Of a stretch of 46,531 nt of DNA, positions 1 through 46,531 are shown piece by piece. This stretch comes from Oscillospiraceae bacterium (lineage in GTDB: Bacteria > Bacillota > Clostridia > Oscillospirales > Oscillospiraceae). The notes below the pieces were generated by a model, which saw only the letters and a list, made by a program, of their open reading frames with translations, did not search any database and was not told the origin of the DNA. The translations under genes and the position numbers were made by a program. Each line of letters starts with the position of its first letter. Position 1 is the stretch's first letter. The stretch lies in NCBI GenBank assembly GCA_015068335.1, contig SVKT01000001.1:1-46531 (forward strand), written 5' to 3'.

Positions 1-1802
1 GCACGGGACATCACGCGCCAGACCTGCTGACGGGTCAGGTTGGACTTGCGGTCGAAGGTGGTTTCGGTCTTGCCGTTCATCAGACCGTTGGCGAAGACCC
101 AGCGGATGTCGTCATAGAAGGTCTCGCCGGGGGTCAGGTCGGTGAAAGCCAGGGTGGTGGGATAGGGAGTCACGGTGAAGGTAGCCTTGGTCTCCACACC
201 CATAGAGTTGATATAGGTGAAGTTGACCTGGGTGGTGCCGTTGATGGCGATGCTGTCCTGCTGCTTGGAGAAGTTGGCGTCCATCAGACGGACGGCCTTG
301 CCGGAGGTCAGAATGTCGCCGGTGACGATGGAGGTCTTATCCTCCACCTTGCACTGATAGGTGCCGAAGTTCTGGATGTCGCCCGCGGTGGTGGGGGCAG
401 AAACCTTGGTGCCGAGGATGGAAACCATATCGGTGCCGTCGGCGACGGTGGTGCTCAGGGGCTCCACGGGCTCGATGAGGCGGTTGTCGATGATGTACTG
501 GGAGATGGACAGGGGGAAGAACTTGCCGGTGGTCCACAGGCTGTAACGCTGGGTGCCGTTGATGTCCTTCACGTCGTCAGCCAACTGGATGACCTTGGAG
601 GGAGGTGCATCAATGTAGCCGGCCATTTCCTCGGTGTAACTGTCCAGATAGCGACGGTCGGCGAATTCGATGACGGTGCCGTAGCCGGGCTTATCCATAT
701 AAGCGAGGGTTTCCTGCATAAACCAGCAGTGGTGACCCATCAGCATATAGGTCTTCTCGTCCAGAGGATAGTTCAGCAGTTCGCCGACCTTGTAGGAGAT
801 CTTCATCGCGTTTTTGCGAATGGCCTCGCCGCCCAGGTTGGTGTAGCCGCTGTCCCACTGAACGTTACCGGTCACGGTGTGATAGGAGAGGAAGACGTTG
901 GGCTGGATCTTGGTGACATAGTCGTTCAGCGCGGTGTTTTCCTTGGACAGGGAGATGCCCTCGGCGGTAGCGCGGGTGCCCAGATAGTCGGTCCAGGCGG
1001 GGTTGGGATAGTTGTTATAGGCGTTGAGGTTGACGCCGCCCCACATCTTCTTCATCTCGGTATCGTACATACTGTTGTGCAGGTCGATGCCGCGGATGTT
1101 GGACTTCCAGTACTGGAAAGCGTCATCACGCTCGGGATCGGGATTCTGGGTATACAGGTCTGCGTCGGTGTCGTGATACATCTTGTTGGCTTCGCAGTAC
1201 TTGTTCATACCCTTGACCTGAGAAACCAGGAACTTCTCGATCTGTGCCTTCTCGGTGGAGTCGATGGTCACCTCGGGGGCATCCAGAGAATCCAGGCCGA
1301 ACATAGCCAACTGGGCGCCGTCGGGGTTGTGCATAGGCAGGAAGTAGAACTGGCAGCGCTCCATCAGGTCGCAGACGCGCTCGCCGTCGATGGTGTTGTA
1401 GTAGTTCTTCAAATAGAACTCGATCTGCAACATACACAGTTGGGAGGTGATGTACTCGCGGGCGTGGGTGTTGGCCATCACGAAGGTGCGGTTGGGGGCG
1501 GAATCCTTGCCCATCACCACCACGTACAGGGGGCGGCCCAGTTCGGAGTAGCCGATGATTTCCAGACGCATCAGGTCGGGATACTGTGCCTGCAAGGTTT
1601 GCAGGTCGGCAGCATAGTCGCTGAAACGATAGGTCTGCTCGGTCTTGTCGATCAGGCTTTCATAATCAACATAGGGTTCCAGGAAGGTGCCGGCCTGATT
1701 CAGGGTGAGCCAGGTCGTCTTGTTGTGGACTGCACCGGCCGTCATAGACAGCAGCATAGCCACAAGCAGTGCCAGGGAAGTGATGCGCAGGTGCTTTTTC
1801 AT
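1..1802 (-). CDS. Secreted M14 zinc carboxypeptidase with C-terminal SLH domain(s); 3' end runs off the window
   Basis: Not in the ORF track (no stop in window). Manual translation from ATG 1802 with RBS AAGGAG: signal peptide MKKHLRITSLALLVAMLLSMTAGA, Zn motifs HARE and SYHT, SLH-like FTDLTPGETFYDDIRWVFANGLMNGKTETTF..LTRQQ at the edge. Confidence 0.85.
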   Translation of the reverse strand, partial: MKKHLRITSLALLVAMLLSMTAGAVHNKTTWLTLNQAGTFLEPYVDYESLIDKTEQTYRFSDYAADLQTLQAQYPDLMRLEIIGYSELGRPLYVVVMGKDSAPNRTFVMANTHAREYITSQLCMLQIEFYLKNYYNTIDGERVCDLMERCQFYFLPMHNPDGAQLAMFGLDSLDAPEVTIDSTEKAQIEKFLVSQVKGMNKYCEANKMYHDTDADLYTQNPDPERDDAFQYWKSNIRGIDLHNSMYDTEMKKMWGGVNLNAYNNYPNPAWTDYLGTRATAEGISLSKENTALNDYVTKIQPNVFLSYHTVTGNVQWDSGYTNLGGEAIRKNAMKISYKVGELLNYPLDEKTYMLMGHHCWFMQETLAYMDKPGYGTVIEFADRRYLDSYTEEMAGYIDAPPSKVIQLADDVKDINGTQRYSLWTTGKFFPLSISQYIIDNRLIEPVEPLSTTVADGTDMVSILGTKVSAPTTAGDIQNFGTYQCKVEDKTSIVTGDILTSGKAVRLMDANFSKQQDSIAINGTTQVNFTYINSMGVETKATFTVTPYPTTLAFTDLTPGETFYDDIRWVFANGLMNGKTETTFDRKSNLTRQQVWRVMSR

Positions 1803-1940
1803 ATTGACTCTCCTTAACAAAATGGGTTTTTAGGGACTCTTACGAAATTCAGTATATTGTACAGAGGGGGGAAATCTCAATGCTCGTTTTTTTACGCAAA
1901 GTTCATTTTTTCTCGGTTTTCAGAGGGGGGGTGGGATGGC

Positions 1941-3251
1941 TCACTGTGCGGCGGGGGAAGTGAGTTCCGGGACCAGATGGTTGTCCATAATGTACTGGGA
2001 CAGAGCCAGGGGGAAGAACTTGCCGGTGGTCCACAGGCTGTAACGCTGCTTACCGTCGTTGGTGACCACGTCATCCGTCAACTGGATGATCTTGGTGGGC
2101 GGGGTGTCGATGTATCCCTCGGGATAGTTGCCCACGTTGTCCAGATAACGGCGGGTGGCCAGTTCGATGGTCACACCGTAGCCGCAGGAGGGCATATACT
2201 TCAAGGTCTCATTCATAAACCAGCCGGGGTGGCCCATCAGCATATACTCACGGTCGTCCACCTCGAAGTTCAGCAGGTCGCTGGCCTTGCAGGAGATGCT
2301 GGTGGCGTTTGCCAGCAGCGTGGCGTCGCCCAGTTTGCTGTAAGCATAGTTCCACTGGATGACGTTGCTGGCGGTGTGATAACTGACCAGCAGGTTGGGC
2401 TTGATCCTGGCCACATAGTCGCTCAGCACCCGGTTTTCCGCAGACAGGTCCACACCCACCAGGTCCATAGTGCCCATATAGTTCTGCCAGCCGGGAACGG
2501 GGAAGTTCTCGAAAGTGCCGGGGGTGCGCTCGCCCTTTGCTTTGGCTTCCTTCCAGGTTTCCAGGGTTTCGGCGGTGTACATACTGTTGTGCAGGTCCAC
2601 GCCGCGGACGTTGCACTTCCAGTACATAAAGGCGTTTTCCCGCTCGGGGTCGGGGTTCTTGGAGTAGAACTCGGCGTCGGAGGCGTGGTAGAGGGGGTGA
2701 TTCTCACAGAACTCGTGCATAGGATCCAGTTCCCCCAGCAGGAACTTACGCAGTTCGGCCTTGTCCTCCGCGGAGATGGTCAGTTTGGGATCGTCCAGAG
2801 ATTTCAGGCCCTGCATAGACAGCATCGCGCCGTCGGGGTTGTGCAGGGGCATAAAATAGAACTGGCAGCGTTCCAGCAGGTCGGAAACGCGCTCGCCGTT
2901 GATGGTTTTGTCGTAGTTGCGCAGGTAGAACTCGATTTGCAGGACGGAAAGTTGCGTGGCGACATATTCGCGGGCGTGGGTGGTCGCCATAACCAGCATA
3001 CGGTTGGGGGCGGTGTCCTTGCCCATCACCACCACGTAGATGGGGCGGCCCAACTCGGAATAGCCGGCAATTTCCAGACGGATCAGGTCGGGATACCGGT
3101 CGCGCAGTTGGAACAGATCTTCCTCGAACTCGTTGAACAGGTAGAGTTCCTTCGTTTTGTCAAACACACTGGGATAATCCTTGAAAGGTTCGTCGAAAGT
3201 GCTGGCCTGGTTCAGGGTCTGCCAGGACATTTCTTCGTGGATCATAGACAT
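1941..3251 (-). CDS. M14 zinc carboxypeptidase (gamma-D-glutamyl-meso-DAP peptidase-like), no signal peptide
   Basis: HARE, NPDG, RGVDLHN and SYHT motifs; close paralog of the adjacent gene. Confidence 0.85.
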   Translation of the reverse strand: MSMIHEEMSWQTLNQASTFDEPFKDYPSVFDKTKELYLFNEFEEDLFQLRDRYPDLIRLEIAGYSELGRPIYVVVMGKDTAPNRMLVMATTHAREYVATQLSVLQIEFYLRNYDKTINGERVSDLLERCQFYFMPLHNPDGAMLSMQGLKSLDDPKLTISAEDKAELRKFLLGELDPMHEFCENHPLYHASDAEFYSKNPDPERENAFMYWKCNVRGVDLHNSMYTAETLETWKEAKAKGERTPGTFENFPVPGWQNYMGTMDLVGVDLSAENRVLSDYVARIKPNLLVSYHTASNVIQWNYAYSKLGDATLLANATSISCKASDLLNFEVDDREYMLMGHPGWFMNETLKYMPSCGYGVTIELATRRYLDNVGNYPEGYIDTPPTKIIQLTDDVVTNDGKQRYSLWTTGKFFPLALSQYIMDNHLVPELTSPAAQ

Positions 3252-3392
3252 TTCGCATCTCCTTTTGTGCGGTATGGTTTGCAGGGGCGTTTTTAACGAA
3301 ACTAACTTACAGAAAGCAACTTACAGTATATTGGATAAGAATGAATATTTCAATCTTCTTTTTCCGAATATGGTCAATTTTTACGGAGCCGT

Positions 3393-4601
3393 TCAGACTG
3401 TGATGCGAAAATCGCCCCGGGCGGTTGCCTCCTGTCGGCGCTGCTTGTCCTCCGCCTGCAAATCCAGCATCACGGAGATGACCCGGTTGGAAACCAGAAA
3501 GCCTTTGGGCGTGAGGTGCCAGCGGCCGTCCGTCTGCGCGGCATAGCCCGCCTTTTCGCATTCTGTCAGGAAGGGGAGGAAGCAGGTGAAGCGGCGGCGG
3601 AAGCGGGCTTCGTACTCTCTGGGATCCAGTCCGTGAACGGTACGCAGCCCCAGCATCAGCCACTCCGTGTCCCGATCCATCGGGTCGATGCGGTCGTTTT
3701 CGGAAAAGAGCATTGCGCCGCCTTTTGCGCCGCGGATGTAGGCTTCCAGATCTTTCTCGTAAGCATAGCGCACGCCGCCGAAGTCGGAATGGGCGCCGGG
3801 ACCGAAGCCGGCGTATTCGCCCAACTGCCAGTATTTCAGGTTGTGGCGGGACTCCCGGCCGGGGAGCGCGAAGTTGGAGATCTCGTACTGGCGATAGCCG
3901 TGCTGTGCCAGAACGTCCACCGTGTGGAGATACATATCCGCCTGGACCTCGTCATCGGGCAGGTTGGCGGAATCCCGGACGGCAAACAGCGGCGTTCCCG
4001 GCTCGACTTTCAGCCCGTAACAACTCAAATGTTCCGGCGCAAGAGCCACGGCGGCCACAAGATTTTCTGCCCAGCGTTCCATCGTCTGTCCCGGCAGGCC
4101 GTAGATCAGGTCGAGGGAGAGGTTCCCAAAGCCGGCCCGGCGCGCGGCCTCCACGGCGGTGCACACCTGTTCGGTCGTGTGGATGCGGCCGATGCGGCGC
4201 AGTTCGTCGTCGCAGGCGGACTGCATCCCCAGGGAGATGCGGTTGAAGCCCGCCCGGCGCAGGGTGCGGAGGGCTTTCCAGTCGCCGGCGGAGTCGGGGT
4301 TGGCCTCCAACGTGATCTCCGCATCGGCGGAGAGCCGGTATTTTTTTGTGATCACTTTCAGAATGCGGGACAGCCGCTCCGCGCCCAGATAACTGGGTGT
4401 GCCGCCGCCGAAATACACGGCATCCACGACATAGCCTGCGGCAAAAGGCGCTGTTTCGGTCAGGTGGGCGCAGAGGGCGTCGGTGTAGGCGTCCATACGG
4501 CTCTCGCTGCCGGACAGGGAATAAAAGTCGCAGTAGACGCACTTCTGGGCACAGAAAGGGATATGGATATAAAGACCGAGGCATTTCGGCTTCGTGTTCA
4601 T
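3393..4601 (-). CDS. hemW: Radical SAM heme chaperone HemW (HemN-like)
   Basis: YIHIPFCAQKCVYCDF, GGGTPS, YEISNF and HNLKYW motifs; start reassigned to MNTKPK with RBS GGAGG. Confidence 0.92.
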   Translation of the reverse strand: MNTKPKCLGLYIHIPFCAQKCVYCDFYSLSGSESRMDAYTDALCAHLTETAPFAAGYVVDAVYFGGGTPSYLGAERLSRILKVITKKYRLSADAEITLEANPDSAGDWKALRTLRRAGFNRISLGMQSACDDELRRIGRIHTTEQVCTAVEAARRAGFGNLSLDLIYGLPGQTMERWAENLVAAVALAPEHLSCYGLKVEPGTPLFAVRDSANLPDDEVQADMYLHTVDVLAQHGYRQYEISNFALPGRESRHNLKYWQLGEYAGFGPGAHSDFGGVRYAYEKDLEAYIRGAKGGAMLFSENDRIDPMDRDTEWLMLGLRTVHGLDPREYEARFRRRFTCFLPFLTECEKAGYAAQTDGRWHLTPKGFLVSNRVISVMLDLQAEDKQRRQEATARGDFRITV

Positions 4602-4671
4602 AGCAGACCTCCCGCGTAACGGATCGATGTTCCTGTTCAGTGTACCGCGCGGGGCGGGGAAATGCAACGAT

Positions 4672-4700
4672 GTATATTTTTTCCGCGCTGTGGGATACTG
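4672..4700 (+). promoter_or_regulatory. SigG/SigF-type forespore promoter for spoVAC
   Basis: GTATA-N17-GATACTG resembles the sigG consensus GNATA-N17/18-CATACTA and lies upstream of a spoVA gene. Confidence 0.5.
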
Positions 4701-4721
4701 GGCGGGAAAGGGGCGAGAGCG

Positions 4722-5159
4722 ATGGATATGACTCCCGAACAATACAAAAAATACGTGCAGGAACGAGCGAAGAAGTCGCCGATCTGGAAGGACGTTGCGC
4801 TGGCCTTTGTCATCGGCGGACTGATCTGCGTGCTGGGTCAGGCGATCCAGGACGGATGGAGCGCTGCCGGGCTGAACAAGGAGGACGCCGGCACGGCAAC
4901 GTCCTGCTCGCTGGTACTGATCTCCGCGCTGCTGACGGGGCTGAACCTCTACAATAAACTGGCGCGCTGGGGCGGTGCGGGGACGCTGGTGCCCATCACG
5001 GGTTTTGCCAACGCGGTGGTGTCGCCTGCCATCGACTTCAAGAGCGAGGGGTTCATCACCGGTATGGCGGCGAAAATGTTCACCGTAGCCGGGCCGGTCA
5101 TCGTGTTCGGCACGCTGGCCAGCGTGATCTACGGCGTGGTATTGATGCTGACGCAGTGA
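4722..5159 (+). CDS. spoVAC: Stage V sporulation protein AC
   Basis: AFVIGGLICVLGQ, GAGTLVPITGFANAVVSPA and MFTVAGPVIVFG motifs. Confidence 0.93.
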   Translation: MDMTPEQYKKYVQERAKKSPIWKDVALAFVIGGLICVLGQAIQDGWSAAGLNKEDAGTATSCSLVLISALLTGLNLYNKLARWGGAGTLVPITGFANAVVSPAIDFKSEGFITGMAAKMFTVAGPVIVFGTLASVIYGVVLMLTQ

Positions 5160-5164
5160 AAAAC

Positions 5165-5200
5165 AAAGGAAGCCTGCCGCAAGAAAAGCAGGCTTCCTTT
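5165..5200 (+). terminator. Intrinsic terminator after spoVAC
   Basis: AAAGGAAGCCTGC...GCAGGCTTCCTTT inverted repeat. Confidence 0.65.
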
Positions 5201-5490
5201 CTCTTTGCTGCGGTAGGGACAAAGTTGTCTGGTTGACGTACAGAGGGAAATGTGGTACGGTGGATCCTGTCAGAGAAGGAAACGGTTTGGTTGAAGTAGT
5301 TCCGTAATGCGGAGGATCTGTGCTTCTTATGCAAGTGAGCAGGGCAGATCCGGCGTTTTACAAAGATTATTTTGACGCGACCGTGACCTGACACAACGGG
5401 GGGAGTCTGTCCGTATCCGGACAGGCTGTTTCCTGCTGCGCGGGTCTGTTTTCTTTTTCTGAACAAAAAATCAGTTCGGAGGAAAACAGT

Positions 5491-6366
5491 ATGAGAATGT
5501 CAAAAGATTTCAAAATGGGAGAATGGAAGGCACTGAAAAACGCCGTATGTGAAAAAACCGGACGATACCTCGGGAACGGGTTGCTGGGTCAGGCGTTCAC
5601 AAGGCGCTCCTATACCGCGGAGCACGGCGGGGAAAACAATGAGATTTTGGAGTTCATCGGTGACCGGGTGCTGGATGACTATGTGGTCAAAGCCCTTGCC
5701 AAACGGTACGGCGCGCGGAAGGAAACCGGCGAATACGTGTGCAGAGTCCGGGAAAACCGGCTTGCGGAATTAAAGCAGGAACTGGTCAGCAATAAGACGC
5801 TTGCCGCCATCGTGGACGAATGGGGCATTGAGGAATATCTGTTTGTAGGGAAGAGCGATTACAACAATTGGGCGGAAGTGCAGGAGAAGGCAAAGGCGGA
5901 CCTGTTCGAAGCGATCCTCGGGGCAATTGCGGTGGAGAGCGACTGGGACGCAGCGGTTTTGGAGCAGACGGTCGAAAAGATGCTCTCCCTTGATGCGCGG
6001 TTGCAGGTCGTTCTGGAAACAGAACAGCGCCTGCCGTGTTTTCGTCTTGAAAACGCTGTTACCACACTGAAAGAACTGGCGGAGCAGCGCGAATGCCCGC
6101 CGCCTGTTTATGAATTCCACGGACCGGACGAGGTTGGATATGACAAGGACGGAACCCCGGTCTGGTTCTGCACCTGTATGACGGCAGAATGGGGGATTCG
6201 GCTCACAGTGCGGGCATCTTCCAAAAAAGCGGCGAAACAGTATGCCGCATATCTTGTGTTGTGCCGGCACTATGGATTGCAGAATGAATATGGCCCAAAC
6301 AGGATCTGTGTTTACTGGGAGTATAAAGACGGGAAACTGATTCCCGGTGGAGAGATGAAAGCATAA
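5491..6366 (+). CDS. Ribonuclease III family protein (RNase III domain plus dsRBD), divergent accessory copy
   Basis: NEILEFIGDRVL signature, KADLFEAILGAI, and dsRBD-like TTLKELAEQ...SSKKAAKQYAA. Confidence 0.85.
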   Translation: MRMSKDFKMGEWKALKNAVCEKTGRYLGNGLLGQAFTRRSYTAEHGGENNEILEFIGDRVLDDYVVKALAKRYGARKETGEYVCRVRENRLAELKQELVSNKTLAAIVDEWGIEEYLFVGKSDYNNWAEVQEKAKADLFEAILGAIAVESDWDAAVLEQTVEKMLSLDARLQVVLETEQRLPCFRLENAVTTLKELAEQRECPPPVYEFHGPDEVGYDKDGTPVWFCTCMTAEWGIRLTVRASSKKAAKQYAAYLVLCRHYGLQNEYGPNRICVYWEYKDGKLIPGGEMKA

Positions 6367-6395
6367 AAAGGAGCGACGGCGAAGCCGTCGCTCTT
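6366..6395. terminator. Bidirectional terminator between convergent genes
   Basis: GAGCGACGGC-GAA-GCCGTCGCTC hairpin flanked by A/T runs. Confidence 0.65.
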
Positions 6396-6399
6396 GATT

Positions 6400-7113
6400 T
6401 TAGAGAAGCACCTCCGCGTTGGTGCCGTAGAAAATATCGTCTTTCCCGCTGATGAGCCGGCAGAACTCCTCCATCTTTGCCCAGTTGTCGGGGGCGAAAT
6501 CCATTTCGTAAGCGTGTCCCCAGATATAGAAGATCTGCGGTTTGTCTGTTTCCAGTTCCACAAACCGCCGCCCCAGTTCCATCAGCCGGTCGAACTGGCG
6601 GACGTGGAACACGTTGGGGTTGAAGCGGTACAGATCCGGCTGCGGGTCGAAACGGTCGGTGTTGGTGATGGTGCGGCAGTAGCGGATGCCGGTGTGCTCC
6701 CGGATCAGGCGTGCTACCCGCTCGTCGTTGTTCACGCCGCCGCAGGGATAGGCCATACCCACCACCTCATACCCCACCAGTGCGGAGAGGTTCTGCCGGT
6801 CCTGTTCCACTTGCCGGATGACCTCTGCATCTTCCAGCGTGGTCAGATTGGGGTGGGTCAGGGTATGCACGGCGACTTCGTGCCCCTCGTAGACAAATTT
6901 CACGTCCTCCGGGTGGATCTTGTATTGGGAGAAGCGGCGGCCGTCCCGGCGCATAATGCCCGGTTTGCCCAGCAGTTCCGAGTTGAGGTTGAAGGTGGCT
7001 TTCAGCCCGTATTGATCCAGCAGTTCAATGAGGCGGATGTCCTGCGTCACGCCGTCGTCATAACTGAATGTGACGGCTTTCCGCTTGTCTTGTTCTTTGA
7101 ATCTCATATACAC
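6400..7113 (-). CDS. Polysaccharide deacetylase (CE4/NodB) family protein
   Basis: TFSYDDG, HEVAVHTLTHP, AYPCG and IWGHAYE motifs. Confidence 0.88.
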   Translation of the reverse strand: MYMRFKEQDKRKAVTFSYDDGVTQDIRLIELLDQYGLKATFNLNSELLGKPGIMRRDGRRFSQYKIHPEDVKFVYEGHEVAVHTLTHPNLTTLEDAEVIRQVEQDRQNLSALVGYEVVGMAYPCGGVNNDERVARLIREHTGIRYCRTITNTDRFDPQPDLYRFNPNVFHVRQFDRLMELGRRFVELETDKPQIFYIWGHAYEMDFAPDNWAKMEEFCRLISGKDDIFYGTNAEVLL

Positions 7114-7164
7114 ACCGCCCCTTTCCTGACTTTATTATATTGCGGAATCCGGAGAAGTAAAGCC

Positions 7165-8088
7165 TTATGCAGCGCGGCGCTTGCGGAAATACGTCAGGCA
7201 GAGCACCGCGGCCACGGCCAGAAACGGCAGGACGCCGACGATGCCTGTGGGGGCAGGACCGATGAAGGGGTTTCCTCCGTCGAACGTCAGGTAAATGCCG
7301 ATGGCTGCAATGCCGTTGATGGCGCCGTGAGCCAGAACGGCGGGAATGCAACTCCGGGTTTTCAGCGTCAGCCAGGAGAGGAAGATCCCCATCACGATGC
7401 AGAAACCGCACATCGCGGCGATGCCGGTGAAAGGATAGCCGGGATAGCCCATCCCGTAATTGTGTCCCGCAATGGTCAGAGGTGCGTGCCACAGACCCCA
7501 GATGACGCCGGTGACCAGCAGCGTGGGAATGGGCGGCAGTTTCGCTGCCATCTTGGGCAGCAGGTATCCCCGCCAGCCCCACTCCTCGCCGAAGCAGTTG
7601 ACAAAATTCATAACAGGAGCGAGGAAGAAGGCCTGCGCCGTCTGGATCAGCATCAATGCGGGCAGGGGGATGGGGAGCGTGCTCATATCGGCGCCGGCGG
7701 ATGCCAGCGTGGCGCTGAAATAGCCCAGCGAGGGGTCAAACTGCTGCGGGAAAAGCAGGAAATAGAGTCCTGCGCCCAGCAGAGTGAGGATCCCGGGGCC
7801 GAACCACGCCGCCAGATACATTTTAAGATTTCCTTTGAAATGGGGATGGAGCCAGGCGCTTTGCAAACCCTCTTTTGTGAGCAGACGGGTCAGCAGAACG
7901 CCGACAGAGGGAAAGAACATTGCTGCCGCCACGGCCAGTTGCGCGGCGATGGGGGGCAGGCCCGCCAGCGTGCCGCCCCGCAGCAGCGGATAGACCACGG
8001 CAAGACAGTAGGCCCAGGTGAGAGAAAAGGTGATGACCAGAAAGAGCAGGATCCGCTTCGTTTCCGTTTTGTGATTGGTGGTTTCCAT
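7165..8088 (-). CDS. CPBP (CAAX/Abi) intramembrane metalloprotease
   Basis: GEEWGWRGYL, WGLWH and AHGAIN motifs; multiple TM segments; start reassigned to METTNHK. Confidence 0.9.
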   Translation of the reverse strand: METTNHKTETKRILLFLVITFSLTWAYCLAVVYPLLRGGTLAGLPPIAAQLAVAAAMFFPSVGVLLTRLLTKEGLQSAWLHPHFKGNLKMYLAAWFGPGILTLLGAGLYFLLFPQQFDPSLGYFSATLASAGADMSTLPIPLPALMLIQTAQAFFLAPVMNFVNCFGEEWGWRGYLLPKMAAKLPPIPTLLVTGVIWGLWHAPLTIAGHNYGMGYPGYPFTGIAAMCGFCIVMGIFLSWLTLKTRSCIPAVLAHGAINGIAAIGIYLTFDGGNPFIGPAPTGIVGVLPFLAVAAVLCLTYFRKRRAA

Positions 8089-8212
8089 AGATTCCTCCTT
8101 GCAGCGTCTTTTACTGGGCTTAGTATACACGTTCCACTTGGGGGAAAGTCAAGCATTTGCGGTGTGGTCCGAAGGCGTTATTTTTTTCAGACTTATAAAG
8201 TTGACATAACGG

Positions 8213-8242
8213 TGTGGAAAACTGTGTGGAAAATGTGAAAAA
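8213..8242 (-). promoter_or_regulatory. Cluster of three DnaA boxes
   Basis: TGTGGAAAA at 8213 and 8225 and TGTGAAAAA at 8234 match TTWTNCACA on the minus strand. Confidence 0.55.
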
Positions 8243-8359
8243 CCCTGAAATATGAACGGTTTATGAAGGTGGCAGAAAGATTATGGAAAAAGTTACGTAA
8301 TAACATTTTTCATCGAAAAGTGAAGAATATCAGAAAATAAGTGCTTCCGAGAGGAATAC

Positions 8360-8388
8360 TTGAACCTGTGGTAAAACCGTGATACAAT
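8360..8388 (+). promoter_or_regulatory. SigA promoter of the topoisomerase operon
   Basis: TTGAAC-N17-TACAAT with extended -10 TG. Confidence 0.6.
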
Positions 8389-8433
8389 ACTATATATTGA
8401 TTTTCTGGCATATTCTGCCTGTTTGGAGGAACT

Positions 8434-10434
8434 ATGGCTGCGAAGAAGCAAGATTACGGCAATGAGAGCATTTCGTCCCTGAAAGGCGCGGACCGCGTCC
8501 GGAAGCGCCCGGGCGTGATGCTGGGATCCGATGGACTGGATGCCTGTGAGCATACCGTGTTTGAGATCCTCTCCAACTCCATCGATGAAGCCAGAGCGGG
8601 GTATGGCACGACCATTACCGTCACCCGCTACGCCGACCGCTCCATCGAGGTGGAGGATGCCGGCCGCGGCTGCCCCGTGGACTGGAACGAGAAGGAGCAG
8701 CGGTACAACTGGGAACTGGTGTACTGCGAACTGTATGCCGGCGGCAAGTACAACACCACTGACGATGACAACTATGAATGTCCTCTGGGTCTCAACGGTC
8801 TGGGCGCCTGTGCCACCCAGTACTCCTCCCGCTATATGGATGTGACCGTCTGGCGTGACGGCTATGAGTATGCCCTGCATTTTGAGCGGGGCGAAAACGT
8901 GGGCGGACTGACGAAGACGGAACTGCCGAAAAACGGGAAGAAGAAAACCGGCACCCGCGCCCGCTGGCTGCCGGATCTGGACGTGTTTACCGACATTGAC
9001 ATTCCCGCCGAATATTTCACCGACGTGATGAAGCGGCAGGCGGTGGTCAACGCGGGCATTACCTTCCTCTTCCGCAACGAGGTTGCGCCCGGCAAGTTTG
9101 AGGAAACGGAATTCCTTTACGAAACCGGTATCAGCGGCTATGTGGAGGAGTTGTCAGGAGAGGGCGGCCTGACCGCACCGGTCTTCTGGCAGACGGAGCG
9201 GCGGGGCCGCGACCGCGCGGACAAGGACGAATACAAGGTGAAACTCAGTTGCGCCCTGTGTTTTTCCAACCGGGTGCAGGTCATCGAACACTATCACAAC
9301 TCCGGATGGATGGAGCACGGCGGCAGCCCGGAAAAAGCCACCCGATCCGCCTTCGTTTCCGCCATCGACAAATACCTCAAAGAGCAGAATAAGTATCAGA
9401 AAAACGAGGGCCGCATCACCTGGACGGACATTGAGGACTGTCTTGTGCTGGTGAGCAACAACTTCTCCACCCAGACCAGTTACGAAAACCAGACCAAGAA
9501 GTCCATCGACAATAAATTCGTGCAGGAGGCTATGACCGAGTTCCTGCGTACCAATCTGGAAATCTATTTTATCGAAAACCACTTTGATGCGGAGAAGATC
9601 GCCGAACAGGTTCTGGCCAACAAGCGCTCCCGGGAAGGCGCCGAGAAGCAGCGCCTGAACCTCAAAAAGACCCTGACGGACAAGATCAGCATTGCCGACC
9701 GGGTGCAGAAGTTCGTGGACTGCCGCTCCAAGGATGTGAGCAAACGCGAGATCTACATCGTGGAGGGCGACTCCGCACTGGGCAGCGTCAAGCAGGGCCG
9801 GGATGCGGAGTATCAGGGGATTATGCCGGTGCGCGGCAAGATCCTCAACTGCCTGAAAGCGGACTATGCCCGCATCTTCAAAAGCGAGATCATCACCGAT
9901 CTGATCCGCGTGCTGGGCTGCGGTGTGGAGGTGCAGAACAAGCACGTCAAGGGCGTCGCGGCCTTCGACCTGGCCAACCTGCGCTGGAACAAGGTGGTCA
10001 TCTGCACCGACGGTGATGTGGACGGCTTCCAGATCCGCACCCTGATCCTGACGATGCTCTACCGCCTGACCCCCACCCTCATCCGCGAGGGCTGCGTCTA
10101 TATTGCGGAAACGCCGCTGTTTGAGATCAAGTGCGGCGAAAAGACCTGGTTCGCCTACTCCGACAAGGAGAAGAACGACATCCTCCGCGATTTGGAGGGC
10201 ACCAACCGGAAAGTCAAAGTCAACCGCTCCAAGGGTCTTGGCGAAAACGAGCCGGAGATGATGTGGCTGACCACGATGAACCCCGAGAGCCGCCGCCTGA
10301 TCCGGGTGATGCCGGAGGATGCGGAGCGGACGGCGGAGATGTTCGATCTGCTGCTGGGTGAAGACCTGCAAGGCAGAAAGGACTATATCGCCGAAAACGG
10401 TTACAAGTATCTGGAAATGGCCGATATTTCTTAA
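8434..10434 (+). CDS. Type IIA topoisomerase subunit B (GyrB/ParE family, probably Topo IV)
   Basis: VRKRPG, EILSNSIDE, EGDSA, PVRGKILN, DGDVDG and RSKGLGE motifs. Confidence 0.93.
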   Translation: MAAKKQDYGNESISSLKGADRVRKRPGVMLGSDGLDACEHTVFEILSNSIDEARAGYGTTITVTRYADRSIEVEDAGRGCPVDWNEKEQRYNWELVYCELYAGGKYNTTDDDNYECPLGLNGLGACATQYSSRYMDVTVWRDGYEYALHFERGENVGGLTKTELPKNGKKKTGTRARWLPDLDVFTDIDIPAEYFTDVMKRQAVVNAGITFLFRNEVAPGKFEETEFLYETGISGYVEELSGEGGLTAPVFWQTERRGRDRADKDEYKVKLSCALCFSNRVQVIEHYHNSGWMEHGGSPEKATRSAFVSAIDKYLKEQNKYQKNEGRITWTDIEDCLVLVSNNFSTQTSYENQTKKSIDNKFVQEAMTEFLRTNLEIYFIENHFDAEKIAEQVLANKRSREGAEKQRLNLKKTLTDKISIADRVQKFVDCRSKDVSKREIYIVEGDSALGSVKQGRDAEYQGIMPVRGKILNCLKADYARIFKSEIITDLIRVLGCGVEVQNKHVKGVAAFDLANLRWNKVVICTDGDVDGFQIRTLILTMLYRLTPTLIREGCVYIAETPLFEIKCGEKTWFAYSDKEKNDILRDLEGTNRKVKVNRSKGLGENEPEMMWLTTMNPESRRLIRVMPEDAERTAEMFDLLLGEDLQGRKDYIAENGYKYLEMADIS

Positions 10435-10446
10435 ACGATAGGAGAA

Positions 10447-10740
10447 ATGAATATGGAAAACCTGATTTTACACGTCTATTACACCTGCAAGCCCGGTATG
10501 GCCCAGACCTTCGTCAAGGCGGTAAAGGACTGTGGCGCACAGGCCAAGGTCCACGCGGAGGATGGCTGCTTCCAGTATGACTATTCCCTCTCCTGCGAGC
10601 AGGCCGACACCGTGGTTTTGATGGAGCGCTGGCGCGACGCCGCGGCGCTGGAAAAGCATATGGCCCAGCCCCATATGGGCGAGATCAACGCCCTGAAACA
10701 GCAATATGTGGACGAAGTGAAGATCGAGCGTTACGAGTAA
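10447..10740 (+). CDS. ABM-family putative quinol monooxygenase
   Basis: AEDGCFQYDY...ERWRDAAALEKHMAQPH. Confidence 0.85.
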   Translation: MNMENLILHVYYTCKPGMAQTFVKAVKDCGAQAKVHAEDGCFQYDYSLSCEQADTVVLMERWRDAAALEKHMAQPHMGEINALKQQYVDEVKIERYE

Positions 10741-10764
10741 GATCTTTCTGCGGAAAGGAACACA

Positions 10765-13014
10765 ATGGCTAGAAAGAAGCAGCCGGAGAATACCCGGCCG
10801 AAAGTGAATAACCCCAATGTGATGGGCCTGCGGGCAGAGGTGATGGAGCAGCCCATCACCGAAACGCTGGAAACCAACTATATGCCCTACGCGATGTCGG
10901 TCATCGTCTCCCGCGCCATTCCGGAGATCGACGGCTTCAAGCCCTCCCACCGGAAACTGCTCTACACGATGTACCGGCGCGGTCTGCTGAACGGGGATAT
11001 GATCAAGTCTGCCACCATCGTGGGTCAGACGATGAGCCTGCACCCCCACGGCGACGCGGCGATCTATGAAACGATGGTGCGCCTGGCCCGGGGCAACGGT
11101 GCGCTGCTGACGCCCTTTGTGGATTCCAAGGGCAACTTCGGCAAGCGCTATTCCCGGGATATGGCCTATGCCGCTCCCCGCTATACCGAGGCGAAACTGA
11201 CCCCCATCTGCGCGGAACTGTTCCGCGACATTGACAGCGACACCGTGGATTTTGTGGACAACTACGACAACACCCTGAAAGAGCCGGTGCTGCTGCCCAC
11301 CACCTTCCCCAACATTCTGGTTTCCGCCAACAGCGGCATCGCCGTGGGTATGGCGTCCCAGTTCTGCGGTTTCAACCTGAAAGAAGTCTGCGACACCACG
11401 GTGGCCTACCTGAAAAACCCCGACTGCGACCTGACGGAGACCCTGCTGGCGCCCGATTTCCCCACCGGCGGCGAACTGATCTATGATGCCAATACCATCA
11501 ACGAGATCTACAACACCGGCCGGGGCAGCGTGAAGGTGCGGGCGAAGTATCGCTACGTCAAGGAGCAGAATCTGATCGAGATCTACGAGATCCCCTACTC
11601 CACCCAGATCGAGGTCATTCTGGACAAGGTGGCGGAACTCATCAAACAGGGCAAGGTCAATAAAGAGATCGCCGATATGCGCGACGAGACCGACCTCTCC
11701 GGCCTGAAACTGACCATCGACCTGAAACGAGGCGTCGACCCCGACAAACTGATGGCGAAACTGTTCAAGTCCACCCCGTTGGAGGACTCCTTCCCCTGTA
11801 ACTTCAACGTTCTCATTGGCGGCAGTCCGCAGGTGCTGGGCGTGCGGCAGATCCTGGAAGAGTGGTGCGCCTGGCGTACCGAGTCCGTCCGCCGGCGCAT
11901 TTACTTCGTTCTGCAAAAGAAGAAGGACAAACTGCACCTGCTCAAAGGCCTCAAACGCATCCTGCTGGATATCGACAAGGCCATCCGCATCATCCGGGAG
12001 ACCGAGGAGGAGGCTGAGGTCATCCCCAACCTGATGATCGGCTTCGGCATCGACCAGATCCAGGCGGAGTACGTGGCGGAGATCAAACTGCGCAACATCA
12101 ACAAGGAGTATATCCTCAAACGGACCCAGGAGACCGACGCCCTGCGGGACGAGATCGACGATCTGGAAGACACCCTGAAAGACCCCAAGCGGGTGAAGAA
12201 GATCCTCGTAGACGAACTGAGCGAGGTGGCGAAGAAGTACGGCGAGCCCCGCCGCACCTCCATCGTCTACGGTCACGAGATCGAGTCCTATGCGGCAGAG
12301 GAGGCGGAGGAGGAGTATCCCGTCCACATTTTCCTTTCCAGAGAGGGCTACTTCAAGAAGATCACGCCCCTGTCCCTGCGGATGGGCGGCGAGCAGAAGT
12401 TCAAGGAGGGCGACGGTCTGCGCCAGACCTTCGAGACCACGTCCAACGCCGAGATTATGTTCTTTACCGACAAGTGTCAGGTGTACAAGACCCGCCTGGG
12501 CGAATTCGACGATGCCAAGGCCAGCGTTTTGGGCGACTATCTGCCTGCCAAATTGGGTATGGACGCCGGAGAAAACGTGGTGTACGCCGTGCTGCCCGGT
12601 GACTATTCCGGCTCGCTGCTGTTCTTCTTCGCAAACGGCAAGGCGGCCCGAGTGGATCTTTCTGCTTACAAGACCACGTCCAACCGCCGCAAACTTACCG
12701 GCGCCTATTCCGACAAGGCGCCGCTGTGCAGCATCTGCCGCATCGATCAGGACCGGGAACTGGCGGTCTACTCCACGGAGCCCCGCTGCCTGATCTTCCA
12801 CACGGCGCTGCTCGCCCCCAAGGCCACCCGCGCCACCCAGGGCGTGGCGGTGATGAATATGAAGCCCAGGTATCAGTTGGAAACGGTGAAGCCGGTGGAG
12901 GAGACCTCCATCGCCAACCACAGCCGCTACCGCGCCCGCAACATTCCCGCCGCCGGCGCACTGCTGCGGCAGGAGGATTCCGAGGAGCAGCAGATCGGCG
13001 GCCTGCTTGATTAA
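10765..13014 (+). CDS. Type IIA topoisomerase subunit A (GyrA/ParC family, probably Topo IV)
   Basis: DGFKPSHRK, HPHGD and AAPRYTE (catalytic Tyr); no GyrA-box seen. Confidence 0.93.
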   Translation: MARKKQPENTRPKVNNPNVMGLRAEVMEQPITETLETNYMPYAMSVIVSRAIPEIDGFKPSHRKLLYTMYRRGLLNGDMIKSATIVGQTMSLHPHGDAAIYETMVRLARGNGALLTPFVDSKGNFGKRYSRDMAYAAPRYTEAKLTPICAELFRDIDSDTVDFVDNYDNTLKEPVLLPTTFPNILVSANSGIAVGMASQFCGFNLKEVCDTTVAYLKNPDCDLTETLLAPDFPTGGELIYDANTINEIYNTGRGSVKVRAKYRYVKEQNLIEIYEIPYSTQIEVILDKVAELIKQGKVNKEIADMRDETDLSGLKLTIDLKRGVDPDKLMAKLFKSTPLEDSFPCNFNVLIGGSPQVLGVRQILEEWCAWRTESVRRRIYFVLQKKKDKLHLLKGLKRILLDIDKAIRIIRETEEEAEVIPNLMIGFGIDQIQAEYVAEIKLRNINKEYILKRTQETDALRDEIDDLEDTLKDPKRVKKILVDELSEVAKKYGEPRRTSIVYGHEIESYAAEEAEEEYPVHIFLSREGYFKKITPLSLRMGGEQKFKEGDGLRQTFETTSNAEIMFFTDKCQVYKTRLGEFDDAKASVLGDYLPAKLGMDAGENVVYAVLPGDYSGSLLFFFANGKAARVDLSAYKTTSNRRKLTGAYSDKAPLCSICRIDQDRELAVYSTEPRCLIFHTALLAPKATRATQGVAVMNMKPRYQLETVKPVEETSIANHSRYRARNIPAAGALLRQEDSEEQQIGGLLD

Positions 13015-13028
13015 AAGGAGGATTCGTT

Positions 13029-13619
13029 ATGGCATTTGAAACAGTAAAGAAAAATCTGGAAGATCGCGGCTATGGCGTGCAGGTGTTTGCCACCGCAGCG
13101 GAGGCTGCCGCTTATCTGAACGAACAGATCGACGGAAAGACGGTGGGCTTCGGCGGCTCTATGACCCTGAAAGATATGGGGCTGTATGAACTGCTGGGCA
13201 GCCACAACGAAACCCATTGGCATTGGGTGGACGGGCCTGCCGCCCGCACCCGGGCCAAGGATGCGCAGGTCTACCTGACCTCTGCCAACGGTCTGGCCGA
13301 AAACGGCGACATCATCAACATCGACGGCGCCGGCAACCGGGTGGCTTCCACCCTGTTCGGCCACGAGAAGGTGTACATCGTGATCGGCCGCAACAAACTG
13401 GCGCCTACTTATGAAGAAGCCCTCTGGCGCGCCCGCAACATCGCCGCGCCGAAAAACGCCCAGCGTCTGGAAAGAAAGACCCCCTGTGCCGTCAGCGGCG
13501 ATCGCTGCTATGACTGCAAGAGTCCTGACCGCATCTGCCGCGGACTGGTGGTTCTGTGGGGCCCTATGATGGGTATGGAAACGGAGATCGTGCTGGTAGA
13601 CGAAGATCTGGGTATGTAA
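13029..13619 (+). CDS. LUD-domain (lactate utilization LutB/C-like) protein
   Basis: GFGGSMTL, IDGAGNRVAS, and Cys cluster PCAVSGDRCYDCKSPDRIC. Confidence 0.85.
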   Translation: MAFETVKKNLEDRGYGVQVFATAAEAAAYLNEQIDGKTVGFGGSMTLKDMGLYELLGSHNETHWHWVDGPAARTRAKDAQVYLTSANGLAENGDIINIDGAGNRVASTLFGHEKVYIVIGRNKLAPTYEEALWRARNIAAPKNAQRLERKTPCAVSGDRCYDCKSPDRICRGLVVLWGPMMGMETEIVLVDEDLGM

Positions 13620-13649
13620 ATGCCGGAAAAAAGGGGAGGAGGTGTGTCC

Positions 13650-14387
13650 TTGAAGATTCGATTGCTGGCGCTGGTTCTGGCGGTGCTGTCCCTGACGGGA
13701 TGCGCCTCCCTGCTGGAACGCGAGTATACCGTGGCGGAGCCCCACAGCAGCAAGTTCTGGGAAAGCGGAGCCACGGCAACGCTGCGTGCGGAAAACCGGC
13801 AGGACATCGTGAATGATCTGCTGCTCCTGATCGGACAGCATACGGAAAAGGCGACCATCCGGCTGTATAACTACGATGACGATCTGATGGTTTCCGACGT
13901 GCTGGACCGTGCCATCGTGGAGGTTCGGCAGGACACGGCAATGGGCGCCTACGCGGTGGAATTCATTACCGCCACGATGACCCATACCCAGCGGACGTAC
14001 TATGAAATTCAGGTGCAGATCAGTTACCGTCGCACAGCGGAGCAGATTCAGGCTGTGGCCAACGCCACCAGTCCGGAGGCGGTATACAGCCTGCTCCGCA
14101 CTGCCATTGCCGAGGAAAAACCGGAACTGGTGGTCCGCGTGGGCTACTGGGGACTGGAAGGCAGAGAGCGCGTGGAGGCCGCCGTGGCGCAGTTGCGGGA
14201 GGAAGAAGGGTTGACGGATGAGGATACGCCCTGGCTGATCTGCTATTATCCCGCCGACCGCCCCGTGGGCCTGCTGGAATTTGTTCTGGAACCCACGGAG
14301 GAGCAGGTCGAGGCGTGGCTGGCGGAGGAGACCGGCGGTCTGACGGAAGAAATGCCGGAAAATGCGGCGCTTCCGGAAGGACAATAA
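13650..14387 (+). CDS. Putative lipoprotein, function unknown
   Basis: TTG start after GGAGG; lipobox LTGC. Confidence 0.7.
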   Translation: MKIRLLALVLAVLSLTGCASLLEREYTVAEPHSSKFWESGATATLRAENRQDIVNDLLLLIGQHTEKATIRLYNYDDDLMVSDVLDRAIVEVRQDTAMGAYAVEFITATMTHTQRTYYEIQVQISYRRTAEQIQAVANATSPEAVYSLLRTAIAEEKPELVVRVGYWGLEGRERVEAAVAQLREEEGLTDEDTPWLICYYPADRPVGLLEFVLEPTEEQVEAWLAEETGGLTEEMPENAALPEGQ

Positions 14388-14414
14388 AACAGAAAAATTT
14401 TTGGAACAAGGGGC

Positions 14415-14443
14415 TTGACAAAGAAAAAAACTCCTGTTAAAAT
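14415..14443 (+). promoter_or_regulatory. SigA promoter of tRNA-Gly
   Basis: TTGACA-N17-TAAAAT. Confidence 0.8.
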
Positions 14444-14456
14444 AGCCCTTGTTCTC

Positions 14457-14532
14457 GCGGGCTTAGCTCATCTGGTAGAGCGCCACCTTGCCAAGGTGGA
14501 GGTAGCGAGTTCGAGCCTCGTAGCCCGCTCCA
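14457..14532 (+). tRNA. tRNA-Gly(GCC)
   Basis: Cloverleaf with anticodon loop TTGCCAA, GTTCGAG T-loop and CCA end. Confidence 0.96.
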
Positions 14533-14571
14533 AAAAGAAACTCCATCCGTGAGGATGGAGTTTTCTTTTTG
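14533..14571 (+). terminator. Terminator after tRNA-Gly
   Basis: AAACTCCATCC-GTGA-GGATGGAGTTT followed by a T run. Confidence 0.75.
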
Positions 14572-14688
14572 CAACGAGAGATGTATTTGCAGAATTCGCT
14601 ACCTCCACCCAAGCGCGAAGCGCTTTTCAATCCGAGGTGCGTGCAGGGTTCCTGCGAATTGCCGCAGGCGGTTCGCGGGATGCCGGGA

Positions 14689-14717
14689 AGCGAGTTCGAG
14701 CCTCGTAGCCCGCTCCA
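14689..14717 (+). repeat. 29-bp direct repeat of the tRNA-Gly 3' end
   Basis: AGCGAGTTCGAGCCTCGTAGCCCGCTCCA is identical to 14504-14532. Confidence 0.9.
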
Positions 14718-15045
14718 CACTCGTCGCAAGCGTCATATCGCTTGCGACGACTTTTTTGTAAAAGTCATCGCGCACTCATTCTGCTGCGCCTCGTGTTCCC
14801 ACCGCAAACACTGCGCTGGTTTGCGGCGGGAGCCCTGTGCAGTCTCCATCCGAAAGGATGGAGTTTTCTTTTTGTAATGAGACGTCGGAGAACTCGCTGC
14901 CGAACACCGTCGTGCCGGAAGCCGCAAATCGTGGCACTTCCTCGAAAGCGAGGCGCTGAATCCACCGCGGGCGGCGCTGGCCTCGCTTTCCACCCAAGCG
15001 CAAAGGAAACCCCCGCCTGCCATCGACAGGCGGGGGTTGAAGAAA

Positions 15046-15930
15046 TCAGTCCAGTTTCCGGACGAAGTTGCCGTAGATGCGGGTGCCTTCCTGCACGGTC
15101 AGAAAGGCGTTGGGGTCGATGGTGTGGACGGTGTGGAGGAGTTCTTCGATCTCGTACTTGGAAAGGCACACGCACAGCACGTGGAGATCCTTGCCGCTGT
15201 ATGCGCCGGTGCCGGTCCAGTAGGTGACGCTGCGGTCCAGTTTTTCGATGATGAAGCGGCCCAGTTTGCCCTCGTCCTCCCGGGTGAAGATCAGCGCCTG
15301 GACGTTGATGTTCTGCTTGTGCATCCGGTCCATAACGATGGAGGCAAAGAAGTTGTAGATGACAGAGTAGATGGCCACCTCCGGCACAAAGAGAACCAGG
15401 CAGGCTGCGTACAGGAAGATGTTGAAAAACAGGGAGAAGCGCCCCACGGTGATGCCGCTGCCGCGCTTGCTCAGGCACAGACCGATGATGTCCAGGCCAC
15501 CGCTGCTGCAACCGCAGGTCAGAACCAATCCGCCGCCCACGCCGGTCAGGATGCCGCCCAGCAGGCAGCCGGTCAGATAATCGCTGACGATGGGCTGCGC
15601 AGGGGTGGGGATGAGGCTGTAAAAGAAGGAATAGGCCACCGTGCACACCAGCGTTTTGGCCACCAGTTCTTTGCCCAACTGCTTGTAGGCGTAAAGCAGG
15701 ATGGGGATGTTGACGATAAAATAGAGGATACCCGCAATGTCGTGGGTGCCGAAACTGATGCCGGAGAAATCCATCAGCAGGGTGCGGATCAACTGGCATA
15801 CGCCCATAATGCCGCCGGAGTACATATTCAGCGGAACGACGAAAAAGTTCAGGGAGACGGCAATGATCATTTCGCCCACCAGAGCGACCACCAAACGAAG
15901 CCACCGGTGGTGCAGCGTATTGTACAGCAT
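15046..15930 (-). CDS. YitT family membrane protein (C-terminal DUF2179)
   Basis: SGGIMGV, NIPILL, SSGGLDI and GTGAYSG...IDPNAF motifs. Confidence 0.9.
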   Translation of the reverse strand: MLYNTLHHRWLRLVVALVGEMIIAVSLNFFVVPLNMYSGGIMGVCQLIRTLLMDFSGISFGTHDIAGILYFIVNIPILLYAYKQLGKELVAKTLVCTVAYSFFYSLIPTPAQPIVSDYLTGCLLGGILTGVGGGLVLTCGCSSGGLDIIGLCLSKRGSGITVGRFSLFFNIFLYAACLVLFVPEVAIYSVIYNFFASIVMDRMHKQNINVQALIFTREDEGKLGRFIIEKLDRSVTYWTGTGAYSGKDLHVLCVCLSKYEIEELLHTVHTIDPNAFLTVQEGTRIYGNFVRKLD

Positions 15931-16015
15931 AGAAAATCCTCCTTTGCGCGGTATGGATTAGGATGCCCGGATACCCTGATTATACGAATGAAACCGGGAA
16001 ACCACAAGAGAAAAA

Positions 16016-16309
16016 TCAGAGGGTGTATTGCAGACAGCGGTACAGTCGGTTCTGTGCCCGCTGCAAGGTGCGCGAAACGGTGGAACGATGCACGCCCAGT
16101 TCCCGGGCGATCTGTGCCGGGGTGAGTTGCTGCTCGTAGCGCATAAAGAGGATCTGCCGCTGCCGCGCGGTCAGTTCCGCCTCTCTTGCCTGTTGCAGAT
16201 TTCGGCGCAGACGGCGCAACTGCTCCCGGTTGTCTTCCGCGTCTTCCTGCATCCAGCGCGTTAACTGGGCCCGGCTGACCAGCGGGGAGTCAAGACACGT
16301 CCTGTTCAT
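16016..16309 (-). CDS. Sigma-70 region-4-like HTH protein
   Basis: LTARQRQILFMRY...IARELGVHRSTVSRTL. Confidence 0.8.
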   Translation of the reverse strand: MNRTCLDSPLVSRAQLTRWMQEDAEDNREQLRRLRRNLQQAREAELTARQRQILFMRYEQQLTPAQIARELGVHRSTVSRTLQRAQNRLYRCLQYTL

Positions 16310-16523
16310 AGTGCCGATTCCTCCTGTCGTAGTAATGAGCGGTCAGCGCGGCCAACTCCCGGGCCTCTTGCAGCAGAGGCAGCAGGGCGTTGATGCGGGC
16401 CTTGTATTGGCGGGCGGTCAGCGCGTCCGGTGCGGCGCGCTCTGCGGCGCGCAGTTCGGCGATGCGGAGCCGGAGGGCGGCGGCGCTGGCTGCGTATTCA
16501 ACGGACATTTCAAGCAGGGTCAT
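16290..16523 (-). CDS. Small hypothetical helical protein
   Basis: RBS AAAGGAG upstream; overlaps the HTH gene as if co-translated. Confidence 0.65.
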   Translation of the reverse strand: MTLLEMSVEYAASAAALRLRIAELRAAERAAPDALTARQYKARINALLPLLQEARELAALTAHYYDRRNRHYEQDVS

Positions 16524-16672
16524 AGGCGGGATCTCCTTTCCTGAACGAGGCGGGGCGGATGAGGGGTGAAGCAGTGCAAGGGTCGTGTCCTCCTTAAAAA
16601 ATAAGAATGAAAAAAATCTGTTGACAAACAGAAAAGTATCTGTTAGTATGTACCTTGCTGTTGGGCAGAGTT

Positions 16673-16748
16673 GCTGGTGTAGCTCAGCTGGTAGAGCAGC
16701 TGATTTGTAATCAGCAGGTCGGGGGTTCGAATCCGTCCACCAGCTCCA
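16673..16748 (+). tRNA. tRNA-Thr(TGT)
   Basis: Cloverleaf with anticodon loop TTTGTAA and CCA end; TTGACA upstream at 16621. Confidence 0.96.
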
Positions 16749-16757
16749 ACTTCATAT

Positions 16758-16842
16758 GGAGGAGTTCCAGAGCGGCCAAATGGGGCAGACTGTAAATCTG
16801 TTGTCTACGACTTCGGTGGTTCGAATCCACCCTCCTCCACCA
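16758..16842 (+). tRNA. tRNA-Tyr(GTA)
   Basis: Anticodon loop CTGTAAA, long variable arm, CCA end. Confidence 0.96.
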
Positions 16843-16966
16843 AGAAAACCGTTACACCGTCAGGTGTGACGGTTTTTCTTTTTTTCGTATGGCGAAGGGG
16901 AGCGGGAGTGAATGACGCGCCGGTGGCGCGTCAGAGCCGCGGAACGGCCCGTCCGCAGACGGGCGG

Positions 16967-16985
16967 ATCCACCCTCCTCCACCAA
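16967..16985 (+). repeat. 19-bp direct repeat of the tRNA-Tyr 3' end
   Basis: ATCCACCCTCCTCCACCAA is identical to 16825-16843. Confidence 0.85.
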
Positions 16986-17128
16986 CCCGCAAACTTCGGC
17001 TTGCGGGTTTCTCTATCGGAAAAGACCTTGCGGGAGACAGGATGCCAGTTTTACAAAATGTTCATTTGACATTGACGGCGGAAAAATTTAAGATGGGTTA
17101 CAGTGACCGAAAAAAGGAGATTTTTGTT

Positions 17129-17866
17129 ATGACCGCAAAAGAAAGCGCGCGCCGGGAATGGGAAAAACTGAAAGACCGGCCGATGCGGGAGAAACTGCAT
17201 CACCTGAAAACCTATTATTGGGGTTATTTCGCGGCGGCCGCAGTGATCCTGGTGGGCATCGGCGTGCTGGTCTATAATCACCTTACGGCAAAAGAACTAG
17301 CGTTGCAGGGCTTCTTTATGCACGCGGTCCAGAACAAGGTGGTGGCACAGGAATACGAGGAAGGCTTCGCGGAATTCGCCGGGATCGACCTGAACGAATT
17401 TGGATTCCATATGGAGGCCAACAGCGATTCTGTGGTCGGCGAGCCGGAAGCCAGTTATACCGACGGCCAGATTTTCACCGCCCGCCTTGCCGGCGGCGAA
17501 CTGGACGTCTTCGGCGGCGATATGACCGCGATGATGACATACGCCTACGGCGGATATTTCAGCGATCTTTCCCAGGTGGCGACCCCGGAGCAGATGGCTG
17601 CGTGGGAGCCGTATCTGCTGTATATGGATCGGGCCGTGTACGAGGAGATCGCCCAGAACACGGATATCGATGCCGTGTACGCCCTGCCGGAACCGAAAGA
17701 GCCGGAAACGATGAAGGAGCCCATCCCCTTTGGCCTTCATATCCCGGCGGACAGCGGTCTGCACGAGGCGTATGGATTCTATTGCGAGGACCTCGTGGTG
17801 GGTCTTGCCATCAATGTGCCCCGTCCTGCCGCCGCCGTGGCATTTCTGGAATACGCGCTGCGATAA
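17129..17866 (+). CDS. Membrane-anchored hypothetical protein, possibly solute-binding-like
   Basis: RBS AAGGAG; YYW followed by one TM helix; ELDVF..GYFSDLS motif. Confidence 0.7.
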   Translation: MTAKESARREWEKLKDRPMREKLHHLKTYYWGYFAAAAVILVGIGVLVYNHLTAKELALQGFFMHAVQNKVVAQEYEEGFAEFAGIDLNEFGFHMEANSDSVVGEPEASYTDGQIFTARLAGGELDVFGGDMTAMMTYAYGGYFSDLSQVATPEQMAAWEPYLLYMDRAVYEEIAQNTDIDAVYALPEPKEPETMKEPIPFGLHIPADSGLHEAYGFYCEDLVVGLAINVPRPAAAVAFLEYALR

Positions 17867-17897
17867 GTGCAGAGGACTGACTTTATAGAAGCATTCG

Positions 17898-17938
17898 GCA
17901 TACCATACCTGCGGTGACCGCGGTATGGTATGCTTTTT
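17898..17938 (+). terminator. Intrinsic terminator
   Basis: GCATACCATACC...GGTATGGTATGC followed by TTTTT. Confidence 0.75.
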
Positions 17939-17974
17939 GCATTTGGAAGAAGTTTGTCCGCGGGTGGTGAAGTC

Positions 17975-18087
17975 ACAAGAATCTTGTCCATAAGAAGAAT
18001 TTAGCACAAGAATCTTGCTGTGTCAAGCACAAATTAACAAGATACTTGTAAAAATAGATTGACAGACACAAGGTTATACAGTATGAT
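17975..18087. promoter_or_regulatory. Divergent sigA promoters with four operator repeats (ACAAG-N3-CTTGT) at a 31-bp period
   Basis: Sites start at 17975, 18006, 18037 and 18068 (last is a half-site); + strand TTGACA(18059)-N17-TATGAT; - strand TTGACA(18026)-N17-TAAATT. Confidence 0.8.
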
Positions 18088-18128
18088 GGTGTCGAAGAAG
18101 GTCGAAATGGCTTGTGGGAGGGAATTCT

Positions 18129-18878
18129 ATGAGTTTTGGAGAACGGATCAAGACACGGCGGGAAGAACTGGATCTTTCCCGCGGGATGCTGGCGGAGCGG
18201 CTGGGGATCTCTGCATCCGCTGTCAGCAACTATGAGAACGAACTCAGTTTTCCGCAGAAAGATGTGATACTCAAACTGTTTGACTGCCTGGAAACAGATC
18301 CCAACACCCTGTTTCAGGACAGTTTTCGCGGCGGCGACAAGGTGCTGACCCGAAGTGAGCGGCAGTTGCTGGAACGGTATCGCGGGCTTTCCCCTATGGG
18401 GCGGGAGAGTGTGCGTGCGGTGGTGGAGGCAATGTGCGCCTACCGTGATGATCTGGAAAGCGGCAGAGTCGAGCAGGAGCCGCGGGTGATCCCGCTGTAT
18501 TGCAGTCCTGCGGCAGCGGGCTATGCCTCGCCGGTGTTTGGGGAGGATTTCGACTACATCACTGTCACGGATGAGGTTCCCCAGACGGCAGAACTGGCTG
18601 TCCGGATCCAGGGCGATTCTATGGCGCCGTATATTGCGGACGAGTCGGTGGTCTACGTGAATCACGATCCCCTGCGGGCGGGAGATGTGGGCATCTTCTG
18701 TGTGGATGGGGAGATGGTCTGCAAGCAGTACTACAAGGACCCGGCGGGCATCGTGTATCTGCTTTCGCTCAACCGCGCCAGGGCCGACGCGGACGTGGTA
18801 CTGCTGCCGGGCGGCAGCCGGTCGCTGGTGTGCTTCGGCAGAGTGATCCTGCACACCCTGCCGGTTGTGGGGAAATAA
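18129..18878 (+). CDS. XRE HTH plus S24 peptidase (CI/LexA-like) repressor
   Basis: N-terminal HTH (ISASAVSNYE), Ala-Gly cleavage site PAAAG, catalytic Ser in GDSM and Lys in VCKQY. Confidence 0.9.
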   Translation: MSFGERIKTRREELDLSRGMLAERLGISASAVSNYENELSFPQKDVILKLFDCLETDPNTLFQDSFRGGDKVLTRSERQLLERYRGLSPMGRESVRAVVEAMCAYRDDLESGRVEQEPRVIPLYCSPAAAGYASPVFGEDFDYITVTDEVPQTAELAVRIQGDSMAPYIADESVVYVNHDPLRAGDVGIFCVDGEMVCKQYYKDPAGIVYLLSLNRARADADVVLLPGGSRSLVCFGRVILHTLPVVGK

Positions 18879-18879
18879 G

Positions 18880-18910
18880 AAAACGGACAGACCGGTGGTC
18901 TGTCCGTTTT
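18880..18910 (+). terminator. Intrinsic terminator
   Basis: AAAACGGACAGACC-GGT-GGTCTGTCCGTTTT. Confidence 0.75.
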
Positions 18911-19013
18911 TATGTTACACATTAGAACGTTTTCCGCCTGCGAAGCAGAGAGCCGGGAAACATTGCGATAAAAAACCGCCTCCCGGGCTCCGGGAGGCGG
19001 CATAATCAAACGA

Positions 19014-19205
19014 TCAGAAACAGATAGCCCACATCGACAGCAGCATAATTCCGGCAGGTACCACAACAAAAGCGATGCCCCTGAGCAGACGGGTCTTGCA
19101 GGCGGCGAAGTTCGGAGCGGTCCGGGCGCACTCTACCAAATCAGAAATCCCTATGCAGCCTAAGACAATAGAGGCTATTCCGGATATTAAAACCAACGCA
19201 AACAT
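19014..19205 (-). CDS. Small two-TM hypothetical protein
   Basis: RBS AAGGAG, two hydrophobic segments, lower GC. Confidence 0.5.
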   Translation of the reverse strand: MFALVLISGIASIVLGCIGISDLVECARTAPNFAACKTRLLRGIAFVVVPAGIMLLSMWAICF

Positions 19206-19256
19206 AAGAAACTCCTTTCTGGGCGACTTTTCTTAATGCTATTACATTAATAATAA

Positions 19257-19991
19257 TTATACGATAAAGCCGCCGTCCACTGTCAGGACCTGCCCGGTGA
19301 TGAAGGAGGCCTTTTCCGAGGCGAAAAACGCCACGGCGTGGGCGATGTCCTCCGGCGTGCCCAGACGTCCCAGAGGGGTTTGCTCCGTGAGAGCGTCCAG
19401 CGTGTCCTGCCCCAGGCCTGTCACCATATCGGTGCGGATGACGCCGGGCGCCACGCAGTTCACGCGGATGTGAGAAGGGGCGAGTTCCAGGGCGAGGGAG
19501 CGGGTCAGAGCGACCAGCGCCGCCTTGGTGCAGGAGTAAGTGACCTCGCAACTGGCACCGCGCAGTCCCCACATAGAGGAAATATTCACGATGCAGCCCC
19601 GCTTTTCGTGGAGCATATGAGGCAGGACGGCCTGAATGGCATTCCGGGCGCCCCGCAGATTGACGTCCATACAGCGATCCCACTGTTCGGTGGTTTCGTC
19701 CTGAAACAGTCCCTGCCCGGCGATGCCTGCGTTGTTGACCAGCAGTCCGATGGGGCCGAGGGTTGCTTCGGCGGCGCGGACCATAGCCTCCACGGCTGCG
19801 CGGTCGGCCACGTCGGCCTGAACGGCCATTGCTGCGTGCCCTTCGCTTTGCAGTTGGCGGACCAGTTGTTCCGCGGCGTCCTTTTGCCGGATGTAGTTGA
19901 TGCATACGGCCCAGCCTTCCCGTGACAGTGCGGTGGCGATGGCGCGGCCGATGCCGCGGGAGGAGCCAGTGACCAGAGCGGTCTGTTTCAT
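19257..19991 (-). CDS. FabG-like SDR oxidoreductase (YmfI / EF-P 5-aminopentanone reductase-like)
   Basis: TGSSRGIG, NNAG, ISSMWG..GASCEVTYSCTK motifs. Confidence 0.88.
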   Translation of the reverse strand: MKQTALVTGSSRGIGRAIATALSREGWAVCINYIRQKDAAEQLVRQLQSEGHAAMAVQADVADRAAVEAMVRAAEATLGPIGLLVNNAGIAGQGLFQDETTEQWDRCMDVNLRGARNAIQAVLPHMLHEKRGCIVNISSMWGLRGASCEVTYSCTKAALVALTRSLALELAPSHIRVNCVAPGVIRTDMVTGLGQDTLDALTEQTPLGRLGTPEDIAHAVAFFASEKASFITGQVLTVDGGFIV

Positions 19992-20103
19992 AGACAAGAC
20001 CTCCTGAGGAGTGATGGGAGCAGTATAACAAAAAAATTAAAATTTTGCAAGAAATGTGTTGACAAACGGAATGAACTCGTGTATTCTAACTTCGTTCCGC
20101 TTC

Positions 20104-20180
20104 GGACGATTAGCTCAGCTGGCTAGAGCACCTGCTTGACGTGCAGGGGGTCACAGGTTCGAGTCCTGTATCGTCCACCA
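20104..20180 (+). tRNA. tRNA-Val(GAC)
   Basis: Anticodon loop TTGACGT and CCA end; promoter TTGACA(20059)-N17-TATTCT. Confidence 0.96.
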
Positions 20181-20331
20181 ACAAACGCCCAGAGCCGTAA
20201 GGCTTTGGGCGTTTTTGCGTCTGCGCCCCCGGCGTTTGGGTTGATGAAAGCCTAAAACCCGGCGGTGCTGCCCGAAAATGTCACGGAATATTTACGATTA
20301 GATGCTATTGGGCGGAATTATTTATCGGCGT

Positions 20332-20391
20332 GTTACGAGTAAAGAAAAAGAGTGGAAAAATATTGCGGCAGGACATATTTTCTGCTAAATT
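20332..20391 (+). promoter_or_regulatory. S-layer gene 1 promoter with upstream GTTACGAGTA box
   Basis: Box 20332-20341; TTGCGG(20363)-N17-TAAATT; same layout at 23089-23149. Confidence 0.65.
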
Positions 20392-20394
20392 AGA

Positions 20395-20595
20395 TTTGCA
20401 GACTTGGCGTGAAAGCCCGAACCTGATACCGGGACTGGTGTAGGTCGACCGTTCCTGTGCCGGCTTTTCCGGCTCGATCCGGAAGAGGTGGGGCAGGGGC
20501 GCGGAGGCGGTTTTGCCAAACAAGACCGGTTCCGGGCAGGCTAGCCCCGACACGAATCCCGGAGCAGGTAAGGACGGACGCGCTGATCCTGCAAA
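20395..20595 (+). ncRNA. Putative structured 5' leader RNA, copy 1
   Basis: Homologous to 23154-23344 with compensatory changes in three stems; closed by TTTGCAG/CTGCAAA. Confidence 0.7.
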
Positions 20596-20619
20596 TACTT
20601 TTTAGGAGGATCCCCAAGT

Positions 20620-21441
20620 ATGAAGAAGTTCCTTTCTCTGGTTCTGGTTCTGGTCATGGCTCTGTCCGTGGTCACCATCAGCGCCGGCGCTGCAACCTTC
20701 TCCGACAGCGCCACCATCAAGTATCCCGAAGCCGCCGAGCTGCTGCACGGCCTGGAAATCCACAAGGGTTTCGAAGACCAGACCTATCAGCCCCAGAACC
20801 TGATGAGCCGTGGTTTCGCCTGCAAGGTCGTCGTTGAGTGCATGATCGGCGTCGAGAAGGGCCTGAAACTGCCCGCCGGCAAGTCCATCTTCAAGGACGT
20901 CACCGCCGACTATCGCTATGCTCCCTATGTCAACTATCTGGCAGATCAGGGCCTGATCGACGGTTACAGCGATGGCAAGTTCCTGCCCAAGGAAGTCATC
21001 TCTGTTGCTGGTATGCTGAAACTGGCTCTGGGCGCTCTGGGCTACAAGGCTGACTACACTGGCGACAACTGGCAGTGGAAGGTCCGCACTGACGCCAAGG
21101 CCGCCGGCCTGCTGAACGGCATCGACACTTTCGCTGCTGACAGCGCCAACCGTGAAGAGATCGAGTGGTACGCCATCCGCCGTGATGAGGGCGCTCAGGT
21201 TATGATGAACGCTCTGCTGGGCACCGTCGTCAACTATGCCGACGGCAAGGCCACTCCCGTCACCAACGCCAAGACCTCTCACTATGACATCACTGCCGGT
21301 GGTACCGCCGACGCTCTGATGCAGCTGTGCGAGAAGTCTATGCCCGACCTGAAGAAGGACGCTGGCGCTCTGGACTTCCTGGATCGTGAAGGCACTGCCT
21401 GGACCAAGGGCGACGCTACCGTCTGCTTCATCCTGAACTAA
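20620..21441 (+). CDS. Short S-layer homology (SLH) protein, paralog of 23371-25884
   Basis: Signal peptide MKKFLSLVLVLVMALSVVTISAGA; SLH motifs FKDV..GLIDGYSDGKFLP; high-expression codon style. Confidence 0.88.
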   Translation: MKKFLSLVLVLVMALSVVTISAGAATFSDSATIKYPEAAELLHGLEIHKGFEDQTYQPQNLMSRGFACKVVVECMIGVEKGLKLPAGKSIFKDVTADYRYAPYVNYLADQGLIDGYSDGKFLPKEVISVAGMLKLALGALGYKADYTGDNWQWKVRTDAKAAGLLNGIDTFAADSANREEIEWYAIRRDEGAQVMMNALLGTVVNYADGKATPVTNAKTSHYDITAGGTADALMQLCEKSMPDLKKDAGALDFLDREGTAWTKGDATVCFILN

Positions 21442-21455
21442 TCTTCCATCCATAA

Positions 21456-21490
21456 TAAAAGACTCCGGACTTCGGTCCGGAGTCTTTTTT
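21456..21490 (+). terminator. Terminator after S-layer gene 1
   Basis: AAAAGACTCCGGAC-TTCG-GTCCGGAGTCTTTTT. Confidence 0.85.
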
Positions 21491-21700
21491 GCAGCGTGCG
21501 GTATGTTTGCCTGCCGCAGATTGCGCTGCGTGCGGTTTTTGACGCGTGCGTTTGGTGAAGCGTTATTGGACAAAGGCGACAGTTTTTGGATAATGGGGCA
21601 AAAAACGGCGTGCCGCGTTGCGAAAATGGAAAATCTGTGATACAAAGAAAGAGAAGAAACGTCCGCAAGGCTGCGGACGGAGCGAGGAGGTGGAACTGCT

Positions 21701-22978
21701 ATGGGGAAAAAGACCTTTCACCGGCCCGACGGCGGAGCGATGCGCCGCCTGCTGGGGCGGAACGTGGATACCTGTGCGGGCGTGATTTTGCGTCTGGCCT
21801 GGAATATGGGCTTGTCGCTGGATGAGATGCACGGCTTGCGTTGGAACGACATCTCCTTTGAAACGGGCACGCTCCGCCTGCCCGGCCGCAGCGTTCCACT
21901 GGATGAGGACACGGCAGGCTGCCTGAAATTCCGGCAGACGCGGCAATTCCACCGCGTGTCTGAATATGTGGTGGTTTCCGACCGGCGCCGCGCGCATATG
22001 CACCGCGTTTACATATCCAGAACCGCGCAGGCGGCGCTGGACACGGAGGAAGCCCTGAAAGACGTCACGCTGAAAGACCTGCGGGAGGATTTTGTCCTCC
22101 GCCAACTGGCGCTGTACGACAGTGCGTGGGTGGCGCGCATCAGCGGTCTGACGCTGGCCACGCTGAACAGCACCTACCTGCCCTTCGCTGCGCCGGAAGC
22201 CTCCGCGGCGGTGAGAAAGCGGCCGACCCGGGTGGAAACGGCAGAATTGGAGGCGCTGGCCTGCACGGCGGGCGCACCGGCGGGTCTTGCCATCTGGCTG
22301 GCGTGGAAACTGGGTCTGGAACTGGAAGAACTGGCGGCGCTGGAATGGCGGCAGGTGGACTGGGTGGAGAGCGTGATCCGTCTGCCCGGCCGTCAGGCAC
22401 CGATGGACGACACGATGCGGGCGCTTCTGCGTCAGGCGTACGACCGACGCTCTCCCGACGCTCCGCCCCAGATCCTGCTGAGCCGGAACGCCCAAACGCC
22501 CTTTGACGTCAGTTACCTCTCCCGCGTGGTACGGATGGCGCTGATCCGGGGCGGTATGGAGCACGTGAAACTCCGCGACCTGAAACGGGAGGAGCAGCGC
22601 AGCGAGGGCGGACAGGCGATCCTGGAACACGCCGCCCGGGCGGGCCATATCAACCGGAACGAAGCGATGGCGCTGCTGCACGAGGGAAAAACGGCGGTAT
22701 ACCGCCGCCTGCGCCGGCTGACGGAGCAGGGCAAACTGGTGCGCATCGGTGCGGAGTATTATCCCGCGGGCGCCGTTGTGCCGCCGGAGGAGCAGTACGC
22801 TGTGATCCGCGCCTATCTGGAACGGGAGGGCGGCGCCTACCGTCAGGACCTGGCGGCGCTTCTCCGCATTGCGCCGCAGCAGTGCGGCTGGATCCTGCAA
22901 ACGATGGTGCAGGATGGCCGTCTGTGCCGGGAAAAGCAGTGGTACACGCTGCCGGCGCAGGAAACTATATATAGGTAA
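21701..22978 (+). CDS. Tandem degenerate tyrosine-recombinase-fold domains plus two C-terminal wHTH-like domains
   Basis: LAWNMGLSLDEMHGLRWNDI/LKDLRE and LAWKLGLELEELAALEWRQVD/LRDLKR resemble integrase box I/II; INRNEAMALL..VYRRLRRLTEQGKL and YRQDLAALL..ILQTMVQDGRL resemble wHTH; RBS GAGGAGG. Confidence 0.75.
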   Translation: MGKKTFHRPDGGAMRRLLGRNVDTCAGVILRLAWNMGLSLDEMHGLRWNDISFETGTLRLPGRSVPLDEDTAGCLKFRQTRQFHRVSEYVVVSDRRRAHMHRVYISRTAQAALDTEEALKDVTLKDLREDFVLRQLALYDSAWVARISGLTLATLNSTYLPFAAPEASAAVRKRPTRVETAELEALACTAGAPAGLAIWLAWKLGLELEELAALEWRQVDWVESVIRLPGRQAPMDDTMRALLRQAYDRRSPDAPPQILLSRNAQTPFDVSYLSRVVRMALIRGGMEHVKLRDLKREEQRSEGGQAILEHAARAGHINRNEAMALLHEGKTAVYRRLRRLTEQGKLVRIGAEYYPAGAVVPPEEQYAVIRAYLEREGGAYRQDLAALLRIAPQQCGWILQTMVQDGRLCREKQWYTLPAQETIYR

Positions 22979-23088
22979 GGCAAGAGTGTCCGACGGGCAG
23001 GGATGGTGGTCTCTGCCCGTTTTTTGTTACAAGATGTGTGACAAACATTTACACATCAATACAAATGGCAGAAAACACTTTACTCTGC

Positions 23089-23149
23089 GTTACGAGTAGG
23101 TAAAAAAGGGTAAAAACTGCTTGCAAAGGGGATTTTTTTCCGCTACATT
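23089..23149 (+). promoter_or_regulatory. S-layer gene 2 promoter with upstream GTTACGAGTA box
   Basis: Box 23089-23098; TTGCAA(23121)-N17-TACATT. Confidence 0.7.
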
Positions 23150-23153
23150 AACC

Positions 23154-23344
23154 TTGCAAACCGAGGCGTGGAATCCGGAGCCTGAATCCGTGACTGGTGT
23201 AGGCCAAACGTTCCCGGACCGGCCGTCCCGACTCAACCCGGAAAGGGTGGTACGGGAGCGAGAAATGGTTTTACTGTTTCTGGGCAGGCTAGCCCCGACA
23301 CGAATCCCGGAAACGGGTGAGGGAAGAAATGCATCTGTTTGCAA
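23154..23344 (+). ncRNA. Putative structured 5' leader RNA, copy 2
   Basis: Homologous to 20395-20595; identical 30-mer GGGCAGGCTAGCCCCGACACGAATCCCGGA; closed by TTGCAAAC/GTTTGCAA. Confidence 0.7.
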
Positions 23345-23370
23345 ATATTTTATTAGGAGGACACCTACCT

Positions 23371-25884
23371 ATGAAGAAGTTCCTTTCTCTGGTTCTGGCT
23401 CTGGTTATGGCCATGTCTCTGGTCACCATCAGCGCTGGTGCCGCGGATTTCAAGGACGAAGCTTCCATCGATCCCATCTATGCTGAAGCTGTCGACGTGA
23501 TTTCCGCCCTGGGCATCGTGAGCGGCAACAACGGCTCTTACCTGCCTCAGGACAACCTGACCCGCGGCGCTGCCGCCAAGATCCTGGCCGGCGTCAAGCT
23601 GGGCGCCGACCTGGCCGCCAAGCTGCCCAAGACCTCTGCCTTCTCTGACGTTGCTGCTGGCAGCACCTTCGCTGGCTACATCAGCTACCTGAAGGACGAG
23701 GGCATCGTCGGCGGTTACGGCGACGGCACCTTCGGCCCCTCCAACAAGCTGACCGGCGACGCCTTCCTGAAGCAGGTTCTGGGCGTCCTGGGCTACAAGG
23801 CTGACGTTGAGGGCTACAATGTTACCGGTTGGCAGGTCTCCGTCGCTATCGACGCCCTGAACGCTGGTCTGCTGGAAGGTATGGAGGAGAATTTCAACTC
23901 CGCCAACCTGATCACCCGTGAGCAGGCTGCTCAGATCATCCTGAACGCCCTGCAGGCTGATATGGTCTACTATCCCACTCAGTCCAGCATCCAGATCGGT
24001 GACATCACCATCAACAACAGTTCCGAGGCTAAGAAGGTTGAGAACGCTGCTACCGCCGACTATGACAAGACTGTCATCAGCACCGACGGCAATGGCGATC
24101 CCGTCTATCGCACCAACACTGTTCAGCAGCTGTGCGAGAAGGCCTTCCCCACCCTGAAGAAGGTCGACAACGTGACCGACGATATGGCTCGTCCCGCTAC
24201 CCAGTGGAACTACAAGGGCCAGTCCCTGGTTCTGGCTGTCGATAACGCCGAGATGACCTATGTTGCTTCTCCCAAGTACAAGGACGTCTATGCTGTCCTG
24301 GGCCTGACCGACAAGGAAGTGCCCTGGGTTGCTTATGAGGACGGCGTTGTTTATTCTAACGCCAACTGGAACAACGGCTATGGCTACAACGGCAAGTTGA
24401 CCGTTGATGGCACCTCCAACATGGTCAACGCCAACCGTCGCTGCGCTTACGAGATCTACTATGATTCCACCAAGGCCACTCCCGTGACCGCCATTATGGT
24501 GAACGAGTATGTCGGTAAGGTTTCTGCCACCTCCGGTTCCGGCGATGCCAGAAAGATCACCATCGTTCCTATGGACAATGCTACCGAGAGCTTCCCCGAC
24601 GGCGTGTCCTCTGTTGAGTTCACCACCACCGAGTACGCTGTGGACGACGTCGTTGTCTTCACCTACTCCTATGCTACCTCCAAGGTTCAGACCGTGAAGA
24701 TCGCCGAGTACCTGACCGGTGAGATCACCCGCGTTGAGACTCTGAGCGGCCGTGCCGACATCTTCGTTGACGATGTCAAGGTCAGCTACGCTTGGGGTAC
24801 TGCCGACGGCAACTGCGACCTGTTCAACAAGAGCGGCCTGTCCATCGGCGACACCGTGAACGTCTATCTGGACAGCAACAGCTACTACCTGTACGTTGAA
24901 GAGGTCGAGGCCGTTGCTTCCGACAAGTTCGCTTACGTCCTGGATGCTGCCGATGAGGCTGCTCCTCTGTTCGGCACTGCTAAGCACTTCGCTCAGCTGC
25001 TGATGACCGACGGCACCATCGAGACCGTTGAGACCGACGAACTGTACACCGCTGAGAAGTATGACTTCGTGACCTACTCCATCGATGAGGACGGTCTGTA
25101 TGTCCTGGACGACGCTGACAACAACAACGTTAACGACACTGTCTCCGTTGACATCAACGGCACGATCTATGCCACCATCGGTGGTTCCGTGACCCTGAGC
25201 AGCAGCACCATCTTCGTTGTGAAGACCGAGGTTGACGGCAAGGCCGTGTACACCTCCTATCTGGGCCACAAGAACGTTCCCAAGATGGACGGCACCACCT
25301 ATGCTGACGCTGTCAAGGCCAAGAGCACTGACACCGCTGTCGCTTATGTCTTCGTCGACGCTACCGCCAACGGCTTCAACCTGAGCACCACCGCTGACAA
25401 GGTTGACTACCTGTATATCAACACCACCGACTCCGGCCGCGAGTATGCCGATGCCAACAACACCTGGTATCAGTACAACGCTGTCGTGAACGGCGAGGTT
25501 GAGACCATTATGGTCGACGCTTCCTGCAAGGCCGCTCTGAGCGCTCGCGCCAAGCTCATCTTCTCCGCCTACAAGGTCAACGACGAGGGCTTCTACTTCG
25601 TCGAGGCTGGCGATGTCGTGACTCCCACCGAGGACTACATCAACGTCGCTAACGGCCAGGGTCTGAATTACGTTGACGGCCTGCTGCTGGCTGGCATCAA
25701 CAAGCCCGAGACCACCGCTGCCTACGAAATGGACGAGGATGTTGTCATCATCTACAACGACAGCAACGCTGTCTACCTGTGGACTGAGGCCAACCTGAAG
25801 AAGGATACCAACGATTACAGCTGGCTGTACGATATCGACGGCGACGCCGACATCGACTTCGTGGTTATCCAGAAGATGGCCTAA
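23371..25884 (+). CDS. Major S-layer protein (N-terminal SLH repeats)
   Basis: Start reassigned to MKKFLSLVLALVMAMSLVTISAGA with RBS AGGAGG; SLH motifs LTRGAAAKI and FSDV..GIVGGYGDGTFGP; acidic Thr/Val/Asp-rich body; strong codon bias. Confidence 0.92.
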   Translation: MKKFLSLVLALVMAMSLVTISAGAADFKDEASIDPIYAEAVDVISALGIVSGNNGSYLPQDNLTRGAAAKILAGVKLGADLAAKLPKTSAFSDVAAGSTFAGYISYLKDEGIVGGYGDGTFGPSNKLTGDAFLKQVLGVLGYKADVEGYNVTGWQVSVAIDALNAGLLEGMEENFNSANLITREQAAQIILNALQADMVYYPTQSSIQIGDITINNSSEAKKVENAATADYDKTVISTDGNGDPVYRTNTVQQLCEKAFPTLKKVDNVTDDMARPATQWNYKGQSLVLAVDNAEMTYVASPKYKDVYAVLGLTDKEVPWVAYEDGVVYSNANWNNGYGYNGKLTVDGTSNMVNANRRCAYEIYYDSTKATPVTAIMVNEYVGKVSATSGSGDARKITIVPMDNATESFPDGVSSVEFTTTEYAVDDVVVFTYSYATSKVQTVKIAEYLTGEITRVETLSGRADIFVDDVKVSYAWGTADGNCDLFNKSGLSIGDTVNVYLDSNSYYLYVEEVEAVASDKFAYVLDAADEAAPLFGTAKHFAQLLMTDGTIETVETDELYTAEKYDFVTYSIDEDGLYVLDDADNNNVNDTVSVDINGTIYATIGGSVTLSSSTIFVVKTEVDGKAVYTSYLGHKNVPKMDGTTYADAVKAKSTDTAVAYVFVDATANGFNLSTTADKVDYLYINTTDSGREYADANNTWYQYNAVVNGEVETIMVDASCKAALSARAKLIFSAYKVNDEGFYFVEAGDVVTPTEDYINVANGQGLNYVDGLLLAGINKPETTAAYEMDEDVVIIYNDSNAVYLWTEANLKKDTNDYSWLYDIDGDADIDFVVIQKMA

Positions 25885-25922
25885 TTCCGGTCTGATTACA
25901 GATCAGGATTAGTTCCTAGTCT

Positions 25923-25956
25923 AAAAAAGGCCCCGGGCTTTCGCCCGGGGCCTTTT
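25923..25956 (+). terminator. Terminator after S-layer gene 2
   Basis: AAAAGGCCCCGGGC-TTTC-GCCCGGGGCCTTTT. Confidence 0.85.
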
Positions 25957-26218
25957 CCTGTGTTTGCGCAGAGTGTTTGCTGCGCTGCGCGCCGCTGCCC
26001 TGCGGGCAAGGCGCTGTCCGTTGCGCAAGGTTCTTGCGGATTTGCGGAGCGGTGCGCTTGCACTGTATGCGGCCGGGGTTGCCCCTGCGCAAAGCGCCTT
26101 CCGCCGCACGTATGAAAAAACGCCGACACCCGGCAGGGTGCGGCGTTTTTGTGCTGTTTGGGGGCTTTGTGCCGGAAAGACCGGTGAGATACGGCGGCAG
26201 GAGAAACCAAAGGCGGCG

Positions 26219-26566
26219 TCAGTTGTCCAGCACGATCAGAGCGATCATTTCCAGATTTTCCGCGCTGCGGTTTTCCATCCCGTGGTGCTCGCCGTGGGCG
26301 GTGGCGCAGATGTCGCCGGGGCGGACGATGACCTCGGTGCCGTTGTCGTTGAACACGCCTTCGCCTTTGAGAATGTAGTAGAATTCCGTTTCCTTCTCGT
26401 GGATGTGATATCCGATGGAACGGCCCGGTTCCAGCGTCACGTGGGCGAACATACGGGCGTGGTCGTACATAGCGGCGCGGTCAGACAGTTCCTTGATGTG
26501 GGTCAGGCCGTTGCCGTTCTGCACGCAGATGTCCTTCATAGGGCAGTTTTCAGACCGTTTATACAT
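26219..26566 (-). CDS. Cupin domain protein
   Basis: GYHIHEKETEFYYILKGEG..HGEHHGMEN; start reassigned to MYKRSE. Confidence 0.88.
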   Translation of the reverse strand: MYKRSENCPMKDICVQNGNGLTHIKELSDRAAMYDHARMFAHVTLEPGRSIGYHIHEKETEFYYILKGEGVFNDNGTEVIVRPGDICATAHGEHHGMENRSAENLEMIALIVLDN

Positions 26567-26697
26567 AGCGTGACTCTCCTTTGTCCGCCCTGCTTGCGGA
26601 AGCGGCGGTAAAATGATATGATTCAATATATCACGGACGCGCGCGTCTGTCCAGCAGAGGAAATTTCGCCAAAGGGGCGAAAATTTGTAAAAAATAC

Positions 26698-26728
26698 TTG
26701 ACCTTCAAGTTACTTCATAGCATACACT
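26698..26728 (+). promoter_or_regulatory. MerR-type promoter with 19-bp spacer and dyad
   Basis: TTGACC-N19-TACACT; spacer holds an imperfect dyad CTTCAAGTTACTTCAT. Confidence 0.65.
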
Positions 26729-26750
26729 TGGTGCAAAGGAGGCGGTGAAA

Positions 26751-28205
26751 ATGACCGGTAAGGAAATCGAGAGTCGTTCCGGTGTGGCAAGAGCCAACAT
26801 CCGCTATTACGAGGCGGAGGGGCTGCTGCATCCTGCGCGGGAGAAAAACGGATACCGCGATTACAGCGAAGCCGATCTGGAAATTCTGGAAAAAATTAAA
26901 TTGCTGCGCCGGCTGGGCGTGACCATCGAGGAACTGAAAGCCCTCTGCGCCGGGAAGGCCGAACTGGGCCCGGTGCTGGACCGGCGGCTGCGGGAATTGC
27001 AGAGTGAGCGGGAAACGATGGAACGGGTGGAGCAGGTCTGCGGAGAACTGCGTGCCTCCGGCGAGACCTTTGCCACTCTGGATGCACCCAAGTATCTGAA
27101 AGCGCTGGACGAGGGGCCTTTGACGGCGCCCATCCTGCCGGAGCGCGACAAACTGCCGGCGGTATACAGTCCGTGGCGGCGCTTCTTTGCCCGCAGTTTC
27201 GATGAACTGCTGTGGGGCATTCTTCTGGCGCTGATTTTTTGCCTTGCGGGGAAAAATCCCAATCTGGTGGAGGAACGGGTCGGCGTGCTGTGGACCATTA
27301 TGGCTGTGCTGCTGTGCTTTGCACTGGAACCACTGCTGATCTCCCTGACCGGTACCACCCCGGGTAAGGCTCTGCTGGGGATGCGTCTTGCCGCGCCGGA
27401 GGGCAGAAAACTGACCCTTTCCGAGGCGTACAGCCGTCATTTTTGTATGCTGTGGTACGGCGAGGGCTTCTTCATCCCCATCTGGGGTTTGATCCAACTG
27501 TGGCGCAGCGCCAAGCGGGGCTGGAACGAGGAGCCCCAGCCCTGGGACGCCGAGGTGGCCTACATCGCGCCGCCCTTTGAGGGAAAGTTCGTGGCTTTTA
27601 TGGCCGCCGCGGCCGCTGTGCTGCTGGTGAGCAGCGAGGCGGTGAACAGCGCCTCCCAACTGCCGCCCAACCGGGGCGACCTGACCCTGACGGAGTTTGT
27701 GGAGAACCACAACCGGCAGAACGAGTATCTGGGTCTGCACGTCCGCAGTTATCTGGACGCCGAGGGCCGGTGGCAGGAACTTCCGGAGCCGGAGAACAGC
27801 ACCACCATTACCATTGACTTCTCCAAGCCCTGGGAGGAGGCGAAGGTGTACCACTACACCGTGGAGGATGGCCGCATCACCGCCATCACGATGGAGGCGG
27901 AACTGGAAAATCAATTCGACTGGATCACACCGCCCATCAGTACGGCGGCGGAACTGATCCCCTCCTTCGTTTGGGCGCAGGAGGAGGCGCCTTTCTGGTC
28001 TTTCAGCCGCAGGCGGCTGCTGACCGAGTTGTCCCGCGCCGACTGGGCGGAAGGCTTCACCATTCACGATTCCGGTGTGGTCATTCGCGGCAAGGTGGAA
28101 ATGGAGGGCTACAACTTCGGAAACGGTTGGGACTGGGCCATCCCCGACGACACCCGCACAGAAAATAAAATCGCCTTCCATTTTTCCGTAGAATTGGAAG
28201 AATGA
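26751..28205 (+). CDS. MerR-family HTH fused to an RDD membrane domain and a C-terminal soluble domain
   Basis: NIRYYEAEGLLHPAREKNGYRDY; RDD motifs PWRRFFARSFD and GTTPGKALLGMRL. Confidence 0.85.
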   Translation: MTGKEIESRSGVARANIRYYEAEGLLHPAREKNGYRDYSEADLEILEKIKLLRRLGVTIEELKALCAGKAELGPVLDRRLRELQSERETMERVEQVCGELRASGETFATLDAPKYLKALDEGPLTAPILPERDKLPAVYSPWRRFFARSFDELLWGILLALIFCLAGKNPNLVEERVGVLWTIMAVLLCFALEPLLISLTGTTPGKALLGMRLAAPEGRKLTLSEAYSRHFCMLWYGEGFFIPIWGLIQLWRSAKRGWNEEPQPWDAEVAYIAPPFEGKFVAFMAAAAAVLLVSSEAVNSASQLPPNRGDLTLTEFVENHNRQNEYLGLHVRSYLDAEGRWQELPEPENSTTITIDFSKPWEEAKVYHYTVEDGRITAITMEAELENQFDWITPPISTAAELIPSFVWAQEEAPFWSFSRRRLLTELSRADWAEGFTIHDSGVVIRGKVEMEGYNFGNGWDWAIPDDTRTENKIAFHFSVELEE

Positions 28206-28303
28206 TTGCAAAAGCCGGATATTGGGTGTAAAATTCCCATATCCGGCTTTTTTCTGTTTGCCGGGTTGTGCAATACGTAGAATTTCGCCTGCTACCGAAT
28301 TAG

Positions 28304-28323
28304 CGCTTTACTTTGTTAAAATA
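28304..28323. promoter_or_regulatory. HisR-type operator upstream of the his operon
   Basis: CGCTTTA-N6-TAAAATA resembles the Bacillota HisR palindrome YACTTTA-N6-TAAAGTR. Confidence 0.55.
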
Positions 28324-28384
28324 CAGGGGTAGAATAAGGTTATCATTACACCCGGGCGCAGTGCGCCTGCCAGGAGGGTTTCCT

Positions 28385-29962
28385 ATGGAACTGGATCTGA
28401 ACATTTTGAAACCGCAGGAGCGGATCTCACTGCAATTGCGGATGCTGTATGAAAAGGCGGGTTTCCGCCAGTACCATATGGGGCGGTTTGAGGAATACGG
28501 CCTCTATCAGGACAATCGCCGTTTCCTCTCCTCCGAGCAGGTCATCACCTTCACTGATCTGGACGGCCGCCTGCTGGCGCTGAAACCGGACGTGACCCTC
28601 TCCATCGCGAAAAACGCGCAGGTGGAGGAGGGAGGCTGCGGCCGCTTCTACTATCTGGAAAATGTTTACCGCCCCAGTCAGGAGAGCCACACCTTCCGGG
28701 AGATCAGCCAGATGGGTCTGGAATGCATCGGCGCGGTGGACGACGCCGTAACGGCGCAGGCCGTGACGCTGGCCATCGAGAGTCTTGCCTTGACGGGTCG
28801 GGACTATATGCTGGAAATCAGCCATATGGGCTTCGTCACCGGTCTCTTTGACGCCGTGGGCGCCCAGAGCGCCATCCGCCCCAAACTGCTTTCCTGCATC
28901 CGCAACAAAAACCGCCACGAACTGCAAAAGTGCGCGGCGGAGGCGGGGCTGTCCCGTCAGGGGACGGACGCCCTCTGTTCTCTGGGCAAACTCTCCGGCG
29001 CGTGGGAGACGGTTCTGGCCGCGGCGGAGCCGCTGGCCCTGAATGCCGCGATGGGCGCGGCACTGGAAGAACTGCGTGCCCTGTGCCAGACCCTTGCTGC
29101 GGAGGGAAAGGCGGAGCATCTGCGTCTGGATCTCTCTTTGGCAGGCGATATGGATTATTACAACGGCCTTGTGATGCAGGGCTATCTGGCAGGTCTTCCC
29201 CGCGCCGTGCTGAAAGGCGGTCGCTACGACCCGATGGCGGAGCAGTTCCGCCGCGGCGCCAAGGCCATCGGCTATGCGCTGTATCTGGATGAACTGGCCC
29301 GTATGGACGGCAGCGAAGCCCCTGCGGCAGAAAAGGTAATGCTGAACGTGGCGCTGCCCAAGGGCCGCCTGGGCGATAAGGTCTATAACCTGCTCTCCGG
29401 CGTGGGTTACGGCTGCCCGGAAAATTACAACGAGACCCGCAAACTGGTGGTGGAGAACCCGGAGGCGGGCATTCGATATTTCCTCGTCAAGCCCAGCGAC
29501 GTTGCCATCTACGTGGAGCACGGCGCGGCGGACATCGGCATCGTGGGCAAGGACATTCTGGAAGAATCCGGCGCCGATGTCTACGAACTGATGGACACCG
29601 GCCTCGGCAAGTGCCGGATGTGCGTGGCCGGACACAAGGATTTTGTGGACGATCCCAGCCGCACCCTGCGGGTGGCCACCAAGTTTGTCCACATTGCAAA
29701 GGACTATTACGCCGCACAGGGGCGCGACATCGACATCATCAAACTCAACGGATCCATCGAACTGGCGCCCATTCTGGGCCTGTCCGACGTGATCGTGGAC
29801 ATTGTGGAGACCGGAACGACCCTGAAGGAGAACGATCTGGCGGTGCTGACGGAGTTCATGCCCATCTCCGCCCGCTTCATCTCCAACCGGGCCAGTTACC
29901 AGTTCAAGCGCCGTGAGATCGACACCCTGCTGGCCAAACTGACGGAGGTGACCGGAGTATGA
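28385..29962 (+). CDS. hisZG: Fused ATP phosphoribosyltransferase: regulatory subunit HisZ plus short-form HisG
   Basis: LALKPDVTLSIA, REISQMGLE and GGRYD (HisZ), then in frame MLNVALPKGRL, DIGIVGKD and DIVETGTTL (HisG). Confidence 0.92.
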   Translation: MELDLNILKPQERISLQLRMLYEKAGFRQYHMGRFEEYGLYQDNRRFLSSEQVITFTDLDGRLLALKPDVTLSIAKNAQVEEGGCGRFYYLENVYRPSQESHTFREISQMGLECIGAVDDAVTAQAVTLAIESLALTGRDYMLEISHMGFVTGLFDAVGAQSAIRPKLLSCIRNKNRHELQKCAAEAGLSRQGTDALCSLGKLSGAWETVLAAAEPLALNAAMGAALEELRALCQTLAAEGKAEHLRLDLSLAGDMDYYNGLVMQGYLAGLPRAVLKGGRYDPMAEQFRRGAKAIGYALYLDELARMDGSEAPAAEKVMLNVALPKGRLGDKVYNLLSGVGYGCPENYNETRKLVVENPEAGIRYFLVKPSDVAIYVEHGAADIGIVGKDILEESGADVYELMDTGLGKCRMCVAGHKDFVDDPSRTLRVATKFVHIAKDYYAAQGRDIDIIKLNGSIELAPILGLSDVIVDIVETGTTLKENDLAVLTEFMPISARFISNRASYQFKRREIDTLLAKLTEVTGV

Positions 29963-31236
29963 TGCCCATTTACGATTTTGACCGGCTTGCGCCTCAGGAG
30001 TTTCTGAACCGCGACATTCAGGCGGAGGAGGATGTCAGCGCGGCGGTGGATGCGGTGCTGGCGGAGGTGCGCGCCAAGGGCGACGCCGCCCTGCGTGCCT
30101 ATACTGAGCGGTTTGACGGCGTGGCGCTGGACGATTTGCGCGTCAGCGAGGCGGAACTGGACGCCGCGTGGAGCAGCCTTGACCCGAATTTCATCGAAAC
30201 GCTGCGCGTGGCGGCGGAGAACATCCGCTTCTTCCACCAGCGGCAGGTGCATCAGGACTTCCGCCTGGAAAAGGACGGCGGCATCGTTCTGGGTCAGCGC
30301 TACACCCCCATCGAAAAGGTGGGCATCTGCGTGCCCCGCAGCCCGGTGGCCTTTCCCTCTACCATTTTAATGAATGTCATCCCCGCCAAGATCGCGGGTG
30401 TGAAAGATATCGTGCTGGTGACCCCTCCGGAGGCGGACGGCACCGTCAGCGCTGCGGCACTGGCGGCGGCGAAGATCGCCGGCGCGGACAGGATCTTCAA
30501 GGTGGGCGGTGCGCAGGCTGTGGCCGCGCTGGCCTACGGAACGGAAAGCATCCCCAAAGTGGATAAGATCGTGGGCCCCGGCGGCATTTTCGTGGCTACT
30601 GCCAAGCGGAAGGTGTTCGGCCTTGTGGCCATTGATATGATCGCCGGCCCCAGTGAAATTCTGGTGGTGGCGGACGGCAAGTGCGACCCCCGCTGGGTGG
30701 CCGCCGACCTTTTGAGTCAGGCGGAGCACGATGTGCTGGCCTCTCCCGTGCTGGTGACCGACAGCCGCGAACTGGCGGAACAGGTGGCCACGGAGATCGA
30801 AGTGCAACTCGCCCGGCTGCCCCGGCGGGAGATCGCCCGCAAGGCTGTGGACAGCAACGGCAAGATCATCGTGACGGACAGTCTGGACAAGGCGGTGGAG
30901 GCGGTGAACCGCATCGCGCCCGAGCATCTGGAACTGTGCGTGGAAGACCCCTTCGCCCTGCTGCCGAAGATCCGTCACGCAGGCAGCATCTTCCTGGGCC
31001 GCTATACCCCCGAGGCGCTGGGCGACTACTTCGCCGGCCCCAACCATACCCTGCCCACTTCCGGTACGGCCCGGTTTTCCAGCCCCCTCAGCGTAGACGA
31101 TTTCGTGAAGAAGTCCAGTTATCTGTACTACACGGCGGAGGCGCTGGAACCTGTGGCGGAGCGCATTGCGGATTTTGCCGAAAGGGAGGGGCTCGATGCC
31201 CACGCCCGGTCGGTGACCATCCGCACCGCCAAGTAA
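29959..31236 (+). CDS. hisD: Histidinol dehydrogenase
   Basis: DMIAGPSE, QAEHD, APEHLE and GPNHTLPT motifs. Confidence 0.97.
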   Translation: MMPIYDFDRLAPQEFLNRDIQAEEDVSAAVDAVLAEVRAKGDAALRAYTERFDGVALDDLRVSEAELDAAWSSLDPNFIETLRVAAENIRFFHQRQVHQDFRLEKDGGIVLGQRYTPIEKVGICVPRSPVAFPSTILMNVIPAKIAGVKDIVLVTPPEADGTVSAAALAAAKIAGADRIFKVGGAQAVAALAYGTESIPKVDKIVGPGGIFVATAKRKVFGLVAIDMIAGPSEILVVADGKCDPRWVAADLLSQAEHDVLASPVLVTDSRELAEQVATEIEVQLARLPRREIARKAVDSNGKIIVTDSLDKAVEAVNRIAPEHLELCVEDPFALLPKIRHAGSIFLGRYTPEALGDYFAGPNHTLPTSGTARFSSPLSVDDFVKKSSYLYYTAEALEPVAERIADFAEREGLDAHARSVTIRTAK

Positions 31237-31255
31237 GAAAAGGAGTGTTGACGCT

Positions 31256-32320
31256 ATGAGCAGATTCCTTTCCAAAGAAGCGATGAAATTGGCGCCCTAC
31301 ACCCCCGGCGAGCAGCCCAAGGACGCCCAGTATGTGAAACTGAATACCAACGAAAGCCCCTTTCCGCCCTCTCCGAAACTGATGAAGGCGATGACCCGGG
31401 CGGAAGAGTTGAAGTTGAACCTGTATTCCGACCCCACCTGCGGTCGGCTGAACGAGGCCATTGCCCGGCATTACGAACTGAAACCGGAGAATGTCATCAG
31501 CGGCAACGGTTCCGATGAAATTTTGGCCTTCGCCGTCCGCGCCTTCTGCGGTGAGGGGAAGGGTGTGGCCTATGCGGATATCACCTACGGGTTCTATCAG
31601 GCCCAGACGGCGCTGTTCGGTCTGGAAGCAAAGCGCATTCCTCTGCGGGAGGATTTCAGCCTGAATGTGGATGACTATATGGACTTCCCCGGCACCATCG
31701 TCATCGCCAACCCCAACGCCCCCACCGGTATGGCCGTGCCTCGCGCGGACATCCAGCGTCTGCTGGAAGCCGATCCCGACCGGGTGGTCATCGTGGACGA
31801 GGCCTATGTGGACTTCGGTGCGGAGAGTTGCGTGCCGATGATCTACCGCTATGACAATCTGCTGGTGGTGCAGACAATGTCCAAGAGCCGCCAACTGGCC
31901 GGCGGACGCGTGGGCTATGCGCTGGGCAGCGCGGAACTGATCGCCGCCCTCAACCGGGTGAAGTACAGTTTCAACCCCTATAACGTGAACCGCCTGTCCA
32001 TCATCGCGGGTGCTGCCGCCGTGGAGGATGAGGCTTATTTCCGCCAGTGCTGCTCTGCCATCGCCGGCAACCGGGCGTGGCTGACGGGAGAATTGGAGGC
32101 GCGCGGCTTTGCGGTGCTGCCCTCCTGCGCCAACTTTGTGTTTGCCAAGTCAGACAAAATCGACGGCGGCGCGCTGTATCGGCAGTTGAAGGAAAACGGC
32201 ATTCTGGTCCGCTGGTTTGACGCGGACCGCATCCGGGACTATGTCCGCATCACCGTGGGCTCTATGGAGCAACTGACGGAACTGGTGGACGCGCTGGACC
32301 GGCTGCTGGAAGAAGTGTAA
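31256..32320 (+). CDS. hisC: Histidinol-phosphate aminotransferase
   Basis: KLNTNESP, NPNAPTG, DEAYVDF and TMSKS motifs. Confidence 0.96.
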   Translation: MSRFLSKEAMKLAPYTPGEQPKDAQYVKLNTNESPFPPSPKLMKAMTRAEELKLNLYSDPTCGRLNEAIARHYELKPENVISGNGSDEILAFAVRAFCGEGKGVAYADITYGFYQAQTALFGLEAKRIPLREDFSLNVDDYMDFPGTIVIANPNAPTGMAVPRADIQRLLEADPDRVVIVDEAYVDFGAESCVPMIYRYDNLLVVQTMSKSRQLAGGRVGYALGSAELIAALNRVKYSFNPYNVNRLSIIAGAAAVEDEAYFRQCCSAIAGNRAWLTGELEARGFAVLPSCANFVFAKSDKIDGGALYRQLKENGILVRWFDADRIRDYVRITVGSMEQLTELVDALDRLLEEV

Positions 32321-32332
32321 GGAGGGAAGGGT

Positions 32333-32920
32333 ATGCGTACTGCATCCATCAAGCGGGATACCCGCGAGACCCAAATCGAACTGGCGTTGAACCTGGACGG
32401 AACCGGCAAGGCTTCCATCGCCTCCGGCTGCGGCTTTCTGGACCATATGCTGGAACTGTTCGCCCGCCACGGCGACTTTGACCTGACGGTGAAGTGTAAT
32501 GGCGACACGCAGGTGGACTATCACCACAGCGTGGAGGACATCGGCATTTGTCTGGGCAAGGCGTTTACGGAAGCACTGGGCGACAAGCGCGGCATCAGCC
32601 GTTACGGCCAGTTCCTGCTGCCTATGGACGAAACGCTGGTGCTGTGTGCCTGCGACCTCTCCGGCCGTGACTATCTGGGCTGGGGCGTGGAACTGCCCAG
32701 TATGACCGTGGGCGATTTCGACACGGAACTGGCGGAGGAGTTCTGGCTGGCCTTTGTGCGGAACTGTCCCGCCTCCATTCATATCCGCCAGATGGCGGGC
32801 AAGAACACCCACCACATTTTGGAGGCTGTGTTCAAGGGTATGGGCCGCACGCTGAAAATGGCGGTGGCTATGGATGAAAAGCATCTGAACGAAATTCCGA
32901 GTACCAAGGGTACTCTGTGA
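32333..32920 (+). CDS. hisB: Imidazoleglycerol-phosphate dehydratase
   Basis: FLDHML, HHSVED, PMDE and NTHHILE motifs. Confidence 0.97.
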   Translation: MRTASIKRDTRETQIELALNLDGTGKASIASGCGFLDHMLELFARHGDFDLTVKCNGDTQVDYHHSVEDIGICLGKAFTEALGDKRGISRYGQFLLPMDETLVLCACDLSGRDYLGWGVELPSMTVGDFDTELAEEFWLAFVRNCPASIHIRQMAGKNTHHILEAVFKGMGRTLKMAVAMDEKHLNEIPSTKGTL

Positions 32921-32933
32921 AAGAGTGGATACA

Positions 32934-33545
32934 ATGATCGCAATTGTTGATTACGGCGTGGGCAACCTCTTTTCCCTGTCTTCCAGCCTGAAAGCGCTGG
33001 GACTGGAAACGGAGATCACCCGCGATGCGGCGCGGCTCCGTGCCGCCGACCGGATCATCCTGCCCGGCGTGGGCGCCTTTGGCGACGCAAAAGCCAAACT
33101 GGACGCCACGGGTCTGGTGCCGGTGCTGCTGGAAGAGGCGGAGAAAAAGCCCTTCCTGGGTATTTGCCTGGGGATGCAACTGCTCTTTGACCGCAGCACG
33201 GAATACGGTGACCACCCGGGGCTTGGCCTGGTGTCCGGCGAGGTGGTGGATCTGCGGGAGGATCTGGCAGACAAGACCCTGAAAGTCCCCCATATGGGCT
33301 GGAACAGCCTGCAAATCGTGAAGGACGACCCCATTTTCAAGTACTTTGAAAACGGCGAGTATGTCTACTATGTCCACAGTTTCTATGCCCGCAACTGCGC
33401 GGCAAGCACGCTGGGCGCGTCGGAGTACGGCAACGTGGCGGTGACCGGCGTGGTGCGCAGCGGACGGGTGTACGGCACCCAGTTCCACCCGGAAAAGTCC
33501 GGCGACGCGGGACTGCGGCTGCTCAAAGCATTCGCCGAACTGTGA
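32934..33545 (+). CDS. hisH: Imidazole glycerol phosphate synthase glutaminase subunit
   Basis: DYGVGN, GICLGMQ, PHMGWN and QFHPEKS motifs. Confidence 0.97.
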   Translation: MIAIVDYGVGNLFSLSSSLKALGLETEITRDAARLRAADRIILPGVGAFGDAKAKLDATGLVPVLLEEAEKKPFLGICLGMQLLFDRSTEYGDHPGLGLVSGEVVDLREDLADKTLKVPHMGWNSLQIVKDDPIFKYFENGEYVYYVHSFYARNCAASTLGASEYGNVAVTGVVRSGRVYGTQFHPEKSGDAGLRLLKAFAEL

Positions 33546-33655
33546 TACGTTTTCTTGAAAGAAAAAGTACCAAAAAGAACTTTATTCGCTGCCGTCTTTT
33601 TGCGCATCGCAGTTTTATGCCCGGTAACGATGTTCTGGCTTAGAAGGAGTATCTT

Positions 33656-34369
33656 ATGCAGATTTTTCCCGCCATTGACCTGTCCGGCGGACAGGTGGTG
33701 CGCCTCTATCAGGGCGACTATGACAAAATGACCGTCTACGGACAGGACCCCTGCGCCGTGGCGAGAGAGTTTATCGCCGCCGGCGCCAAATACCTCCACG
33801 TGGTGGATCTGGATGGCGCCAAGGACGGCACGCTGGCCAATTTCGAGAGCATCGCTTCCATTGCAAAGCAGGGCGGACTGTACATCGAAGTGGGCGGCGG
33901 CATCCGCACCGAGGAGCGGATCCGGCAGTATCTGGAACTGGGCGTGAGCCGGTGCATTCTGGGCACGATTGCTGTGAAAGACTTTGATTTTACCGCCCGT
34001 ATGGCACAAAAATACGGTGATGCCATTGCCGTGGGCGTGGACGCCCGGGACGGCTACGTTGCCATCAACGGCTGGAAGGAACTGTCCGAGGAAACGGGCA
34101 TCGACTTCTGCAAGCGCCTGCGGGACGCCGGCGTGAAAACCGTCATTTACACCGACATCAGCCGGGACGGCGCCGAGAAAGGCACCAATCTGGAACTGTA
34201 TCGGGAGTTGGCGAAGATCGAGGGGCTGAACATCACGGCCTCCGGCGGCGTCAGCAGTATGGAAGAACTGAAAGAATTGCAGACCATCGGCACCCACGCC
34301 GCCATTCTGGGCAAGGCCCTGTACACCGGGCGGCTGGATCTGAAAACCGTTGTTGAGGAGGTGGGCTGA
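33656..34369 (+). CDS. hisA: ProFAR isomerase
   Basis: IFPAIDL, HVVDLDGA and TDISRDG motifs. Confidence 0.97.
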   Translation: MQIFPAIDLSGGQVVRLYQGDYDKMTVYGQDPCAVAREFIAAGAKYLHVVDLDGAKDGTLANFESIASIAKQGGLYIEVGGGIRTEERIRQYLELGVSRCILGTIAVKDFDFTARMAQKYGDAIAVGVDARDGYVAINGWKELSEETGIDFCKRLRDAGVKTVIYTDISRDGAEKGTNLELYRELAKIEGLNITASGGVSSMEELKELQTIGTHAAILGKALYTGRLDLKTVVEEVG

Positions 34370-35124
34370 TGCTGGCAAAGAGAATCATTCCCTGTCTGGA
34401 CGTGCGGGACGGCCGCGTAGTCAAGGGCACGAATTTTGAGGGCCTGCGGGATATGGCAGACCCCGTGGAGATGGCCCGGTTCTACAACGAATCCGGTGCG
34501 GACGAACTGGTGTTTTACGATATCACCGCCTCCGCCGAAGGGCGCGGTCTGTTCACCGACATCCTGCGCCGCGTGGCCAGCGAAATTTTCATCCCCCTCA
34601 CCGTGGGCGGCGGCATCCGTACGCTGGACGACTTCGACCGCGTGCTCAAATGCGGCGCGGATAAGGTCAGCGTCAACTCCGGCGCCATCGCCGACCCCTC
34701 CATCATCGGCGCGGCGGCGAAAAAGTACGGCGACCAGTGCGTGGTGCTTTCTATGGACGTCAAGCGGGTGGACGGACAGTTCCGCCTCTTTGCCAAGGGC
34801 GGTCGGGTGGACACCGGCATCGACGCGATGGAATGGGCGGTGCGCGGCGTGGAAAACGGCGCAGGCGAGATCGTGCTCAACTCCATCGACACCGATGGCG
34901 TCAAGGGCGGCTTCGATCTGGAAATGCTGGACGCTTTGGCTGCCCGGGTCGGCGTCCCCATTATCGCCAGCGGCGGCGCCGGCAATATGGAGCATTTTGC
35001 GGAACTCTTTACCCACCCCGGCATCGATGCGGGCCTTGCCGCCTCCATCTTTCACACCCGGCAGGTGGATATCAAGGATTTGAAGCGGTATCTGCGCACA
35101 CAGGGCGTGGAGATGCGCCTGTAA
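34369..35124 (+). CDS. hisF: Imidazole glycerol phosphate synthase cyclase subunit
   Basis: [16 protein letters not shown] and SIDTDG motifs. Confidence 0.97.
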
Positions 35125-35140
35125 GCAAAGGAGATGCGAT

Positions 35141-35776
35141 ATGGAACTGAAATTTGACGAAAAAGGTCTGATCCCTGCCATCGTGCAGGATCACTACACC
35201 AAAGAGGTGCTGACCCTGGCCTATATGAATAAGGAAAGCCTTGCCATCACCATCGACGAGCGGCGCACCTGTTTTTGGAGCCGCAGCCGCCAGGAACTGT
35301 GGCGCAAGGGCGACACCTCCGGCGCCGTGCAGCACGTGGTAGCCATTTATGCCGACTGCGACTGCGACGCGCTGGTGGTGGAAGTGGTGAAGGACGGCCC
35401 CGCCTGCCATACCGGTGCGGAGAGTTGCTTCTTCAACGAATTGTATCTTTCCGAGGAGTTGAAGCAGTTCAGTTATGAGGGACTGTATCAACTCATCGCC
35501 GGCCGCAAGACCGACCCCAAGGAAGGCAGTTACACCACCTACCTCTTTGAAAAGGGAATGGACAAGATCCTGAAAAAGGTGGGCGAGGAATGCACCGAGG
35601 TCATCATCGGCGCCGCCAAGGGCGACAAGGCGGAAGCGGTGTACGAAATTGCCGACCTCTGCTATCACGTGATGGTGCTGATGGTGCAGATGGGCATCAC
35701 CGTGGAGGACGTCACCCGGGAACTGGAAAAGCGCCACGTGGTGGACCACAAGGTGAAGCAGGAGCGGATGCAATGA
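35141..35776 (+). CDS. hisIE: Bifunctional PR-AMP cyclohydrolase / PR-ATP pyrophosphatase
   Basis: DCDCD, ACHTG..SCF, KKVGEE and EIADLCYH motifs. Confidence 0.96.
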
Positions 35777-36609
35777 GCGGCCTGATACCGGCGCGCTGCT
35801 CCGTCCACACCCATACCACCTTCTGCGACGGCAGGAATTCCGCGGCCGAAATGGCGGCAGCGGCCTTCGCCGCCGGCGTGAAGCATTACGGCTTTTCCGG
35901 GCACATCCATACCCCCTGCCCCTCCGATGTGGGGATCTGTATGACGGCGGATATGACGGACTACTGTGCCGAGATCCTGCGCCTGCGGGAGGCATATGCC
36001 GACCGGATGGAGATCCTGTTGGGGATCGAGTGGGATCTCTGCTCCGATCTGCCGGTGCCGGACTGGGCGGACTACTGGATCGGCTCCGTGCATAACCTTC
36101 GTACCGCGGCGGACGGATACTGCTGCGTGGATTGGAATGCAGAGGAACTGGCCCGTGGGCGGGATGCGTGCTTCGGCGGCGATATGGAAGCGATGGCGGA
36201 GGCCTATTATGCCGCTGTGGCGGAAGTGGCCGCTCTGCGGCCGACCATTCTGGGCCACGTGGATCTCATCACCAAACTGAACGCCGGCGGCCGCTTTTTC
36301 GACGAGGCTTCGAAGCGCTATCGGGTGGCGGCGCTGGATGCGCTGCACCGCGCAGATCCTGCGGCCACCGTGCTGGAAATCAACACCGGCGCGATGGCGC
36401 GGGGCTATCGGCACACGCCCTATCCCGCGCAGTTTCTGCTGAAAGAGTGGAAGCAGATGGGGGGCAGGATCATCCTGACCGCCGATGCCCACAGCGCCGA
36501 CGGCGTGCTGTACGGCTACGAGGCGGCTGCGGCGTGGGCGGAGGCTGCCGGCTTTGACCGGGCCGTTTTGCTCACGGCAGGCGGCTTTGCGGACTGCGCA
36601 TTGAAGTAA
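35773..36609 (+). CDS. PHP-family histidinol-phosphatase (HisJ/HisK)
   Basis: [19 protein letters not shown] and ADAH motifs; ATG overlaps the hisIE stop. Confidence 0.88.
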
Positions 36610-36731
36610 TCGTTTTACAAAAAGCCAAAAAGAGGCAGGGCAGAGGGCCCTGCCTTTTGTCATCCTGTCAATTGAGAAACGGTATACAAACTGGTAAAAT
36701 AGGTATATTAAAGAAAGAGGTGATTGCTGCT

Positions 36732-37385
36732 ATGTATCGTACAGTGATCTTTGATTTGGATGGAACGCTTCTGAACACCATTGAGGATCTGGCCAATGCC
36801 GGCAACTGGGTCTGCCGGAAGAACCACTGGCCGGAGCACACCGCAGAGGAATATAAGACGATGGTGGGACACGGCATTCCCAGTCTGGTGACCAAGTTTT
36901 CCCCGGAGGAGAGCCGCAGCCCCCTGATGATCGCCAACACGCTGGAACAATACTTCCGCTATTACAGCGCGCACTGTATGGAGCAGACTGCGCCGTACGA
37001 GGGGATCGCCGCGCTGCTGGCAGACTTGAAGGCTGCGGGTATCACCCTGGCGGTCTACTCCAACAAGGCCGACGCCCTGACCTGCGCGATGGCGGAGCAT
37101 TATTTCCCCGGCGTGTTTTCGCTGGTGCGGGGCAAGTTGGAGAGCGTGGCAGTCAAACCGAACCGGGAGGGCATCCTGACGGTGATGGAAGATCTGGGTG
37201 CCGACCCCGAAACGGCGCTGTTTGTGGGCGACAGCCGCGTGGATATCCTCACCGGTCATAACGGCGGTATGAAGGCCTGCGGCGTTACGTGGGGCTACCG
37301 TTCCAGAGAGTCGCTGGTGGAGGCGGGCGCCGATGCGCTGGCAGACACCGTGGAGGAACTGCGCCGGATCATTTTGGAGGGCTGA
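36732..37385 (+). CDS. HAD-superfamily phosphatase (phosphoglycolate phosphatase-like)
   Basis: FDLDGTL, SNK, KP and VGDS..D motifs. Confidence 0.9.
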
Positions 37386-37388
37386 ACG

Positions 37389-37787
37389 ATGATCCTGTCC
37401 TTTGACCGGGTGGGAGAGGCGCTGGACGAAATGGCCGAGCAGTTTCCGCCGATCCTGTTTGAAGAACTCAACGGCGGTGTGAATCTGTTGGAGGACGTCG
37501 TGGAGGATCCGGATTTTCCTGCCGGAGAGATGTATATTCTGGGCGAGTACTGCGACGACTGCCTGGGGCTGTATATCAACCTGTATTACGGGTCGTTTGC
37601 CGCGCTGGCGGAGCGGGAGTCCTGGGATGAGCAGACCTGGATGCAGGAACTGCGCACCACGCTGTCCCACGAGTTGACGCACCATATGGAAAACCGCAGC
37701 GGGCTCCACGCGCTGGACGACCGCGACGCAGAGGAACTGCTCCTCTGGCGGCAGGAATATGCCGCAGAAAGCGAAACGGACGAATAA
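37389..37787 (+). CDS. Minimal zincin-like metallopeptidase
   Basis: TLSHELTHH (HExxH) and LGEY motifs. Confidence 0.75.
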   Translation: MILSFDRVGEALDEMAEQFPPILFEELNGGVNLLEDVVEDPDFPAGEMYILGEYCDDCLGLYINLYYGSFAALAERESWDEQTWMQELRTTLSHELTHHMENRSGLHALDDRDAEELLLWRQEYAAESETDE

Positions 37788-37874
37788 ACGGAGACGGCAA
37801 AGCCGCCTCCGTTTTCTTTTTCCCGCCGTTGGAAAAGGTTTACAATTTTTTAACGCACATCCGCTCTTTTCCGA

Positions 37875-37940
37875 TTGACAGAAAATGGACGGGTGCTATA
37901 ATAGATGACAACTTGTCATAAAATGACAATCTGTCATTTT
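37875..37940 (+). promoter_or_regulatory. Promoter and two TetR operators
   Basis: TTGACA-N16-TATAAT followed by palindromes ATGACAACTTGTCAT (37905) and AAAATGACAATCTGTCATTTT (37920). Confidence 0.8.
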
Positions 37941-37955
37941 GAAAGGAGTGATCCG

Positions 37956-38582
37956 ATGTGCACGGAGACCTTCCTCCGCTTGCCGGAGGAGAAGCGGGAG
38001 CGCTTTCTTGACGCCGCCTGGGAGGAATTTACGCAAGCCGGATTTGCCGATGCGTCCATCAACCAGATCGTGCGGCGGGCGGGCGTGCCCCGGGGCAGTT
38101 TTTACCAGTATTTTTCCGACAAGGACGACTTGTTTGCCTATCTGGGGAATATCATACTCAAACACCTGGTCGCAGAATACCGCAGTGTGCTGCGGCAGGC
38201 GGAGGGCGATATCTTCCGCACGCAACTGCTGTGCTTCGACCGGGTGGCGGCCCAGGGCAGCGCGGCGGATCTGCTGTTTGAGCGCAGTTTGCGGATCGTC
38301 CGGAACAATCCGGGGCTGCTGCCTCAGGCGGCGATGCAGGAACAGGTGCTTTGCCGCATTTTTGCGGAAGTCCGGGCGGATATGGACACCTCCCGGCTGC
38401 GGCAGCAGGATGAGGACTTCGTCTGGCATACCTTTGCGTTGGCGATCGTTGCGGTGGCCATCGCGGTGGTGGCCTGTTTGGAGCACCCGGAAAAGGCGGA
38501 GGAGATCCGCCGCGGGCTGGCCGCACAGTTGGACATTATGCAGAACGGAAGCCTGGCAGAGCCTTGCCGGGTGTTCGGATAA
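37956..38582 (+). CDS. TetR/AcrR family regulator
   Basis: ASINQIVRRAGVPRGSFYQYFSDKDDL. Confidence 0.92.
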   Translation: MCTETFLRLPEEKRERFLDAAWEEFTQAGFADASINQIVRRAGVPRGSFYQYFSDKDDLFAYLGNIILKHLVAEYRSVLRQAEGDIFRTQLLCFDRVAAQGSAADLLFERSLRIVRNNPGLLPQAAMQEQVLCRIFAEVRADMDTSRLRQQDEDFVWHTFALAIVAVAIAVVACLEHPEKAEEIRRGLAAQLDIMQNGSLAEPCRVFG

Positions 38583-38594
38583 GAGGAGGACGCT

Positions 38595-39884
38595 ATGAAA
38601 CGAAACAAAGTGGCGCTGCTGCTGGCAGTGGCGATGCTGGTATCCGTGTGTGCGGTATCCGCGATGGCAGGCGAGGAAACGAAGCCGCCGATCCTGATCG
38701 CGCCGGCGCCGTCGGGCGCGCTCTCGGAGGCGGAACGCGCGGCGCAGGAAGTGCTCATCACGCCTGATGCGGTGGGGACGGTGTCCTTCGGGAATATCGA
38801 CAGCCGGATGCGGCAGAACAACCTGACCATCCTGACGTTGCAGCAGAGCGTGGACACGCTGGAAGACATTGACTACGCAGAGATGAAGGAAGAGGTTCGG
38901 AAGAACCTGAACCTGATGGCGGAGCAGAACTGGGCGATGCGCCGGATGTCTGCTTACGAGCCGGTGGGCTCTATGCTGGCGATTTCCAGCGCAGAGCAGC
39001 AGTACAGTTCCTTGAAGCAGACCTTTGAGGATCTGAAAGACGGCTCCTTGCAGGAGGAGAACGCCGGATTGATCCGTCAGTTGCGAAACGGACAGGATCA
39101 ACTTGTGATGGCCGGCGAGACCACCTTCATCGCCCTGAAAGGGATGGAGGTGAAGGAGGCCGGTCTGGAACGCCAGTTGGGCGCCCTGAACCGCACGGTG
39201 GAGGAGATGACTCTGCGCCACGAACTGGGGCAGATCTCCGCACTTCAACTTTCCCAGATCAAAGCGGGGCAGACGGCTCTTGCCAGCGGTCTGGAAACGC
39301 TGCGGATGAACATCGGCGCGTACAAAACCCAACTGGAACTGCTGCTGGGCGCGGAACTGACGGGCGAGATCCTGCTGGGTGCGCTGCCCGAGGTGACCGA
39401 GGAACAGTTGGAACAGATGGATCTGGAAAAGGATCTGGCCTCCGCCAAGTCCCGGAGTTATGAACTTTACGCGGCGGCGGAAACACTGGCGGATGCGAAG
39501 AAGGAGTACGAGGACGCCGCCGACGAGTACAACGAAAACGAGAAAAAGGCGGAGTTCCGTAACGCCAAGCGCGTCTGGCAGTCTGCCCAGTATACATACA
39601 ACGACACGGTGCAGAACTACGAACTGCGCTTCCGCACGCTGTTTGCCCAGGTGGGTGATTACAGACAGGCGTGGGAGGCGGCAAAGGATTCTCTTGCATT
39701 CCAGCAGCAGAATCTGGCTGCGGCGGAACTGAAATGTCAGCAGGGAACGCTCTCCCAGAACGCGCTGCTGGACGCAAAGGACAGCGTCCGGGAAGCGGAG
39801 GAGGCTGTGGAGACGGCTGCCAACAACCTGTTTTCCGCGTATAACAGTTATCGCTGGGCCGTTGAATGCGGTATCCTGAACTGA
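38595..39884 (+). CDS. TolC/OEP-like exported coiled-coil protein
   Basis: Signal peptide; repeated OEP-like motifs RHELGQISALQL and KCQQGTLSQNALLDA; RND operon context. Confidence 0.75.
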   Translation: MKRNKVALLLAVAMLVSVCAVSAMAGEETKPPILIAPAPSGALSEAERAAQEVLITPDAVGTVSFGNIDSRMRQNNLTILTLQQSVDTLEDIDYAEMKEEVRKNLNLMAEQNWAMRRMSAYEPVGSMLAISSAEQQYSSLKQTFEDLKDGSLQEENAGLIRQLRNGQDQLVMAGETTFIALKGMEVKEAGLERQLGALNRTVEEMTLRHELGQISALQLSQIKAGQTALASGLETLRMNIGAYKTQLELLLGAELTGEILLGALPEVTEEQLEQMDLEKDLASAKSRSYELYAAAETLADAKKEYEDAADEYNENEKKAEFRNAKRVWQSAQYTYNDTVQNYELRFRTLFAQVGDYRQAWEAAKDSLAFQQQNLAAAELKCQQGTLSQNALLDAKDSVREAEEAVETAANNLFSAYNSYRWAVECGILN

Positions 39885-39895
39885 TGGGAGGAAGA

Positions 39896-41068
39896 ATGAC
39901 GATGAAATTGAAAAGACTGACAGTCCTGGGACTGGTGTTTGTGATGCTGCTGTCTTTGACGGCCTGCGGAGAGAAGGATGAGCCGGTGAGCGAAGCGCCT
40001 GCCGCCGGCGTTGCCGTGCAGGTGGAAGCCGTGGCGGCAGACACTCTGGCCACGGAGAATAAGGTGTCCGGTATGCTGGCCACGGACAGCACCAGCACCG
40101 TGATGATCACGGTGACGGCAAAATGCACCGCGGTCCACGCAAAGGCGGGCGACAAGGTGAAGGCGGGCGACATCCTCTGCACGCTGGACCTGAGCAGCAC
40201 GCAGTCTTCCTATCAGGCCGCCCTCATCAGTTATAACTCTGCGGTGCAGAGTTATCAGGATCAGAAGGCCATTCTGGATAAGCAGGTAAAACTGGCGGAG
40301 GACAACGTGGCCAACACCAAGGCGCTGCTGGCCATCGGCGCCGCCTCCCAACTGGAAGTGGACCAGGCGGAACTGAGTTTCCAGTCTGCCGTGGCCGGCC
40401 GGAACGCAACGCTGGCACAGTTGGAGGCGGGCGTGCAGAACGCCAAGAGCGGCGTGGAGCAGTTGAATGCCGCGCTGGAAAATGTGGATGCCGCCGGCAA
40501 CGTCATTGCACCGGCGTCTGGTACGCTGGTGAGCATCAATGCCACGGAGAATGTGTACGTGTCCCCCTCCGCTCCTCTGGCAGTCATTGACGGCGAGGAG
40601 CAGATGACCATCGTTGTGTCTGTTTCCGAGGCGCTGGTGCCCAAACTCTCTGTGGGCGACACGGCCAGCGTGTCCGTCAGCGCCGCAGGACAGGAATTTG
40701 CGGCAGTTATCCGGTCTGTGGAGCGGATGGCCAATATGCAGACCAAACTGTACACCGTGACGCTGACTGTGCCGGCGGAGGTGAAGGGGCTGCTCTCCGG
40801 TATGTCTGCGGACGTCATCTTCCACACCGGCGTGGCTCGGGATACCATCGTCATCCCCACGGAGGCCATTCTCACCAGCAACGGCAAGCAGTATGTTTAC
40901 GTGGTGGAGAATGATACCGCTCATTATGTGGAGATTGTGACCGGACTGACCGGCAGCGGCGTGACCGAGGTGGTGTCCGGCCTGGAAGTGGGACAGCAGT
41001 TGGTGACCGTAGGTCAGGCCTATCTGATGGAGGGCGACACGGTTCGCATCGTTTCCGGGGAGGCATAA
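39896..41068 (+). CDS. RND efflux membrane-fusion (adaptor) lipoprotein
   Basis: Lipobox LTAC; lipoyl halves GDKVKAGDILCTLD and IAPASG; LLSGMSA motif. Confidence 0.9.
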   Translation: MTMKLKRLTVLGLVFVMLLSLTACGEKDEPVSEAPAAGVAVQVEAVAADTLATENKVSGMLATDSTSTVMITVTAKCTAVHAKAGDKVKAGDILCTLDLSSTQSSYQAALISYNSAVQSYQDQKAILDKQVKLAEDNVANTKALLAIGAASQLEVDQAELSFQSAVAGRNATLAQLEAGVQNAKSGVEQLNAALENVDAAGNVIAPASGTLVSINATENVYVSPSAPLAVIDGEEQMTIVVSVSEALVPKLSVGDTASVSVSAAGQEFAAVIRSVERMANMQTKLYTVTLTVPAEVKGLLSGMSADVIFHTGVARDTIVIPTEAILTSNGKQYVYVVENDTAHYVEIVTGLTGSGVTEVVSGLEVGQQLVTVGQAYLMEGDTVRIVSGEA

Positions 41069-44000
41069 ATGAATACGGCTAAATTTTGTATCAAGCACCG
41101 GGTGACGACGCTGCTGGCGGTCATTATGATCGCCGTGTTCGGCGTGGTGTTCACCACCCGGCTGCAAATGTCGCTGCTGCCCGATGTGGAGGCGCCTATG
41201 GCGGTGGTGGCCTGCTACTATAACGGCGCCACCCCCAGCGATATGGAGGAACTGATCACCCGCCCGCTGGAAACGGCCATTATGTCCGTGCCCGGCGTGG
41301 AGGAGGTGGCCTCCACATCCTCTGACGGGATCAGCCAGATCCAGATCACTTATGCCGACGGCACCGATCTGGACATCACATCCAGCAAACTGCGGGAAAA
41401 ATTTGACGCCCTGTCCCTGCCGGACGGCGCAATGGATCCCGTGATCATCAATATGAACCTCAGCGACATCCTGCCGACTGCTATGGTGGCGCTGATGGGC
41501 GAGGACCTCAGTCAGTTGCAGACGCTGGCAGAGGATGTGGTCGTCCCGGCTCTGGAACGCATTGACGGCGTGGCCTCCGTGTCCGTCAGCGGCGGCGTGA
41601 CAGAGCAGATCGCCGTGGAGATCGACCCTGCCCGTGCGGCGGGCTTCGGCCTTTCCAACGCGTACATCGCCCAACTCCTGATGGCGGAAAACCTGTTGTA
41701 TCCCGGCGGCGATATTCAGAACGGCAGCAAGAACCTGACGGTCAGTACGGATGCCCAATTCGAGAGCGTGGATGATGTGGCCAATATGCTCATTGCGCTG
41801 CCCACCGGCGGTACCATCCGGCTCAACGAGGTGGCCAATGTGGTGCTGGAATCCTCGGAAACCGATACCATCGCGATGATGGACGGCAGCGCCTGCGTGC
41901 TGCTGCAAGTTTCCAAGCAGTCCGGCGCCAACGAGGCCCAGACCGCTGACGCTGTGGAGGTACGTATGGCGGAACTGGCGGCGGAAAACCGCAGCATCCA
42001 CTATGCCCTGCCTTATCTTGCCACCAGTTTCATCGACCTGGCGGTGGAGGCGGCCCTTTCCAACATCGTCGTGGGTATGGTGCTGGCTGCCATCGTGGTA
42101 TTCCTGTTCCTGCGCCGCTGGGCGGCCACGATGACCATCGCGGTGTCGATGCCGGTGTGTATCCTGCTGGTGTTCGTGCTGATGAACGCGATGGACCTGA
42201 CGATGAATATGATGAGCCTCGGCGGCATCGCGATGGGCGTTGGTATGATCGTGGATAACTCCATCGTGGTGCTGGAAAACATCTACCGCTACGCCGCAGA
42301 GGGCAAGGACCGGATGACCGCCTGCGTGGAAGGCACGCAGGAAGTCATCACCTCTGTTGTGGCCTCTACCCTGACCACGGCGGCGGTGTTCCTGCCCATC
42401 GGTCTTTCCGGCGGTATTGCCGGTATGCTCTTTGACGACTTCTGCCTGACCATCTCCTTCCTGATCCTCGGCTCTATGGCCATTGCGGTGACCCTTGTGC
42501 CGCTGCTGTGCTACCTGATGCTGGATGAGGAAAAGGTGCGGCGGGATCAACTCCGCCGCGCCGAGAAAACGCGCGGCGGGCTGGCTGCGCTGCCGGGCAA
42601 GGTGGTCGGCTGGATGAGCCGCGTGTATCTGAAACTGCTTGACTTCTTTGTGCATCACCTCAAAACCGGTATGTTTGTGTCCTCTGCGCTGGTGGTGATT
42701 TTTGTGGCGGGCTGCCTGTCCACCAACGCGGTGCTGCTGCCCTCTATGGATATGGGTCAACTGGCTGTGACCATCACCACGCCCATCGGCTCCCAGGTGG
42801 ATGAGACCACCGCGATCGCGGATCGGGTGGCTGCCGTGGCGGAGAGGGAAGTGCCGGAACTGGTGAGTATGTACTATACCGCGCAGGCGGAAAGCGCCTC
42901 CCTGACCCTGGCTTTGACCGACAAGAGCCAGCGCCAGCGTAGCAGCGACGAGGTGGCAAATGACCTCCGATTGAAGTTGCAGGACATTGCCGGCTGCGAG
43001 ATTTCCATCGTGTCCTCCGATATGACTGCTATGCTCAGTGGCAATGAGATCAGCGTGGACATTACAGGCGTGGATTACGGCACGCTCTCTATGATCGCGG
43101 ACGATCTGGCCAAGCAGATCGGTGCGCTGCCGGATGCCGTGGACGTCAGCAGTTCCGTGGCAGATCAGGTGCCCCAGGTGAAGGTGAGCATCAACCGCGA
43201 AAATGCCGCCCAGTACGGGCTGACCGCAGCCACCATCGGCGCGGCTGTCCGTTCGGAACTGACCGGTGAAACGGCCACCACCGTGACCATCGACAATAAG
43301 GCGCTGGATGTGGTGGTTCGCGGTGACGGCGCTGCCGCCGTCAGCCTGGATGCGCTGCGCTCTATGCCGGTTGCCACCCCCAGAGGCGGTTATGTGCCGC
43401 TGTATACGGTGGCCTATGTGGATGTTGTGCAGATGCCCCAGACCATTGCCCGCGTGAATCAGTCCCGGCAGGTGTCCATTACCGGCAATACCATCAGCGG
43501 CAATGTGACCGCTATGACGCAGGAGATCACCGCCATTCTGGATGCCTATCAGTTGCCCGAGGGCTATACCGCAGAGATCACCGGCAGTTACTCCGAAATG
43601 ATGGACAGTTTCTCTGATCTGCTGCTGGCCCTTGTGGTGGCGCTGGGTCTGGTGTACTTTGTGCTGGCGGCGCAGTTCGAGTCCTTCCTGATGCCGATCA
43701 TCGTGATGATGATCCTGCCGGTGGCCTTCGGCGGCGCGCTGGTGGTGCTGCCCCTGACGGGCCGCGACCTGTCTATGATCGCGCTGGTGGCGCTGATTAT
43801 GCTGGCAGGCACGGTGGTCAACAACTCCATCATTCTGGTGGACTATATCAACGTTCGCCGGCAGCGGGGCGAGGATCGTGCGGACGCCATTTTGAAGGCG
43901 TGTCCCCTGCGTGTCCGCCCGGTGATGATGACCACCATTACCACGGTCCTGGCGATGATCCCTATGGCTGCCGCTATGGGCAATACGCTGGAAATTATGA

Positions 44001-44146
44001 GCGATATGGGCATCACGATGATGAGCGGTATGATCATCTCCACCGTCATCACGCTGGTATTCACGCCGGTGTATTACTCCGTCATCGACAATATGACTTC
44101 CAAAAAGCGCAGAAAGAAGGCTGCTGCCGAAGCGCAGCCCGTATAA
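41069..44146 (+). CDS. RND efflux permease (AcrB/SwrC family)
   Basis: GMIVDNSIVVLEN, GTVVNNSIILVD and RVRPVMMT motifs; 1025 aa. Confidence 0.95.
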   Translation: MNTAKFCIKHRVTTLLAVIMIAVFGVVFTTRLQMSLLPDVEAPMAVVACYYNGATPSDMEELITRPLETAIMSVPGVEEVASTSSDGISQIQITYADGTDLDITSSKLREKFDALSLPDGAMDPVIINMNLSDILPTAMVALMGEDLSQLQTLAEDVVVPALERIDGVASVSVSGGVTEQIAVEIDPARAAGFGLSNAYIAQLLMAENLLYPGGDIQNGSKNLTVSTDAQFESVDDVANMLIALPTGGTIRLNEVANVVLESSETDTIAMMDGSACVLLQVSKQSGANEAQTADAVEVRMAELAAENRSIHYALPYLATSFIDLAVEAALSNIVVGMVLAAIVVFLFLRRWAATMTIAVSMPVCILLVFVLMNAMDLTMNMMSLGGIAMGVGMIVDNSIVVLENIYRYAAEGKDRMTACVEGTQEVITSVVASTLTTAAVFLPIGLSGGIAGMLFDDFCLTISFLILGSMAIAVTLVPLLCYLMLDEEKVRRDQLRRAEKTRGGLAALPGKVVGWMSRVYLKLLDFFVHHLKTGMFVSSALVVIFVAGCLSTNAVLLPSMDMGQLAVTITTPIGSQVDETTAIADRVAAVAEREVPELVSMYYTAQAESASLTLALTDKSQRQRSSDEVANDLRLKLQDIAGCEISIVSSDMTAMLSGNEISVDITGVDYGTLSMIADDLAKQIGALPDAVDVSSSVADQVPQVKVSINRENAAQYGLTAATIGAAVRSELTGETATTVTIDNKALDVVVRGDGAAAVSLDALRSMPVATPRGGYVPLYTVAYVDVVQMPQTIARVNQSRQVSITGNTISGNVTAMTQEITAILDAYQLPEGYTAEITGSYSEMMDSFSDLLLALVVALGLVYFVLAAQFESFLMPIIVMMILPVAFGGALVVLPLTGRDLSMIALVALIMLAGTVVNNSIILVDYINVRRQRGEDRADAILKACPLRVRPVMMTTITTVLAMIPMAAAMGNTLEIMSDMGITMMSGMIISTVITLVFTPVYYSVIDNMTSKKRRKKAAAEAQPV

Positions 44147-44408
44147 AGAAACCGTCCGGCAGGCTTACGCCTGCCGGACGCGTTTATGATAGCAGAACGT
44201 CCCCGTACAGTTTTAGATTTTGTGATGTTTCATAAAATTCAGGGAAACCGAAGCGGGAACGTGGAAAATCCTTGTAAATAAACAGAACCGGTGGTATACT
44301 TATTTATACTAAAATGGCGGAAAGTGCAGCCTGATTTCCCGATGAAATAAAAGCGAGTTGCACCAACCGTTTTTAACAAGAATGTGCGCCCGATGCGCGG
44401 AGGAGCGT

Positions 44409-45554
44409 GTGAAATTGAAGAAACTCCTGAGGTCTGCATTGCTGACCATTTGCCTGTGCGTTGCGCTATTGCTTCCGGCCTACGCGGCAGGAACAGAACT
44501 GGAACTTGCGGCACCGGATGCCCTGCCTGCGGTGGGAGAGACCTTTAACGTTACGATCGCCATTTCCGGAAATCCCGGACTGGGCGCGGTACAGATGACC
44601 CTTGCCTTTGACAAGGCGGTGGTGGAGTGCATAGAAATTTCTATGGGAACTGTGCTCAGCGACTCTGTTGTGGGCGGGTCGAACCCCTCAGGCGGCAGCG
44701 GCGCGAAAGTGGCAGCGGTGGCCTTCGATCATTTTTCGGGGGACGGCATCCTGGCCACCTATACGTTTAAGGTGCGCTCTGCCGGCAATCCCGCCTTTGC
44801 GCTGAAAGATATCGTACTGATTGGCACGGACAGAAGTGACATCAATCATACGGTGAACATCCCCGGCCACGTTGCCCCGGAACAGCCGATGGTCCAGCCT
44901 TCGGTTCCCGCGCAGCCCGCCCCCGGAACTGCCACCAAACCAGAGACAACGGACAAGCCGGAGGAAGAGGAGATCACGGCGCCCCTGCCCCAGACCTTTA
45001 CCGATGTGCCAGGCAGCCACTGGGCTTCGGTCTATATTGAAAAGGCGGCGAGTATGGGTTTGATCCGTGGATATTCTGACGGAAGTTTCCGCCCCGGCAA
45101 TCAGGTGACCCGCGCCCAGTTCGTTACGATGCTCTGGCGTATGGCGGGAAGTCCGGAAAGCAGCGGTAAAACGCCCTTTACCGATATCGTCGGCATAAAC
45201 GCGGAGTTCAGGTCCGCCATTGCCTGGGCCTATGAGCAGGGCTACATCAACGGGCGCACCGCCACTACCTTTGCCCCCTCGGATCCGTTGAGCCGCCAGG
45301 CGGCTATGAAGGTTTTGTTCCTGTATGCGGGAGGAAAGAGCGGGCAGGAGGTCCTGTTTACTGAAATTTATAATGACAGATTCACGGACAGCGCCGGCCT
45401 TCCTGACTGGGCCAGGACCTCGCTATACTGGGCTGTCTACAATGAGTTGATCTCCGGAACCACCCCCACCACACTGGGGGCGACCAACGCGGCGACGAGA
45501 GGTCAGTTGGCAAAGATCCTGGTAAACTACGCCGAAAAAATCGGAACGCAATAA
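44409..45554 (+). CDS. Cell-surface protein: cohesin-like domain, Pro/Thr linker and three SLH repeats
   Basis: VGETFNVTIAISGNPGLGAVQMTLAFDKAVVE...GDGILATYTFKV; FTDV..GLIRGYSDGSFRP..VTRAQF. Confidence 0.85.
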   Translation: MKLKKLLRSALLTICLCVALLLPAYAAGTELELAAPDALPAVGETFNVTIAISGNPGLGAVQMTLAFDKAVVECIEISMGTVLSDSVVGGSNPSGGSGAKVAAVAFDHFSGDGILATYTFKVRSAGNPAFALKDIVLIGTDRSDINHTVNIPGHVAPEQPMVQPSVPAQPAPGTATKPETTDKPEEEEITAPLPQTFTDVPGSHWASVYIEKAASMGLIRGYSDGSFRPGNQVTRAQFVTMLWRMAGSPESSGKTPFTDIVGINAEFRSAIAWAYEQGYINGRTATTFAPSDPLSRQAAMKVLFLYAGGKSGQEVLFTEIYNDRFTDSAGLPDWARTSLYWAVYNELISGTTPTTLGATNAATRGQLAKILVNYAEKIGTQ

Positions 45555-45569
45555 GGAAGAGGTGGAGCG

Positions 45570-46277
45570 ATGAAACGAATATTGAGCGTTCTCTTACTGG
45601 CCGCGCTGATGGCGTCTTTGCTGTGTGCCACTGCTTCGGCAGAAAGCGAGCAGCGAAGTCTGGGTGCCGGCTTTTATGCGATCGGCACAGCGGACAATGT
45701 GACCATCGAGCCCCGTACGGCGGACGATATCAAGGTGGATCCCACCACTGCCGCAGTGGGACAGGGCACTTCCGAATACTATGAGAGCGCGGAGCGCCTC
45801 AGCGTGACCTACACCGGGCCTGCGGAAGAAAATGACCAGTTCCTGGTCTTGCTGGTGACGGGCAACGGCCTGCCCACCGCTTCCGATACCATCTGTTACA
45901 TTGATCAGACGGTCACGGCCACAGGCGGCGTCACCTTTGATGTCTATCCTATGCTGCCGGAAACCGGCACGGACCTGACGCTGTATATCACCAGCAGCCG
46001 TGAGGATTTCACCACGATTCAGGTGGATATGAAATATGCGGTGGACGATACCTATACGGAATATACGGAAGTGCTGTATACGGTTGGCGATGTGGATGAG
46101 GACTCTTACATCAATGTTGCGGATGCAGCCAGGGTCATCGACCATTTCTTGGAGAGAGCACCTTTGACGGGGTCCGCGCTTCTGGCTGCAAATGTGAATG
46201 GTGATGATTACGTCAATGTCAATGACGCAGCCAAAATCATCGACTATTTTCTTGAAAGAATCACTGGATTTCAATAA
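45570..46277 (+). CDS. Secreted protein with a C-terminal dockerin
   Basis: Signal peptide; duplicated EF-hand-like repeats GDVDEDSYINVADAARV and ANVNGDDYVNVNDAAKI. Confidence 0.85.
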   Translation: MKRILSVLLLAALMASLLCATASAESEQRSLGAGFYAIGTADNVTIEPRTADDIKVDPTTAAVGQGTSEYYESAERLSVTYTGPAEENDQFLVLLVTGNGLPTASDTICYIDQTVTATGGVTFDVYPMLPETGTDLTLYITSSREDFTTIQVDMKYAVDDTYTEYTEVLYTVGDVDEDSYINVADAARVIDHFLERAPLTGSALLAANVNGDDYVNVNDAAKIIDYFLERITGFQ

Positions 46278-46294
46278 TGAGTGAATAAAGGGGT

Positions 46295-46531
46295 ATGACT
46301 ATGAGAACATTGAAAAAGGCATTGGCGTTGCTGCTGGCTTTTACCGTGTTGACCAGTTTGATGGTCGCACCGGCATCGGCAGCCAATGCCACCGGAGAGG
46401 CCACCATTTCCCTGTCCCTGAACGTACAGGCAGGAGAATGGACCTATGGCGAGGGTTCTAATGAATACACTGTGGAAGTCATTGCCACTGCGAGCGAGGG
46501 AGATATTATCCCTCTGTCTGCATTGCAGTTG
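46295..46531 (+). CDS. Secreted protein, partial (runs off the window)
   Basis: MTMRTLKKALALLLAFTVLTSLMVAPASA signal peptide; frame open to the end. Confidence 0.7.
   Translation, partial: MTMRTLKKALALLLAFTVLTSLMVAPASAANATGEATISLSLNVQAGEWTYGEGSNEYTVEVIATASEGDIIPLSALQL

What the first reader, a model, noticed from the sequence alone, without database searches (positions are those of the whole stretch)
20395..23344. Unrecognised ~200-nt structured leader RNA, two copies with compensatory changes
Seen: both leaders begin at the predicted TSS and end just before the RBS. Covarying stems: TTGCAG/CTGCAA vs TTGCAA/TTGCAA (closing stem); ACCT/AGGT (20421/20442) vs GCCT/AGGC (23180/23201); CGTTCCTG/CAGGGGCG (20450/20494) vs CGTTCCCG/CGGGAGCG (23209/23253). 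A variable-length hairpin precedes the invariant GGGC-AGGCTA-GCCC hairpin and CGACACGAATCCCGGA; GACTGGTGTAGG is also invariant. In copy 1, CCGGGA could pair with TCCCGG as a pseudoknot. I cannot match it to a riboswitch I know. Established: some S-layer mRNAs have stabilising 5' UTRs. Inference: the invariant unpaired blocks suggest ligand or protein binding beyond stability.
Basis: partly seen in the sequence, partly recalled or inferred. Interest (0 to 1): 0.82.

Follow-up and report, generated by a model that had tools for sequence, protein, structure and literature searches.

The report
Self-pairing loop in S-layer mRNA leaders
Surface-layer protein genes of a family of gut bacteria are preceded by a conserved, predicted RNA stem whose loop keeps a rare self-complementary word, changed only in ways that keep it self-complementary, so these messenger RNAs likely pair with one another, a behaviour known from retroviral genomes and fly mRNAs.

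Summary
Both copies are real. They are predicted 5' leaders of S-layer-homology (SLH) genes, with no Rfam match, and are long forms of an Oscillospiraceae family (short form in 105 of 164 same-genus genomes; also 11 other genera). The core stem covaries. The most constant feature is a loop palindrome, GGCUAGCC. Its centre was TA or AT in 143 of 143 genus matches and AT in 19 of 19 true metagenome hits when TA was excluded. It switched at least five times with no single-change intermediate seen. It persists on unrelated scaffolds, agrees between copies in all 31 multi-copy genomes, and occurs only twice in the window's assembly. No riboswitch expression platform was found. Best reading: a 5'-end-protecting leader with a kissing-loop signal through which S-layer mRNAs pair (about 55%; inferred, no experiment). 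A shared RNA-binding protein is the main rival. The published 'SLH' riboswitch candidate is probably a different RNA, but its consensus could not be seen.

The parts
20363..20391 (+). Predicted sigma-70-type promoter 1 (-35 TTGCGG 20363-20368; extended -10 TG-C-TAAATT 20383-20391)
   Evidence: Read from sequence; not listed by the consensus scan; same spacing to the leader in relatives
20398..20592 (+). Leader RNA copy 1, long type-1 form; first nucleotide predicted paired (closing stem GCAG/CTGC)
   Evidence: RNA-library contigs of a relative begin at 20411 and 20430 and run into the ORF
20428..20444 (+). Copy 1 core, 5' strand (outer stem, invariant G.G mismatch, 4-bp stem, purine mismatch, GG)
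   Evidence: alignment A2 columns 11-27
20445..20538 (+). Copy 1 variable insert (two hairpins); 2-6 nt in short forms, up to about 150 nt in long forms
20539..20546 (+). Palindrome GGCTAGCC, predicted kissing sequence
20547..20563 (+). Copy 1 core, 3' strand
   Evidence: A2 columns 138-154
20604..20609 (+). Shine-Dalgarno AGGAGG, outside the leader fold
20620..21441 (+). Short SLH-domain protein, 273 aa (same length in close relative L093), followed by a terminator-like hairpin at 21467-21485
21701..22978 (+). Tyrosine-recombinase-fold protein, 425 aa, usual upstream neighbour of type-1 leaders; terminator-like hairpin 22992-23021
23121..23149 (+). Predicted promoter 2 (-35 TTGCAA; -10 TACATT 23144-23149)
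   Evidence: read from sequence
23156..23342 (+). Leader RNA copy 2, long type-1 form (core 5' strand 23187-23203, insert 23204-23286, core 3' strand 23295-23311)
23287..23294 (+). Palindrome GGCTAGCC of copy 2
23355..23360 (+). Shine-Dalgarno AGGAGG of copy 2
23371..25884 (+). Full-length SLH (probable S-layer) protein, 837 aa; terminator-like hairpin 25925-25956

Best explanation
This is a conserved structured sequence between the predicted promoter and the ribosome-binding site of SLH (probable S-layer) genes, predicted to fold as a long stem that would shield the mRNA's first nucleotide and whose loop palindrome (GCUAGC or GCAUGC) likely lets two S-layer mRNAs pair by a kissing-loop contact. 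Shown by sequence comparison: position, covarying stem, palindrome conservation and double-change switching, agreement between paralogs in one genome, rarity of the word. Inferred: (1) the transcript starts at the paired G, so the 5' end is hidden from 5'-end-dependent decay and the mRNA is long-lived. (2) The 6-8-nt palindrome, placed at the 3' side of a 9-11-nt loop or of a junction strand, pairs with the same word on a second transcript, from the same gene or from a paralog. (3) Because the word is nearly absent elsewhere in the genome, the pairing would mark S-layer mRNA as self. The likely outcome is concentration-dependent dimers or clusters of S-layer mRNAs that are stabilised or translated together at export sites (about 0.3 overall). 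Dimer-triggered feedback on total S-layer mRNA is the second option.
For: Centre dinucleotide: 126 TA, 17 AT and 0 of the other 14 in 143 genus matches. With TA excluded and 12 centres allowed, all 19 true metagenome hits were AT; the 3 others were chance hits. Outside the genus, 19 type-2 consensus hits were 15 TA and 4 AT. All 28 inspected hits with other centres had no SLH start after them, and most lay in long open frames. A second palindrome-keeping double change, GACATGTC, was found. The rpoB tree needs 3 TA/AT changes in the genus (at least 2 forced), and genera g130 and g126 each hold both states. An intramolecular hairpin gains nothing from UA or AU (same computed energy for 7 loops), whereas the intermolecular duplex falls from -14.8/-14.6 to -7.9 to -9.7 kcal/mol with one change. 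CTAG is depleted about tenfold in nearly all these genomes yet kept here. The word survives on unrelated scaffolds: 15 of 20 parsed leaders from genomes that had no match in the two genus pattern searches, 5 of 5 genes in G418, 4 of 4 in G730, and 3 of 3 GGCATGCC in G413. It is absent from 132 of 132 coding controls. All 31 multi-copy genomes are concordant. Loop geometry: 2 or fewer unpaired nt on the 3' side in 122 of 132 and 3-6 nt on the 5' side in 100 of 132.
Against: No experiment was done and dimerisation was not observed. In the window's long forms the minimum-energy fold buries part of the palindrome, and opening it costs 4.7 and 5.3 kcal/mol. Some paralogs lack it: L355, L342, L374, the window genome's C137 paralog, and four cassettes with no promoter seen, so it is not essential for every SLH gene. 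The more stable palindromes with CG or GC centres (-18.3, -17.5) were never seen, which simple dimerisation does not predict; their abundance in the genome is an after-the-fact explanation. Agreement between paralogs is equally expected from a shared protein, and rests on few independent events (mainly G413). The first three predicted nucleotides are paired in only 63 of 98 leaders. The outer palindrome pair is broken in a minority (AGCTAGCC, TGCTAGCC, GGCTAGCA).
Confidence: 0.55

Rival explanations
1. The stem stabilises the mRNA and the loop is read, as a monomer, by a sequence-specific RNA-binding protein that co-regulates all S-layer paralogs; TA/AT states follow changes in that protein.
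For: Explains the same word on unrelated scaffolds and the agreement within genomes; invariant G.G mismatch (108 of 109) could be a protein contact.
Against: Gives no reason why every observed change keeps self-complementarity, repeatedly and without single-change forms. No candidate protein was identified; the neighbouring recombinase-fold gene lies upstream of only 11 of 70 type-2 leaders.
Confidence: 0.2
2. A purely structural stabiliser of a very abundant mRNA, capped by a compact G-C(UA/AU)G-C mini-hairpin, like Lactobacillus slpA leaders.
For: Leader starts at the predicted +1 and ends before the SD; 2-3 bp GGC/GCC is 98% 'paired'; GACATGTC also fits an intramolecular pair; S-layer mRNAs with stabilising 5' UTRs are known (PMC10221546, passage).
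Against: A CNNG cap should accept CUUG or CUCG; none. A different SLH-gene leader in diderm Bacillota does vary freely there (CATG, CTTG, CTAG, CACG). Simple-hairpin forms would need a 3-nt one-sided bulge.
Confidence: 0.12
3. A DNA-level site: an 8-bp palindrome bound by a dimeric protein or methyltransferase, or used in S-layer gene switching.
For: Perfect palindrome, very rare in these genomes; a recombinase-fold gene adjoins 43 of 47 type-1 leaders; inverted S-layer cassettes exist in relatives.
Against: Distance from the predicted start varies from about +45 to +200 but the word stays in a predicted loop. U.G to U-A changes fit the + strand as RNA. TA/AT state does not track genome-wide CATG or CTAG avoidance. 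The inverted cassettes share a different, SD-proximal segment.
Confidence: 0.07
4. A small-molecule riboswitch (for example a member of the published SLH candidate) sensing a cell-wall signal.
For: 5' of SLH genes, like the SLH candidate (PMC6429828 passage); conserved internal loops in types 1 and 2.
Against: No terminator or SD-sequestering alternative; internal loops are dispensable in other scaffolds; no model hit at 45 SLH loci of 10 diderm Bacillota genomes.
Confidence: 0.06

Closest known systems
SLH riboswitch candidate (Stav et al. 2019, PMC6429828; passages and one supplement row seen, Fig. 3e not visible)
   Same: Structured motif upstream of SLH-domain genes, including Clostridia; not returned by the Rfam scan here.
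   Different: Reported from Synergistaceae, Negativicutes and Clostridia. This RNA was found only in Oscillospiraceae: 0 of 279 genomes of other families of the order (type-2 pattern), no real hit in 34 diderm Bacillota. Selenomonad-like ompM leaders carry a different motif. Identity cannot be excluded without the figure or alignment.
HIV-1 DIS and oskar 3' UTR palindromic kissing loops (PMC7357161 passages; PMC4066764 listing and abstract start; PMC13079385 abstract and opening text; DIS loop size and subtype variants recalled)
   Same: Six-nucleotide palindrome exposed in a hairpin loop, with natural variants that stay palindromic; proposed self-recognition between identical RNAs.
   Different: Bacterial 5' UTR of a cell-envelope gene family; palindrome sits on the 3' side of the loop after a variable linker that can hold a 150-nt domain; shared by paralogs; dimerisation not tested.
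Stabilising 5' UTR of Lactobacillus slpA mRNA (PMC10221546, one passage)
   Same: Structured leader of an S-layer mRNA, stem from the 5' end, exposed ribosome-binding site.
   Different: No sequence comparison made; that passage describes no conserved palindromic loop.
Oligomeric bacterial non-coding RNAs OLE, ROOL, GOLLD, ARRPOF (PMC12990946 passages and Table 1)
   Same: Natural bacterial RNAs that self-associate by kissing loops or palindromic pairing.
   Different: Those are stand-alone RNAs of 255-833 nt; this is a 100-270-nt mRNA leader with no Rfam match to them.
HMP2 candidates near SLH genes in Oscillibacter (Fremin and Bhatt 2021, PMC8040213; table rows seen, alignments and figures unreadable)
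   Same: HMP2_1277, _13912, _7203, _11784 occur within 5 kb of SLH genes in Oscillospiraceae and could be fragments of this leader.
   Different: HMP2_4895 is flagged as a terminator within 25 bp of the gene, unlike this core. No function or palindrome is given for any in the rows seen.

Membership tests
Any Rfam 15 family | Covariance-model score at gathering threshold | tested here: not met
   only tRNAs; other matches E 4.5-5.5 and outside the leaders
SLH riboswitch candidate (Stav 2019) | Upstream of SLH-domain genes | tested here: met
   47 of 51 inspected matches precede an MKKFLS-type ORF
SLH riboswitch candidate (Stav 2019) | Present in Negativicutes and Synergistaceae | tested here: inconclusive
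   No real hit in 34 diderm Bacillota genomes (134 candidates scored each) or 45 SLH loci; Synergistota could not be searched
SLH riboswitch candidate (Stav 2019) | Consensus sequence and structure (Fig. 3e; seed NC_016148.1/613490-613841) | not testable with these tools
Riboswitch (general) | Expression platform (terminator or SD sequestration) alternative to the aptamer | tested here: not met
Riboswitch (general) | Ligand-dependent structural change | not testable with these tools
   needs in-line probing
Palindromic kissing-loop dimerisation signal (DIS/oskar type) | Self-complementary 6-mer in a predicted loop | tested here: met
   partly buried in the window's long forms
Palindromic kissing-loop dimerisation signal (DIS/oskar type) | Natural variation keeps self-complementarity across the centre | tested here: met
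Palindromic kissing-loop dimerisation signal (DIS/oskar type) | No cis or dedicated trans partner explains the word | tested here: inconclusive
   No covarying cis copy; tRNA-Asp and 23S rRNA do not covary; 25 of 26 GCTAGC sites of complete genome G732 inspected show no evident sRNA loop, not excluded
Palindromic kissing-loop dimerisation signal (DIS/oskar type) | Dimer formation with compensatory rescue | not testable with these tools
   needs native gel or in-cell test
Stabilising S-layer 5' UTR | Stem starting at the transcript's 5' end, SD exposed | tested here: inconclusive
   predicted +1 paired in 63 of 98; start site not measured (contigs only)

The most novel reading that the evidence does not exclude
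Oscillospiraceae mark their S-layer mRNAs with a genome-unique palindromic kissing loop, so that transcripts of all expressed S-layer paralogs pair into dimers or clusters: a retrovirus-like mRNA self-recognition code in bacteria, used to co-localise or count the cell's most abundant envelope mRNA.
Probability: 0.4. Interest if true: 0.92.

Novelty: new variant of a known kind. Interest (0 to 1): 0.76.

Why it matters
Functional RNA dimers are rare. The two reviews read here (PMC7357161, PMC12990946, passages) list viral genomes, fly mRNAs, ribozymes, riboswitches and large non-coding RNAs, and no bacterial mRNA dimerisation signal appeared in those passages or in the listings of searches. A 60-nt module with natural palindrome variants (UA, AU, GACAUGUC) gives ready-made compensatory alleles. 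It makes directly testable whether bacterial mRNAs recognise their own kind by palindromes, as proposed in silico for fly mRNAs (PMC13079385). It also defines an uncatalogued leader family in abundant gut commensals (Oscillibacter, Dysosmobacter).

Tried and rejected
Rfam at two thresholds: nothing. Long-form exact pattern in 300 family genomes: 0; too strict. Earlier findings: none. hits in other phyla lack the 5' strand and an SLH gene, so chance. Type-2 pattern in 300 order-level genomes: 0. The covariance-model genome search scores only 30 of 200-900 candidates, so its 12 of 149 is a lower bound. First rpoB tree (62) was invalid because antisense frames were picked, redone; 6 of the 30 chosen genomes were left out for lack of a full rpoB match. 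One search printed nothing (regex error), redone. Several test pairs were off by one and are not used. The downstream ATGCCGG hairpin as cis partner does not covary with TA/AT (50, 68). tRNA-Asp GCTAGCC and 23S GGGCTAGC as trans partners stay TA-type or change otherwise in AT genomes. Restriction avoidance as the cause of TA/AT: CATG avoidance was seen only in the window's genome. G827 model hits: one in a coding frame, one plain hairpin. Family search at 3 mismatches is noisy (controls similar); only inspected or consensus-like hits were counted. PDB sequence search of the recombinase-fold protein: nothing. RNA contigs give no cover over 20200-20346 and 22993-23139, but one study of contigs cannot place a start site. 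Literature searches found no description of this motif. PMC8632094 has no SLH or S-layer mention. Alignment and figure supplements of PMC8040213 and Fig. 3e of PMC6429828 could not be seen and may bear on novelty. R-scape was not available.
Full report
Observation. The two elements lie at 20395-20595 and 23154-23345, each between a sigma-70-like promoter and the Shine-Dalgarno of an SLH-domain gene (273 aa and 837 aa), with a tyrosine-recombinase-fold ORF between them. They align well and fold as long multi-helix stems with z -6.1 and -4.1. Rfam has no match. They are the only copies found in the assembly. A third SLH paralog on contig C137 has a different leader. The ACCT/AGGT stem, the pseudoknot and the invariant GGGC hairpin do not.

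The family. Same-genus genomes carry shorter versions. Named records with the motif and an SLH gene are Oscillibacter, Dysosmobacter, Neopoerus, other Oscillospiraceae and uncultured Clostridia. Members begin about 7 nt after a -10 box and end before or near the SD. Two main types share one core: outer stem, G.G mismatch (108 of 109), 4-bp stem, purine mismatch, 1-2 pairs, then a loop of a variable linker plus GGCTAGCC. The linker is 2-6 nt in short forms and a branched domain of up to about 150 nt in long forms such as the window's. On 33 sequences, 13 of 20 named pairs change on both sides (83 cells; 0 of 500 shuffles as high; 3-7 pairs in slid controls). The structure was derived from these sequences and R-scape was not run. 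The short form is in 105 of 164 genus genomes and in 17 genomes of 11 other genera among 300 family genomes. It was not found in 279 genomes of other families. 47 of 51 inspected matches precede an MKKFLS-type ORF; the rest are contig ends or parser misses. RNA-library contigs of a relative start inside the leader and continue into the ORF, with one compensatory change (20509 G>A with 20527 C>T). This is one study and contigs only.

The palindrome. GGCTAGCC is its own reverse complement. With the two central bases left free, 143 genus matches gave 126 TA, 17 AT and nothing else (backwards control 3 hits). One AT member is GACATGTC, again palindromic. A metagenome scan that excluded TA and allowed 12 other centres gave 22 hits: 19 members, all AT, and 3 chance hits. 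Outside the genus the consensus-like hits were 15 TA and 4 AT. The 28 inspected hits with other centres had no SLH start. An rpoB tree of 24 genomes needs 3 changes, and two more genera hold both states, so the double change happened at least five times. Nearest-neighbour energies give no advantage to these loops inside one molecule but a 5-7 kcal/mol advantage between two molecules. CTAG is about tenfold depleted in nearly all these genomes. GGCTAGCC occurs only at the two leaders in the window's 1.43-Mb assembly and 0-15 times in five near-complete genomes.

The word outlives the scaffold. In 28 genomes chosen for having no match in the two genus pattern searches, a protein search gave 29 loci. 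A start was parsed in 20, and 15 of these have GCTAGC in the leader, on several unrelated hairpins, some with a plain 9-nt loop. The five without it are two cassettes with no promoter seen, one leader with only TGCA, and two genes of another family. G418 has it in 5 of 5 genes and G730 in 4 of 4; G413 has GGCATGCC in 3 of 3, across both types. All 31 multi-copy genomes are uniform (26 TA, 5 AT). Over all 159 distinct leaders in hand (a motif-biased set; a few hits lie in promoters), 151 have the hexamer, against 0 of 132 coding controls for GCTAGC. Losses exist: L355, L342, L374 and C137.

Mechanism. The SD lies outside the fold and does not pair with the core, and terminators are rare, so there is no evident switch. 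Cis partners, tRNA-Asp, 23S rRNA and restriction avoidance were tested and do not track TA/AT. No clear small-RNA partner stood out among 25 of 26 GCTAGC sites of one complete genome. Self-complementarity through the centre of a loop cannot be satisfied within one strand, so the simplest partner is a second transcript. I therefore read the leader as a 5'-end-protecting stem topped by a kissing-loop signal (0.55). The agreement between divergent paralogs suggests cross-pairing among S-layer mRNAs, but a shared protein predicts the same (0.2). What pairing achieves is inference: joint stabilisation or clustering for export, or feedback on total S-layer mRNA. Against this reading: no experiment, a 5 kcal/mol predicted cost to open the word in the window's copies, absence of the stronger CG and GC palindromes, and the losses above.

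Known systems. It works like the HIV-1 DIS and oskar palindromic loops (PMC7357161) and sits where the stabilising slpA leader sits (PMC10221546). The SLH riboswitch candidate (PMC6429828) is the nearest catalogued motif by gene context. My model finds nothing at 45 SLH loci of diderm Bacillota, whose leaders carry another motif with a freely varying CNNG loop. It is probably distinct, but the figure and seed were not available. Some HMP2 candidates (PMC8040213) may overlap; their alignments were unreadable.

Verdict. A real, uncatalogued structured leader family with an unusual and well-replicated palindrome signature; function inferred. New variant of a known kind; interest 0.76.

Noticed in passing
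window 21701-22978: 425-aa protein with two tyrosine-recombinase-like halves in which I see no H-x-x-R motif (motif recalled), plus helix-turn-helix-like C-terminus. Homologs lie directly upstream of 43 of 47 type-1 and 11 of 70 type-2 leaders and of the C137 paralog. Possibly a catalytically dead regulator of S-layer genes.
   Followed up: partly
L380, L381, L334, L364, L419: S-layer cassettes with no promoter seen, preceded by GCTACCA inverted repeats and sharing an SD-proximal segment with an expressed copy; in G732 and G402 the pair is inverted. Suggests S-layer switching by inversion.
   Followed up: no
whole assembly G000: Strong avoidance of CATG (O/E 0.05), CTAG (0.09) and AGCT (0.11); CATG avoidance was not seen in loci of 38 relatives. 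Suggests lineage-specific restriction-modification.
   Followed up: partly
upstream of -35 boxes, e.g. window 23020-23037 and 20332-20348: TGTWAH-N5-TGTWAH-like repeat (WalR-type box, recalled) within 70 nt of the -35 in 43 of 94 leaders against 2 of 104 coding controls.
   Followed up: partly
L270, L272, L274, L278, L279, L283, L284, L286, L289: A different conserved leader motif (GAGGAAAC-W-TGGACACTC) upstream of ompM-like SLH genes in selenomonad-like genomes; may be the published SLH candidate.
   Followed up: no
L005/L030, L011/L032, L050/L078: Many assemblies break inside the leader or signal-peptide region, with near-identical leaders behind two different promoters, suggesting recent duplication or gene conversion between S-layer paralogs.
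   Followed up: no
window 20620-21441; L321: Short (267-273 aa) SLH proteins recur as paralogs with their own palindromic leader.
   Followed up: no
window 20629-20637 and 23380-23388: Codons 4-6 (TTC CTT TCT in 68 of 122 members) can pair with the Shine-Dalgarno; predicted probability above 0.5 in 28 of 94.
   Followed up: partly
L157-L164: Eight IMG/VR contigs carry the type-2 leader; an SLH-type start was parsed in five. Probably host DNA flanking prophages.
   Followed up: no

Follow-up and report, generated by a model that had tools for sequence, protein, structure and literature searches.

Switching of surface (S-) layer genes by DNA inversion and recombinases is known from Lactobacillus slpA/B, Campylobacter fetus sap and C. 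difficile cwpV/RecV. The system described here resembles these switches in that a genome holds several S-layer genes with a gene related to recombinases close by, but its recombinase fold looks inactive and no inversion was seen. That a recombinase fold can be turned into a regulator is already known: MrpR (YopR, from the Bacillus phage SPbeta) and SroF (phi3T) are dead recombinase folds working as sequence-specific prophage repressors, both of them monomers with one core-binding and one catalytic domain (PMC10516654; 10.1101/2025.11.27.690993). Our subject is a protein encoded on 46,531 nucleotides from an Oscillospiraceae bacterium (GCA_015068335.1, contig SVKT01000001.1, positions 1 to 46,531; this whole stretch is called the window). 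It shares with MrpR and SroF the recombinase fold with lost catalytic residues (structural match Z 12.8-13.4), and the MrpR table gives a Ser at the first Arg site, as in the window protein. It differs from both in combining two catalytic folds with two winged helices and no core-binding domain, and in neighbouring host SLH genes instead of a prophage repressor operon. The layout of MrpR and SroF, core-binding plus catalytic domain, occurs among the relatives only in the distant L094 relative, and since the window protein is structurally closer to Xer proteins, an origin separate from MrpR is likely.

New, then, are the pairing with host S-layer genes and the architecture; the literature covered, largely outside subscription journals, held no description of the architecture or role of this family. 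We propose, with a probability of roughly 0.55, that the protein (hereafter the regulator) is a dedicated DNA-binding activator or co-activator of the adjacent S-layer promoter, whereby we infer both the binding and the direction of regulation. Common gut Oscillospiraceae would then offer a host-gene case of such a regulator, new in its architecture and with its target and operator named, through which one can test directly how these bacteria govern, and perhaps alternate, an S-layer that is phage receptor and host-facing surface at once; annotations of its homologs as integrases, AbiEi antitoxins or AlkZ glycosylases would be corrected as well.

Fold and domain layout

The regulator gene encodes 425 aa in the order CAT1-CAT2-wH1-wH2 (Table 1). 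The first-pass annotation had read the chain as two integrase-like catalytic domains without an N-terminal core-binding domain, followed by two wHTH-like repeats, and every part of this layout was recovered. Pfam Phage_integrase matches in two stretches (E=1.8e-8, above the curated cut-off), the self-alignment gives 29% identity of CAT1 to CAT2 over 105 aa (E=1e-11), and the AlphaFold model (mean pLDDT 89.1, pTM 0.66; input of 99 homologs) finds its structural match in XerA (Z 18.4, rmsd 3.1, 167 aligned residues; model 2-171 versus chain 98-279), which upholds the integrase fold on the predicted structure. Xer, Cre and Int catalytic domains match the model from residue 2 on; because the XerA match begins there, the regulator has no core-binding domain in front. 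Its likeness to Xer, Cre and Int (XerA 5HXY, 4A8E; XerD 1A0P) covers the catalytic fold, sequence similarity, the second Arg and the Glu of box I, whereas the regulator lacks most catalytic residues as well as the Lys hairpin and the core-binding domain, and the NCBIfam Xer models all score far under their cut-off. The relative placing of the domains in the model is tentative, given the pTM of 0.66 and the poorly predicted linker 167-175, and the single-chain pseudo-dimer suggested in the first-pass annotation is a putative arrangement.

Residues 305-413 give weak winged-helix matches in Pfam, and the C-terminal 120 residues of the model match tandem winged helices. When the pair was folded alone, the mRNA-binding winged helices of SelB came out as nearest (Z 11.9, rmsd 4.5, 121 aligned; Z 11.9-12.3 for 1WSU and 2UWM); the tandem arrangement is alike, but identity is 14% and the rmsd over 4.

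The two-domain form without N-terminal extension is found in 87 of 97 long representatives, and six have one domain. Variant architectures (P0139, P0149, P0198, P0154, P0236, P0212) have a third pseudo-catalytic domain, an extended N-terminus or numerous winged-helix repeats. A single pseudo-catalytic domain with N-terminal extension lies directly before an S-layer gene at L094:1120-2004; this form has nine homologs, one of them fused to a HU/IHF domain. It is not called ancestral here, as the domain tree of 65 rows, with half of its inner branches (31 of 62) open, cannot order the architectures.

Loss of the catalytic residues and selection

Homologs were found at 36-85% identity (116, mostly of about 420 aa), and the 99 near-full-length ones were aligned. 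The motifs quoted in the first-pass annotation for domain 1 could be placed at residues 37-42 (GLSLDE), 125-129 (KDLRE), 148-150 (SGL) and 156-159 (NSTY), those for domain 2 at 205-210 (GLELEE) and 292-296 (RDLKR). Ser in domain 1 and Glu in domain 2 stand for the first catalytic Arg in the window protein; Arg occurs at this site in none of the 99 homologs in domain 1 and in seven in domain 2, while the Arg beside it is kept in 93. The hairpin of the catalytic Lys is 5-6 residues shorter than in Xer proteins, and its Lys is found in 0/99 (domain 1) and 2/99 (domain 2). The His of His-x-x-Arg is absent from all 99 in both domains; the second catalytic Arg (R128) is present in 99/99 in domain 1 and in 38/99 in domain 2. 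At the His/Trp site of box II, 96 of 99 carry Val, Ile, Leu or Met in domain 1, and domain 2 stops before box II. Y159 of the window copy aligns with the Xer nucleophile, a site occupied by Phe in 85/99 and by Tyr in 11/99 homologs. Counted over five sites of domain 1 (Arg, His, Arg, His/Trp, Tyr), 88 of the 99 retain one and 11 retain two, so that the full catalytic set, which the first-pass annotation had named as the thing to look for in homologs, is kept by none.

A profile search of distant representatives reached 308 clusters at E <1e-30. Among 145 complete domain-1-like matches, taken from the best 145 listed together with 10 single-domain relatives, the His of HxxR is missing throughout, and Trp stands at the His/Trp site in a single case. 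The catalytic loss is thus, on these alignments, a family-wide trait. Conserved in both domains, on the other hand, is a Ser-Arg-x-x-Arg helix at what we take to be the DNA-reading helix position of recombinases; the likely recognition helix of domain 1 was assigned on the assumption that it corresponds to helix J of Cre and XerD.

Against L001, a related locus, the regulator gene has dN 0.085 and dS 0.425 (dN/dS 0.20), and the median dN/dS over 514 related pairs, which are non-independent, is 0.31. The selection check proposed earlier therefore speaks for purifying selection, and since the loss of residues in the whole family goes along with it, the regulator is not a decaying copy. A functionless integrase remnant has a next to negligible probability: a few split or truncated copies (L026, L052, L277) and a more degenerate paralog without box II (G000:C137) fit it, but the 116 homologs are mostly equal in length, the clusters number 308 and the gene context is fixed, which had already largely refuted this reading.

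Distribution and pairing with S-layer genes

The scan of species genomes yielded 78 loci (the best 80 of 98 matches, close kin), which are titled Oscillospiraceae, Oscillibacter, Dysosmobacter or higher taxa; with two second copies and the window they form a set of 81 cassettes. In 62 of these the next gene is an SLH S-layer gene starting on the same strand, in 19 the contig ends first, and in none does another gene follow; 15 of the 19 cut cassettes end inside a recognisable S-layer leader. The family is present in 86 of 151 genomes of the window's genus and matches in 18 of 401 genomes of the family (four of these being ordinary-integrase-like), with 0 of 398 other genomes sampled from the class. 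The S-layer family is far wider, with 211 of the 401 genomes. Besides L094, seven further distant members precede an S-layer gene; none follows the distant members L102, L103, L104 and L106, and in L201 and L204 (genus sample) the regulator lies after an S-layer-like ORF instead of before an S-layer gene.

The one-contig genome G871 has four regulators that share 43-49% identity, every one of them placed before an S-layer gene of its own, and stand-alone S-layer genes besides. In G000 (78% complete) all three S-layer-family matches adjoin a regulator, and the degenerate C137 paralog also precedes an S-layer gene. Searches of 50,697 phage and 72,556 plasmid records gave no match. Three related viral-collection contigs (L290-L292) carry the cassette behind a primase-like ORF; the S-layer gene is still present on two and the third is cut off. 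This suggests that cassettes can also move. Three irregular loci could be assembly errors: an S-layer ORF running into the C-terminal half of the regulator (L280:306-3606), a split S-layer gene behind an intact regulator (L266, in G871) and a split regulator before an intact S-layer gene (L277).

The S-layer promoter and its two boxes

Cassette S-layer promoters share a sigma-A-like -35/-10 pair with two conserved boxes upstream: the proximal box ends about 14 bp before the -35, the distal box lies 43-44 bp further upstream, and these positions are conserved in 37 dereplicated cassette promoters. As a control, 69 S-layer loci were fetched and 56 kept as stand-alone, leaving out 10 with an integrase-like ORF upstream (seven cassettes, three ordinary integrases) and three short of flank. 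At the proximal position TGTTAC-N5-TGTTAC, with at least 10 of 12 matches, occurs in 35 of the 56 stand-alone loci versus 2 of 45 dereplicated cassettes, a contrast inflated by the repeat score having been included in picking the stand-alone promoters and not the cassettes. Within six genomes the cassette repeat score is lower than the stand-alone one in five and tied in one. The distal half-site is found in 27/45 cassettes versus 0/37 stand-alone loci with a clear repeat. Several cassettes, including two on viral-collection contigs, have a near-canonical proximal repeat and no distal box.

In C. difficile, WalR has the consensus TGTWAH-N5-TGTWAH and affects S-layer genes (PMC9210968), and the stand-alone repeat fits the consensus given there. 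We infer from this likeness an OmpR-type binder of the stand-alone repeat; in four genomes even the top YycF/WalR match stays under the curated cut-off, and the best YycF-like response regulator candidate lies at G000:C21:18068-18757. Cassettes differ from this kind of WalR/OmpR envelope control by a degenerate repeat and a second box. Because stand-alone S-layer promoters carry the repeat at the same place, the proximal site is not the regulator's by origin, and the cassettes go with a rewired version of a common S-layer promoter. Two earlier candidates, the proximal box as the regulator's own site and its likeness to Xer dif arms, were dropped on the stand-alone control. Other genes behind TGTTAC-N5-TGTTAC matches gave no clear WalR regulon, the pattern being no commoner genome-wide than its control.

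A separate observation concerns S-layer-family genes that lack the promoter repeat: in 10 of 21, versus 0 of 35 with the repeat, G[TG]CTACC is present upstream in two to five copies (within the upstream 450 bp; L130, L134, L137, L143, L151, L152, L154, L160, L164, L168, L180). L156 and L164 have a divergent, intact-looking integrase, and in several of these genomes the S-layer genes are clustered and point both ways; this may be a shufflon-like S-layer system of a separate kind.

For the activator reading we envisage that the pseudo-catalytic domains, with their conserved recognition helices, and the winged helices would recognise the distal box together with the altered proximal one, which is centred about 61 bp upstream of the start site, where stand-alone genes have the WalR-type repeat. 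The weakened repeat would make S-layer transcription dependent on the private regulator, which might either help an OmpR-type response regulator to bind or replace it. A repressor or anti-activator, sitting on the boxes to block response regulator or polymerase and thereby silencing spare S-layer copies, is in our view unlikely. It would agree with the characterised dead-recombinase regulators MrpR and SroF, which repress, and with the stand-alone S-layer gene with canonical repeat that cassette genomes often hold as a possible default coat; yet the boxes lie upstream of the -35 and not over the core promoter, a repressed promoter has no reason to lose its activator repeat, and in G000 every S-layer-family match adjoins a regulator. 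It should be noted that activation is favoured over repression solely by the position of the sites and the weakened repeat.

A box before the regulator gene and its co-variation

With a matrix trained on 33 distal boxes, and with success defined as beating its own shuffles, an inverted distal-type box was found 30-60 bp before the regulator start in 56 of 78 dereplicated starts versus 5 of 276 other gene starts at an equal threshold. Within a cassette this own-start box and the distal copy agree at 10.26 of 17 positions, as compared to 7.7 between different clades (15 clades; 0 of 20,000 permutations), and the effect holds over seven coarser clades (p=0.009). It sits at flank and inner positions, not at the centre, and no own-cassette effect was obtained for the proximal box (p=0.99). 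Own exceeds cross similarity in 9 of 11 same-genome paralog pairs, amounting to about three independent contrasts. Over the 81 cassettes, 60 have both boxes, 12 neither and nine are discordant, which with five independent pairs is not significant. Dedicated autoregulated transcription factors usually show themselves by such a box in front of their own gene and of its neighbour, with the two copies changing together. The box at the regulator's own start would accordingly bring about autoregulation, although its place 30-60 bp before the start codon is also a usual one for auto-repression and hence counts in favour of the repressor.

The half-site TGTTAY and the 11-bp phasing are common to the distal, own-start and proximal boxes and the WalR-type repeat, so that one response regulator could bind all three. 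It is improbable, in our estimation, that all boxes are OmpR/WalR-type response regulator sites, the pseudo-integrase being a non-specific bending or looping partner or acting elsewhere. The shared half-site and phasing, the WalR consensus and effects in C. difficile (PMC9210968) and the HU/IHF fusion of one relative would suit it. Position 16, on the contrary, is a purine in 51/63 own-start and 46/61 distal boxes and T in 33/36 stand-alone repeats, and one shared regulator would not explain boxes that co-vary cassette by cassette, also between paralogs of the same genome.

A bolder picture is one in which each S-layer paralog has a private dead-recombinase regulator with its own box flavour and feedback, and coats are switched heritably by transcription alone; this is a tentative extension, which we would sooner doubt than assert. 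Were it true, up to four or five cassettes would form a rearrangement-free S-layer switch for escaping phages or antibodies.

The S-layer leader

S-layer 5' leaders form a long rod with an apical loop holding a self-complementary hexamer, GCTAGC (88) or GCATGC (10). The leader in the window folds well (z -3.86) and exposes its palindromic loop; Rfam gave no match for the window leaders or eight related loci. Independently of the regulator, the leader may represent a so far undescribed cis-RNA, perhaps a kissing loop. In same-genome paralog cassettes (8-9 pairs, one clade contrast; ungapped values) the first 40 leader bases are 98% identical, the regulators 46% and the upstream DNA 33%. Nine such pairs of S-layer loci, L041/L064, L056/L070, L013/L068 and six more, show a homogenisation that sets in at the transcription start and extends into the coding region, which suggests gene conversion.

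The first-pass annotation had left open whether DNA or the leader RNA is bound. The DNA branch, and with it the regulator role proposed there, is supported by the genomic context (S-layer neighbour, boxes, co-variation); the RNA branch has become less likely, as 10 of 46 S-layer loci in genomes lacking a regulator match also have the palindromic hairpin and as near-identical leaders stand beside regulators sharing 46%. That the winged-helix pair binds the leader hairpin, as SelB binds SECIS, and controls stability or translation is very unlikely: SelB is its closest structural match and the leader has a strong structure whose apical loop is conserved, but single winged helices of DNA binders reach Z 9-10 in the same search, and the DNA boxes upstream of the promoter would be left unexplained.

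The homogenised loci also bear on a role in recombination, in which the inverted boxes would be recombination or synapsis sites for an accessory protein or residual recombinase, or the protein would promote exchange between S-layer loci. Inverted box copies do flank the regulator gene, the window copy keeps R128 and Y159, and the viral-collection contigs place the cassette beside primase-like genes. Even so we give this reading little likelihood: the first Arg, the Lys hairpin and both His sites are gone and the Tyr is mostly Phe, none of the 78 loci is an inverted cassette, and the box centres lack the co-variation expected of a crossover region. Assembled contigs from four DNA runs, in which rare variants are lost, contained no well-supported inversion joint; joints linking the two SLH genes were left uncounted, their sides being short and 85% alike.

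The locus in the window

Table 1. Features of the regulator locus (window positions, forward strand)
Feature	Position	Strand	Basis
Second promoter with window-type boxes: distal 20279-20297, proximal 20321-20342, -35 20363, -10 20386	20279..20391	+	sequence
Second leader copy, palindrome at 20539-20546	20396..20619	+	sequence
Short SLH-only gene, 273 aa, possible second target	20620..21441	+	domain matches; L001 equal length, 72.5% identical
Terminator-like hairpin after short SLH gene	21457..21488	+	sequence
Weak candidate sigma-A promoter for the regulator gene (spacer of 17 bp; L001 has a similar one)	21618..21646	+	consensus match only
Regulator gene, CAT1-CAT2-wH1-wH2	21701..22978	+	ORF, Pfam, AlphaFold, structure match
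Pseudo-catalytic domain 1, residues 8-165	21722..22195	+	motif positions, structure match, homolog alignment
Ser at first Arg site, domain 1	21809-21826	+	sequence, homolog alignment
Short hairpin without Lys, domain 1	21878-21898	+	alignment versus Xer proteins
Likely recognition helix, domain 1	22001-22030	+	from recombinase fold
R128 kept, domain 1	22073-22087	+	homolog alignment
Leu at His/Trp site, domain 1	22142-22150	+	homolog alignment
Y159, domain 1	22175-22177	+	alignment versus Xer nucleophile
Pseudo-catalytic domain 2, residues 178-300, without box II and Tyr	22232..22600	+	alignments
Two winged helices, residues 301-418	22601..22954	+	Pfam, structure match
Terminator-like hairpin and T-run after regulator gene	22995..23024	+	sequence
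Distal array of TGTWAC-like half-sites, S-layer promoter	23025..23053	+	common to four promoters, window and L001
Proximal box, shifted upstream by about one helical turn relative to other cassettes	23079..23103	+	promoter alignment
Candidate sigma-A promoter of S-layer gene, -35 at 23121, -10 at 23144	23121..23149	+	layout as in nearly all cassettes
Structured 5' leader, GGCTAGCC palindrome at 23287-23294	23154..23370	+	folding z -3.86
SLH S-layer protein gene, 837 aa, likely target	23371..25884	+	domain matches

In the window the regulator gene sits between two SLH genes with related leaders (Table 1). Compared to the family, this copy and L001 have altered recognition helices; neither has the own-start box, both score low against the distal box of the family, and the strongest evidence for the regulator therefore comes from relatives. 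Instead, a window-type half-site array, one helical turn further upstream, precedes both flanking SLH genes in the window and in L001, and in this sub-branch one regulator may serve both flanking SLH promoters. As a metagenome scan with the window sub-branch gave one weak locus, the window-type boxes are known from four promoters in two genomes, and the regulator role of the window copy would be carried over from the family and these four promoters.

The SLH-only gene has a full S-layer promoter and leader of its own and lies after tRNA-Val (20104-20180). Elsewhere in the window, a small sigma-70 region 4 protein (16016-16309), an HTH and S24 peptidase repressor (18114-18878) and a MerR-RDD fusion (26745-28205) were observed, and one ORF (28313-29962) unites tRNA-synthetase-His-like (HisZ-type) and HisG domains in a fused ATP phosphoribosyltransferase.
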